From the NCBI GenBank assembly GCA_034440375.1, contig JAWXBZ010000041.1, forward strand, positions 1-52,280: a DNA stretch of 52,280 nt, written 5' to 3'. Source of the stretch: Candidatus Eiseniibacteriota bacterium. Its GTDB lineage: Bacteria > Eisenbacteria > RBG-16-71-46 > JABDJR01 > JAWXBZ01. Shown piece after piece: positions 1 to 52,280 of this stretch (within the stretch, counting starts at the first letter, position 1; each line of letters starts with the position of its first letter). Below the pieces are notes generated by a model. It was given only the letters and a program-made list of their open reading frames with translations. It had not been told where the DNA came from and made no database searches. Position numbers and translations under genes: made by a program.

Positions 1-249
1 CTGGTACGCGATGCCTGTCGGGCGAGAAGCCTCCTGTCGCGCGCACTCCTGGGCATCATCGAATCCGATCTGGACGCTTCCGGCCGCCCGCGGGCGGCCC
101 TGATGGAGCTGAACGACCCGCTGCGCCGCGCCCTGGACGCCGGGGATCATCCCCGTGACCTGGCGCTGGCCGCTGCCATCGGCGGCTACCGGCCGCTGGC
201 GGCCCGACTCCACTCCAGCCGGTCGGAAACCGGTCGGGCGGCGGCGTAA
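1..249 (+). CDS. Partial CDS (3' end), resembles C-terminus of a PilB/GspE/PilT-type secretion ATPase-like protein
   Basis: Frame 1 is open from base 1 to TAA 247-249, which overlaps the pilT ATG (TAATG). It reads ...RAALMELNDPLRRALDAG...LALAAAIGGYRPL..., similar to the GspE/PilB C-terminal pattern. Not in the ORF track. Confidence 0.5.
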   Translation: MVRDACRARSLLSRALLGIIESDLDASGRPRAALMELNDPLRRALDAGDHPRDLALAAAIGGYRPLAARLHSSRSETGRAAA

Positions 250-1349
250 TGGACATCACCGAGCTCCTCGTCTTCACCAAGAACCAGGGCGCGTCGGACC
301 TGCACCTCTCAAGCGGCATGCCGCCACTGGTCCGAATCAACGGCGACATGACGCCGCTTGACATGCCGCCTCTTGATCGCGAGTCGCTGCACACGCTGAT
401 CTGGGACATCATGAACGATGTCCAGAAGAAGACCTTCGAGGAAAATCACGAACTCGACTTCGCCATCGACCTGGCCGGCGTCTGCCGCTTCCGCGTGAAC
501 TGCTTCGTGCAGCGCCGCGGTGAGGGAGCCGTATTCCGTGTCATCCCCTCTGAAATCAAGTCAATGCAGGACCTGGCCCTCCCGGCCGTCCTGGCCGAAA
601 TGGCCATGAGGGAGAAGGGGCTGATCCTGGTGACCGGACCAACCGGATCCGGCAAATCGACCACGCTGGCGGCCATGCTGGACCATGTCAACCGCAAACG
701 CCGCGGCCACATCATCACGGTCGAGGACCCGATCGAGTTCGTTCACGACTCCAAGAATTGCCTCGTCAACCAGCGGGAGATCGGCCCCCACACCCACTCC
801 TTCGCCAACGCGTTGAAGAGCGCGCTGCGCGAGGATCCGGACGTGATCCTGGTCGGCGAGCTGCGGGATCTGGAAACGATGCAGCTGGCGATCACCGCGG
901 CCGAAACCGGCCATGTCGTGTTCGGTACGCTTCATACCAACTCGGCGGCCAAGACGATCGATCGTGTCATCGACATCTTCCCATCCAGTCAACAGGCCCA
1001 GATCCGGACGATGTTCTCCGAGTCGATCGTCGGCATCGTCTGTCAGACGCTGCTCAAGCGATCCGACAAGAAGGGGCGCGTGGCGGGCCTCGAGATCCTG
1101 GTCGGCGTTCCGGCGCTTCGCAACCTGATCCGCGAGGACAAGACGGCCCAGATCATGTCGGTCATCCAGACCGGCGGGCAGTACGGCATGCAGAGCATGG
1201 ATCAGTGTCTTAAGAACCTGGTCATGCAGGGCGCCGTCACCCGCGAGGAGGCCGCCAGAAAATCAACCAATCCCGCCCTGTTCCTGGGTGGTGTCGCCGA
1301 ACCGGCGCCGGCCGCCGCGCCGGCCACCGGGGTGAAGAAAGCGGCATAG
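249..1349 (+). CDS. pilT: Type IV pilus retraction ATPase PilT
   Basis: ASDLHL N-terminus, Walker A GPTGSGKS, TVEDPIE, ALREDPD, GTLHT and the PilT-specific ALRNLIRE motif. Confidence 0.95.
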   Translation: MDITELLVFTKNQGASDLHLSSGMPPLVRINGDMTPLDMPPLDRESLHTLIWDIMNDVQKKTFEENHELDFAIDLAGVCRFRVNCFVQRRGEGAVFRVIPSEIKSMQDLALPAVLAEMAMREKGLILVTGPTGSGKSTTLAAMLDHVNRKRRGHIITVEDPIEFVHDSKNCLVNQREIGPHTHSFANALKSALREDPDVILVGELRDLETMQLAITAAETGHVVFGTLHTNSAAKTIDRVIDIFPSSQQAQIRTMFSESIVGIVCQTLLKRSDKKGRVAGLEILVGVPALRNLIREDKTAQIMSVIQTGGQYGMQSMDQCLKNLVMQGAVTREEAARKSTNPALFLGGVAEPAPAAAPATGVKKAA

Positions 1350-1359
1350 GGACTCCGAA

Positions 1360-2475
1360 ATGGTCGATATCATTCAGGTCCTCGTCTCCATGGTGCCAAC
1401 GAATTCGTCGGACCTCTATTTCACGGCTGGCGCACCGGTTCAGCGCCGGGTGAATGGCAGTTGCCAGCCAGCCTCCGAACTGATCACGGCGGCCGACACG
1501 AAGGCCATCGCTGATTTTTTCATGAGCGAGACACAGAAGGAGGAATTTCGCGCCACCCGCGAGATGAACCTGGCCTATTCCATTCCCAACGTCGGACGCT
1601 ACCGGGTCAATATTTTCGTGCAGCGCGGCGCCGTTGGTCTCGTCATCCGACTGGTCAAGATTCAGATTCCGACGATGGACGAACTGGGCCTCCCGCAGAT
1701 ACTGCGCGACCTGGTCATGCTTCGGAAGGGACTCGTCCTGGTCACGGGGCCGACCGGTACCGGCAAGTCAACGACGCTGGCATCCATGATCGACTACCGC
1801 AATGACAACGACTCGGGCCACATCCTGACTGTCGAGGATCCCATCGAATTCGTTCACCCCCACAAGAAATCGCTGGTGACCCAGCGCGAAGTCGGCATGG
1901 ACACCGACTCGTACCACGCAGCCCTCAAAAACGCGCTCCGACAGGCGCCCGATGTCGTCCTGATCGGCGAGATCCGCGATGCCGTGGCCATGGAAGCGGC
2001 CATCACCTTCGCCGAGACCGGCCACCTGGTTCTCGGCACCCTCCACACGCTGAACGCCAACCAGACGATCGACCGCGTGCTCAGCTTTTTCCCCCGGGGA
2101 ATGCACGATCTGATCTACCTCCAGTTGAGCCTCACGCTGGCCGGCATCGTCTGCCAGCGACTCATCCCCTGCCAGGACGGCCAGGGCCGTCGGGCGGCCC
2201 TGGAAATTCTGATGACCACGCCCCGAATCCGCGACCAGATCCACAAGGGAGAGGTGGCCGCCCTGAAGGTGTCGATGGAAGAATCAACCCAGGAGGGGTG
2301 CCAGACCTTCGACCAGGCGCTCTACAAACTCTGGAAAGACGGCGTCATCAGCCTGGAGGAAGCCCTCCGCAACGCCGAGAGCGCCAACAACCTCAAGGTC
2401 AAGATCCGAATGGAAAACCCCGGCCTTTCCATCGACGCCGACGCCCCGAAGCTGTCGCTGCATCGTTTGCGGTAG
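1360..2475 (+). CDS. pilU: Type IV pilus ATPase PilU
   Basis: SDLYFTAG, GPTGTGKS, LRQAPDV, TLHTLNANQ, QTFDQAL; lacks the AIRNLIRE motif; directly follows pilT. Confidence 0.9.
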   Translation: MVDIIQVLVSMVPTNSSDLYFTAGAPVQRRVNGSCQPASELITAADTKAIADFFMSETQKEEFRATREMNLAYSIPNVGRYRVNIFVQRGAVGLVIRLVKIQIPTMDELGLPQILRDLVMLRKGLVLVTGPTGTGKSTTLASMIDYRNDNDSGHILTVEDPIEFVHPHKKSLVTQREVGMDTDSYHAALKNALRQAPDVVLIGEIRDAVAMEAAITFAETGHLVLGTLHTLNANQTIDRVLSFFPRGMHDLIYLQLSLTLAGIVCQRLIPCQDGQGRRAALEILMTTPRIRDQIHKGEVAALKVSMEESTQEGCQTFDQALYKLWKDGVISLEEALRNAESANNLKVKIRMENPGLSIDADAPKLSLHRLR

Positions 2476-2651
2476 TTTCGGCGACGGGTCGCCGTGCCGC
2501 GCATCGACCGGGTGCCCGCGCCGCGTGCGCCTTGTTTCAACCATTCATACTGAACGGCCGCAACTCCAATTTGATCTGACGGGATGCGTCACGTGCCGAC
2601 TGATCGCCGCTGATGCCCGAATTGAGGGTCTTGTCAGAAATTCCTCAGCCG

Positions 2652-2667
2652 TGGCATGCAAGTTGCT
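2652..2667 (+). promoter_or_regulatory. Sigma54 (RpoN) -24/-12 promoter
   Basis: TGGCATGCAAGTTGCT versus consensus TGGCACG-N4-TTGCW. GG at 2653 and GC at 2665 have the exact 12-bp spacing. A TGACG-N5-CGTCA palindrome lies upstream at 2577-2591. Confidence 0.75.
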
Positions 2668-2677
2668 TTGTTTTTCA

Positions 2678-2790
2678 AGAGTCGACCCGACTGGTTCGGG
2701 GAGACCCAACTACGACAAACGAGAGCTCGTACGGCAATAGCTGGCCTGAACCGCTGGTACAACCGTACGAGCTCTCCTCATTTCTTCCGA
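2678..2790 (+). ncRNA. Candidate sigma54-dependent structured small RNA
   Basis: Lies downstream of the sigma54 site in a convergent intergenic region with no credible ORF. Hairpin CCCGA-CTGGT-TCGGG, then a perfect 14-bp stem 2721-2734/2763-2776, then a pyrimidine tract. Ends are approximate. Confidence 0.55.
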
Positions 2791-2833
2791 CCCGGCTTCG
2801 TGACCGTGTAAAAATTGGATGTCGGGGTCATCG

Positions 2834-3601
2834 TCAGCCGCTGTCGCTCCGATCGTCGTCCCATCGGGACCCATCACGCAGCCGGTTCGCCTCCTCGTCG
2901 ACCATCCATAGGAGTTGACCCGGGTCGGGACGAACGAGGCTCGCGGGGGAATCGGGACCGGGTTCGCCCGTCAGGGCCCGGGCCACGGCGCGGGCCTTTG
3001 AAATACCGGAAGCCAGGATATGGACATGGCGGGCGGCGTTGATCACCGGCAGCGTCAACGTCAGCCGCGGCCAGTCGTCGGTGCCGGTGACGGCCGCCAC
3101 GCGTTGGTCGGTCATGCCGAGCGTCGGCCGGTGCGGAAACAGCGAGGCGGTATGGCCGTCGGCGCCCACGCCGAGGAGGACAAGATCAAAGCGGACGCTT
3201 CCCCGCTCCTTCGAAACATTCGTTTCGATCTGCTGATCGTAGCGTCGGGCAGAGGCTTCGAGCCCGGTTGGATCGGCCACCATGCGATGGACCCGTGATG
3301 GCTCGAGGTCGAGATGCGCCAGCAACGTGTCGCGTGCCATCCGGTAGTTACTGGCCGGATCCTCGATCGGCACACCCCGTTCGTCGCCCCACCAGAAATG
3401 AACATTCTTCCAGTCAACCCGATGACGGGAATCCGGCATGGCCAGTCTCTGGTACAGGCCGGCCGGCGTCGCCCCTCCGGCCAGTACCAGGTGTGCGACG
3501 CCACGGGCGGCGATGGCCTCACCCAGTGAGGCCGTGGCGCGGCGCGCGGCCGTGCTGAACAGCTCGATCGGCGTCGGGAGGACCAGGATCGTCGGTGTCA
3601 T
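2834..3601 (-). CDS. pgl: 6-phosphogluconolactonase
   Basis: LAGGATP, FWWGDER, SNYRMAR, DLVLLGVGADGHTASLFP, RLTLTLP; last gene of the zwf-opcA operon. Confidence 0.93.
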   Translation of the reverse strand: MTPTILVLPTPIELFSTAARRATASLGEAIAARGVAHLVLAGGATPAGLYQRLAMPDSRHRVDWKNVHFWWGDERGVPIEDPASNYRMARDTLLAHLDLEPSRVHRMVADPTGLEASARRYDQQIETNVSKERGSVRFDLVLLGVGADGHTASLFPHRPTLGMTDQRVAAVTGTDDWPRLTLTLPVINAARHVHILASGISKARAVARALTGEPGPDSPASLVRPDPGQLLWMVDEEANRLRDGSRWDDDRSDSG

Positions 3602-4722
3602 GGCCCGGGGTCGATCGCCCCGTCGGAATCATCGGCGGCGGCCATTCGAAGCGCCCGGACAAAATAGGCGTCGGTTTCCCGCCGCTCGATCACCCGGCAA
3701 AGAAGATCGTCGTCGGGGTCGATCGGCCGGGGAATGCGGATCGGATCGCCGCCCGCGTGGGTGACGACCAGTGCCCCGCTTTCCATCTGGATCGCCATCG
3801 ACTGACCGCCCGCGATGTCGAACTGAACGCCGACGATGCGTCCCGCCGGTCCCTCCCCTGCCACCGGAGAAATCGTGGCCCGAAACGCCCCACCGGTCGA
3901 CCGGGCCAGGCGTTCGCGCAGCCACCCCGCCAGCAGACGCGGGCGGACCGGCAACGACCCGCCGGGTTGGCTGATTGTCTCGATCGTCGCTCCGATGATC
4001 GTCATGGGATCGATCGAGCACTGGTCGACCGCATCGGCCAGCGCTTCGCGCCAGGGGAGCAGGCGGACCCAGTTGAGGTCGATCGGGCGCATTCCGGGAC
4101 CCTGGGGACGCTCCGCGAGGGCCAGCGCCCGGGAAAGAAATGCACCGGTTTCGGCGGCCAGCGCCGAGTCGAGGATGACCTGATCCACGAAGGGATCGAG
4201 ATCGCACAGGAACTGCGCGCCGCGCGCCGGTTCGACCGGCCTTGCTTCCGGCGCCATCATCAAAGCCACCTCCGGCCAGTAAAGGACGACGGGCAGGTCG
4301 GGCAACAGCAGCGGCAGGACCAGGTTCGACAGGTGGGCATCGCCTGCCGGTGTTGCGCGGATGGTGACCTGCTCGCAGCAAACCTGGCGGCCGCCGGCCA
4401 CGCGATGGCAATGGGCCGAGACGAAAGCCGCGAGCGGCTCCGGGACCCCACCCGCCGACTCGAGCTGAACGATGATCGCCCGACAGGGAGTGCCCTCGGT
4501 CAATCGCCCAACCGCCGCGGCCATCCACTGCGCCGCGTCGTCTCCGGGCACGACGGCGATGAGCGTGAGGAGCGCGGCCCGCGTGACCGGCGTGCTTCCG
4601 GAAGGGTCTCTGGCTTCCGCCACCGACTTCCAGAGGGACGCCAGTTCCTCTTCCAATGCGCGCACCGACACGGAGCGGGACTCGGTCGGAAAAACGGGGA
4701 TGCCACTCACAGGTTTCGCCAT
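3598..4722 (-). CDS. opcA: Glucose-6-phosphate dehydrogenase assembly protein OpcA
   Basis: TRAALLTL, CCEQV, LLLPDLPVVLYW, DLNWVRLLPWR motifs; between zwf and pgl. Confidence 0.88.
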   Translation of the reverse strand: MAKPVSGIPVFPTESRSVSVRALEEELASLWKSVAEARDPSGSTPVTRAALLTLIAVVPGDDAAQWMAAAVGRLTEGTPCRAIIVQLESAGGVPEPLAAFVSAHCHRVAGGRQVCCEQVTIRATPAGDAHLSNLVLPLLLPDLPVVLYWPEVALMMAPEARPVEPARGAQFLCDLDPFVDQVILDSALAAETGAFLSRALALAERPQGPGMRPIDLNWVRLLPWREALADAVDQCSIDPMTIIGATIETISQPGGSLPVRPRLLAGWLRERLARSTGGAFRATISPVAGEGPAGRIVGVQFDIAGGQSMAIQMESGALVVTHAGGDPIRIPRPIDPDDDLLCRVIERRETDAYFVRALRMAAADDSDGAIDPGP

Positions 4723-6230
4723 TCACGTCCATCCGCGGCAATCCAGCTATCGGCTTCGGGTGGTCCCCAGTGACCGGCCTCGTAGGTCGGAAGCCGTGTC
4801 TTCGGGGCTGCGGCCCAGTGATCCAGAATCGGCTGTACCCATCCCCAGGCGCCCTCGATTTCGTCCCGGCGGATGAACAGCGAGGCGTCGCCGAGCAGCG
4901 CGTCGAGAATCAGCCGTTCGTATGCCTCCGGGATGTCGGTGCCGAACGAACTGCCGTACATGAAATCCATCTTGACGGCCTGTGTCCGGATGTCCGGACC
5001 GGGGCGCTTGGCGCCAAAACGAAGAGCGATACCCTCGTCGGGTTGGATCCGGAGAGTCAAGACATTGGCGGTCAGTCCGTCCGGCCCCACTGCCTCGAAA
5101 ACTTGCTGGGGCGGTTTCTTGAACTGAATGGCGATCTCGGTGGCACGGCGGGGCATTCGCTTGCCCGACCTTAGATAGAACGGCACGCCGGCCCATCGCC
5201 AGTTGTCGATTTCAAGACGGACGGCCAACCAGCTCTCCGTCATCGAGTCGGGGGCCACGCCAGGTTCCTCGCGGTAGCCGGGCACCGCCCCGCCGTCGAT
5301 GGAGCCGGCGGCATACTGGGCCCGCACCAGGTGCGTGGCCACGGTGGCGGGGTCAAGCGGCTTCAGCGCCCGGATCACCTTGACCTTTTCGTCGCGAATG
5401 GCTTCGCCTCGAAAAGGCATCGGCGGTTCCATGGCCACCAGCGAAACGAGTTGCATCAGGTGATTCTGCAGAACATCCCGCAGGACTCCAGCCTTCTCGT
5501 AATAGCCGGCCCGCGACTCAACGCCGACCTCCTCGGCCACGGTGATCTGAACGTGGTCGACATGACTTCGATTCCAGATCGGCTCGAAGATGCCGTTGCC
5601 AAAACGGAAGACCAGAATGTTCTGGACCGTTTCCTTGCCGAGGTAATGATCGATTCGGAAGATCTGCGATTCGTCGAATATGCCGCTGATGAGCCCGTTG
5701 AGCGCCCGGGCCGACTCCAGGTCCTGGCCAAAGGGCTTCTCCACGACCACGCGCGACCAGGGTGACTTTTTGGCCTCACGCGCGACCAGTTGCGCCGCGG
5801 CCAGGCCGCGCAAAATTGGTTCGAAAGCTTCCGGCGGCGTGGCCAGGTAGAAGAGCCGGTTGGATGGCCGGTTGGCCTCCGTCTCCACCTTTGTCAATCG
5901 GGCGGCCAGTGCCGGCCAGGTGTCGGCATGAGTGAAGTCGCCGGCCACGTAACGGAAAAGTGCGGCGAACTCGTCACCCCGGGCCGGGGGCTCGGGACCG
6001 ATGGCCGCCAGGACCTCGGCGGCGAACTCGGCATCGCTCATTTCGCGGCGACCGACACCGACGACCCGAAATCCCGGCGGCAGGTGACGCTGCTGGAAGA
6101 GTCGGAAGAGGGCCGGTATCAGCTTGCGTCGGGTCAGATCGCCGGAGGCCCCGAAGATGACAAGCGTTGCCGGGTCGGGCATCCGTTCACGCGGAAGTCC
6201 CTCGCGCAGGGGATTGGTTGGCAGGGTCAT
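4707..6230 (-). CDS. zwf: Glucose-6-phosphate 1-dehydrogenase
   Basis: IFGASGDLTRRKL, EKPFG, RIDHYLGKETVQN, WAGVPFYLRSGK. Start set at ATG 6230 (MTLPTNPLREGL). Confidence 0.95.
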   Translation of the reverse strand: MTLPTNPLREGLPRERMPDPATLVIFGASGDLTRRKLIPALFRLFQQRHLPPGFRVVGVGRREMSDAEFAAEVLAAIGPEPPARGDEFAALFRYVAGDFTHADTWPALAARLTKVETEANRPSNRLFYLATPPEAFEPILRGLAAAQLVAREAKKSPWSRVVVEKPFGQDLESARALNGLISGIFDESQIFRIDHYLGKETVQNILVFRFGNGIFEPIWNRSHVDHVQITVAEEVGVESRAGYYEKAGVLRDVLQNHLMQLVSLVAMEPPMPFRGEAIRDEKVKVIRALKPLDPATVATHLVRAQYAAGSIDGGAVPGYREEPGVAPDSMTESWLAVRLEIDNWRWAGVPFYLRSGKRMPRRATEIAIQFKKPPQQVFEAVGPDGLTANVLTLRIQPDEGIALRFGAKRPGPDIRTQAVKMDFMYGSSFGTDIPEAYERLILDALLGDASLFIRRDEIEGAWGWVQPILDHWAAAPKTRLPTYEAGHWGPPEADSWIAADGREWRNL

Positions 6231-6284
6231 GGAACCAAGCCTAGCAGGCCGGTCAAACGGTTCAAGTCCGGGAAAACGTGACAT

Positions 6285-6315
6285 GCGTCACCAAAGTGTC
6301 ACGTTGACGTCAACG
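6285..6315 (+). promoter_or_regulatory. Pho-box-like 11-bp direct repeats upstream of porin-pstS
   Basis: GTCA cores at 6287, 6298 and 6309 (exact 11-bp period), matching PhoB box architecture, in front of phosphate-uptake genes. Confidence 0.6.
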
Positions 6316-6439
6316 GATCGGGACGGTCACGATACATCGTACGTGACGAATGACATGATTTTGTCGCCGCTCCCTCACGCCACGTAGCGTGATCCGCCAC
6401 GGCGGTTGCCGGCGACCATGTCACTACATGGAGGATTCC

Positions 6440-7684
6440 TTGAGGCAATTGCTGACGATGGCGACGGTGGGCCTGATTCTCGGACTGTTGGCCCCGAAAC
6501 TGGTCCGGGCACAGAGCATCGATTCACTGGCTGCGGCGACCCAGGCGATGGAGGCGAAGCTCGAAGGACTGGTCGAGCAGGTCCAGACGCTCCAGTCCGA
6601 CACCGACAAGCTGAAGAAGATCAAGGTCTCGGGCTACGTCCAGGCACGATATGACGTGAGCCAGGCCAGCGATGACTCGATCCGGGCCGCGGGTAACCCG
6701 CTGGTCCTGACCCCGGCCAACCTGGATCGATTCCACATTCGCCGGGCCCGGGTCAAGGTGAACTGGGATCCGATGGAACGGACCCAGGGGGTTCTCTACA
6801 TCGACGGTGGTGCGGATCGTGCGGTCCGGGTGATCGAGGCCTACGTGCAGCTGTCGGATCCCTGGACGCCTTACCAGCAGCACCAGCTGACGATTGGCCA
6901 GTTCAATGTTCCCTTCGGCTACGAGATCGAGCGCTCCTCCTCCGCGCGCGAACTGCCGGAGCGATCCCGGGCCGAAAATGTCCTCTTCCCGGGCGAACGT
7001 GATCGGGGCGTCAAGCTGTTCGACCGCTGGAGCGATCGTTTCGAGACCGTGGTGGCCGTACTCAACGGCGGCGGCATCGGGCAGACAGATTATCCCAATA
7101 CCGACCCCACATCGGCCAAGGACCTGATGGGCCGTGCAAGGGCCAGCCTGGGCAGGATCGATGTTGCCGTGTCGGCCTACTCCGGCCAGCATGTCATTGG
7201 CCTGACCGGCCCGGACGCCGAGGTCGATCGGACCCGATTCGGCGCCGATGTCCAGGGGTACTGGGAGTTTCCACGGGCCGGCGGTGGCTCGCTGCGCGGC
7301 GAGTTCTACACCGGCGAGGAGTTCAATCCTGACTCCGTGGCCGTCCTGACGACAAGGCCGACGTCGAGTGCTCCGGTCCGGCTGCTCAAGCCGGGCGTCA
7401 GCGGCGCGCATCTCGACGCTGAGTTCCTCGGCTGGTACCTGATGCTGGTGCAGAACCTGGGCGACCGTTTCCAGGCGGCCGTCCGATACGATGAGTTTGA
7501 TCGAAACACGGAAGTCGACGGCGACGAGTACACCCGTTGGAACCTCGGGCTCAACTGGTTCTATGACGGCTACACGCGATTCACCCTGGCGTACGAAATT
7601 CCGGAGGTGAAATCGACGGCCGGCGTTTCCGTGCCGAATTCCGAAGACAATCTGCTGACCGTTCAGGCGCAGTTCAAGTTTTGA
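6440..7684 (+). CDS. Outer-membrane porin, phosphate-selective porin (OprO/OprP)-like
   Basis: Signal peptide, short coiled coil, KVSGYVQARY, FHIRRARVK, GQFNVPFGYE, C-terminal QAQFKF; adjacent to pstS. TTG 6440 chosen as start because GGAGG lies at 6430-6434. Confidence 0.75.
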   Translation: MRQLLTMATVGLILGLLAPKLVRAQSIDSLAAATQAMEAKLEGLVEQVQTLQSDTDKLKKIKVSGYVQARYDVSQASDDSIRAAGNPLVLTPANLDRFHIRRARVKVNWDPMERTQGVLYIDGGADRAVRVIEAYVQLSDPWTPYQQHQLTIGQFNVPFGYEIERSSSARELPERSRAENVLFPGERDRGVKLFDRWSDRFETVVAVLNGGGIGQTDYPNTDPTSAKDLMGRARASLGRIDVAVSAYSGQHVIGLTGPDAEVDRTRFGADVQGYWEFPRAGGGSLRGEFYTGEEFNPDSVAVLTTRPTSSAPVRLLKPGVSGAHLDAEFLGWYLMLVQNLGDRFQAAVRYDEFDRNTEVDGDEYTRWNLGLNWFYDGYTRFTLAYEIPEVKSTAGVSVPNSEDNLLTVQAQFKF

Positions 7685-7703
7685 CATGAAGGAGAAAACT
7701 TCG

Positions 7704-8543
7704 ATGAATCAATGCATCCGTATGGCGGCACTTGCGGCCATCGTCCTCGCAACTTCCACGACGGCGGTTGCCGCGGGGAAACGGGCCGTCACGATCAAGG
7801 GTTCCGACACGATGGTCATTCTGGGTCAGCGCTGGGCCGAGCGATACATGACCACGCATCCGGGCGCGCTGCTCCAGATCACCGGGGGTGGCTCCGGGAC
7901 CGGCATCGCCGCCCTGATCAACGGCAACACCGACATCTGCCAGGCCTCCCGACCCATGAAACCCGACGAGAAGAAGAAGCTGCGCGACCGCTACCAGACG
8001 ACGGGCGTCGAAATCCCGGTGGCCCGGGACGGGCTGTCGATTTACGTCCATGAGGCCAACCCGCTGGCCGGAATCACCGTGGCCCAGCTCAAGGACATCT
8101 ACACCGGCAAGGTGACCAACTGGAAGGATCTGGGCGGGAAGGACGAGCCGATCGTGGTCTATTCACGCGAGAGCAGCTCGGGTACCTATGTCTATTTCAA
8201 GGACAACGTCCTCGACGGGGAGGATTTCGCGCCGCAGGTGCAGACCCTGCCGGGCACGGCCGCCATCGTGAATGCAATTTCGAAGGATCCGCGTGGCATC
8301 GGCTACGGAGGCGTGGCCTATGCGAAGGGGATCCGAATTCCACCCTTGAAGCGGGATGCGGCCGACCCCGGCGTCATCCCATCCGAGGCCACGGTGCGTG
8401 ACGGAAGCTACGCACTGGCTCGCGATCTGTATTTCTACACCCGAAAGAAGCCGGACGGGGCCATCAAGGCGTTTATCGACTGGGTTCTCTCCCCCGAGGG
8501 ACAACAGCTGGTGACGGAGGTCGGCTACTTCCCGGTCAAGTGA
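7704..8543 (+). CDS. pstS: Phosphate ABC transporter substrate-binding protein
   Basis: IKGSDTM, GGGSGTGIAAL, ASRPMK, SRESSSGTY; AAGGAG RBS before ATG 7704. Confidence 0.92.
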   Translation: MNQCIRMAALAAIVLATSTTAVAAGKRAVTIKGSDTMVILGQRWAERYMTTHPGALLQITGGGSGTGIAALINGNTDICQASRPMKPDEKKKLRDRYQTTGVEIPVARDGLSIYVHEANPLAGITVAQLKDIYTGKVTNWKDLGGKDEPIVVYSRESSSGTYVYFKDNVLDGEDFAPQVQTLPGTAAIVNAISKDPRGIGYGGVAYAKGIRIPPLKRDAADPGVIPSEATVRDGSYALARDLYFYTRKKPDGAIKAFIDWVLSPEGQQLVTEVGYFPVK

Positions 8544-8550
8544 TCCCTCC

Positions 8551-8591
8551 GCCGGCATTCGGTTAGACTTGCCGGATGCCGGCCTTTTTTT
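8551..8591 (+). terminator. Rho-independent terminator after pstS
   Basis: 12-bp stem GCCGGCATTCGG/CCGGATGCCGGC (one G-U pair) followed by C and seven T. Confidence 0.7.
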
Positions 8592-9241
8592 CTGTCGTGA
8601 TGGCGACGTGGAATCGCGCCGATCGGCTTTCCCGCGCCATCGATTCCGTGCTGGCCCAGTCGGACGACGACTGGGAACTGATCATCGTGGATGACGGCTC
8701 GACCGATGCCACGGCCGCCATGGTGACCCCTTATCGACGCGAGCGCCGCCTGGTCTGGCTGCCGCGATCGCATGAAGGAGTCTGGCCGGCCAAGAATGCG
8801 GGAGCCGCCGAGGCGCGCGGCCGATGGATCACGTTCCTCGACTCCGACGATGCCTACACGCCGGAGCACCTGGCGGCGCGCCGCCGCTGCCTGGCCGCGA
8901 ATCCGGAAGCCCGTTTCGTCCACGGCGGAGTCACCGTGCTCGGGCCGGAACCGATGCGATGGGTGCCCGATGCCATTGATCCGACCCGAATGGTCCCGTT
9001 GGCCGATTGCGCCATCGGCGCCACGTTCGTTGTCGAATCACGATTCTGGTCGGTGCTCGGCGGTTTCACGCCGAATCGCTGGGCGGCCGATGCCGATCTG
9101 CTCGCACGGGCCATGTCGATCGAGCCCTCATGCGTGGTCCGTTGCGACGAACCGACCTATCTCTACGTCCGCACTCCCGGAGAGGGCGTCTGCGAAGAAC
9201 AGCGATTGCAGGCGGTCAAACCGCCATGGCCAGCATCGTGA
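8576..9241 (+). CDS. Glycosyltransferase family 2
   Basis: FSVVMATWNR, ELIIVDDGSTD, KNAG...ARG, FLDSDD (DxD). Confidence 0.88.
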   Translation: MPAFFSVVMATWNRADRLSRAIDSVLAQSDDDWELIIVDDGSTDATAAMVTPYRRERRLVWLPRSHEGVWPAKNAGAAEARGRWITFLDSDDAYTPEHLAARRRCLAANPEARFVHGGVTVLGPEPMRWVPDAIDPTRMVPLADCAIGATFVVESRFWSVLGGFTPNRWAADADLLARAMSIEPSCVVRCDEPTYLYVRTPGEGVCEEQRLQAVKPPWPAS

Positions 9242-10583
9242 GCACCCGCGCGATCGGCACCCGGGCCGCTTCGGAGAGATTCGACTCATTCAGGATTGCC
9301 CCGGCCGCACCCTCTGCGGCGCCGGCATAGGACACGAAGGCCGCGGCCACGTCAGCCGCGGATCTTGCGGCGGCCAGCCTCCGGACGAGCACGGACCGGG
9401 CGCCGCCGGGAGCGACGATCGCCTCGTGCGCGGCCTGGATGGCCGCTGCGGAGGTCGGGAAACCCGCCGTCAGCGCCGTTCGGACGCTGGTGCCGTAGGC
9501 CGTGAACTGGTTCCGGATGTGCTGTTCACTGATGCCCCCGTACAGCGAAAAGCGAAGGGTGAGACCGGACGTCTCGATGGCCATGAGCGTGGCATTCGGC
9601 GCCCCCGTATTCGAAAGAGTGCCGTTGACGGCACCGCCGGTCGTCCGCGCCCGCTGCAGGGCCGCGGCCTCGTTGAGTGCCCTTCGGAGATCGAATCGAA
9701 CACCCTGCGCGCGCCGAACCAATTCCCATGCGGATGCCTCGCGAGCCACGGCCAGCTGAAAAAGCGACACTCCCGCCGTGACGTAGGCGGTTCGCTCGGC
9801 AACGAAGAAGGCCTCCCAGGCCGCCGTGGTGGCCGGGTTGTTCTCACTGGCCGGGTCGAGCCGCTCCTCGAGGGCTATGGCCGCATCGCGGCGTCCGACC
9901 TCGACGACAGCCAGTGTGGCAGCCCCGACGCCGAAGCCGGGAGCGATCAGGACCGATTGATGAGCCACCGACTCGCCGATCAGCGGCGGGACGGCCGAAT
10001 CGAGAATGGACGGGTCGGCACTCAGGAGGCTGGCCACCGTCGAGTTCACGAAGAGGCCGGTGCTGATCCGCGACGTCACGGCGGCAGCGGAGCCGGCCAG
10101 GACGCCAGCCCAGATGCCGGCCTCGACCGTCGTCTCGTCATTGAGTGGCCCCACAGTGATCGTGGAATCCGAGGCGACCGATCGCGTGACGATGGTTCGA
10201 TAGAGCAGGTCTCCCTTCCGGGCCTGCGCCACCAGATCCTCTTCGTCCGCCGTCCGTGCCGAGACCAGGAAGGTTCCGTTGATGTCGGTCCGGGCCGTGT
10301 CCCTCGTCACGTCCTCGAAGACGCCGTTGTCGGTGAGTCGCTGCATCGTGACCACCGCGTTGACCAGGTGAGCCGGATCGAGCGACACCGCTCCTGGTGG
10401 GCCACCGGGTGAGCCGATGAAACCGGCACCCTGTTCCACCTGGCCGCGCAACGACGATGTTTTCTCGCCCATCATGGGATCAATGGGTTCATCGTCACCG
10501 CAGGCCGCAAATTGGATTGCCAGCGCACACGCCAAAAGTCCGGGCAAATCGGAGATTCGAATAGATCGGGATAGTAGGCGCAT
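9216..10583 (-). CDS. Hypothetical lipoprotein (beta-rich N-domain plus Ala-rich helical domain)
   Basis: Long ORF with lipobox FAAC followed by GDDE. Start set at ATG 10583, downstream of the murJ stop. Confidence 0.7.
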   Translation of the reverse strand: MRLLSRSIRISDLPGLLACALAIQFAACGDDEPIDPMMGEKTSSLRGQVEQGAGFIGSPGGPPGAVSLDPAHLVNAVVTMQRLTDNGVFEDVTRDTARTDINGTFLVSARTADEEDLVAQARKGDLLYRTIVTRSVASDSTITVGPLNDETTVEAGIWAGVLAGSAAAVTSRISTGLFVNSTVASLLSADPSILDSAVPPLIGESVAHQSVLIAPGFGVGAATLAVVEVGRRDAAIALEERLDPASENNPATTAAWEAFFVAERTAYVTAGVSLFQLAVAREASAWELVRRAQGVRFDLRRALNEAAALQRARTTGGAVNGTLSNTGAPNATLMAIETSGLTLRFSLYGGISEQHIRNQFTAYGTSVRTALTAGFPTSAAAIQAAHEAIVAPGGARSVLVRRLAAARSAADVAAAFVSYAGAAEGAAGAILNESNLSEAARVPIARVLTMLAMAV

Positions 10584-10618
10584 GATGCCTGCAACTCTAG
10601 CCGACCCGGAATTCGCCA

Positions 10619-12223
10619 TCAACGGCGGAATCGCGCGGCCACGGCCCGGAGCGGCGCCAGAGCCTCGTCGAGCCCGGCCAGGCGGGCGCTCGCGACAAAG
10701 ACGCCGACGGCCACTCCCCCGACGAGAAATGTGCGGCCCAGTGCGGGGAACAGGCTCATGTCGGGCAGCCATTGACCGACCTGACCACGGGCCAGCGCCG
10801 CGACGAGAAGCGTCACCCCGAGGACCAGGCTCGAGCGGCCGAGAAAACCGGCCGGCAGGAGCCGACCGGAAGCGGGATGGCGACGATCGAGACGTCGCTG
10901 AAGGAAAAAGGCGGTAACAACGCCATACAGCACGAGCGACAGCGTCGAGGCCCAGGCGAGCCCGAGGTGTCCCCCGCCCAGATGGGTCGTCGGGTCATCA
11001 AAGCGGCGGGCCAGAAAACCATACAGAGGAATGGCCGCCAGCGTGATGATGGTTCCGATGAGCGTCGGCGTCCGAGTGTCGGCCAGGGCGTAATAGCCGC
11101 GGGCCAGGAGCGACTGCGCCACCAGCGCCGGCACCGCGAGGGCCATGACGGCCAGCACGCGACCGGTCGTCAGGACATCCGATGTTGAAAAGGCGCCACG
11201 ACCGAAGATGATCTGCACGATCTCGCGGTTCAGCACGATGAGCAGGACGGCGCCGAGCCCCGCGAGCACGACGGAACGTCGCAACCCGCGCGACAGCGTC
11301 TCGCCCATCGCGCCGAAGTCCCCCTCTGTCACCTGGCGGGAAAGAACCGGAAACGATGCCACGGCCGTGGCCTGCCCCAGGATGGCCGGCAGGACCAGGA
11401 CCAGTTTTCGGGCGTAGTTCAGCCAGCTGATCGAGGCCGGGGCGAGGCTTGATCCGAAATAGCGTTGCATCCACTCGTCGGTGAGAAGAATCGACTGACC
11501 GATGATGAGCGGCAGGGTGAGGCCGATCCACTGCCGCACGGCCGGTGAGTTCAGGTCGATATGTGGCCGCAAGCGTATGCCCGCACGCGCCGCCCCCACC
11601 ACCTGGAGAACGCCGTGTCCCACGAACGCCCCGGCCAGGGCTCCCCAGCAGAACCCCTCCATACCCAGCGACGGGCCCAGCAGCAGCCCCCCGGCAATGA
11701 TTCCAGCGTTGTAGACGAGCGCGGCGGCAGCGTAATAGCCATGGCGGCCGCGTGCCATCTGAACCGCCCCGAGGAGACCGCCGGCGAAGAAGAAGAGCTG
11801 GGCCGGAAGGAGAATGCGCGTGTACCGGACGAGCAGTCGCTGCTGTTCGGGGTCGAAGCCGGCGGCCAGCCAACGGCAGAGCAGCGGTGCCAGAATCCAG
11901 CCCAGGACAAGCAGGATCGACAGCGTGGCCAGGGTGACGTGGAAGACCGTCGAGAAGACCGACCACCCCTCCGCCTCCTGCTTGCGCACGAGGAAGCCGA
12001 GAAAAATCGGAATGAAGGTGATCGAAAGTGCGCCCCCCGCGAGAAGATAGTTCAGGAAATCGGGGATTGTGAACGCGGCAAAATAGACATCGGTCATCCC
12101 GTCGGCGCCAACCATCCGGGCAATGACCATCTCACGAAAGAGGCCGGCCACACGGGATGCCAGGACCGCCAGCATCCAGATCAACGTGGCGGCCGTCAGT
12201 TGCCGCTGGGCACCTTCCGTCAT
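10619..12223 (-). CDS. murJ: Lipid II flippase MurJ (MviN)
   Basis: SRVAGLFRE, DVYFAAFTIPD, GGALSITFIP, FGRGAF, RGYYALADTRTP; many TM helices. Confidence 0.9.
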   Translation of the reverse strand: MTEGAQRQLTAATLIWMLAVLASRVAGLFREMVIARMVGADGMTDVYFAAFTIPDFLNYLLAGGALSITFIPIFLGFLVRKQEAEGWSVFSTVFHVTLATLSILLVLGWILAPLLCRWLAAGFDPEQQRLLVRYTRILLPAQLFFFAGGLLGAVQMARGRHGYYAAAALVYNAGIIAGGLLLGPSLGMEGFCWGALAGAFVGHGVLQVVGAARAGIRLRPHIDLNSPAVRQWIGLTLPLIIGQSILLTDEWMQRYFGSSLAPASISWLNYARKLVLVLPAILGQATAVASFPVLSRQVTEGDFGAMGETLSRGLRRSVVLAGLGAVLLIVLNREIVQIIFGRGAFSTSDVLTTGRVLAVMALAVPALVAQSLLARGYYALADTRTPTLIGTIITLAAIPLYGFLARRFDDPTTHLGGGHLGLAWASTLSLVLYGVVTAFFLQRRLDRRHPASGRLLPAGFLGRSSLVLGVTLLVAALARGQVGQWLPDMSLFPALGRTFLVGGVAVGVFVASARLAGLDEALAPLRAVAARFRR

Positions 12224-12318
12224 GTGCCGGGCATCTTACGGAGGCGAGGCGGCACTCGCAACTGCGCAACCGACGACGGCATCTGGACTTGTCACGGAAT
12301 CCGGGCTAGGGTCTTCCA

Positions 12319-13440
12319 ATGACGGTGACATCAGATTCAGGTAAGGGCTCCACACGCCAGCTTCTGGAGCTGTCTGCCGGCTATTTCGTGTCGTACGTGG
12401 CCACCGGAATGCTTGTCAAGTATTTCACGGCCATCCGCCAGCCCCCAATGTCCGAACTGGCCTACCTGGTGAACAATACCGCCGGGTCGAGCATCCTGGC
12501 CGTTACGACTGTCCTTGTTCTTGGATGGTACCGGCTTCAGTCGAACGGACCTGTCACCATGGCCGGGCTCCGGATGCCCGGCGAGTATCGCTACATCATT
12601 CCATCGGGTGTCTGCACCGCGGTCATCATCCCGACGACCACGCTCATGTATCTCCTGCCCATTTCCGTCATGGTGGCGATGGTGCTGATGCGCGGATCCG
12701 TCATCATCATTTCCCGGGCCGTCGACGCCATCCAGATCCGGCAGGGAATCCTGAAGAAAACGGTCTTCGCCGAGGAGAACTGGGCGGTGCTCTTCGCAAT
12801 TCTCGCCGTGACCACCAATGTTTTCTTCATCCCGATCGTGAACGCACTCGAGGCGAGGGGCATTCCGGCGGCCGCGTCCCTCGGCGTGTCCAATCGCGAT
12901 CGGCTGGGGGCCTTCGACTTCCTGTCGAGCGGGCCCGCCCTTCTGATCATGGGATCGTATATCGTCGCCTATGCCATTCGCATCTATATCATGAATTACT
13001 ACAAGAACACCCGGGCGGCCGGTGTGAAACAGGACAACAAGGGGTTCTTCGCCGTCGAGCAGATCGCCGCGTCCCTGACCCTGCTGCTGGCCGGCATACT
13101 CCTTTTCTTCTCGCAAGGCCTGTTCGGCGCCGGCGGGGCGATCGCCCTGGAGTTCCGTTCGGCCGTCACGCACCCGAGGTGGGACGCCGTGTTATCCGGT
13201 ATCCCCTGGGGGATCGTGGCGTTCTTCTCGGTGTTTCTCTTCATGTTTGAAGGCCGGACCGCCACCTTTGCCGGGCTCGTGAACCGACTGGTCAGCCTGG
13301 TGGCCGGCACGACCGCAACGCTGGCGCTGGCCCTGTTCTTCGGCCAGCGTCCGCCCAAGGTCCAGGACTGGGTGGCCTTCGCCTTCATTCTGGTGGCGGT
13401 GGGCTTTCTATCCCGGGCCGAGAAGAAACGCGGCGCCTAG
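12319..13440 (+). CDS. Multi-pass membrane protein, possibly DMT/nucleotide-sugar transporter-like
   Basis: About 10 hydrophobic segments; MVLMRGSVIII resembles DMT/SLC35-type helices. Family call is tentative. Confidence 0.6.
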   Translation: MTVTSDSGKGSTRQLLELSAGYFVSYVATGMLVKYFTAIRQPPMSELAYLVNNTAGSSILAVTTVLVLGWYRLQSNGPVTMAGLRMPGEYRYIIPSGVCTAVIIPTTTLMYLLPISVMVAMVLMRGSVIIISRAVDAIQIRQGILKKTVFAEENWAVLFAILAVTTNVFFIPIVNALEARGIPAAASLGVSNRDRLGAFDFLSSGPALLIMGSYIVAYAIRIYIMNYYKNTRAAGVKQDNKGFFAVEQIAASLTLLLAGILLFFSQGLFGAGGAIALEFRSAVTHPRWDAVLSGIPWGIVAFFSVFLFMFEGRTATFAGLVNRLVSLVAGTTATLALALFFGQRPPKVQDWVAFAFILVAVGFLSRAEKKRGA

Positions 13441-14729
13441 CCGCGCCTGGTGCCGACATCCTGATGGAGGTGCCGATACAGCGCCTCATCGATCGGCTCG
13501 AACGCCCGGTTTCGCCGGGCGCTGACCAGTACGGCCACGGCCAGGGCCTTCTCGAGATCGTACGGCTCGAGCAAGGTCGCCCCTCCCCAGCTGAATGAGG
13601 GCACATGCTTCGGCGGGTAGCCCGCGCCGAAAATATTGGTCATGACGCCGACCACCGTGCCGGAATTGAACATGGTTCCGATGCCGCACTTCGAATGATC
13701 ACCCATGATCAGCCCGGCGAAGGTGTGACCGGTATCGATTTCGCCCTCCGGCGCGAAGGCGCGCACCTTTCCATAGTTGTTCTTGAGATCACTGGTATCG
13801 GTGCCGGCACCCAAGTTGGTCCACTCGGCCAGGTAGGAGTGGCCGAGGAATCCATCGTGCTGCTTGTTGGCGTAGCCGTGAATGATCGAGCCCTCGATCT
13901 CCCCACCAACCTTGCACATCGGGCCAATCGATGTGCCGCCGTATACCTTCGCGCCGATCTTGATCAGGCTGTTGGGCCCGATGTAGGCCGGCCCGAGAAT
14001 CACCGCCTGGTGCAGGATGCGCACCCCCTCGCCGAGAATGATCGGGCCGGTCGAGGCGTCGAGGATGGCGCCGGGCATGATTCGGCTTCCCGGCCGGGAC
14101 AGGATGCGCGCCTTCTTGATCAGGTGCGCCCCGGGTGACGCCGTTGGCAGGGCTGGCTCCTTCCCGCGTCGTGTGATGGCAAAATCGTCGATCAGCGTGG
14201 CCACGTTGGCGTGAACCAGGTCCCAGGGTCGGGTCATGAACCGTACCGGTTCGGACGCTTCCTTAGGCCGGAAGCCGCGGGGCCAGGAAGGTGGACCCTC
14301 TGCCTCCCCGGGGGACCCCTTGCCCCAGGTGGCGGCAAGGGCCGCCACCAGCTTGGAACCATCCTCACCACGAACCCGGGCCGCCACCAGCCGCCCGCCG
14401 CTCTGAAGCGCCGGGTGGTCATTGATCTGCCGCAGGAATCGTTCCAGCTCACCCTTGAAAAAGAGTGCCGAGCCGTTGAGAAAGAAGAGATCGTCCGTGG
14501 TGGGCAGGTCGTTGACAACGGCGCCGGGAAACGCCCGCTCGACCTGTGGAACCAGCCATGGTCGGCAGACGAAGGCGGCCCGCGTGATCTTGCGTGCGGC
14601 CATCTGGGCAATGAGCCGTCGGCCCAGCGTCGTGACGCCGACCCGGAGGTCATAGACCGGGCGGGACAGCGACAGCGGGTAGAGTTTTCCCCACTCGTGA
14701 TCTTCGAACAGGACGAGAGTCGTGGCCAG
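13437..14729 (-). CDS. GlmU-like putative sugar nucleotidyltransferase with left-handed beta-helix
   Basis: KVGGEI, ANKQHDGFLGHSY, NLGAGTDTSDLKNNY, PPKHVPSFSWG. Frame extends upstream of the ORF-track start through LVLFEDHEWGKLYPLSLSRPVYDLRVG, where only CTG codons are available (14729 or 14735). Confidence 0.8.
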   Translation of the reverse strand: MATTLVLFEDHEWGKLYPLSLSRPVYDLRVGVTTLGRRLIAQMAARKITRAAFVCRPWLVPQVERAFPGAVVNDLPTTDDLFFLNGSALFFKGELERFLRQINDHPALQSGGRLVAARVRGEDGSKLVAALAATWGKGSPGEAEGPPSWPRGFRPKEASEPVRFMTRPWDLVHANVATLIDDFAITRRGKEPALPTASPGAHLIKKARILSRPGSRIMPGAILDASTGPIILGEGVRILHQAVILGPAYIGPNSLIKIGAKVYGGTSIGPMCKVGGEIEGSIIHGYANKQHDGFLGHSYLAEWTNLGAGTDTSDLKNNYGKVRAFAPEGEIDTGHTFAGLIMGDHSKCGIGTMFNSGTVVGVMTNIFGAGYPPKHVPSFSWGGATLLEPYDLEKALAVAVLVSARRNRAFEPIDEALYRHLHQDVGTRRG

Positions 14730-14731
14730 CG

Positions 14732-16450
14732 TCAGTTCCGCGTGGCCGGGGAATGTTCGTGGACGATGCGCCCGCCGGCCACGGTCATCGTAACCCGGAG
14801 CGCTGGAAGCTCCCGTTCCGGTAGCGTCATCAGGTCGCCGGAGAGTACGACGAGGTCGGCCCGCTTGCCTACGGTCAGGCTCCCGGTCTCACTGGAGTGT
14901 CCCAGAATCCTGGCTCCCGTCAGCGTCATGGCGGCAAGGGCCGCCGTCCGACTCAGGCGCTCGGACTCATTCCAGCCGCCGCTCGGCCGGCCACGCAGAT
15001 CCTGCCGGGTCACGGCTCCGTAGAAGGCCAGAAGAGGATTGCCTGCGGCGAACGGGGCATCCGTCCCGATGGCCAGTGGAAAACCCGCCGCCACCAGGCT
15101 GCCGAGTGCCCACGCCGACTCGGCCGACTCGAGCCCGATCCGCCTTTCCATCCAGTGCCAGCCGTCGATCAGGTGTGTCGGCGTCATGATTCCAGCCGCA
15201 CCCGAGCCGGCGAGAAGCGCCAGCTGGTCGGGGCGAACCAGCTCGAGCCCCGTCAGAATCGGGGGCTGCCCGATACCCGCCTCCCCCCGCGACCCAAGCG
15301 CCAGGAGCGCGAGGCTCACGGCGCTGTCCCCATGGGCCTCCAGAATCAGCCGCCAGCCGGCATCGTTGAGGCGCGCCACGAGAGCGATCAGCTCTTCCGC
15401 CTGGTAGCGGGTGTACCCCCGGTTACCCTGCTGGTCGGCGTAGACGTGGGTGATCGAGGCGCCGCGGGTGTTGACATCGCCGTCAAGCCGCAACGTGATG
15501 CCGTTCATCGTCAGGCCCGGCGTTTTTCTTCCGTCTGCAGGCGGTTGTTCGATCACCGAATCGAATTCCAGCGGCTGCGGCGCGAGGCTCACCGACAGTT
15601 GCAGGGCCGGGCGGCTCTTGTCATTCCGATAAAGCGACTCGAGTGCCGGGCGGGCGACGATGGGCACATTGAGGTCGTGGGCCAGCGTGACGCCGCGCGC
15701 CAGGCACGACTCGGCGGCCGCGGCGTACCAGGATTCGAATTGTGCCGGGGTCGGCACCGGCATCGCGCGCATGAGAAGGCTGGCCGCCTCGCCCTGAAGA
15801 TCCCCCTGGCGGATGCCGCGGTTGTCGCGAGTCACGCGGCCACCCGGCGGGTCGGGAAGGTCTTCCGAAATGTCGGCCGCGGCCATCGCCGGGATATTGG
15901 CCAGAAGGACATCATCGGTCGAGTGGAACAGCACCACGGGACGGTTACCGCTGGACGACTGGAATTCGAGAAGACGAATCGATCCGGAATCGCGCCACGA
16001 CTCCTGGTCCCACCCCCAACCCAGTATCCAACTGTTGGGGGGTGCGCTCCGGGCGGCCCGGGCGACCTTTCGGAGGACATCCTCGAAGCTTCTCGTGTCG
16101 TAAAGGTCCAACCCTTCGGACATCCGACCCATGTCCAGCAGTCGGGCGTCGGCATCGACGAACCCCGGGATCAGCGCCCTTCCCGACAGATCGATGACCC
16201 GGGTCGACTTGCCGATCCAGTGTTCAACATCCCCTTCCGGTCCGACATAGACGATTCGGCCGTTCTTAACCGCCAGGGCGCCTGCCAGGGGAATCGACTC
16301 GTCGGCCGTGTGAATCGGACCACCCCGGAAAACAAGGTCGGCGGTCCGGGAGGCACGGGCCATGCCCCGGCCCGTACAGAGGATCAGAGCCCCCGCGGCC
16401 AGCATGGCCACGATGGTCCGGCCGGCTTTGCCGATGATCGTTGGTTGCAG
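14732..16450 (-). CDS. Amidohydrolase-3 (YtcJ-like) family protein, metal ligands degenerate
   Basis: ALAVKNGRIVYVG, IDLSGRALIPGFVD, GWGWDQ, GTDAP, GSLTVGKRADLVVL. Start is either CTG 16450 (strong RBS) or GTG 16411. Confidence 0.8.
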   Translation of the reverse strand: MQPTIIGKAGRTIVAMLAAGALILCTGRGMARASRTADLVFRGGPIHTADESIPLAGALAVKNGRIVYVGPEGDVEHWIGKSTRVIDLSGRALIPGFVDADARLLDMGRMSEGLDLYDTRSFEDVLRKVARAARSAPPNSWILGWGWDQESWRDSGSIRLLEFQSSSGNRPVVLFHSTDDVLLANIPAMAAADISEDLPDPPGGRVTRDNRGIRQGDLQGEAASLLMRAMPVPTPAQFESWYAAAAESCLARGVTLAHDLNVPIVARPALESLYRNDKSRPALQLSVSLAPQPLEFDSVIEQPPADGRKTPGLTMNGITLRLDGDVNTRGASITHVYADQQGNRGYTRYQAEELIALVARLNDAGWRLILEAHGDSAVSLALLALGSRGEAGIGQPPILTGLELVRPDQLALLAGSGAAGIMTPTHLIDGWHWMERRIGLESAESAWALGSLVAAGFPLAIGTDAPFAAGNPLLAFYGAVTRQDLRGRPSGGWNESERLSRTAALAAMTLTGARILGHSSETGSLTVGKRADLVVLSGDLMTLPERELPALRVTMTVAGGRIVHEHSPATRN

Positions 16451-16536
16451 CGGAAACCTCCTCCTTAGTCAGTCAGGGCGGCGGCCATATTAGCAGGCGG
16501 CCATGCCAGGGGGTGAGCCGGACAGGGGGTTTTTCC

Positions 16537-16563
16537 TCAACCCACCGGAAGTCGGGACGATAA
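16537..16563 (+). promoter_or_regulatory. Sigma28 (FliA/SigD)-like promoter
   Basis: TCAA-N15-GACGATAA versus consensus TAAA-N15-GCCGATAA, 58 bp before the HD-GYP start. Confidence 0.5.
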
Positions 16564-16621
16564 TGTTAACGAGCCTCCGGCGGCCCCAATGCGGCGCGTC
16601 GGCTACGAACGGAGAAAGACC

Positions 16622-17770
16622 ATGTCAAGTTCCCGCTCGGACTCCATTGTCGATCTGAAGCCCTTTCTGGCGAAGTTCCGCCGGTCGCAGGCCCCCCAGA
16701 TCCAGTCCGACGCCACCCTTGATTTTGAAGACCTTGTCGGAGACGCACCGTCGCGCCCGGAACATTCCGGCACCCGTGCCGCGGGCCTGACCGTAACCTG
16801 GCGACTGTTCCTGGGGTTTCTCGGCATGTCGCTGGCCATCGGCGCCATCACCACGCCACTGATCCTGGTCATCGATCCGCTCCTGTCGCGGGAGCATCTG
16901 CTTCTGGTGGGGCTGCTGATCTACACCTCGTCGATCCTGACCGCCACCAGTGCCTACTGGCTCGTGCGCGGCCTGGTCGGGCGGTGGCTGCAGGCTCTGA
17001 AATACGATCAGACTCTCATCTGGCACCGGGCCGCGGCCGGGATTGGCGCGTCATCCCGCGGCAGCGGAGTTCAGGCCACCGAACTCGATCAGCTCGTCGA
17101 CACCGTGTCGGGCCTCGTGGACGAACTCAAGTACCAGCTCGATTCGAAGCAGAGGACCGAACGAAACGACCTGATACGAACCATCACCGCGCTGGCCACG
17201 GCGCTCGAGGCGCGCGATCCCCACACGCAGAACCACTCGAAGACTGTGGCCCGGCTGTCGGTGCGCCTCGGTCGGCATGTCGGCCTCCGTCGCGAAGAAC
17301 TGTACGAGATTCATCTGGCCGGCCTGCTCCACGACATCGGCAAGATTGCGGTCCCCGACGAAATCCTGATGAAACCCGGCCGGTTGACCGAGGAGGAGAT
17401 GCGCCAGGTGCAGGCCCACGTCGAATGGTCATGGAATATCCTGGCGCCGATCACGATGCTCGGGTCGGTCGCCCTCATGGTTCGCCATCACCACGAGCGC
17501 TATGACGGCAAGGGATACCCGGATCGCCTGAGCGGGGAAGCCATTCCCCTGGGGGCGCGCATCATGGCCGTGGCCGACATGTTCGTGGCCATGACCGAGG
17601 ATCGGCCGTACCGGAAGGGGCTGCCGATCGAGTTGGCCGTGGCCGAATTGCATCGGGTGGCCGGGAGCCAGGTTGACCCCGCGCTGGTGACGGCATTCCT
17701 GGCCTGCCTCGAGGAGGACGATATCCATCAGCCAGCTGAATCGATCTCGAAGAGGGCCGCGGCGAACTGA
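16622..17770 (+). CDS. Membrane-anchored HD-GYP cyclic-dinucleotide phosphodiesterase
   Basis: Two TM helices, then EARDPHTQNHS, LLHDIGK, HHERYDGKGYP, ARIMAVAD, DRPYRKG; GGAG RBS before ATG 16622. Confidence 0.88.
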   Translation: MSSSRSDSIVDLKPFLAKFRRSQAPQIQSDATLDFEDLVGDAPSRPEHSGTRAAGLTVTWRLFLGFLGMSLAIGAITTPLILVIDPLLSREHLLLVGLLIYTSSILTATSAYWLVRGLVGRWLQALKYDQTLIWHRAAAGIGASSRGSGVQATELDQLVDTVSGLVDELKYQLDSKQRTERNDLIRTITALATALEARDPHTQNHSKTVARLSVRLGRHVGLRREELYEIHLAGLLHDIGKIAVPDEILMKPGRLTEEEMRQVQAHVEWSWNILAPITMLGSVALMVRHHHERYDGKGYPDRLSGEAIPLGARIMAVADMFVAMTEDRPYRKGLPIELAVAELHRVAGSQVDPALVTAFLACLEEDDIHQPAESISKRAAAN

Positions 17771-18663
17771 GTGGCGTCGAACTCGTCCAGATCGCCAATC
17801 TTCTCGCCCAACCCCACCCAACGAACCGGCAATCCCAGTTGATCGGCGATGGCAAGCACGACGCCGCCCCGGGCCGTTCCGTCGAGCTTGGTCAGGACGA
17901 GGCCGGTCACCCCGAGCGTCTTTCCGAACTCGCGGGCCTGGACGATCGCGTTCTGGCCGGTTGACGCATCCAGCACCAGGAGGACCTCGTGCGGCGCGCC
18001 GGGCATGAGGCCATGGAGGACGCGACCGATTTTTTCCAACTCCTGCATCAGATTCTTCTTCGTCTGGAGCCGCCCGGCCGTATCGATGATGAGGAGATCG
18101 GCCTCCCGGGCCATGGCCGCCACCAGGCCGTCGTAGGCCACCGCTGCCGGATCGGCACCAAGATTCGAACGAACGATGTCCACCCCGGCGCGCTCCGCCC
18201 AGATACCAAGCTGCTCGGATGCCGCCGCTCGAAAGGTATCGGATGCGGCGATGACCACTTTCTGCTTCCGTCCCGCGTGGCGGTAGGCCAGCTTGCCGAT
18301 CGTGGTCGTCTTGCCCACGCCGTTGACACCGACGACCACCACCACACGCGGCTTGATGGATGAGGCTCCGGCTCCCGCCGGAATTGTGCTGGCAATAAGG
18401 AGAGCCTTGATCTCCTCCCGCAGCAGGGCCTCGACGCCGGAGGAATCGCGCACCCCGGCACTCGCCACCCGCCGGCGCAATCGATCGAGAAGTTTTTCGG
18501 TGGTGGCCAGGCCGACGTCGGCCCCGATGAGGACCTCCTCCAGATCCTCGAACAAGGACTCGTCGATCGGACGGAAGCCGGCCAGAACCTGCCGAACTCC
18601 CTCGGTCAGGTTTTGCCTGGTTTTTTCCAATCCACTCTTGAGCTTCTTGAATAGATCAAACAT
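17728..18663 (-). CDS. ftsY: SRP receptor FtsY
   Basis: GVNGVGKTTTIGKLA, DTFRAAA, DTAGRLQ, TKLDGTARGG. Confidence 0.96.
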   Translation of the reverse strand: MFDLFKKLKSGLEKTRQNLTEGVRQVLAGFRPIDESLFEDLEEVLIGADVGLATTEKLLDRLRRRVASAGVRDSSGVEALLREEIKALLIASTIPAGAGASSIKPRVVVVVGVNGVGKTTTIGKLAYRHAGRKQKVVIAASDTFRAAASEQLGIWAERAGVDIVRSNLGADPAAVAYDGLVAAMAREADLLIIDTAGRLQTKKNLMQELEKIGRVLHGLMPGAPHEVLLVLDASTGQNAIVQAREFGKTLGVTGLVLTKLDGTARGGVVLAIADQLGLPVRWVGLGEKIGDLDEFDATQFAAALFEIDSAG

Positions 18664-18680
18664 CGTGGCGTGACGGCTGG

Positions 18681-21600
18681 CTACTGCGTGATCGGATCGA
18701 CGAGGGCCCGGGTGGCGGGGTCGGCGGTCCTGTCATTTTCCTCCGCCTCGGCGCGCCCGGCCAGCGGATCGAGGCCCCTCGCCAACTCGCGGCCGTCCGG
18801 CAACGCCATCGCCGGAAGCATCTCGCGCGCGTCGAGAATACCGGCGCGGCCGGACACGGCCTTTCGTCCTTCGAGCACGCCTTCGGCCTCGGACAGTTTC
18901 ACCGAAACGACCTGGCTGATGCCCGGTGTCTGCATGGTGACGCCGTAGAGCGTGTCACAGGCCTCCATCGTCTTCTTGTTGTGCGTGATGACGATGAACT
19001 GGGTGCGCGAGCTGAACTCGCGGATCATGGCCACGAAGCGATCGACATTGGCGTCATCCAGCGGCGCGTCAACTTCGTCCAGGATGCAGAACGGGCTTGG
19101 CTTCACCAGGTAGATGGCAAAGAGTAACGCAATGGCCGTCAGCGCCCGCTCGCCGCTCGAGAGCTGGGCGATCGACTGGGGCCTCTTGCCGCGCGGCTTG
19201 GCCACGATCTCGATTTCGCACTCGAGGGGATCGTCACCCACCAGCGCCAGTGAACACTCGCCGCCCTGGAACAGTACCAGGAACGTCTTCTGAAAATTTT
19301 CCTGGACCTGCCGGAACGTCGAGAGGAAAAGCTCCGCGGCCGTCGTGTTGATCTGTTGGATGGCCTCGTTCAGGGAATCGCGGGCTCGGATCAGGTCGTC
19401 GAACTGCTCCTTCAGGAAGGTGAGGCGTGTCGATTTTTCCTCGTATTCCTCGATGGCCAGCAGGTTGACGGGACCAAGGCGCTTGAGCTTGTCCTTCAGC
19501 TCGACCACGTCCGTCTCGACGACCTCGAGGACCGCGTCCTCACCCGCCTCGGTCACCGGCCAATCACGTGGCACCAGCAGCAGTTCGTTCGTCGACAGAT
19601 CGTAGTCCTCGTACAGGCGGACTTCGAGATTCCGCCACTCACCCTTCAGCTCGGTCCGCAGCAGTTCCTCACCGTGAGCCTGTTCCCGGAGTTCGGACGC
19701 CGCCTTGCGTGTTTCGCGCGCCGCACTCTCGGCTGTCTCAACCGACACGTTGAGATCGGCAACCACGCGGTCCTTCTCGGCCACCGCCAGAACGCGCCCG
19801 TCACGGCCGCCATGGAGTCGCTCGACCTCGACCGCCAGGATGGTGATGTCCTCGGCCAGCTGGATCAGCCGCTCCTCCCCCTCGGTCACATCGAGGAGGC
19901 AGCGCTCGTTATCCGCCGCCAGCTCGCGCGCGGTGGACCGGACTCTCTCGAGGCGCTCGCGGCACTCGGACAGGGCCGCCTCGCGGGTGGCCGCGGCGAT
20001 CCGGGTTTCCTGCAGCACCGACCGGGACGCCTCGCGCTCGCTGTCGAGCAGGGCGAGGCCAGTTTCTTCCCGGTGATAGGCATCCTCGGCGGTCTGGCTG
20101 TCATCCGAGGCCACGTGCAGCGCTCCCTCCAGGCGATGACGATTATCGGAAAGCGCCTCCCGCCGGGCCAGATGGGAGGCTTCGCGAAGAATGAGATCCG
20201 CCTCGCGTTCGTCGACACCGTTCCGCTCGCCCGTAAGGCGCCCGACCTCCGCCTCGCGGGCGGCCCGCTCAGCCAGGAGACCGTTGACGCGCCGACGCAC
20301 CTCCTCCAATGCGGTATCGGCCACGATCCGTTCGCCCAGAGCCTCCTGCCGGGCCCTCTCGTGGCGCTTGATGTCGAGTTCCAGTTCCTCGAGGCGGGCA
20401 CCCATATTCGCGATTTCACGCTCGCGTTCGAGAAGATCACCGCTCCGATCGCCCCCCTTGCCGCCGCCGAGGCGAACGCCGTCGAGCATTTCGCCGTCGG
20501 CCGTGACGAACCGCCAGTTCGACCACTGCTCGTCCGCGGCCAGCTCGAGCGCCCGGTCAAAGTGATCGACCACCAGCACATCGCCCAGCAGATGATCGAC
20601 CAGCACCCGGACCTCGGCCGGCGCCGTGACGAAATTGCGCGCCTGGCCAATGACACCCGGATGGGTGGGCAGGAGCGGGTGCTCCTGTGGGACCAGCCGG
20701 TCGAGAGGCAGGAAATTGACATAACCGGCCGATTCGTCGCTGAGATTTCGGATCAGGGCACGGGCGTCGTCGACGTTTCGCGTCACGACATGTTGCATCC
20801 AGCCGCCGAGAACCGGGCGCAACGCCTCGACCCATTCGGCGGGAACCCGCACCAGGTCGGCCACGGTGCCGAGGACCGCCTCTTCCTGACCATGATCGAG
20901 CATGATCCGGCGCACGCCCGGATCAAAGCCTTCGTAACTCCGGCGCAGATTCTCGAGCATGTTAAGGCTGGACGTCACCCCCGCGGCTTCCTGGCGGGCC
21001 AGCGCCTCGACCTCGGCCTCCTCGCGCGCCCGACGGTCGGCGACCCCGATGCGATCAACCAGCTCGGCTGTTGCCTGGTTCGCCGACTCGATCTGACGGA
21101 TCTGCTCGGCCACGGCCTCCTGCCCCTCGGTCAGCCGTCCCATGATCTCATCCCGGCGGATTGTCAGCCCACTCTTTTCGACCTCGAGCGCCGCCTGGGC
21201 CACCTCGATCTGAGCCAGTTCGGAGAGGCATTGACGCAGGTCGCCTTCCCGTTTCATCCGCTCCTGGAATAGGTCCAGCGAGAGTTGCTTCTTCTTGCCG
21301 ACATCCTCGCGGCGCTCGCGGAACTGGTTGTCCAGTTCGCGGAATCGGCCGTCGAGCGAAGTCAGCCGCTCGGACTCGACCGACAGTGCCGCTTCGTGAC
21401 CCTTTCGGGCCTCCTCGGCGCGGATTCCCTCGGCCTCGTTCTCCTCGCGCCGCAACGAAAGAATCGCGATCCGTTCCCTGGCCGTGTCGATCCGCTGGCG
21501 GGTGGAGGCATCGCGCTCCGAGAGGACCATGATCCGATGGTTGCGATCGGTGATTTCGCCGTCGAGGCGGGCCAGGTCTTCCCGGGCACCTGACAGCAGA

Positions 21601-22442
21601 CGATCGGCCATGATCGACTCGAGGCGGAGCTGCTCCAGGCGCCCCTCCGCGGCAATCAGCGCGGCTTCGGCAGCCAGCTCGGCGGACGACAGGGTGGCAC
21701 CCGAGTCGGCCAGAGAACCGAGACGGACCGACAGATCCGACAAACGCCGGTAGTAGAGCGACAGTTCGAGCTTCTTGAGCTCGCCCCTGATTTCCCGGTA
21801 TCGCTCGGCCTTGCCGACCTGGCGCTTCAGGCTTTCGGTTTCGCGGCCGACCTCGTGGATGATGTCGGACAGACGGGTCAGGTCGGTCTGGGTGGCCTCG
21901 AGCTTGCCGAGCGCCTCTTTCTTCCGGGTCTTGTACTTCATGATCCCCGAGGCTTCCTCGAACAGGAATCGACGGTGGCCGGTGTTATCGGAAAGCACGT
22001 TGTCGACCATCTGTCTCTCGATCACCGAGTAGGCATGGCTGCCCATTCCCGTATCCAGAAAGAGATCGCGCACGTCCTTCAAACGGCAGGGCTGGCGATT
22101 GATCGTGTACTCGGACTGCCCCGAGCGATAGAGACGGCGGCCGACCGTGACGGTGTCAAATTCGACCGGCAAGATGCCCTTGTCGTTGACCAGCGTCAGG
22201 TGAACCTCGGCCATCGACAGCGGGCGGATGTCGCGCGTGCCGTTGAAGATGACGTCTTCCATCTTGTCACCGCGGAGCTGCTTGGTGGACTGCTCGCCAA
22301 GCACCCATCGAAACGCATCGACGACGTTGCTCTTGCCGCATCCATTTGGGCCGATCACGCCAGAGATTCCCGATCCGAAGGATAACTCCAGCCGCTGGCT
22401 GAACGACTTGAAGCCGAAGACCTCGAGCTTGTCGACAAACAC
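18681..22442 (-). CDS. smc: Chromosome segregation protein SMC
   Basis: GFKSF, GPNGCGKSN, coiled coils and hinge, LGPVN, LSSGE signature, LDEVDAPLD, QFIVITH. Confidence 0.96.
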   Translation of the reverse strand: MFVDKLEVFGFKSFSQRLELSFGSGISGVIGPNGCGKSNVVDAFRWVLGEQSTKQLRGDKMEDVIFNGTRDIRPLSMAEVHLTLVNDKGILPVEFDTVTVGRRLYRSGQSEYTINRQPCRLKDVRDLFLDTGMGSHAYSVIERQMVDNVLSDNTGHRRFLFEEASGIMKYKTRKKEALGKLEATQTDLTRLSDIIHEVGRETESLKRQVGKAERYREIRGELKKLELSLYYRRLSDLSVRLGSLADSGATLSSAELAAEAALIAAEGRLEQLRLESIMADRLLSGAREDLARLDGEITDRNHRIMVLSERDASTRQRIDTARERIAILSLRREENEAEGIRAEEARKGHEAALSVESERLTSLDGRFRELDNQFRERREDVGKKKQLSLDLFQERMKREGDLRQCLSELAQIEVAQAALEVEKSGLTIRRDEIMGRLTEGQEAVAEQIRQIESANQATAELVDRIGVADRRAREEAEVEALARQEAAGVTSSLNMLENLRRSYEGFDPGVRRIMLDHGQEEAVLGTVADLVRVPAEWVEALRPVLGGWMQHVVTRNVDDARALIRNLSDESAGYVNFLPLDRLVPQEHPLLPTHPGVIGQARNFVTAPAEVRVLVDHLLGDVLVVDHFDRALELAADEQWSNWRFVTADGEMLDGVRLGGGKGGDRSGDLLEREREIANMGARLEELELDIKRHERARQEALGERIVADTALEEVRRRVNGLLAERAAREAEVGRLTGERNGVDEREADLILREASHLARREALSDNRHRLEGALHVASDDSQTAEDAYHREETGLALLDSEREASRSVLQETRIAAATREAALSECRERLERVRSTARELAADNERCLLDVTEGEERLIQLAEDITILAVEVERLHGGRDGRVLAVAEKDRVVADLNVSVETAESAARETRKAASELREQAHGEELLRTELKGEWRNLEVRLYEDYDLSTNELLLVPRDWPVTEAGEDAVLEVVETDVVELKDKLKRLGPVNLLAIEEYEEKSTRLTFLKEQFDDLIRARDSLNEAIQQINTTAAELFLSTFRQVQENFQKTFLVLFQGGECSLALVGDDPLECEIEIVAKPRGKRPQSIAQLSSGERALTAIALLFAIYLVKPSPFCILDEVDAPLDDANVDRFVAMIREFSSRTQFIVITHNKKTMEACDTLYGVTMQTPGISQVVSVKLSEAEGVLEGRKAVSGRAGILDAREMLPAMALPDGRELARGLDPLAGRAEAEENDRTADPATRALVDPITQ

Positions 22443-22483
22443 GCCTTTAACTCTCCTTTCGGGGCCGGCCGGCGGTCAGCCGG

Positions 22484-23887
22484 TCACGACCCGAGGGCCC
22501 GCGCGACAAGGCCGGGCAGCATCTCCAGTTCATCGGGAGATACGGTACGAACATCGAACAGAACGCGGTCGTTCTGAATGCGGACGATGATTGGGGGCCG
22601 GCCGGCCCGTAGCCTCTGTTCCAACTGGTCGGGCGAGAGGCCATGGGCCGTGAGGGCCACCGTCCGGGTCTTGAGCCCGGCCAGCGGCAATGCGCCTCCC
22701 CCGACAGCCCCCTCGCCTGGAATGACCGAGACGGACACTCGCCCGCGGAGGGCTTCGTTCAGTTGATCGGCCAACCGCGTCGCGGTGACCTCGAGTTCAG
22801 CCTCGGTCCGACGCAGCATGGCCAGCGTCGGGATCTCGCGCCAGGCCCGATCCGGATCGAGGAAGACCCGGAGCGTTGCCGACAGCGCGGCGAGGGAAAG
22901 TTTATCGAGCCGGACGCAGCGGGCGAGGGGATTTTCCTTGAGTCGCGAAATCAGGTCCTTCCGGCCGACCGCGAGGCCGGCCTGCGGCCCGCCGAGCAGC
23001 TTGTCGCCGCTCCAGGTGACCAGGTCGGCTCCCGCCGCCAGGCACTCGGCCACGAGCGGCTCTTTTTCGACGCCGGCATCGGCCACGTCGAGGAGCGCGC
23101 CACTTCCCACGTCGACCATGAGTGGCAGGCCGTGCGCTGCGCTGATTTCGGCCATCTCGGCCAACGACACGTCCCGGGTGAATCCATCGATTCGGTAGTT
23201 CGAGGCGTGCACCTTGAGGAGCAGTGCCGTATCCTTTGTGACGGCCTTCTCAAAATCCGCTCGGTGTGTCCTGTTGGTGGTGCCAACCTCGACCAATCGC
23301 GCGCCGCTCTTCTTCATGATGTCCGGAATGCGGAAGCTGCCACCGATCTCGACGAGTTCGCCGCGCGAAACCAGCACCTCTTTCCCCTCGGCGAGGCTGT
23401 TCAAGGCGAGCAGGACCGCCGCGGCGTTGTTGTTCACCGCCATGGCCGCCTCGGCCCCGGTCAGGAATACGAGGAGCTGATCGACATGAGCCATGCGCGA
23501 ACCACGACTGCCACGAACCAGGTCATATTCCAGATTTGAATAGCCGGCAGCGGCGGTCTGAATGGCGGAGAGCGCCGCGTCGGCAAGCGGCGCCCGACCC
23601 AGATTGGTGTGAAGGATGACACCGGTGGCATTGATCACCGGGATTGGACCAGGCGCCAGAAGCTCCCGGGCGCTGGCCTGGACCCGGGCCACCAGGGTCG
23701 CTTCCGTGACGTCCGCCATGGAACTGCCACTCAACACCTCGGTGCGGACATCGGCAAGAATCTTCCGCAAGAGGCGCACTAAACACTCGTGGCTAAACGA
23801 CTTACAGAGATACACAAGCCCGGGTGCTCGGAGAAGTGTCTCCACGGCCGGTATGGATCGGAGCTGGTCTCGAGGGATGTGGGTCAT
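22484..23887 (-). CDS. selA: L-seryl-tRNA(Sec) selenium transferase
   Basis: VINATGVILHTNLGRAPL, VNNNAAA, SRGELVEIGGSFRIPD, SGDKLLGGPQAG. Start set at ATG 23887. Confidence 0.95.
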   Translation of the reverse strand: MTHIPRDQLRSIPAVETLLRAPGLVYLCKSFSHECLVRLLRKILADVRTEVLSGSSMADVTEATLVARVQASARELLAPGPIPVINATGVILHTNLGRAPLADAALSAIQTAAAGYSNLEYDLVRGSRGSRMAHVDQLLVFLTGAEAAMAVNNNAAAVLLALNSLAEGKEVLVSRGELVEIGGSFRIPDIMKKSGARLVEVGTTNRTHRADFEKAVTKDTALLLKVHASNYRIDGFTRDVSLAEMAEISAAHGLPLMVDVGSGALLDVADAGVEKEPLVAECLAAGADLVTWSGDKLLGGPQAGLAVGRKDLISRLKENPLARCVRLDKLSLAALSATLRVFLDPDRAWREIPTLAMLRRTEAELEVTATRLADQLNEALRGRVSVSVIPGEGAVGGGALPLAGLKTRTVALTAHGLSPDQLEQRLRAGRPPIIVRIQNDRVLFDVRTVSPDELEMLPGLVARALGS

Positions 23888-23898
23888 GAATCGGATTG

Positions 23899-23945
23899 AT
23901 ACCATATGTTGTGGGTAGGGGCCAACCCTTTTCCATATGTTGGGT
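23899..23945 (-). promoter_or_regulatory. Tandem NrdR-box-like operators
   Basis: Minus-strand 16-mers CCACAACATATGGTAT (23899-23914) and ACCCAACATATGGAAA (23930-23945), 31-bp period, versus NrdR consensus acaCwAtATaTwGtgt. Confidence 0.65.
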
Positions 23946-24030
23946 CATCCCGCTTGCGATCCTGATGGCCAAACGGAGACTTGCCCAGAAAAAGGAGGCC
24001 GGTGAGACCCGAACTCGTCCTGGGAGAAGC

Positions 24031-24528
24031 CTACATCGTGAAGCGGCCGAAATCCTCGGGATCGAGCCCTTCGAGTCGTTTCCGAAGCTCCTCGGCCGAT
24101 TCCTCGGGACTCGGCTCCACCCCCGCGGGGGGACGCTCCAGGGCCTCCCCCGTGAAGATTTTTTCGGCCACGAAGATCGGAGCGCCGGCCCGCACGGCCA
24201 GGGCGATCGAGTCGGATGGCCGGGCGTCAAGGGATACGACCTCGCCATCCCGCTCCAGGATGATGCTGGCGAAAAACGTCTTCTCCTTGAGATCGCTGAT
24301 CACGACCCGTTGCACGGTGGCCTTCAGGCTCCCCACAGTGGTGAATAGCAGGTCGTGCGTCAGCGGACGGGGAAAGCGCTTTCCCTGGATCTCATTGGCG
24401 ATCGCCTGGGCTTCGAACGGGCCGATCCAGATCGGCAGGTATCGCGCTCCCTCGAGTTCCTGGAGGATGACCACCGGGCTCTTGGAAGCGTCGTCGACGA
24501 TCAGGCCAGACACCTTCACCGCGATCAT
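24031..24528 (-). CDS. Bifunctional nuclease domain protein (DUF151)
   Basis: LPIWIGPFEA, RPLTHDL, DARPSDSIALA. Confidence 0.9.
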   Translation of the reverse strand: MIAVKVSGLIVDDASKSPVVILQELEGARYLPIWIGPFEAQAIANEIQGKRFPRPLTHDLLFTTVGSLKATVQRVVISDLKEKTFFASIILERDGEVVSLDARPSDSIALAVRAGAPIFVAEKIFTGEALERPPAGVEPSPEESAEELRKRLEGLDPEDFGRFTM

Positions 24529-25751
24529 TACGAGGGCTTCTTGATCTTCAGGTCCTCGAATGTCACCAGGGCGATCTCGCGGTCGTCGAGGTGAGCCTCG
24601 AGCCAGGCACCGGCCGGAAGCAGTTTCGAGTTGGGAAAGCGGGCCTTCAGCGCTCCGAGTGCCTTCTGGGCCTTTCGCGGCTCCTCGAGTCTTGCGGCGT
24701 ATAGCCAGGCAATCCGAAGCTGGGCATCGTCGGCCAGATCGTGCTTGATAAAGTCCGTCGCGATCCGCCGCAGCACTTCAATCTGGCCGCGCTCGTTGGG
24801 CTGCATCTCCACGACTTCCCAGAGGCGTTCGACCGAATCGCTGACGCCGGTGTAGGAATCGACGGCTTCCTGGAAGATTTCCGCCTTGAACTTCGCGCGC
24901 GCGTCAAACAGGGCCGTGTTGTAAACCTCGGCCAACTTGCCGCCGGTCTGGACCCGCTTCACGATATCGTCCCGGACCTCTTCCATCGGCAGCGCGACGC
25001 CTCCTTCACGGGCCTCGCACAGAATGATGTGATAGCCCTTGGCGCCCTGAATGACCGGGCTGGTTGCCCCCGGTTGGAGGGAAAGGGCCGCCGCCAGGAA
25101 CTTCTCATCCTTGCCCAGTCCCAGGGCCCCCTCGCGCGCCGAGACGTAACCGAGCGCACCACCCAACTCCCGGGTGTTTTCGTCTTCGCTCAGCTCCCGT
25201 GCCACCTTCGAGAAATCCTCACCCATCAGGATCCGTCTGGCGGCTGTCTCGACCCGGCTCCGTTCCCTGGCCATGATGTGGCGAACCGAAACTCGGACCG
25301 GCGAGGAGTAGTTGACTTTGTACTTCTCGTAGAATTCGAGGACTTCCTCGTCGGATGGCTCCACCTGCCGGTTGACGGTGTCCTCCAGATATCGCTGGCC
25401 GAGCAGTTCCGTTTCGTACAGGTAAACCTGGCGCCGCAGGTTCTGATCCTTGTCGTAGCCGGCGTCCGCGCCTGCCTTCCCCCATACGATCTGATCGATC
25501 AGGGCCGCGAGGCCCACCTGGATGATGTCAGGGTTCTTGATCGACTCCTCGTAGCTGGATTCCCCCACACTCTCTCGAATGCGCGTTTCAACCTGTTTGG
25601 CCGTGATCAGGTAGTCGCCCACCCGGGCCAGAACGGGCGACCCGTCCGGGCTCTTGATTTTGCCGGACGAGGAACCGGAATCACGACCACAACCAAGACC
25701 TAGCAGGGTCAACAAAACGATGGGAGCCGCGAAACGGCCGGATTGACGCAT
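24528..25751 (-). CDS. PrsA/PpiC-type peptidyl-prolyl isomerase lipoprotein with C-terminal TPR-like region
   Basis: Lipobox LGLGC, VSVRHIM, FSKVARELSED, GGALG, GYHII; C-terminal ADDAQLRIA...RFPNS. Confidence 0.8.
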   Translation of the reverse strand: MRQSGRFAAPIVLLTLLGLGCGRDSGSSSGKIKSPDGSPVLARVGDYLITAKQVETRIRESVGESSYEESIKNPDIIQVGLAALIDQIVWGKAGADAGYDKDQNLRRQVYLYETELLGQRYLEDTVNRQVEPSDEEVLEFYEKYKVNYSSPVRVSVRHIMARERSRVETAARRILMGEDFSKVARELSEDENTRELGGALGYVSAREGALGLGKDEKFLAAALSLQPGATSPVIQGAKGYHIILCEAREGGVALPMEEVRDDIVKRVQTGGKLAEVYNTALFDARAKFKAEIFQEAVDSYTGVSDSVERLWEVVEMQPNERGQIEVLRRIATDFIKHDLADDAQLRIAWLYAARLEEPRKAQKALGALKARFPNSKLLPAGAWLEAHLDDREIALVTFEDLKIKKPS

Positions 25752-25780
25752 GGGAACCTGAACCTCCGGACGACTGGGAT

Positions 25781-26224
25781 CTACTTGCGGACCACCCAGA
25801 CCTTGACCTGGGCTTCGACATCGCCATGAATCTTGACGGAAACATTGTATACCCCGAGTTGCTTGAGCGGTTCGTCAAGAAGGATCTTCCGCTTGTCGAT
25901 ATCAAATCCCTGGGCATTGATCTGCTCGGCGATATCGGCCGTGGTGACCGACCCGAACAGGCGGTCCTCCTCCCCGGCTTCCATGGCGATGGTGACCGAG
26001 ACGGCCGACAGGCGCGCGGCCACATCGGTGGCCGCCTTTTTGGACTTGTTCTCGCGGACCGACCGCTGCCGCTCGGCCTCCTGGAAGATATTTCCGCTGG
26101 CGCCATCCGCGGCGATGGCCATCCGCTTCGGGAGCAAGAAGTTGCGGGCGTAGCCGGGCGAAACATTGACCCGGGCGCCCCGGGAGCCCAAGCCGCCGAC
26201 ATCTTCAAGTAGTATGATTTCCAT
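25781..26224 (-). CDS. rplI: 50S ribosomal protein L9
   Basis: MEIILLEDV..LG, GYARNFLLP, RLFGSVT. Confidence 0.96.
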   Translation of the reverse strand: MEIILLEDVGGLGSRGARVNVSPGYARNFLLPKRMAIAADGASGNIFQEAERQRSVRENKSKKAATDVAARLSAVSVTIAMEAGEEDRLFGSVTTADIAEQINAQGFDIDKRKILLDEPLKQLGVYNVSVKIHGDVEAQVKVWVVRK

Positions 26225-26252
26225 GGTCCGATCTCCTCAATGAACCGCCCGA

Positions 26253-26495
26253 TCAGCGGGCCTGGTCGTTGGTGTAGGGGAGCAGCGCCAGAACGCGGGC
26301 GCGCTTGACGGCGCGCATGATCTGGGCCTGATGACGGGCGCACGAGCCGGAGACCCGGCGCGGCACGATCTTCCCGCGGTCGGTCACGAATCGCTGCAGC
26401 TTGCGGTCATCCTTGTAGTCGACGAACGTCACTTTCTCGAAGCACAGCTTGCAGTACTTCTTTTTCGGCGCGCGCGACGATCCTTCACGAGCCAT
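26253..26495 (-). CDS. rpsR: 30S ribosomal protein S18 (Zn-binding type)
   Basis: KYCKLC, VDYKD, GKIVPRRVSGSCARHQ, ARVLALLPY; AAGGAAGG RBS before ATG 26495. Confidence 0.95.
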   Translation of the reverse strand: MAREGSSRAPKKKYCKLCFEKVTFVDYKDDRKLQRFVTDRGKIVPRRVSGSCARHQAQIMRAVKRARVLALLPYTNDQAR

Positions 26496-26528
26496 GTTGC
26501 CTTCCTTTCCATTCATCAAGTGATGACA

Positions 26529-26948
26529 TCAGAATGGGAGCTCGGTGCCCCCCGCCGGATCATCCGGCAGGTGGGCAGCGCCCCCCGGCGCATCGGCGTC
26601 GGCCGGCCGGTCGAGGAATTGGAGGCGTTCGGCGCGGACTTCCAGCACCTGCCTCTTCTGTCCTTCCGGCGTTTCCCAGCTACGGCTGGTCAGGCGTCCC
26701 TCGACGAGCAGGGAGCTCCCCTTTTTCAGTTGCTGTCCGGCCGCTTCCGCCTGCCGATCCCAGGCCACCACGGACACGTAGCAGGTTTCCTCCTGCCAGG
26801 TGCCGGCCTGGTCCTTGTAAGGCCGGTTGATCGCCAGCGCGAGCGTGGCCACCGCGTGTCCCGCCGGGGTGTAACGCACCTCGGGGTCACGGGTCAGCCG
26901 GCCGGCCAGTGTCACCCGGTTCAGAGACGGAAGTCGAACGTTCATCAT
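26529..26948 (-). CDS. ssb: Single-stranded DNA-binding protein
   Basis: LNRVTLAGRLTRDPEVRYT, VEGRL..RSWE, C-terminal ELPF; rpsF-ssb-rpsR synteny. Confidence 0.93.
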   Translation of the reverse strand: MMNVRLPSLNRVTLAGRLTRDPEVRYTPAGHAVATLALAINRPYKDQAGTWQEETCYVSVVAWDRQAEAAGQQLKKGSSLLVEGRLTSRSWETPEGQKRQVLEVRAERLQFLDRPADADAPGGAAHLPDDPAGGTELPF

Positions 26949-26958
26949 GCCCTCTGGA

Positions 26959-27315
26959 TCAGCCCTCGATCACCGCGGCGCTGGTATTGAACCCGGGGTT
27001 CATTCCGGCGCCGGAGTCGACCGGTGGAGCTTCGTACAGAACGATGATGTGGCGCAGCAGATGCTCATGCAGCTCGTACCGCCGACCGATGATCGGCAAC
27101 ACGGTCGGCTCGGCCTTGAACCGGATCAGGATGTAGATGCCTTCCTTCTTCTTCCGGATCTCGTAAGCCAGCTTGCGCCGACCCCACTTCTCCACCGCCA
27201 CCACCTCGCCACCGTTGCCGGTGACAATGTCACGGATCTTTTCGATCTCCAGCTCGACCGAGGCTTCATCGAAGTTCGGCTCGAGCACGAAGATGGTCTC
27301 GTACTCCTTGATCAT
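26959..27315 (-). CDS. rpsF: 30S ribosomal protein S6
   Basis: YETIFVL, WGRRKLAYEI, EGIY; AAGGAGAGG RBS before ATG 27315. Confidence 0.95.
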   Translation of the reverse strand: MIKEYETIFVLEPNFDEASVELEIEKIRDIVTGNGGEVVAVEKWGRRKLAYEIRKKKEGIYILIRFKAEPTVLPIIGRRYELHEHLLRHIIVLYEAPPVDSGAGMNPGFNTSAAVIEG

Positions 27316-27338
27316 CGTTTTCCTCTCCTTCACTCAAG

Positions 27339-27953
27339 TCATCGGTTGAAAGTATTCATCGCCGTGGCGAGCCCCTCGACGAGGAGCGAGCGGGCACAAT
27401 CCGCCGCCCGCGACACGAACGCGGGCAGTTCATCCTGTTCCTCGGGCTGAAACCGGTCGAGGACGAATTCCTCGGCCGGCACCCCTTCCGGCTGCGGCCC
27501 CACGCCGCATCGGATCCGCGAATAGGCGGACGAGCCGAGCGCGGCCGTAACCGACTTCAAGCCGTTGTGGCCGCCATCCGACCCATCCCCCCGCAAACGC
27601 AACCGCCCGAACGGGAGATAAAGATCGTCCACGATCAAAAGAAGGGGAAGCGCCGGTCGATCGACACCTTCCGCCTCCGCGTCCGGCTTCCAGCCGAGCG
27701 CCCGGAGCGCGGTCCCGCTCCGGTTCATGTATGTCGAGGGCTTCACGAGGCAAAGTTCGCGCGTGCCGTCCGATTCCGCCAGGTGCATCCGGAAAACCTC
27801 CGCCGGTGCGTTCGTTGGAACCTTCTCGGCGCGGCCCGATCGGAGCAGCGCGTCCACCACCATGAACCCGATGTTGTGCCGGGTGTCCGCATATCGCAGC
27901 CCCGGGTTGCCGAGGCCGACGATCCAGAATCGGTCGTCGGCGGGCGGGATCAC
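27339..27953 (-). CDS. pth: Peptidyl-tRNA hydrolase
   Basis: IVGLGNPG..Y..TRHNIGF, KPSTYMNRSG, GGHNGLKS. Confidence 0.95.
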   Translation of the reverse strand: MIPPADDRFWIVGLGNPGLRYADTRHNIGFMVVDALLRSGRAEKVPTNAPAEVFRMHLAESDGTRELCLVKPSTYMNRSGTALRALGWKPDAEAEGVDRPALPLLLIVDDLYLPFGRLRLRGDGSDGGHNGLKSVTAALGSSAYSRIRCGVGPQPEGVPAEEFVLDRFQPEEQDELPAFVSRAADCARSLLVEGLATAMNTFNR

Positions 27954-28636
27954 TTCTTGTCCTTGTCCTTTCCTTCGGCCTCGCCCTTGGCCGCATCGTC
28001 TTCCTTCTTCTTTCCAATGACTTCCGGCTCAGCCGCGGCAACGCCTTCCTCGCCCGGCGTCGCCGTCTTCTCGACCTGCGGCGACACGATGGTGACCACG
28101 AGCTGGTCCGGGTCATTGATCAACCGTCCGTTGGGCACGGTGATGTCGCGGACATGGATCGAGTCGTGAATCATGAGTGGCGCCACGTCGACCACGATTT
28201 CATCGGGAATGTCGGTCGGAAGGCATTCGACTTCCAGCGTGCGCATGATGAACTCGAGAATGCCCCCGAAGTCCTTGACACCGATGGAGAGCCCCGACAC
28301 GTGCACCGGCACGTCGACCGTGATCATCTGGGTCATCGAGATGTGCATGAGATCGATGTGGGTGATGCGTCCTGAAAGCGGATCCTTCTGGAGCTCACGG
28401 ACCAGTGCCTTCCGATCAACAGTTTCCTGGCCGGCCAGCTTCAGATCGAGAATGACGTTGGCACCGGCGTGACTGTGAAGAACCGAAAGGAGTTCCTTGG
28501 CGCCGACGCTGATCGCCAGGCTCTCCTCCCCCTTCCCGTAGATGACACCCGGTGTCTTGCCCTGGCGCCGGGACTCACGCGCGGCTCCCTTGCCGCGCCG
28601 GTCACGAACCTCGCCGTTGAGAGTGATGATGGCCAT
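27950..28636 (-). CDS. rplY: 50S ribosomal protein L25/Ctc
   Basis: GKGAAR..RR.G..PGVIYG, HIDL, GVK.GG, CLPTDIP, EPEVI tail. Confidence 0.93.
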   Translation of the reverse strand: MAIITLNGEVRDRRGKGAARESRRQGKTPGVIYGKGEESLAISVGAKELLSVLHSHAGANVILDLKLAGQETVDRKALVRELQKDPLSGRITHIDLMHISMTQMITVDVPVHVSGLSIGVKDFGGILEFIMRTLEVECLPTDIPDEIVVDVAPLMIHDSIHVRDITVPNGRLINDPDQLVVTIVSPQVEKTATPGEEGVAAAEPEVIGKKKEDDAAKGEAEGKDKDKK

Positions 28637-28716
28637 GTTACGTTCCTTTCCTGTCGAGATGAATCGCGCCGCGCGGCGCGATCTTTGAGGTACTGCTCCA
28701 CTACCGGGCTATCGCG

Positions 28717-29652
28717 TCAGATGAAAAGCGAACTCAGCGATTCTTCCTCGTGAATGCGCCGGATGGCCTCGCCCAGGAGCATTCCGACGGACAGAACCGT
28801 GATCTTGCCCGACAGTTCAGCCGCCGGGTGGTGAATCGTGTCGGTGACGACCAGCTCTTCGAGGGCCGAATCTTCTATTCGCGCCGAGGTATCCGGCGCA
28901 AAAACCGCATGCGTGACAGCGGCGAAAATCTTCTTCGCCCCCCGCTTCCGAATGGCCGCCGCGGCCTTCACGAGGGTCGAGCCGGTGGAAATGATGTCGT
29001 CGAAGATGACCACGTTCTGGTCGGCCACGTCGCCGATGATGTTCATGACCTCGATTTCGTCGGCCTTCGGCCGCCGCTTGTCGACAAGGGCGAGTCCGGC
29101 CCCCAGGCGCTGGGCGTAAGCCCGGGCCATCTTGACCGAACCGATATCCGGCGCCACGACCACGAAATCGCTTGGCAGGCGGCTCTTCAGGTGGTCGATG
29201 AATACCGGCGACGCGAACAGATGATCGAACGGAATGTCGAAAAATCCCTGGATCTGCGGCGAATGAAGATCCATCGTGAGGATTCGGTCGGCGCCGGCCG
29301 TCGAAATGAGGTTGGCCATCAGCTTGGCCGTGATGGCCACGCGGGGCTGGTCCTTGCGGTCCTGCCGCGCGTACCCGAAATACGGGATGACGGCGGTAAC
29401 CCGCCGGGGTGAGGCGCGGCGGACCGCGTCCAGCATGACGAGGAGTTCGATGATGTTCGAGGCCGGCGAGTTGGTTGGCTGGATGACGAACACATCGGTG
29501 CCGCGCACATTTTCGTCGATCTTGACGTTGACCTCGCCATCCGAAAACGTGGTGACGGTGGCGTCACCCAGGGGGCGCTTGAGCGAACGCGCGATTTCCT
29601 GGGCCAGCGGCCGGTTGGCATTGCCGCTGAAGACCTTGATCATGGTTTCCAC
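28717..29652 (-). CDS. prs: Ribose-phosphate pyrophosphokinase
   Basis: FSGNAN, FSDGE, PYFGYARQDRK, DLHSPQIQGFF, DDIISTGST. Start is GTG 29652 (after GAGGAG) or ATG 29643. Confidence 0.95.
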   Translation of the reverse strand: METMIKVFSGNANRPLAQEIARSLKRPLGDATVTTFSDGEVNVKIDENVRGTDVFVIQPTNSPASNIIELLVMLDAVRRASPRRVTAVIPYFGYARQDRKDQPRVAITAKLMANLISTAGADRILTMDLHSPQIQGFFDIPFDHLFASPVFIDHLKSRLPSDFVVVAPDIGSVKMARAYAQRLGAGLALVDKRRPKADEIEVMNIIGDVADQNVVIFDDIISTGSTLVKAAAAIRKRGAKKIFAAVTHAVFAPDTSARIEDSALEELVVTDTIHHPAAELSGKITVLSVGMLLGEAIRRIHEEESLSSLFI

Positions 29653-29729
29653 GAAAACACTCCTCTCCCCTGGTAAACGGCAATGAAAAGCCGCCCGCCA
29701 TGCGGGGACGTTCATGAACCTGTCGGAAC

Positions 29730-29804
<75 letters not shown>

Positions 29805-29904
29805 ACGCGGTGATCAGAGGACCGCGGGTCGCGGATTGGATTCGACCATGGATCGGGACGCTGCTTGTATTCGTCGATTTCACCAAGGACCCGGCCGCGA
29901 ACGG

Positions 29905-30174
29905 CTAGGCCGGTTGGTTCATCTTCTCTTTTTCGTACTCGATAATGATCTGGTCCTCCAGAAACTGTCGAAAGTCCACGTTGATGGGATGGGCCACGTC
30001 CTGGTACGTGCCGTCAGGCTTCTTGCGCGACGGAATGGCCACGAACAGATGCCCGTCCTTCCCCTCGATGATCTTCATGCCTCGCACGACAAAAGCATCG
30101 TCGAACGTGACACTGACAAAGGCCTTCAGCTTGTCGTCGCTGCGCAGTGCGATTCGGATCTCGGTTATCTGCAC
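29905..30174 (-). CDS. spoVG: SpoVG family nucleic-acid-binding protein
   Basis: ITEIRI, KLKAFVSVTFDDAFVVRG.KIIEG, FVA.PSRK..DG.Y.DVAHPI. Confidence 0.92.
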   Translation of the reverse strand: MQITEIRIALRSDDKLKAFVSVTFDDAFVVRGMKIIEGKDGHLFVAIPSRKKPDGTYQDVAHPINVDFRQFLEDQIIIEYEKEKMNQPA

Positions 30175-30178
30175 CCGG

Positions 30179-31081
30179 TCACCCACCTTCTACCACGACA
30201 CCGCTTGAAACCGATCGACACAGATCCGCGCTCCAGCCCCGACGGATGACCCGGTTACGGGCCCGACGAGCCATTTCGCGGGTGGCGAAGATTCCGAACA
30301 CGGACGCTCCGCTCCCCGTCAGCAAAGCAACCCGGGCGCCCAGGGACGTCAGAAGCCGCTTGCGTTCAGTGATGTCCGGCACGTCAGGCACCAGGCCAGC
30401 TTCTAGGTTGTTCTCCAGATGCGCAAGATCGGTCCGTGACAGCGAACCGCCCTCAGCCAGCGCCAGAATATTAGGTGGGGGCTTTGAACCTGTCAACTCC
30501 CTTTCGTATCGTGAGTAAGCCCATCCGGTATCAATGCGCTGGCGGCCGTGCACCACCACGAATTCAAATCGCGTTCGAGTAATCAGTGGTCTGAGTCGAG
30601 TCCCTCGACCCCGGCCAAGCTGGAGCCCCCCCTGCAGAAAGAACGGAACGTCCGATCCGATTCCCGCGCCGATCCGGGCCAGCTGGCGGTGGGAGAGCCC
30701 GGTCCCCCACAAGCGGTCGAGGAGGACCAGCGCCGCGGCGGCATCACTCGACCCCCCACCCAGTCCGGCACCCCAGGGGATCCTCTTTTGGAGCTCGAAC
30801 TCGGCACCGGCCGTGACGCCGGTTTCGGCTGCCAGCGCCAGGGCCGCCCGAATGATCAGGTTCGTCTGGTCTGTCGCCAGTTCCCTGGCATCTGCTGTCA
30901 GTCGAAGGCCGTGCTTTCGAGGCCGGACCATAAGCCGGTCGTAAAGATCGATGGCCTGGAAGAGGGTGACCAGATCGTGATAACCGTCCCGGCGACGCCT
31001 CGTAATCCAGAGCCCCAGGTTGAGCTTGGCCGGCGCGCGCGCGACGAGCGCCCCCTGGGCCGGGAGCCGGGCTCGACTCAC
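30179..31081 (-). CDS. ispE: 4-diphosphocytidyl-2-C-methyl-D-erythritol kinase
   Basis: APAKLNL.L, DGYH, KRIP.GAGLGGGSSDAA, GSDVPFF, TGSGASVFG. GTG 31081 overlaps the upstream stop. Confidence 0.93.
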   Translation of the reverse strand: MSRARLPAQGALVARAPAKLNLGLWITRRRRDGYHDLVTLFQAIDLYDRLMVRPRKHGLRLTADARELATDQTNLIIRAALALAAETGVTAGAEFELQKRIPWGAGLGGGSSDAAAALVLLDRLWGTGLSHRQLARIGAGIGSDVPFFLQGGLQLGRGRGTRLRPLITRTRFEFVVVHGRQRIDTGWAYSRYERELTGSKPPPNILALAEGGSLSRTDLAHLENNLEAGLVPDVPDITERKRLLTSLGARVALLTGSGASVFGIFATREMARRARNRVIRRGWSADLCRSVSSGVVVEGG

Positions 31082-31980
31082 CGGAGAGGTGGCGCCCCAC
31101 GATAAATGACCCAGAAGACCGAGCCGACCCACCCGGCGATCGTGAGTGCCAGGGGAAGATCGGTCAGCAAAATTTCGGAGGGGCTTCCACCGCTTTTCCG
31201 CTCGTAAATCAAGTACAGGTATCGAAAGACCCCATAGACAACGAAAGGGATCGAGTAGACCAGGTTCGTCGTGTGAAACTTGCTGACCGTTTCGGGACTG
31301 ACGGTGTAGATGGCATAGGCCAGCATCGCGCCGGCGGTGACGATACTGATGAGCGTGTCGAGGTAGCGCTCCGAGTACTCGGCCAGCGTCGGACGGTGAT
31401 CGCCGGCGTCTTCAGCCAGGAGGTTCAGCTCGTGGCGTCGCTTTCCAAAGCCGAGGAAAAGTGCCAGGAACAGGGTGCAGACCAGGAGCCACGGCGAGAT
31501 GGTGATCGTCGGATCCAGCTCCTTGAGCGCCTCGATGCCGGCGATGGCCCGCACTTCGAATGACAGAGCGATGGCCATGACGTCGAGGATGACCATCTCC
31601 TTCAGTACAAACGAATAGAGTGCGTTGAGCAGCACGAAAATGATCGCCACGGGAATGAAAAAGTGTCCCAGTCCGATGGCAAGACCCATTCCACCCACCA
31701 GCAGGGTGAGGCACCAGGCGATTCCGATGCGGCGGGACATGTGCCCCGAGGCCAGCGGCCGGTTCTTCTTGCGAGGGTGGCGACGGTCGCGTTCCAGATC
31801 GACGAGGTCATTCAACACGTAGATGAACGACGATAGAAGGCAGAATGACGCGAATGCGATGAGGCTTCGGACGAGGTAACCGGGCTCGAGCAGATGGTGT
31901 GCGAAAACGAGGCCGGCGAAAAGGATCAGGTTCTTCGTGTACTGCCAGGGGCGGGCTTCGATGAGGAGATTTTTCAGCAT
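31078..31980 (-). CDS. UbiA-family polyprenyl-phosphate phosphoribosyltransferase (DPPR synthase-like)
   Basis: RPWQYTKN, YVLNDLVD.ERDRRHP.KKNRPLASG, YSF.LK, KRRHEL, HRPTL..YS, GGSPSEILLTD. Confidence 0.88.
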   Translation of the reverse strand: MLKNLLIEARPWQYTKNLILFAGLVFAHHLLEPGYLVRSLIAFASFCLLSSFIYVLNDLVDLERDRRHPRKKNRPLASGHMSRRIGIAWCLTLLVGGMGLAIGLGHFFIPVAIIFVLLNALYSFVLKEMVILDVMAIALSFEVRAIAGIEALKELDPTITISPWLLVCTLFLALFLGFGKRRHELNLLAEDAGDHRPTLAEYSERYLDTLISIVTAGAMLAYAIYTVSPETVSKFHTTNLVYSIPFVVYGVFRYLYLIYERKSGGSPSEILLTDLPLALTIAGWVGSVFWVIYRGAPPLR

Positions 31981-32621
31981 CCGCCAGCCGCGAATCCCGG
32001 ACGTGGGGCCGTGGAGCCTTCCGGAAACAGTCGTTCCTCGACCAGTTCGCACAGAAGGTGGCCGATGGCAATGTGCCCCTCCTGGATCCGCGGCGTGTCG
32101 GTCGAGGGGACCAGGAGGATCCGGTCGCAATGAGAGGCCAGTTCACCGCCAACGGCGCCGGTCAGGCCGATCACGGAAATTCCCATTGACCGGGCCGCCC
32201 GGGCCGCCCGGACGACGTTCCTCGAGTTGCCGCTGGTGGTGATGGCCAGGAGGATGTCGCCCGGTCGTCCGAGTGCCTCGACCTGCCGGCTGAATATTTC
32301 CTCGTAGGCGAAGTCATTGCCGATGGCGGTCAGCATGGAACTGTTCACGGTGAGCGCCACGGCCGGCAGTCCCGGCCGCTTCCGATAGAATTTCCCCCCC
32401 AGCTCGGCAACGATGTGCTGGGCGTCGGAGGCCGAACCGCCATTGCCGCAGCAAAGAAGCGTTCCGCCCCGGGCCAGTGAATCGTGCAGGAGGGATGCGG
32501 CCAGCGCCACTTCCTCTGCCATCCCGGCAGCCATTGAATCGAACAGCCGGGACGACTCCCGGAACGCGGCCGCGACCCGATCGCGATCGACGGGGCGCAT
32601 CCCGGTTCCGTCGTGGCTCAT
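31974..32621 (-). CDS. gmhA: D-sedoheptulose-7-phosphate isomerase
   Basis: CGNGGSASDAQH..AEL, AIGNDF, FSRQVEALG, TTSGNS.NV, TPRIQEGHI..GH. Confidence 0.93.
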   Translation of the reverse strand: MSHDGTGMRPVDRDRVAAAFRESSRLFDSMAAGMAEEVALAASLLHDSLARGGTLLCCGNGGSASDAQHIVAELGGKFYRKRPGLPAVALTVNSSMLTAIGNDFAYEEIFSRQVEALGRPGDILLAITTSGNSRNVVRAARAARSMGISVIGLTGAVGGELASHCDRILLVPSTDTPRIQEGHIAIGHLLCELVEERLFPEGSTAPRPGFAAGGC

Positions 32622-33484
32622 GCCGATTCCATGAAGCGGCCACCGGTCGAGGCGGCGTACTCCGGCAGTGTTTCCAGCCAGGGGCGCATCCGATAGTCGA
32701 GGGACTGCTCGAGCACGAAGTTACGGAGTGCCGAGTAGGCCGGACGCGGCGCCGGGCGAACGAAATGCTCACTGGTGGTCGGCCGCACGACACCCGACGG
32801 ATAGCCGAAGGTGCGGGCCACCTCGCGGGCAAACTCGTACCAGGATGTGGGGCCGGAATTCACGGCATGGTAGGTGCCATGAAGGCCCGAGGTCACGATC
32901 CGTGCGATTGCCAGGGAGAGATCCCCCGCCCAGGTTGGATTTCCGATCTGGTCGGTGACCACGTCGACCCCATCCTTCTCCCGCAGGAGCCTGAGGATCG
33001 TCTCGGGAAAGCATGGGCCACCGGCGCCAAACAGCCAGGCGCTTCGAACGATGTAGTAACGGTCGTGCAGATAGCGGACGTACTGCTCGCCAGCCCACTT
33101 CGATCGTCCGTATGCGCTGGTCGGGTTCGTCGGATCGTATTCGAGATAGGGTTCGTGCTTCGTTCCATCGAAGACATAGTCGGTGGAGATGAATGCGAAC
33201 GCCGCTCCGGCCTCCCGGGCCGCCAGGACCATGTTCCGCGTGCCGAGCGCGTTCACCCGGTAGGCCCGGTCGGGGTCCGCTTCGCAGGCATCGACGGCCG
33301 TCCAGGCGGCGGCATGAATGACGAGCTCGGCGCGACACCCGTCCACGGCCTGACGGGCGGATGCGGGTTCCGTGATGTCATGGTCCGGCAGCGAGCATCC
33401 GTGAACCTGGTGTCCGGCGGCGGCAAGAACCGGCACCAGTTCCGTGCCCAGAAGCCCGGTATGTCCCGTCACAAGGATGCGCAT
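32618..33484 (-). CDS. rfbD: dTDP-4-dehydrorhamnose reductase
   Basis: ILVTG..G.LG, HAAAWTAVD.CE, ISTDYVFDG, YGRSK, DQIGNPT, APRPAYS.L. Confidence 0.93.
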   Translation of the reverse strand: MRILVTGHTGLLGTELVPVLAAAGHQVHGCSLPDHDITEPASARQAVDGCRAELVIHAAAWTAVDACEADPDRAYRVNALGTRNMVLAAREAGAAFAFISTDYVFDGTKHEPYLEYDPTNPTSAYGRSKWAGEQYVRYLHDRYYIVRSAWLFGAGGPCFPETILRLLREKDGVDVVTDQIGNPTWAGDLSLAIARIVTSGLHGTYHAVNSGPTSWYEFAREVARTFGYPSGVVRPTTSEHFVRPAPRPAYSALRNFVLEQSLDYRMRPWLETLPEYAASTGGRFMESA

Positions 33485-33512
33485 CGGATTCCACCCACCG
33501 GCCCCGGGCCGG

Positions 33513-34580
33513 TCAGAATACCTCGATCTGGCTGGAGTCGCCGACCATCAGGCGATAGGCCTGCGGGAGGCGGTCCGGTTGACGCGTCACGATGACATTC
33601 CGGCCGATGAGGCTTGATTCCATCCGCCGGCGGAGCCCGGTGATGGACGACCCCTCAAGGATGATGGAGTGCTCGACTTCGCTGTCGATGACCCGGCACT
33701 GGTCGGCGATGGAGGTGAACGGCCCCACGAAGGCCGATTTGATGATGCAATCCCGGCCAATGACGATGGGACCGCGGAGGGTCGAACCAACGACCGTTGT
33801 TCCTTTTCCAATGACGACCTCCCCTTCCACCCGGGTATCGTCCGAGACCTCTCCCTCGATATTCTTGTGGAGCCCCGACAGGATGATCCGATTCGCCTCG
33901 AGCATGTCCTCGAGCTTGCCCGTGTCCTTCCACCAGCCGGTGATGACATGGGAGCGAACGTCATACTTCGCGTCGATCAGATACTGGATGGCATCGGTGA
34001 TCTCCAGCTCATTCCGCGGGGATGGCTTGATGGCGTGCACCGCCTCGAAAATGTGCGAGTCGAACATGTAGACACCGACCAGGGCCAGGTTGGAGCGTGG
34101 CTCCCTCGGCTTCTCCTCGAGCCGCACGATCTTGTCGCCGGCCAGCTCGGCCACGCCGAACTCCTGCGGATTCTTGACCTCGGCCAGCAGAATCTGGCTG
34201 TTCGGCTTCTCGCGACGAAATTCTTCGACGAGACCGGTGATGCCGTCCTTGATCAGGTTGTCCCCCAGGAACATCACGAAGGAATCGTCCTTGAGGAATG
34301 GTTCGGAGATCAGAACGGCATGGGCCAGGCCCAGCGGATCCTGCTGATGAATGTACGTGACCTTGACCCCGAAGGCCGATCCGTCGCCGACGGCGGCCTT
34401 GATCTCCTCACGTGTATCCCCCACGACGATGCCGATATCGGTAATGCCGGAGTCGCGGATGGCCTCAATGCCGTAGAAGAGGATCGGCTTGTTGGCCACC
34501 GGCACCAGTTGCTTGGCGCTGGTGTGCGTGATGGGGCGAAGGCGAGTACCGCGTCCCCCGGAGAGGATCAAGGCTTTGAT
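33513..34580 (-). CDS. rfbA: Glucose-1-phosphate thymidylyltransferase (long form)
   Basis: GG.GTRLRPITHTSAKQLVPVANKP, LGDN, EEKP, ELEITDA, WKDTG. Start inferred at ATC 34580 giving (M)KALILSGG. Confidence 0.92.
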   Translation of the reverse strand: MKALILSGGRGTRLRPITHTSAKQLVPVANKPILFYGIEAIRDSGITDIGIVVGDTREEIKAAVGDGSAFGVKVTYIHQQDPLGLAHAVLISEPFLKDDSFVMFLGDNLIKDGITGLVEEFRREKPNSQILLAEVKNPQEFGVAELAGDKIVRLEEKPREPRSNLALVGVYMFDSHIFEAVHAIKPSPRNELEITDAIQYLIDAKYDVRSHVITGWWKDTGKLEDMLEANRIILSGLHKNIEGEVSDDTRVEGEVVIGKGTTVVGSTLRGPIVIGRDCIIKSAFVGPFTSIADQCRVIDSEVEHSIILEGSSITGLRRRMESSLIGRNVIVTRQPDRLPQAYRLMVGDSSQIEVF

Positions 34581-34696
34581 GGGTCACTCCTCCCCTTGAG
34601 TCGGTCCGGGTCACCCGGAGGCAGCGGGTCACACGGGGCTTCGACCGGTTCGCACGAGTCGAAACACCTTGCCGCCTTACTTGAACGAACGGCGCT

Positions 34697-34726
34697 AACA
34701 TATCACTGGAGAACATCTTGTGTCAA
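34697..34726 (-). promoter_or_regulatory. Sigma70-type promoter for the rfbA operon
   Basis: Minus strand TTGACA-N18-TATGTT with extended -10 TG, about 110 nt upstream of rfbA. Confidence 0.6.
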
Positions 34727-34750
34727 TTCAACTGGTCATGGAATTGGAAC

Positions 34751-35665
34751 TCAGTGCGCCTCCAGGTCGATGGTCTGGCTCCGCCCGGCCAGTGTCAGCG
34801 TGGCCAGGGCATCGCAGGCTCCGTCTCCAAAATCGAGGCGGGCGTTCAGTGGGGGTTCCCGCCGCTCGATGGTCAGGCTGCCGGCCACCGGCCATCGGCA
34901 GGTGCTGACCACGAGGAGGTGATCCCCCGGGACCACCTCCACGTCGTAGATGGCGCCGGACTTGAAACTGAGCGTATTCACGACGCCCGTCCCTTCAATG
35001 CGCCACGAATCATCCGACAGGAGAAGTCGGCTCCCCCCCTTTGACCAGGTGATGCCAAGACAGGAGGTCAATGAGACGCTCCCGTCGGGGCTCACGACAG
35101 TGACATCGCGGGCATCGATCGTGACCGTTGAATCCAGGTAGGAAGCCCCGATGATCCCCTCGACCCGGTACTCGCCGGTCGTCAGGGAATGGGCCGTCAG
35201 TGTGCCGTTTCGCTGACCGGGTGAGACGTTGAGTTCGGCGTAGCCGGAGTGGGTAACACCGGTGAGTTCCGAGGTGCAGCCACTATCGCCATACACCATG
35301 AAAATCCGAAGCTCGGTGAGCATGACGCCGACGGAAAGGTCCGGGCAGTCCAGGCCGTACTCATGAGAGGGTGCGAGCGGGATTGGCGGCAGGCGATCGG
35401 TACCGCGCACGATGGTGGTGGGAAGCACTCTCGACGGCCGTCCCGCTCCGTGCCGCCCGGCATCGAAATCCAGGGCGGCGGTGTTGGCCAGCAGCGCGGC
35501 ATCGATCGACCGCCAGAGGGTGATGCCGGCATTCTTGACGGCCGTCCCGTCGACAGTTGTACCCCCATCGTCATCATCGCTGCACCCGAAAAACAGAAAG
35601 GCGGCGGCGGCCAGGAGCAACCGGCCCACGGAACGGAATCGTCCTGGTTTCAACATTGAAATCAT
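34751..35665 (-). CDS. Hypothetical lipoprotein
   Basis: Lipobox FFGC-SDDDD; Cys pairs; C-terminal CRWP..G...LDFGDGACD..AT pattern reminiscent of Bacteroidetes-type beta-rich lipoproteins. Confidence 0.72.
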   Translation of the reverse strand: MISMLKPGRFRSVGRLLLAAAAFLFFGCSDDDDGGTTVDGTAVKNAGITLWRSIDAALLANTAALDFDAGRHGAGRPSRVLPTTIVRGTDRLPPIPLAPSHEYGLDCPDLSVGVMLTELRIFMVYGDSGCTSELTGVTHSGYAELNVSPGQRNGTLTAHSLTTGEYRVEGIIGASYLDSTVTIDARDVTVVSPDGSVSLTSCLGITWSKGGSRLLLSDDSWRIEGTGVVNTLSFKSGAIYDVEVVPGDHLLVVSTCRWPVAGSLTIERREPPLNARLDFGDGACDALATLTLAGRSQTIDLEAH

Positions 35666-35719
35666 CCCCGCAGGAAATAGCCCGGCGATCGAGTAACCAA
35701 CCGGACACGAGACCAAGAC

Positions 35720-37231
35720 CTAGCGGGAGGCCAGTGGGGACGCCGGCGCATTGACATCATATCCCGCCCAGAGTGCGTTGGCTTTGGACCAGGACAAGAC
35801 ACCGGACTGGCGCCCCATGGTCCGGCTGACCAGGTCCCCCTCCTCGTAGTGGATGCCACCGTATCGGCGCGAGATGCCGGCCTCGTCGGCCGCCTCGCTG
35901 AAGGTGCCCAGGGTGCGGCTGACCGTCACCGACGGGGCGATTCCCGGTTCGACCTTCGAACTGCCCGCCGTGAATGTCCAGGTGAATCCGAAGAGGTCAC
36001 TGCCTGTGAATCGCTTCAGCACTTCGGCAGCGGCGGCACTGAAGGCACTGTGGCCGGAGGTGTACTCGGCGAACGGCGGCGTGGGAAAGAAGGACGGCTG
36101 ATACGGACGCCAGGCCGCGCCGTCCATGTCGACGGTTCCCTGCCCCGGACCTCCCCACGCCCGGATGGTCTGGCCGTTGTACAGGTAGCGGATGCCCGTA
36201 ATGGGTCGGCAAGAGTCATAGACGGCCTTGGCATCCCAGACGGCAATACCGGCGTCGAAGACGGCATTGGTCAGTGCGAAGAACAGCCGAACGTCCTGGT
36301 CCAGCGTGTGATCGTCCCGATCGGAGATCCACTGGGCGAAAAGATTGAAGTGGCCCGGCGGCAGTTCCGAGGAGGGCCCGTCCGCCCAGTACTCGGCGAT
36401 GGCCTTCTGTTCATTCGTCAGGTTGGCTGACATTGTGATGAGTTCCTCGCACTCCTGGCGAAATTTCGTGGACGTGATCGATGCCGGGGCCGGGGGCCGG
36501 AGCATGCCCGGGCTGGTCAGGGCAAAAGGAACGACCCGGCCCCAGTGCGGACAGATGAACCCGGGCGATACGGTCGCTCCGGCGGCATTTTCGAACGTCA
36601 GCGGTTGCCAGCGTGATGGGAAGGGAATTGATGCCAGCGGGGTCGGCACGTCAACCCGGATGGCCGGGTTGTGTGCCACGTAGCCGGTGTAATCGCCATA
36701 GGCTCCGGTGGCCAGGTCACCCAGCTGGTTGGCCCCGTCGAAATGACGGAATGCGATGATCGCGGCCGAGGCGGTATTCCCCACACCGGCCGGCATCGTG
36801 GTATCGATCGAGTTGTCGTCCGGGTCGTAACCAAGTTCGCTCATCCTGGTGCGAAATTTCATCACCTCGGTTGGATACTGATCCGATAGTGCCCGAAACG
36901 CGGCATAGCTGATCGCCATGCTCTTCCGCCCCGCGGAGTATTCATTCGAGGGTCGTCGCAGGTTGTCGCCGAGCATCGTGCCGACGGCACGTTCGTCATA
37001 GGCGGCCCACGCGTCATACATGGCCGTGTGAACAATCGCCAATGCCCTGGCCGCCTGGGGCGGGCCGGGCCGGGCATCCCGGATCGCCTGGATGGCGACC
37101 TGATTCCACTGAATCACGACATTGCTGCCGGCCGGAACCGTCGGGTCGATCGGGTCAGAATCGTCGTCGGAGCATCCCGCGAACAGGAGGGATGCGCACA
37201 GTACAAGGCTCAGCCAGTGGCGATTTGACAT
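35720..37231 (-). CDS. Vanadium-dependent haloperoxidase / PAP2 superfamily lipoprotein
   Basis: Lipobox FAGC-SDDD; WDAK..YD..RP, PPFAEYTSGHS and SRRYGGIH vanadate-binding motifs. Confidence 0.88.
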   Translation of the reverse strand: MSNRHWLSLVLCASLLFAGCSDDDSDPIDPTVPAGSNVVIQWNQVAIQAIRDARPGPPQAARALAIVHTAMYDAWAAYDERAVGTMLGDNLRRPSNEYSAGRKSMAISYAAFRALSDQYPTEVMKFRTRMSELGYDPDDNSIDTTMPAGVGNTASAAIIAFRHFDGANQLGDLATGAYGDYTGYVAHNPAIRVDVPTPLASIPFPSRWQPLTFENAAGATVSPGFICPHWGRVVPFALTSPGMLRPPAPASITSTKFRQECEELITMSANLTNEQKAIAEYWADGPSSELPPGHFNLFAQWISDRDDHTLDQDVRLFFALTNAVFDAGIAVWDAKAVYDSCRPITGIRYLYNGQTIRAWGGPGQGTVDMDGAAWRPYQPSFFPTPPFAEYTSGHSAFSAAAAEVLKRFTGSDLFGFTWTFTAGSSKVEPGIAPSVTVSRTLGTFSEAADEAGISRRYGGIHYEEGDLVSRTMGRQSGVLSWSKANALWAGYDVNAPASPLASR

Positions 37232-37312
37232 GATCATCTCAAGTAATCTCCAGAAGAGTGGTTTCCGTGTCCCGCGTCGCGGGGGAAAGTGCGAACGGTC
37301 CCGCACGTCATT

Positions 37313-37638
37313 CTAACGCCGATCGGTCTCAATTTCGCCGTCGATCGCGGCTGACTTCAACTCCGAATGCCGGATCAGGCCACCCAGGTGACCCACGCGG
37401 AACGTCGTGGCCGAGGTCACGAGTCCCACCAGAAGCACCAGGCAGGACACCAGGTAGGGCACCCGGCCGAAGCGATCCTTCATCCCGGTCAACAAGAGCG
37501 CCACCGCCGCCAGTGTACCGCTTACGAGGAGCAGCCTGAATCCCCAGACGGCAGCCTCCTCGTGCTCATTGATATATCGACCGGGGTCAGGATTACCGGC
37601 AGGTGATTCAGCGCCAGGTGAATCTGCACGGGTGTCAT
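37313..37638 (-). pseudogene. Internally deleted, frameshifted membrane-protein gene (DUF2231-like, H-x4-H-x-P / HEE.A / GG.IRH.E family)
   Basis: ATG 37638 (ATGA overlap with alaS) gives MTPVQIHLALNHLPVILTPV, joined out of frame near 37578 to YINEHEEAA...GHLGGLIRHSEL; 326 nt in total. Confidence 0.75.
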
Positions 37639-40250
37639 GACAGGAGCTGCTCCACAATCCCGGCCGCCTTGCCGATGGCTTCGGGCAGGCGATCCGGCTG
37701 TTTGGCGCCGGCCGTGGCGAAATTGGCCTTGCCGCCCCCCGAACCGCCAACCAGCCGGGCGACTTCACGAACGATCTGGTCGGCTTTGAGTCGCCCCGAT
37801 TGCGCGAGATCGTCAGTCACGACGGCGATGATCATCGCCTTGCCGTCGAAGCGGGCCCCGAGCACGGCCGCTCCGCTCCGCAGTGTCGATTTGATCGTGT
37901 CAGCGGCATCGCGGAGGCTGTCCATGCTGTCGGCCGGCACCTCGGCGGCCAGAAAACGAATGCCCGCAAGGTCAACGATCTGGTCCGTCAGCTCAAAGGT
38001 CTTTTCAGCAAGCGCGCGACTCTTGTGTCCGTCGAGTTCCTGGCGGAGTCGCTGGTTCTCTTCGAGGAGGTGCTGCAGTTTTTCTTCGACATCACCCCGT
38101 CCGGCCTTGAGACGCTCCGCCATCCGGTCGAGGACGGCCTCATCCTCGGCCAGAAGACGCAGCGCCTTCCAACCGGTGGCCGCCTCGATACGCCGCGTGC
38201 CGGAGGCCACCGATTCTTCCGCGATGAGACGGAACGCGCCAATTTCCCCGGTGCGCCGGACATGCGTGCCGCCGCACAATTCGCGGCTGACATCGGACAC
38301 GATCACCTGGCGGACCCGTTCACCGTACTTCTCGCCAAAAAGGGCCATGGCCCCGCTGGCGCGCGCCGCATCGAGTGAACCCCATTCCGTCACGACGGGC
38401 AGATCGGCCAGGATGGCCTCATTGACCAGCCGCTCGATTTCTTCCCGCTGGGGCGCCGTGATCGCCGCGAAGTGGGCAAAGTCGAATCGAAGCCGATCAG
38501 GCGTCACCAGTGAACCGGCCTGGGCCACATGCGTGCCCAGTACCTGCCGAAGTGCGGCGTGGAGCAGGTGGGTGGCCGTGTGATTTCGTTCGGTGGCCCG
38601 GCGGAGAGTTCCCGGAACCTCGGCCGACCAGGGTCCCGGCGTGATTTCACCGCGAACGATCGTCCCCCGGTGGACGAATTCCCCCTTGTCATTCTTCCGC
38701 ACCGAATCGACCCGGATCTGCCCGGTCGGCGATTCGAGAAGGCCGGTGTCAGCCACCTGGCCACCCCCCTCGGCGTAGAACGGAGTACGGTCGAGCAGAA
38801 ATTCAATCGCCTCACCCGCCTCTCGAACGGCAACAAGGGACGCCGGGGCCAGGAGCCCTTCGTAGCCCACAAACTCGCTGTGCAACGACGACTCATCCGC
38901 CGGCGCGAGCCATTGCCACGGCTGGTCCGACTCACCGGCGGCCGTCTCGAACTTGCTGGCGGCACGGCTTCGCTTGACCTGTCGGGCCATCTCGCTCTCG
39001 AAGGCCGGATGATCCACGGAGAGGCCGCGCTCGGCCGCCATCTCCACAGTCAGATCAAAAGGGAATCCGAATGTGTCATAAAGCAGGAAGGCGTCGGCGC
39101 CGGCCAGGGCCGTTTCACCACGCGCGCCAAGCCGGCCGGCAATTTCCTCGAAGCGGTGCATTCCCTGCGCAACCGTGGCCAGGAACCGTTCCTCCTCGGC
39201 CCGGAGGACCAGGGCCACCCGCTCGCGGGTCGACCGGAGTTCCGTGTAATGATCGCCGAGAATATCGACGACGACGCCCGAGAGCTTGTGCAGAAACGGC
39301 TCCGACAGGCCGATCATCTGTCCGCGACGAGCAGCGCGTCGCAGGAGGCGGCGGATGACGTAGCCGCGTCCCTCGTTGCCGGGGTAGATCCCCTCACTGG
39401 TAGCCACGGTCAGTGCACGGGCATGCTCGGCGATTATTCGAAGCGGGATACGGGCCGCCTCCGAATCCGGATCGACCGAAGCCATGTCGGCCGCCGCCTC
39501 GATGATCGGCCGAAAGGCGTCGGTTTCGAAAACGGAAGCCTGGCCGTTCAGGATCTGGGTCAACCGTTCCAGACCCATGCCGGTGTCGATGCCCCGTTTG
39601 GCCAACGGCCCCAGGTTTCCCTGTTCGTCCTGGAAGAACTGAGGAAAGACGAGATTCCAGAATTCCTGATAGCGATCGTGCTCATCGCCGGGGCGTGCCG
39701 TGTCCGGACCGAAGGCGGGGCCCAGGTCGTAATAGATTTCGCTGCAGGGACCGCAGGCGCCGCTGGCACCGGCCGGACCCCAGAAATTGTCTTTCCTGCC
39801 AAGACGCACGATTCGATCAGCCGGAAGGCCGATCTCGCTGGTCCAGATGTTTGCGGCCTCGTCATCATCCAGGTAGACCGATGCCCAGAGACGATCCGAG
39901 GGCATCTTTAGGACATCGGTGCAGAACTCCCATGCCCAGGCGATGGCCTCCCGCTTGAAGTAGTCGCCGAAGCTGAAATTGCCGAGCATCTCGAAAAAGG
40001 TGCAGTGGCGCGGCGTGTGACCAACGAGTTCGAGATCGGTGACCCGGAAGCACTTCTGCACCGAGGTGGCGCGGGTGAATTCCAGGCGCCCGGTGGCGGC
40101 ATACAACTGCTTGAACTGAACCATGCCAGCCGAGGTGAAGAGGAGCGTCGGATCGTCCTTCGGAACGATGGACGAGGAGGGTATGACCCGGTGATCCCGT
40201 TGAGCGAAGAATTCGAGATACTGGTGGCGCAGGTCGGCGGAACGGATCAT
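37635..40250 (-). CDS. alaS: Alanine--tRNA ligase
   Basis: DPTLLFTSAGMVQFK, FFEMLGNFSFGDYFK, IDTGMGLER, HTATHLL, ELCGGTH, GGGK...A.AG. Confidence 0.97.
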   Translation of the reverse strand: MIRSADLRHQYLEFFAQRDHRVIPSSSIVPKDDPTLLFTSAGMVQFKQLYAATGRLEFTRATSVQKCFRVTDLELVGHTPRHCTFFEMLGNFSFGDYFKREAIAWAWEFCTDVLKMPSDRLWASVYLDDDEAANIWTSEIGLPADRIVRLGRKDNFWGPAGASGACGPCSEIYYDLGPAFGPDTARPGDEHDRYQEFWNLVFPQFFQDEQGNLGPLAKRGIDTGMGLERLTQILNGQASVFETDAFRPIIEAAADMASVDPDSEAARIPLRIIAEHARALTVATSEGIYPGNEGRGYVIRRLLRRAARRGQMIGLSEPFLHKLSGVVVDILGDHYTELRSTRERVALVLRAEEERFLATVAQGMHRFEEIAGRLGARGETALAGADAFLLYDTFGFPFDLTVEMAAERGLSVDHPAFESEMARQVKRSRAASKFETAAGESDQPWQWLAPADESSLHSEFVGYEGLLAPASLVAVREAGEAIEFLLDRTPFYAEGGGQVADTGLLESPTGQIRVDSVRKNDKGEFVHRGTIVRGEITPGPWSAEVPGTLRRATERNHTATHLLHAALRQVLGTHVAQAGSLVTPDRLRFDFAHFAAITAPQREEIERLVNEAILADLPVVTEWGSLDAARASGAMALFGEKYGERVRQVIVSDVSRELCGGTHVRRTGEIGAFRLIAEESVASGTRRIEAATGWKALRLLAEDEAVLDRMAERLKAGRGDVEEKLQHLLEENQRLRQELDGHKSRALAEKTFELTDQIVDLAGIRFLAAEVPADSMDSLRDAADTIKSTLRSGAAVLGARFDGKAMIIAVVTDDLAQSGRLKADQIVREVARLVGGSGGGKANFATAGAKQPDRLPEAIGKAAGIVEQLLS

Positions 40251-40509
40251 CGGTCGAACTCGCTTTCAGGCGGCGGCCCCGTGGTCGCCGGCGGGTCGAT
40301 TCGGCTTGTGGCGCCCCATTGTCGGGGATTGATCACCGGATGAGCCGGGCGCGGATCTGCCGGACCGGTCATGAAGCGATGGAGTATACGGTCTCGGGTC
40401 GGCCGGGGCTATACTTTCCGGCCTGTCGGCCCTGTCCTGTGACTGTTTCAGGTTTTCGACTGTGTCTGATTCAGGCCTTCCGCCTGTGTGCATTTCAGGG
40501 GTCTGTCGC

Positions 40510-41028
40510 ATGTTCCTGTCCCGATTCGGCCCGCCAAGATGCCCCTGTTGGCTGCTGGCGGCGCTCGCCCTGCTGCTGAGTGGCGTCGGGGCCCGTACGC
40601 CACCGGCGGCCCGGGCCCAACTTCCGGGCGGGGCCATCGTCGATTCGTTGATTCAGGCTCCCTCTCTCCCTCCGGAACGGGTCGAGGTGGCCATGATTTT
40701 CCTGGCCTTCGACGGGAGCATCCGGTCCAAAGACATTGGACGGACGCGCGATCAGGCCGACAGCCTGGCGCGTCATCTCCTGATACGGGCGCGGAGCGGC
40801 GCCGACTTCGACAGCCTGAAACTCGCCGCCTGCGACCAGCCCCGCGAGAAGCCCGTGATCCTGGTCAACAAGGGGGTCCGCCCGGGTCCTGGTGAGCGCA
40901 CCCGCCGGATGGTCGAGCCGGCCGTGGGCGACCTGGCATTCGGCATGAGCATTGGCAACATCGGCATGGTGGTTCCCAACAACACCACCTGCCGCTATGG
41001 TTATTACATCGTCCAGCGTCGGCGATAG
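40510..41028 (+). CDS. Secreted parvulin-like protein, catalytic His residues missing
   Basis: Signal peptide; aligns by eye with the two downstream parvulins (PERVEV, ARSGADFDSL, GDLAF, YGYYIVQR). Confidence 0.7.
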   Translation: MFLSRFGPPRCPCWLLAALALLLSGVGARTPPAARAQLPGGAIVDSLIQAPSLPPERVEVAMIFLAFDGSIRSKDIGRTRDQADSLARHLLIRARSGADFDSLKLAACDQPREKPVILVNKGVRPGPGERTRRMVEPAVGDLAFGMSIGNIGMVVPNNTTCRYGYYIVQRRR

Positions 41029-41067
41029 GCTGGCGCCCCATCACAACTGACATCGAGGAGAATCCTG

Positions 41068-41667
41068 ATGACCCGTTCGACACGATTCACCCGCACGGCT
41101 CTGGCCGTCGGCGGATTCGCCACCCTGCTGGTGGCCGCAACACTTTCGACGGTGACGGCCGAGACCCCGAAGGGGGCCGCCAGTCAGCCGTCCGTCAAGG
41201 CCAGGGCGAGCGCCACCGCCACCACCACCAAAGCCGTGAAAGGAACCATGCCCGTGAAGCCCGCCACGACGCCCGAACGAATCCAGGTGCAACACATCCT
41301 CATCGGCTTCTTGAAAGACGCGGCACCGGGCCAGAAGGAGCGGATGAGCAGTGTCCCCGGCCAGCCGATCACCCGGTCCATGGACGAGGCCAAAGCGCTC
41401 GCCCACAAGATTCTCGACGAGGCCCGGGCCGGTGCGCCGTTCGATACGCTGGTGAAAAAATACACCGAGGATTCGTTCCCTGGGATCTACGGCCTCAGCA
41501 ACTTCAAGGTTGAGGCCAACAAGGCCAACAACGAGTACCCGCGGGAAGGCATGGTCGCGGCCTTCGGCGATGTCGGATTCAACCTGTCGGTCGGCAACAT
41601 CGACGTGGCCGAGTACGATCAGACCAAGAGTCCGTTCGGCTGGCATATCATCAAGCGGCTGAAGTAA
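41068..41667 (+). CDS. Secreted parvulin (PpiC-type) peptidyl-prolyl isomerase
   Basis: GAGGAG RBS, signal peptide, Thr/Ala/Lys linker, VQHILIGF, MVAAFGDVGF, SPFGWHIIKR. Confidence 0.88.
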   Translation: MTRSTRFTRTALAVGGFATLLVAATLSTVTAETPKGAASQPSVKARASATATTTKAVKGTMPVKPATTPERIQVQHILIGFLKDAAPGQKERMSSVPGQPITRSMDEAKALAHKILDEARAGAPFDTLVKKYTEDSFPGIYGLSNFKVEANKANNEYPREGMVAAFGDVGFNLSVGNIDVAEYDQTKSPFGWHIIKRLK

Positions 41668-41684
41668 CGGGAAACCTTTCGCAA

Positions 41685-41719
41685 GCGGCGCCCGGTGGAC
41701 GTGACCGTCCGGGCGCCGC
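41685..41719 (+). terminator. GC-rich hairpin after the second parvulin gene
   Basis: 11-bp inverted repeat GCGGCGCCCGG/CCGGGCGCCGC; weak U tract. Confidence 0.45.
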
Positions 41720-41804
41720 GGCGTTTCGCCAGGGCGTCGCGGCATTTCGCCCGTGTGATCTCCGCCGCCCTTCCGCCCGAACCTGTTCTCCGGAGGCGAT
41801 CCGA

Positions 41805-42308
41805 ATGAGCCGACAGCCCGGACGATGGCTCGCCCTCTTGATCCTGCTCCTGCTCGCTCCCGCGGGGTGCAGCGACGATGACGGATCAGACTCCATGGGC
41901 CCCCCCATGATGCCCGAGCGAATCCAGGTGCAGCATGTCCTCATTGGATTTCTCAAGGAACCGGCGCCGGGTCAGTCGGAAGGGCATAGCACCATCCCCG
42001 GCCGAATGATCACGCGATCGAAGGATGCCGCCAGGGCGCTCGCCGATAGACTGCTTCTTGAAGCACGGGCCGGTGCCTCCTTCGACACACTGGTGATGAA
42101 TCACAGTGAGGACGAGTTTCCGGGGATTTATGGCATCAGCAACTTCGGGGTTTCGCCCAATCAATCGGACAACGAATACCCGCGCGAGGCGCTTGTTCCG
42201 GGCTTCGGCGACGTCGGATTCAATCTGCCGGTCGGCGGTATCGATGTGGCCGAGTACGAACCGGTCAAGAGCCCGTACGGTTGGCATGTCATCAAGAGGC
42301 TGAGGTAA
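41805..42308 (+). CDS. Parvulin (PpiC-type) PPIase lipoprotein
   Basis: Lipobox PAGC-SDDD; VQHVLIGF, FGDVGF, SPYGWHVIKR; close paralogue of 41068-41667. Confidence 0.88.
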   Translation: MSRQPGRWLALLILLLLAPAGCSDDDGSDSMGPPMMPERIQVQHVLIGFLKEPAPGQSEGHSTIPGRMITRSKDAARALADRLLLEARAGASFDTLVMNHSEDEFPGIYGISNFGVSPNQSDNEYPREALVPGFGDVGFNLPVGGIDVAEYEPVKSPYGWHVIKRLR

Positions 42309-42403
42309 GCAGACGAGTGCCGGGGATGGAAGTCAGAAGGATGCCGGGCGCAGGTTCGGGGCGAAGGAAGTCGGAGAAATTGCTCCCGCGCGCGGGCCGT
42401 TCG

Positions 42404-44209
42404 TCAATATCTCCGCGGCAGGTAGATCGCCGACAACCGCACGTTATGCAGGCTCGGTTGACGCGGCTGCGTCCCCTTCCTGGCTGTCAGGTAAATCGTG
42501 ACCGGTCCGGCCAGGTTGACCGGGAAAACTCCCTGCACCTGTGCCGGGAAGCTGAACAGTTCCGAGAGCAGGCTGCCGGGCAGACCGAGCAGGCAGGACG
42601 TCGAGTCGGGTACGTCGTCCGCCACGGTCGACAACGCCAGCGTCACGCGCGAGGCCTGGCCGGTGTCGTGCAGCAGGAACACCTGCATGTTGCCGGAGGC
42701 CTGGATCCACCCCGGTCCGGGCACATCGAGTGTGATCGAGGTGATTGTCTGGCCGCTGGTACTGACCACCGAGTCGGCGAAGCCCGGAATGGATCGAAAG
42801 TCGAGGCCCGGCGAGTTGGCCATTACCACATCCCCCAGCGACTGGCCGGCTACCGCGGCCCCCGTCACGGATCCGGGCTGGAGCTCGGCGGCTCCCACGG
42901 CATTCGAGGCGAGGGCGGCCGAACCAACCGAGCCGGGCGCCAGCTTGTTACCGCTGACGGCTCCGTCGAATAACTTGGCTTCGGTCACGGAGCCATCCTG
43001 GAGGTGTGTGGCATTGATGGTGGAAGCCGCCAGATCACCGCCGGTGAGCGTGCCGTTCAGGATATCGGTGCCACTCAGGGTGCCGTCCTGGATATCCGAA
43101 CCGGTCAGTGTGCCGTTCAAGATGTCGTCGCCGGTGACGCTGGAGTTGGCAATGTCGTCACCATTGATCGAGGCGTCGGCGATCTGCTCGCTCCCGACCG
43201 CCCCGGGTGCCAGTTGCGCCCTGCCGATGCCACCGGCCGTGAGGTGTCGGGCCAGCACCTGCCCATCGCCGAGGCGCGTCGAATCGATGACCCCCGCCGG
43301 CAGCCATTCGGCTGAAATTAGCCGATCCACCAGCGGCTGAGGGACGCCGGCCAGGTTGTCCCAATGCAGGCGATTCGAACCGAGGTTCGGAGGATTGCCG
43401 TCGGTGGTGGCGGCCGCCCCCCCCAGGAGATACTGAGGATGATCGTTGTCGCCGAGCCCGGAGAGCTGGCCGTGATCGAGTACACCTTCCCCGACCTGAT
43501 CGACGCCGTCCGCGATTCCCTCAGGGATACCGAAGAGGTTGTTCCAGTGCACCTGATTCGAACCCAGGTTCGGCACCGACCCGTCGTTCCCGTTGAGCTG
43601 CGCCCGTACACCGGCAGCGGCGATGTCCGCCGCCCCCACCGGATCAAAATCGGTCGATCGTTTCCCGTTCAGACGATTGGCTTCGATGGCAAACGGAACA
43701 GAGGCCACGCGCAGCCGGGGCTCAAGTTCATCTCCCCCGCCCACCGAAGTCCCGAGCCAGCGATCGGGATCGCTCCAGGCGTTCACCGGAAAGGGGGTCA
43801 GGCTCCCGAGCAGGAGGCTGTAGATCCCTTCCCCCGTCAAGCCGACGTTTGGATGTGTTTCGGTCCAGAGTGGCGACCCGCCGGAAGCCACACCAAACAG
43901 GGAAATCTGGAGCGTGACCGGCCCCGGTATCGGCGTGCCGGACCCATCGGTCAACCGCCCCTGGTACAGGACCGTCAACGGCGTGGCGGCGATCGTGGTC
44001 GGCGCATTGGGCAAGGGATAGGTTGGGAGTCGGTCGGCGGGAGGGGTGGTGTCGGGTTCCGCCGTGAGGCCCGGCTCGGCCGCGAGGTCCGGCTCGGCAG
44101 CATTCACCGATCGAACGGCACCCGTCCACCCGAAGACAAGTAGCACCACGGCGACCGGGACGAAAAGTGCCCACCTCGAGTGAGCGCGCTCCGACACCGG
44201 CCACGGCAT
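42404..44209 (-). CDS. Secreted fibre-like protein with decapeptide repeats
   Basis: Signal peptide, YQGRLTD..G.P...W.E N-domain, SVPFA..A, then about 16 [LI]x[DN]G[ST][VI]TxxD/K repeats. Start set at ATG 44209. Confidence 0.78.
   Translation of the reverse strand: MPWPVSERAHSRWALFVPVAVVLLVFGWTGAVRSVNAAEPDLAAEPGLTAEPDTTPPADRLPTYPLPNAPTTIAATPLTVLYQGRLTDGSGTPIPGPVTLQISLFGVASGGSPLWTETHPNVGLTGEGIYSLLLGSLTPFPVNAWSDPDRWLGTSVGGGDELEPRLRVASVPFAIEANRLNGKRSTDFDPVGAADIAAAGVRAQLNGNDGSVPNLGSNQVHWNNLFGIPEGIADGVDQVGEGVLDHGQLSGLGDNDHPQYLLGGAAATTDGNPPNLGSNRLHWDNLAGVPQPLVDRLISAEWLPAGVIDSTRLGDGQVLARHLTAGGIGRAQLAPGAVGSEQIADASINGDDIANSSVTGDDILNGTLTGSDIQDGTLSGTDILNGTLTGGDLAASTINATHLQDGSVTEAKLFDGAVSGNKLAPGSVGSAALASNAVGAAELQPGSVTGAAVAGQSLGDVVMANSPGLDFRSIPGFADSVVSTSGQTITSITLDVPGPGWIQASGNMQVFLLHDTGQASRVTLALSTVADDVPDSTSCLLGLPGSLLSELFSFPAQVQGVFPVNLAGPVTIYLTARKGTQPRQPSLHNVRLSAIYLPRRY
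42824..43303 (-). repeat. 16 tandem 10-aa (30-bp) repeats within the CDS
   Basis: LPAGVIDSTR/LGDGQVLARH/.../IADASINGDD/IANSSVTGDD/ILNGTLTGSD/IQDGTLSGTD/ILNGTLTGGD/.../LQDGSVTEAK/LFDGAVSGNK/.../VAGQSLGDVV. Confidence 0.85.
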
Positions 44210-44223
44210 CCGGAACGCATTAC

Positions 44224-46365
44224 CTACCGAAGCCACCGATCGAACCAGGCGAGGGTCCGCCGCGAGGCGTCGATCCGATGGTTCGGTTCGCGAAAGCCGT
44301 GTCCCTCGCGAGGGTAGGTGATGAAATCGACCGGCCTTCGGAGCACGGTCAGGGCCGTCCACATTTCTCTTGAGTTCGAAATCCCCACGGCCGGATCGTG
44401 CTCCCCGTGCAGAAGCAGGAGCGGCGTATGAATTCGATCGACATGCCATGCCGGCGACAGTTCCGTCCAGAGTCGATTCCCCTTCCAGTACGGATCGCCC
44501 AGAAATTCCAGTTCATAGGAAGGCGATTGCCCGTTACCGAAGTCGGTGATGAGACTTGAAAACCCGTACATCGAGACGGCAGCCTTGAACCGATCGCTCT
44601 GTGAAATCGACCACATGGTCAGGTACCCGCCGTACGAGCCCCCCATGATACCGAGCCGTGATGAATCGGCCAATCCCCGTGCGATCAGGCTGTCCAGCCC
44701 GGCCATGACGTCCCGGCAGGGGCCCTCGGCAAAATCGCCTTTCGTGGCGGTTCCGAAGGCATTGCCATACCCCTTGCTGCCGCGAAAATTGGGCATATAA
44801 ACGAGGTAGCCGTGGGAAGCGAGGACCAGGGCGGTGGGGTTGTCGCGGAGGCGGAAGGTGTTCCGGTTGTAGGGGCCGCCGTGGAGCTGGGTGATGGTGG
44901 GGTACGGGCCGGGGCCGAAGATGGTGGTTTCGGGGAGGGCTAGGAGGGCTTCGGTGATGACGCCATCCGAGCTTGTCGTCTGGATGATCACGAATTCGGG
45001 CTCTCGGGGATCCCCCGCGGCGGGAGCCAGTTCCGTCAGGACGCGAGGGTTCGCCCCTGGCGGGGCATGGAAAAGGTCAGAATCAGACACCAAGTCCAAG
45101 CCCAGCACCAAACCAAATTCCATCCCCCTGATCCAAACCTCCGGCCACTCCCGCAGCGACTCGGAAATGTAGGCGATGCGCCCTCCGGCGACGACCGGCG
45201 AGAATTCACTGTCAAAGGCTTCCAGCCCCCTGGTCCTCGACGATCCCTTCGGTTCGATACACAACTCTGTCAGTTGGTTGAATCCCCGCATGGCTCGCTC
45301 GGCCAGGATCCGGCCACACCCATGGTCCTCTTGAAACCAACCGACCGGATCCAACGCGACATCGACCGCACCCGACAGGCAACGCTGGTTCGAACCGTCG
45401 GCGTCCATCACCCACAGGTCCTCCTGTGAGTAGGTGATGGACGTGTCCTGGTCCGCTTTCCAGAGTATCCTCCTGCCGTCGGCCACGAACATTGGCCGTG
45501 TATCGGGACCCCAGCGCGTTGTAAGCCGGCGCCGCACACCGTCCTTCCGATCGAACAGCCACAAGTCCGTCGGACTCTCTTCGCCATGCGGATCACCGCC
45601 GTTCGTGGCGTAGACGATCCGCTGGTCGTCCGGGGAGAGATCCCAATCGCCGAGCCCGTAGTCAACGGTCGTGATCAGGATTGGATCGCCACCGGATATC
45701 GGCTGCAGTCGAAATTCAAACGGCCGGGAGTCGGCCCCGGCAGTGACCCCATCGAATCCTCGTCGACGCTCGACCACCCGCTGCCGACTTTCGGTGGTCG
45801 ACAGCGACTCCCGCGTCTTGTAGATGACCCCACTCCCATCATGCAGCCATCGGTAGCTCTCCACCCCTTCCAGCCCATTCGTCAGGCGAAGCGGCGCACC
45901 CGCGGGCATTCTCTGGATCCACACCTGCGATCGGGCCGCAGCACTTGAATCGACTCGAGTGCCATCGACCCCGCTCCCCCGGTTCAGCCGACTTCGAAAT
46001 CCGAGAACGTGGCCGATCGGCGCCCAACGTAGCTCGGTCTCGATATCCGGCGTCTCGGTCCAGCGCGTCTTCTGCCGTGGCGCCATGGTCTTGCTGTCGA
46101 TCCGGACACTCCAGACATCGCCCACGCGCCGATTGAGGTGGGTATCCGCCCGGCTGACTACGAAGGCAACCACGACCCCATCCGGCGACACGCAAGGCTC
46201 CGACGGCACCTCGCGCGTGAGTATGTCGGCCATGTCCAGTGAACGCGTGCCAGGAGCCGACGCACCCATCGGACCAGGCGCCGTCATCAGGAGCCAGCCC
46301 ACCACCGCGGGCATCACGAGTTGCGATACAGCAACGCTGGTCAAGGCTCCACCCCGGCCGTTCAA
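44224..46365 (-). CDS. S9 family (prolyl oligopeptidase/acylaminoacyl) peptidase
   Basis: Beta-propeller repeats (SPDG, SPDD), HGGP, PNFRGS.GYG, GGSYGG nucleophile, HGEHD, YPREGHG. Confidence 0.9.
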   Translation of the reverse strand: MNGRGGALTSVAVSQLVMPAVVGWLLMTAPGPMGASAPGTRSLDMADILTREVPSEPCVSPDGVVVAFVVSRADTHLNRRVGDVWSVRIDSKTMAPRQKTRWTETPDIETELRWAPIGHVLGFRSRLNRGSGVDGTRVDSSAAARSQVWIQRMPAGAPLRLTNGLEGVESYRWLHDGSGVIYKTRESLSTTESRQRVVERRRGFDGVTAGADSRPFEFRLQPISGGDPILITTVDYGLGDWDLSPDDQRIVYATNGGDPHGEESPTDLWLFDRKDGVRRRLTTRWGPDTRPMFVADGRRILWKADQDTSITYSQEDLWVMDADGSNQRCLSGAVDVALDPVGWFQEDHGCGRILAERAMRGFNQLTELCIEPKGSSRTRGLEAFDSEFSPVVAGGRIAYISESLREWPEVWIRGMEFGLVLGLDLVSDSDLFHAPPGANPRVLTELAPAAGDPREPEFVIIQTTSSDGVITEALLALPETTIFGPGPYPTITQLHGGPYNRNTFRLRDNPTALVLASHGYLVYMPNFRGSKGYGNAFGTATKGDFAEGPCRDVMAGLDSLIARGLADSSRLGIMGGSYGGYLTMWSISQSDRFKAAVSMYGFSSLITDFGNGQSPSYELEFLGDPYWKGNRLWTELSPAWHVDRIHTPLLLLHGEHDPAVGISNSREMWTALTVLRRPVDFITYPREGHGFREPNHRIDASRRTLAWFDRWLR

Positions 46366-46402
46366 ATCGGCCCGGACCGAGTCTTGTCAGCCTTGACTAA
46401 CA

Positions 46403-46424
46403 CAACTCGCACCGGTGCGAGTTG
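46403..46424. repeat. Perfect 22-bp palindrome
   Basis: CAACTCGCACCGGTGCGAGTTG is its own reverse complement; intergenic between recX and the S9 gene. Confidence 0.85.
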
Positions 46425-46559
46425 GTGCGATGGGACGCGCGTCGAGCGGACTCGTTCCGGAACGAATTCACTTCTGACGATGATAGTTTGCCAGTTGAAG
46501 TTCATTCGCCCGACCATACAGCCCTTCGAATCCGATCGGCCGGCCTCGCCGGCCTCCGC

Positions 46560-47084
46560 TCAGTCATCCAGACCGGGAGTCGCTTCGAGCCCGGACCCCG
46601 CTTCAAACCCCGAACCCGCCGCAAACGCCGCCAGCGCCGCCCTCTCGATCACATCCCCCGAAAACCCGCGGCGCGCCAGGAATTCCCAGGCCTTCCGTTT
46701 TCGATCGCGTTCCGGCAAGCGCGACAGCGCGTTCAACTTCGGCCGGAGCGCTTTCATCGCATCATCCAGCGGATCATGCTCGTCGCGACGTTCCGCCAGC
46801 GCCTGATCAATCAACGGCCCCGGCACGCCCTTGGCCTGCAATTCGCTTCGTAACAACCGAGCACCGCGCGGCTTTCCGGCCGCGCGGTGCTCGAGGTAGA
46901 CACGGGCATATTGCAGATCATCGATCAGGCCGACTTCGGTCAGGCGATCGAGCACGGGATCGAACTCGGCCGCGCTGCCCCCCTTCCGACGCAGGATCGT
47001 GGCCACTTCGGACCGGGTGCGGCGTCGCCGTTCCAGCGCGCGGAGAGCCTCCTCGCGGATGGCATCAACACCCGACAGGCTCAC
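46560..47084 (-). CDS. recX: Regulatory protein RecX
   Basis: AL..L.RR.RT..E...L.RKG, GLIDD..YA, G...LR.EL..KGV, FLARRGF; directly after recA. Confidence 0.9.
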   Translation of the reverse strand: MSLSGVDAIREEALRALERRRRTRSEVATILRRKGGSAAEFDPVLDRLTEVGLIDDLQYARVYLEHRAAGKPRGARLLRSELQAKGVPGPLIDQALAERRDEHDPLDDAMKALRPKLNALSRLPERDRKRKAWEFLARRGFSGDVIERAALAAFAAGSGFEAGSGLEATPGLDD

Positions 47085-47101
47085 GTCCCGGCCCCGGCCA
47101 T

Positions 47102-48232
47102 TCAGCTCTTCGGCTTGCCACCCTTGCGGGCGCCGCTGGCGGCCTCTTCGAGGGCGGCCTCGATCTCGGTGGATGGAGCCCCTTCGGCCTCGGTGACCGG
47201 GATCGGCTCGCCAATACCGAGTGCGGCACGGACCTTCGCGTCGAGTTCGTTCATGATATCGGGATGGCTCTTGAGGAACTGGCGGGCGTTTTCACGACCC
47301 TGCCCGAGGCGTTCGCCACCGTACGACATCCAGGTGCCGCTCTTCTCGATGATCCCCTTTTCGACGCCGATGTCGAGCATTTCGCCGGCCTTGCTGATCC
47401 CTTCGTCGAAATAGAGATCGAACTCGGCCTGGCGGAAGGGTGCGGCCACCTTGTTCTTGACCACCTTGACCTTGCAGCGATTGCCGATGGATTCCTCGCC
47501 GCTCTTGATCGAGGCAATCCGGCGGATGTCGAGGCGGATCGACGAATAGAACTTGAGCGCGTTGCCGCCCGTGGTCGTTTCCGGGTTGCCGAACATGACC
47601 CCGATCTTCATCCGAATCTGGTTGATGAAAATGACGCAGGTATTCGACTTGGAAATGGAGCCGGTGAGCTTGCGCAGCGCCTGGCTCATCAGACGGGCCT
47701 GGAGGCCCATATGACTGTCCCCCATTTCACCTTCGATTTCGGCCTTCGGCACCAGCGCCGCCACCGAGTCGATGACGACGACGTCAATGGCGCCGGAACG
47801 GACGAGCTGGTCGGTGATCTCCAGGGCCTCTTCGCCCGTGTCGGGCTGGCTGACATGGAGGTTTTCGAGATTGACGCCGAGCAATTCGGCGAACTCGGCC
47901 GGGAGGGCGTGTTCCGCATCGACGAAGACGCAGTTGCCGCCCAGCTTCTGCGCTTGGGCGATGATCGAGAGCGCCAGCGTCGTCTTGCCTGAGGCCTCGG
48001 GGCCGAAGATTTCGATGATGCGACCGCGTGGCACGCCGCCGATGCCAAGCGCGGCGTCCAGGCCGATCGACCCGGTCGAGATCGATGCCACTCGCTGCCG
48101 CGCCGAATCGGGGCCGGCGAGCTTCATGATCGAGCCCTTCCCGAACTGACGTTCGATGTTCACGATGGCGTTGTCGAAGGCCTTCTGCTTTTCCTTGCTG
48201 CTTGCCGAATTGGGTCCGATGTTCGTCGACAT
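47102..48232 (-). CDS. recA: Recombinase RecA
   Basis: [57 protein letters not shown]. Confidence 0.97.
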
Positions 48233-48397
48233 GGTTCCTCTCCTCGCGACGGGTGGTCCATTACTGACGTTAGGTCGATGTCGCGCGAGCTGTCAAACGC
48301 GACTCGAGTGACGGGCCCGACCGGGACAGGAACGTCCTGGGGTCACGGGCTGGCAGGTGACCGCCATGCCCGGCAGAGTGACACAAAACTAATCGCC

Positions 48398-48426
48398 TGT
48401 CTAGTAGAATATTGTGTACTACTCAA
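48398..48426 (-). promoter_or_regulatory. Candidate recA promoter with overlapping palindromic operator
   Basis: Minus strand TTGAGT-N17-TAGACA; imperfect palindrome AGTAGAATATTGTGTACTACT (48403-48423) fills the spacer. Confidence 0.45.
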
Positions 48427-50879
48427 CGGATCACGACGAACCGCCCACGGCAGGCGCTTCCGGACGCCTCCACCACGTAGAGGTAAATGCCGGAGGTGAT
48501 ATTCTGGCCGCTCCGTGTGATCAGATCCCAGTAAAACGTGCCCGACTGGCGATTGGCGTCGCTCGATGTGCAGGCGCCGATGACCCTTGAATCGCCGGGA
48601 TAGGCCTCGATGATCAGATCGCCGGCCAGGGAATGGATCTTCAACCGCGTCCAGTCCGCCGGCAGGCCGCGAAAGGCGATCTTCGTCCCCGTCGGGTCGC
48701 AGTCCGAAACGCCGAGGTCCCAGTCGGCGCCCCCGCGATACGGATTGGGCACGACCTTCACGGCATCGCAGCCGTTGCCGGGTGCCCAGGACGTCGCGAC
48801 CATCTCTTTTTGAACCGCCGAAGGGCTGCCGCCCAGCTCGACCGTCTCCAGGAGCCCCGTGATCGGGTTGCGCCGTGTCAGGACGCCGAAAGCGGTGATT
48901 GCGTAAAAGTAGACGCGACCGTTGATCACCCCCCGTTCGTCATCCCACTCGTAGCGGCCGATGAAATACTGCGGACCGTGATCGGTCATCACCTTCACGG
49001 AATCGCGCTCGCTCTGCAGGACGCGCCGCAGGCTGTTTGGTGACTCGCTCCCCAGGCCATCCACGGGATGTCGTCGGAACTCGGCCGCCAGCATCCAATC
49101 CTGGGGTGTGGGTCCGATCGCGCCCTCGGGACGCTGCCAGTTGTCCACCCTCCAGATGCGGTATCCCTCGAAGAAATCGAGTCCACTGATCGGATCGCGC
49201 GAAATCTCGGAGGCATTGTCCCACTGGAGCGTGATCCGGCGGTCACCCTGCGGAGCGCCAACATAGATCTCCGCATTTGGCATGGCGGGGGCATCAATAT
49301 CCCTGAAAAGGTCGGGATCGGTGTTGGCCAAAGGCGGTGGCGGCGCCGTGGTTCCGACCCAGTTCAGGAGACTCTCCCGCCCGGTAACGCCCGTGCAGGG
49401 ATTGCAGTCGTCGTCCACGAAGGCCGCCGGGACGCAGTTCGTGAATTGAAACGCCTGCGTCGAGTTCAGGGTGTCGCATGGATCATCCCAAAACACCGGG
49501 AAGCGGGGATCCGCGGCGGTCAGGCAGCGCTCACGGCCGCCCACCCCCGTCTCGGGATTGCCATCGACATCCAGATGACGGCCGTTGAAGACGATCTGCG
49601 CGTTGACGGCGTTCTCGACCATGCCGGAAAGGCCGTCGCCAATGACGAACGCCACCTGGAAGTCGATGCGCTCTCCCGGCTCGAGCGAGAGAAAAGGACC
49701 GGCACCCAGCGTGAAGCGGTAGTCATCCGCCTTCGAGGGTGGTCGGGTCGGCACGCCGCTTCGCGAGAGCAAATCGTATCGTTCGACATCGGTGTCGGGG
49801 TCTCCTTCGGGATAGGGCGCGGAGGAAGCGGTCCAGCGGACCGTCGACAGCCCCACCCGCACCGGCGCCTTGATCCCGGCCGGATCGGTGGTGTGGCCGA
49901 GAAACATTCCGCCGAAGTATCCGGGCACATCGCCGCCGACGATGCTGCCGCCGTTGTCCGGCGCATCATAGATGTAGGCGATATCCATCCGGAGTTGCCG
50001 CCGCGCGCATTGCCCGGACTGGCCTGCATCGGCGAGAAGCGTGTCGACCTGGAGGAACCCGACAAGGTCGTCGATCCAGTAGTTGCTGGCCGCCTTCGGA
50101 CCGGCGTCGGCATCGACGAAAAAACCGATGTACATATCGCGCAGCCGCTGATCCCCGACGTTGATCACCTCGAAGTCGAATCCGGTGAACTCATTGATGC
50201 CGACCGTGGACCACTGGAACGAACGCTGGCGGACAAGCAAGCCGAGCGGTCGATGCGAGTTGATCTGGTTCGCCGCCTCCGGCGTGTCGTCACGATACTC
50301 GCAGGCGAGCATCTGCTGTCCGATGGCGGCGAAGTCTTCATCGATTTGACCGTCGAAGTCGTCATCCTTGCCGTTCAGGAAGTCCTCATCCTCGAAGCCA
50401 TCGCCATCGTCGTCAGCGTTGGAAGCCTCGGTACTCCGATTGCCGCCCCGACCTCCCTCGAACGCCTCGTAGATCGTGTCCACCGGCAAGAGTGACGGCC
50501 GGAACTCCACATCGTTCGGGAAAATCGACGTGGAAACATGCGGCTCCTGGTCCTCACCGATCGCCCCGATCCAGAGGCCGGCCTGGAACAGGTACTCCCC
50601 GCCCCGCCAGCCGGCCGAGATCTCGGGAATCCACGGATTTCCGATGATGCCCAAGTTGGTCAGCTGAAGTGTCAACAGTGCCGTGTTGTGGGTGAAGACA
50701 TAGGGGTCCCGACGGGCGTAAAGCGACTGGACCAGGCGGCCCGGATCGAAACGTTCCCCGGGCGCCGGGCGCGCCTCAACGGAACCGGTTGCCGCCGCGA
50801 GCGGCAGGGCCACCAAGAGCAACATCACGAGATGGATCAGGCGGTGAGGGGCCGCCACGCGTGCCGGGCGAACGGTCAT
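48423..50879 (-). CDS. Large secreted protein with T9SS/FlgD-like C-terminal domain
   Basis: GGAGG RBS, signal peptide, EYLFQAGLWIGA, DDDGDG..DED Ca-binding-like loops, FEGYRIWR; C-terminal VVPNPY...KIHSLAGDLI...WDL...G..ITSGIYLYVV...FVVIR. Confidence 0.78.
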   Translation of the reverse strand: MTVRPARVAAPHRLIHLVMLLLVALPLAAATGSVEARPAPGERFDPGRLVQSLYARRDPYVFTHNTALLTLQLTNLGIIGNPWIPEISAGWRGGEYLFQAGLWIGAIGEDQEPHVSTSIFPNDVEFRPSLLPVDTIYEAFEGGRGGNRSTEASNADDDGDGFEDEDFLNGKDDDFDGQIDEDFAAIGQQMLACEYRDDTPEAANQINSHRPLGLLVRQRSFQWSTVGINEFTGFDFEVINVGDQRLRDMYIGFFVDADAGPKAASNYWIDDLVGFLQVDTLLADAGQSGQCARRQLRMDIAYIYDAPDNGGSIVGGDVPGYFGGMFLGHTTDPAGIKAPVRVGLSTVRWTASSAPYPEGDPDTDVERYDLLSRSGVPTRPPSKADDYRFTLGAGPFLSLEPGERIDFQVAFVIGDGLSGMVENAVNAQIVFNGRHLDVDGNPETGVGGRERCLTAADPRFPVFWDDPCDTLNSTQAFQFTNCVPAAFVDDDCNPCTGVTGRESLLNWVGTTAPPPPLANTDPDLFRDIDAPAMPNAEIYVGAPQGDRRITLQWDNASEISRDPISGLDFFEGYRIWRVDNWQRPEGAIGPTPQDWMLAAEFRRHPVDGLGSESPNSLRRVLQSERDSVKVMTDHGPQYFIGRYEWDDERGVINGRVYFYAITAFGVLTRRNPITGLLETVELGGSPSAVQKEMVATSWAPGNGCDAVKVVPNPYRGGADWDLGVSDCDPTGTKIAFRGLPADWTRLKIHSLAGDLIIEAYPGDSRVIGACTSSDANRQSGTFYWDLITRSGQNITSGIYLYVVEASGSACRGRFVVIR

Positions 50880-51147
50880 GGAATCCTCCGCGGACGATCG
50901 TCCACGCCCCGGCATCATGTCGGGACGTTCGATGGCGAACAGGGACCATCTGTCGATGACCAAAAGAGTCGATGACACCGGAGGGGCGGCTGCGGCGACC
51001 GAGAGGGCGGAAAAACATTCGGGGATCGGCCACCTTAAGGTCACTATAGATCGACTTTCGGAACGACGCAACGGTACGTGCGGCCATCGACCTGGCGGAT
51101 GGCCCCGCCGGGTGCCCTGCGCCAGTCCGGGGTGATAGACTTTCGAC

Positions 51148-52119
51148 ATGACCGTTTCCGCCACACTCGACCTCGAAGCCGAAATCCGGCGCCTCAAGAC
51201 GGAACGGAAGGCCGTGCTGCTGGCCCACTACTACCAGGATTCGGAGATCCAGGACGTGGCCGATTTTGTCGGCGACAGCCTGCAACTCAGCCAGCAGGCC
51301 GCGGCGACCAATGCCGACGTGATCCTGTTCGCCGGCGTCCACTTCATGGCCGAGACGGCCAAGATCGTGAACCCGGGCAAGACCGTGATCCTCCCCGATC
51401 TGGATGCGGGCTGCTCGCTGGCCGAGGGATGCCCGGCCCCGCAGTTCGAGAAGTTCCTGGCGCGCTTTCCGGGTCACACGGTCATCAGTTACATCAACTG
51501 TTCGGCGGCCGTCAAGGCGCTCTCGGACATCATCTGCACATCGAGCAATGCCGTGGCCGTCGTCGAATCCGTACCCAGGGAAACGCCGATCGTCTTCGCG
51601 CCCGATCAGCACCTCGGCCGCTGGGTGATGAAACAGACCGGCCGGCCGATGATTCTCTGGCCCGGCTCCTGCCTGGTTCATGAGCTGTTCAACGAACGGG
51701 AGATCGTGCATCTGAAGCACCGGAACCCGGGAGCGCCCGTGCTGGCCCATCCGGAATGCGACGAGCGCGTGCTGGCCCATGCCGATTACGTTGGATCGAC
51801 CTCCGGCATTCTGGCCGAGGTCCTCAAGAGTCCGGCCATGACGTTCATCATCGCCACCGAGCCGGGGATCATCCACCAGATGAAGAAGCTGGCGCCGACC
51901 AAGAATTTCATTCCGGCGCCGGCGGGCAACGGCTGCGCCTGCAACAACTGCCCGTTCATGAAAATGAACACGCTCGAGAAAGTCTACCTGGCGCTGCGCG
52001 ATCTGACGCCGGAGATTACGCTCGAGGAAACGTTGCGGGCCCGCGCCGAACTGCCGCTGCGACGCATGCTGGCAATCAGCGCCGGAACCCCGAAGGCCGC
52101 CGCCCAGCCGGTAGACTGA
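51148..52119 (+). CDS. nadA: Quinolinate synthase NadA
   Basis: LAHYYQ, GDSLQL, GVHFMAETAKI, AGCSLA, YINCS, C.VH, AHPEC, CPFMKMNTL. Confidence 0.96.
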   Translation: MTVSATLDLEAEIRRLKTERKAVLLAHYYQDSEIQDVADFVGDSLQLSQQAAATNADVILFAGVHFMAETAKIVNPGKTVILPDLDAGCSLAEGCPAPQFEKFLARFPGHTVISYINCSAAVKALSDIICTSSNAVAVVESVPRETPIVFAPDQHLGRWVMKQTGRPMILWPGSCLVHELFNEREIVHLKHRNPGAPVLAHPECDERVLAHADYVGSTSGILAEVLKSPAMTFIIATEPGIIHQMKKLAPTKNFIPAPAGNGCACNNCPFMKMNTLEKVYLALRDLTPEITLEETLRARAELPLRRMLAISAGTPKAAAQPVD

Positions 52120-52280
52120 ACGCGGGGCGCCGCCTGGCCGCAATGCGCCCGCGGACAATGTGAGCGCACGGCAGCATTCCGGCGCGCTGCAGAGTCAGCC
52201 GCGACGGGACATTGTCCTTGTTGCAGCGCGCGGCCGGAATGCACCCCATCTCGTGGCAGAGCCGCTTCAATTCCTGCACA
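52076..52280 (-). CDS. Partial CDS (3' end), GNAT-family acetyltransferase-like
   Basis: QELKRLCHE.G..PAARCN.DN.PSR.TLQRAG resembles the GNAT C-terminal N..S...L.K.GF motif; runs off the window edge. Confidence 0.6.
   Translation of the reverse strand, partial: VQELKRLCHEMGCIPAARCNKDNVPSRLTLQRAGMLPCAHIVRGRIAARRRPAFSLPAGRRPSGFRR

Follow-up and report, generated by a model that had tools for sequence, protein, structure and literature searches.

Introduction

Enhancer-dependent promoters drive the regulatory RNAs Qrr (LuxO), CrcZ (CbrB) and Pxr (Myxococcus), and the same is predicted for the locus described here. Qrr needs Hfq, and CrcZ sponges Hfq/Crc; no hfq was found in the genome that carries the present candidate. 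The candidate differs from Qrr, CrcZ and Pxr, with which it was compared through Rfam only, in having no Rfam match to any of them. Structured elements between convergent genes also include bidirectional intrinsic terminators, a general type.

In Enterobacteriaceae, glmY and glmZ encode sigma-54-dependent small RNAs controlled by sigma-54 plus GlrR (PMC3844500). As they are described there, these genes resemble the candidate in being stand-alone and non-coding, in having a -24/-12 promoter preceded by palindromic activator sites (putative in the candidate) and in giving rise to a short structured RNA that has a 3' hairpin (predicted in the candidate). They differ in their family-wide conservation, their overlapping sigma-70 promoter and their known partners, whereas the candidate is confined to one species and is without an Rfam match. 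The sigma-54 regulome of Desulfovibrio vulgaris includes four non-coding RNAs in the account of PMC4641369. This organism, like that of the candidate, is free-living and has many activators (19 in the candidate's genome), some of which drive non-coding RNAs, a role that is predicted for the candidate. By contrast to several of the Desulfovibrio RNAs in that account, which adjoin an activator gene, the candidate lies on a 52-kb contig that has none; the Desulfovibrio RNAs are moreover backed by comparative genomics, which lends the candidate no support.

Here, a putative sigma-54-dependent small RNA gene is analyzed in a member of Candidatus Eiseniibacteriota (Eisenbacteria). No literature mentioning both Eisenbacteria and sigma-54 was found.

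Results

A sigma-54 site and a long hairpin between converging genes

The window, that is, the whole stretch of 52,280 nucleotides analyzed, corresponds to contig C41, one of 264 in a metagenome-assembled genome of 3.96 Mb that is 93.7% complete and has 64% G+C. The gap of interest (2476–2833, 358 bp, 57.5% G+C) separates pilU, on the plus strand, from pgl, on the minus strand, so that both genes converge on it, and the 3.4 kb downstream of the gap is all coded on the minus strand. An earlier note, made from the sequence alone, had listed a set of features for this gap, and each of them was found in place on reading the sequence (Table 1). The sigma-54-type element reads TGGCATGCAAGTTGCT. The small hairpin is made of CCCGA (2686–2690), CTGGT and TCGGG (2696–2700), and is followed by an A/C-rich linker, CAACTACGACAAAC. 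The arms of the large hairpin are GAGAGCTCGTACGG (2721–2734) and CCGTACGAGCTCTC (2763–2776), with two GCTGG motifs in the 28 nucleotides between them, and the tail after it reads CTCATTTCTTCC. In each 14-bp arm, the palindromic hexamers GAGCTC and CGTACG overlap (2723–2733 and 2764–2774), so that the stem carries two copies of each symmetric site, which may be chance.

Table 1. Features of the pilU–pgl region (window coordinates)
Feature	Coordinates	Strand	Basis
pilT	249–1349	+	ORF
pilU-type twitching ATPase gene	1360–2475	+	ORF; PF00437 T2SSE, E 1e-41
Terminator-like hairpin with CCTTGTTTCA tail, probably the terminator of pilU itself	2517–2539	+	Terminator scan
Palindrome TGACG-GGATG-CGTCA, a possible activator site	2577–2591		Read in sequence; centre ~94 bp before predicted start
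Sigma-54 -24/-12 element TGGCAT-N5-TTGCT	2652–2667	+	Sequence reading; strict-motif genome scan
Predicted transcription start	2677–2680	+	Inferred: 11–14 nt after -12 GC
5' hairpin, core CCCGA/UCGGG, loop CUGGU	2681–2705	+	Fold -13.2 kcal/mol, z -1.9
A/C-rich linker CAACUACGACAAAC, 14 nt	2707–2720	+	Unpaired in MFE and centroid folds
Perfect 14-bp stem with 28-nt interior; candidate RNA 3' end and, on the minus strand, candidate pgl-operon terminator	2721–2776		
Pyrimidine-rich tail CUCAUUUCUUCCGA, no canonical U-tract	2777–2790	+	Not called by terminator scan
6-phosphogluconolactonase gene pgl, last of zwf-opcA-pgl	2834–3601	-	PF01182, E 1.7e-67; ORFs
opcA	3598–4722	-	ORF
zwf	4707–6284	-	ORF

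A terminator scan of 2300–3000 made a single call, at 2517–2529 plus its tail, directly 3' of pilU. This gene thus has a terminator-like site of its own, and the large hairpin is not needed for it. Inspection of the sequence and of the list of open reading frames revealed no ATG, GTG or TTG between the predicted transcription start (~2678) and the end of the large hairpin, or on to 2800, which bore out the claim that no open reading frame with a ribosome-binding site follows the promoter.

The probable promoter and the sigma-54 machinery

The site at 2652–2667, described earlier as near-consensus, is an exact match to TGGCAY-N5-TTGCW, with GG at -24, GC at -12 and the exact spacing. Transcription from sigma-54 promoters usually starts 11–14 nucleotides past the -12 GC, and the predicted start is placed on this basis. 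The genome encodes RpoN (PF04552, 216.5 bits) and 19 activators (PF00158 matches at 172 bits or more), none of them on the 52-kb contig of the window. The strict motif was found ten times in the genome, both strands included, and eight of these matches lie outside genes as delimited by crude gene calls. Control patterns, namely the reversed motif and spacers of 3, 4, 6 and 7, gave 5, 3, 2, 3 and 3 matches, respectively, of which 1, 2, 1, 2 and 0 were intergenic by the same calls, which sets the chance expectation at about 1.2 intergenic matches. An open reading frame on the same strand directly follows at least five of the ten strict-motif sites, and a small membrane-protein gene follows a sixth, indicating that strict intergenic matches are mostly true promoters in this genome. 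False sites would nevertheless collect among those facing no gene, which are four: the window site, one at C252:34772 and two at contig ends. Taking these counts together, we estimate a likelihood of roughly one half to two thirds that the site at 2652–2667 would fire as a promoter.

Activator sites of sigma-54 promoters are expected some 70–200 bp ahead of the promoter. The palindrome TGACG-N5-CGTCA lies 75 nucleotides before the -24 element. The motif is common, with 22 copies in the genome (94 if spacers of 3–9 are allowed). Among 40 relaxed sigma-54 matches, only the window site and C252:34772 have a perfect TGACG...CGTCA within 300 nucleotides upstream, and the palindrome does not recur at the same spacing before other sigma-54 sites of the genome, the one other copy being spaced differently. 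A direct repeat with a 10-bp period, CTGATCGCCG then CTGATGCCCG, occupies 2600–2619, in the interval that separates the palindrome from the -24 element. Elsewhere in the genome, a stretch of contig C148 (30150–32300) has sigma-54 sites at 30651 (minus), 30866 (plus) and 31966 (minus), all three within 1.3 kb. At least two of these sites appear to serve as promoters of very small membrane-protein genes, and C148 also carries an activator gene at a distance of 6 kb.

Structure of the predicted RNA

The RNA predicted from 2678–2800 folds with -47.2 kcal/mol (z -3.6). This signal is almost wholly that of the large hairpin (z -6.8, none of 200 shuffles folding equally well); the signal of the 5' hairpin is marginal, its stability being equalled in 9 of 200 shuffles. 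Within the large hairpin, the two GCUGG copies pair in a weak inner helix that contains G-U, with a z of -0.5 and 47 of 200 shuffles reaching the same stability. The three CUGG motifs that the earlier note emphasized are all present (three CTGG in 113 nucleotides versus 0.74 expected, P 0.039 before correction for the choice of motif). As a display they are weak, two of them forming one G-U helix with each other and the third being variable between strains, as described below. The whole element is single-copy in its own genome according to BLAST.

Candidate trans-acting segments were compared with 2,542 translation-start regions defined by crude start-codon calls. Best energies were -26.7 kcal/mol for the linker and -35.2 kcal/mol for the 3' tail, neither of which was significant: the best of ten shuffled-seed controls ranged from -27.3 to -32.5 kcal/mol for the linker and from -28.8 to -34.2 kcal/mol for the 3' tail. 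Energies being no better than those of shuffled seeds, a role of the linker in trans received no support from this crude scan.

Searches for homologues

Rfam 15 models were searched against 2000–3400 with cmscan at E values up to 10, and no family matched. The best score was that of a plant miRNA model on the bare hairpin (E 1.2, 18.6 bits versus a gathering score of 64). The earlier statement that the RNA could be assigned to no known family thus held even at a permissive threshold. A BLAST search with the 358-nucleotide gap against 40 relatives, of which only one is in the same family and eight in the same order, found nothing beyond a 27-nucleotide chance match. A covariance model (R1), built from the one sequence and its predicted structure, was run against 150 further genomes of the phylum and matched in 14 of them at E up to 1, with a best score of 23.5 bits, which is the chance level for 150 genomes; these matches are noise only. 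None of the 13 R1 matches inspected had a -24/-12 site upstream, and most were in coding sequence.

PilU relatives are encoded at 80 metagenome loci; the gap is present at just two of these, both identical to the window. In the nearest relative (L036; PilU 88% identical, pilU DNA 82.7%), the available sequence ends 172 nucleotides after pilU, and in those 172 nucleotides neither an alignment to the window gap nor the palindrome was seen. One locus, L065, was considered as a homologue and rejected, the sigma-54 site after its pilU leading into a protein gene. The sister genus has a co-directional gene of 189 codons after pilU (68% identical) and a different gene, likewise co-directional, after pgl (46% identical), with no synteny. 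No -24/-12 site follows pilU or pgl in the relatives compared for synteny, and the arrangement is not kept. The proposed connection with type IV pili therefore found no support, given the terminator-like hairpin of pilU itself and the different gene after pilU in the sister genus. Likewise, the homologues and conserved upstream -24/-12 site to which the earlier note had looked were not found outside the species in the 40 relatives, 150 phylum genomes and 80 metagenome loci, and the candidate has so far been seen in one species only.

A different site came to light in the metagenome loci. Eleven of the 80 (L077, L082, L092–L094, L097, L098, L100, L103, L105 and L109; PilU 56–61% identical) have TGGTAY-N5-TTGCT some 1.2 kb before the pilU match, directly ahead of the preceding pilT-sized gene, so that the pilT-pilU pair looks sigma-54-driven in that more distant lineage. 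The 248 nucleotides present before pilT in the window contain no such site.

Natural strain variation

None of 21 sequencing runs listed was an RNA library containing the stretch. Natural variants were sought in four DNA runs, in which only one contig, X9, spans the element. X9 (988 nucleotides, depth 5.9) covers 2530–3200 and represents a strain about 98% identical, with 15 differences, 14 of them itemized, and one insertion. The changes in the gap are T2629C, G2651A, T2657C, G2694C, T2711C and an extra G after 2796. The pgl gene has at least nine changes, of which seven, or eight if A3152G belongs to X9, are at third codon positions. T2657C turns TGGCAT into TGGCAC, towards the consensus. 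G2694C destroys the first CUGG, in the loop of the 5' hairpin, by changing it to CUGC. Of the X9 changes, two lie within the predicted RNA, and both affect unpaired nucleotides, at loop position 2694 and linker position 2711; 2721–2776 is unchanged. Two further runs gave short contigs, X11 and X16, that include the stem wholly or in part; X11 showed no difference, and X16 only T2629C, outside the stem. The stem is thus invariant in all three strain contigs, which for this reason provide no compensatory change.

Substitutions in X9 amount to 5 in 304 nucleotides of the gap versus 7–8 in 122 third codon positions of pgl, with a p value of 0.012, 0.045 or 0.058 depending on the location of the one difference that is not itemized. 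This is weak evidence that the gap as a whole may be under constraint, which would not be specific to an RNA.

A conserved sigma-54-linked RNA family in the same genome

The other gene-less strict site, on contig C252, belongs to an element that proved quite different in strength. C252:34772–35081 (locus L157:1473–1782) comprises the sigma-54 site, a variable region and a 96-nucleotide Y-shaped domain closed by a long outer stem, and has relatives in loci L184 and L186–L190. A model of it (R2) found this RNA in seven of nine genomes of the order that were searched, with one weak match among 142 other genomes of the phylum. In the seven sequences, 36 pairs are formed with 94.7% of cells paired, and 19 pairs are changed on both sides, a number reached by none of 500 shuffles (slid controls gave 2–12 such pairs). 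A GG-N10-GC sigma-54-type site lies 96–320 nucleotides upstream in all six loci with upstream DNA, and in six of seven loci the next downstream gene converges on the RNA. It has no match in Rfam. A 19-mer search for the C252 RNA returned 19 loci, among which only the contig of the sister genus was a true homologue. These data identify a clearly real sigma-54-linked family, much stronger than the window candidate, and show that such genes exist in this lineage.

The candidate and the C252 RNA are alike in that they share a genome and that each combines a strict sigma-54 site in a convergent gap, preceded by TGACG...CGTCA, with a lack of open reading frames and a long 3'-terminal stem. They are not homologous: R2, searched against eight sources that included the window, matched nothing in the window at an E of up to 0.001, and it matched the whole genome once, on C252, and only the C252 type is conserved in seven of nine genomes of the order with 19 covarying pairs. 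A shared regulator of the two was considered and set aside. The half-sites are alike, but spacing (N5 versus N6) and distance (75 versus 121–134 nucleotides) differ, and for this reason no common regulator is claimed. The C252 type has a palindrome of its own, of form 7-2-7 and 121–134 nucleotides before the -24 element, whereas that of the candidate is 5-5-5 and 75 nucleotides before it. The former, yGwCGAG-NN-CTCGwCr, precedes the sigma-54 site in four of six genomes (L185, L186, L187, L190) at a nearly fixed distance, and in one genome it is changed symmetrically on both arms (TGTCGAA-CC-GTCGACA); it is a likely activator binding site. In five sister-family genomes (L186–L190), an invariant internal loop of the C252-type RNA reads GGGCAC-N5-(T/A)TGCC (locus position ~1566), a look-alike of a sigma-54 -24/-12 element on the RNA's own strand.

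Discussion

The motifs of the gap are present, no open reading frame follows the promoter-like site, and the genome encodes the sigma-54 machinery. A transcript of about 100–110 nucleotides, its ends, its regulator and its target are inferred. The gap would hold a non-coding RNA gene that stands alone and depends on sigma-54 and an enhancer, a reading that we favor tentatively and hold at somewhat under an even chance. What stands of the small RNA proposed earlier is the site, with rpoN and activators in the genome, the lack of an open reading frame and the lack of an Rfam family; what found no support are the homologues, the conserved promoter, the CUGG display and the connection with pili. 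Against a small RNA also speak the absence of any compensatory change, a hairpin equally stable on the minus strand and the missing U-tract.

In the favored reading, one of the 19 activators, possibly bound at TGACG-N5-CGTCA about 94 bp upstream, would open the TGGCAT-N5-TTGCT promoter. Transcription from about 2678 would produce a short 5' hairpin, a single-stranded A/C-rich linker of 14 nucleotides and a long 3' hairpin, at which most transcripts would stop. The hairpin is shared with the 3' end of zwf-opcA-pgl, so that the RNA would be perfectly complementary to at least 56 nucleotides of that end, which makes action as a cis-antisense RNA the most economical mechanism. Either duplex formation or polymerase collision would then lower zwf-opcA-pgl expression when the sigma-54 signal is on. 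The linker may be a second, trans-acting seed.

The strongest competitor, a real possibility that nonetheless falls well short of probable, is that there is no small RNA, the hairpin being only the terminator of zwf-opcA-pgl, perhaps a bidirectional one, and the sigma-54-like site a product of chance or of non-productive binding. The large hairpin starts 57 nucleotides after the pgl stop codon and is the sole strong hairpin there, which makes it the obvious terminator for the operon. Its fold is as good on the minus strand (-33.0 kcal/mol) as on the plus strand (-31.9 kcal/mol), and this equality, together with the position, means that it may be only a terminator. A bidirectional terminator would likewise be expected to resemble what is found here, a perfect GC-containing stem between converging genes with equal stability on both strands. 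Long perfect stems are, furthermore, the usual terminators of this genome, in which perfect inverted repeats of at least 14 bp with a spacer of 3–40 number only 40 in 3.96 Mb. Thirty of these have a spacer below 15 nucleotides, mostly of 3–8, and are terminator-like. By contrast, the candidate hairpin, with its interior of 28 nucleotides, is among the minority of ten with a spacer of 15 or more. It departs from intrinsic terminators, with loops of 3–8 nucleotides and a U-tract, in having no T run on either strand, the minus-strand tail, GUUUGUCGUAGU, included; and pilU, as the other converging gene, seems to have its own terminator 190 nucleotides upstream of it. Regarding the promoter, the roughly 1.2 chance intergenic matches and the lack of conservation outside the species favor a spurious site, but of the ten strict matches eight lie between genes, with a gene ahead of most of them, and the site stays consensus in the strain variant. 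Sigma-54 sites without a gene are common elsewhere: in the data given in PMC3844500, 41 of 70 sites in Salmonella are intragenic, and 18% of those in E. coli are intragenic or between convergent genes.

Another alternative accepts the promoter and supposes that the hairpin is a poor terminator on the plus strand, so that a long antisense RNA would run into pgl, opcA and zwf and silence them by transcriptional interference. The plus-strand tail, CUCAUUUCUUCC, is indeed without a U-tract, and the genes over the downstream 3.4 kb are all on the opposite strand. In addition, the sigma-54 site of C252 is separated from its conserved RNA domain by a region that includes a 14-bp hairpin tailed by UUUUG, suggesting that hairpins may be read through in this lineage. 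A perfect 14-bp stem of such stability is, however, a strong pause or stop signal, and we regard this alternative as unlikely.

A small protein, or an inverted repeat serving at the DNA level as a protein-binding or mobile-element site, appears very improbable. Open reading frames of 51–101 amino acids overlap the gap, one of 23 codons lies inside the hairpin on the minus strand, and the arms are built of overlapping palindromic hexamers; but the plus-strand frames begin before or inside the promoter, or else 3' of the hairpin, where they run antisense into pgl without a ribosome-binding site, and the element occurs once in the genome.

Least credible of all is the earlier suggestion of a protein-sponge RNA displaying repeated CUGG/GCUGG, for which the excess of CTGG would speak, since that excess is marginal before any correction for motif choice, the two GCUGG copies are not displayed because they are paired with each other, the third CUGG is CUGC in the strain variant, known sponge RNAs have many more motif copies than the three that set this RNA apart from the CsrB/RsmZ type, and neither a CsrA gene (PF02599) nor an Hfq gene was found in the 93.7% complete genome.

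The small RNA gene, if real, would belong to an established kind, the sigma-54-dependent small RNAs, and to none of the described Rfam families. Because this class is established and the candidate is confined to one species, it would alone change little, and the C252-type RNA family is a much better subject of study. If real, the candidate would nevertheless count among the earliest regulatory RNAs put forward for a phylum that is uncultured and lacks genetics, and would provide a case of a sigma-54 promoter making a short antisense RNA against an operon of central carbon metabolism. A broader and quite unlikely conjecture is that it represents a young, species-specific output of an enhancer-dependent small-RNA network that operates in Eisenbacteria in place of Hfq/CsrA circuits, acting as a cis-antisense brake on zwf-opcA-pgl. 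Were this true, an environmental sigma-54 signal would be coupled to oxidative pentose-phosphate flux, alongside the older, order-wide C252-type RNA.
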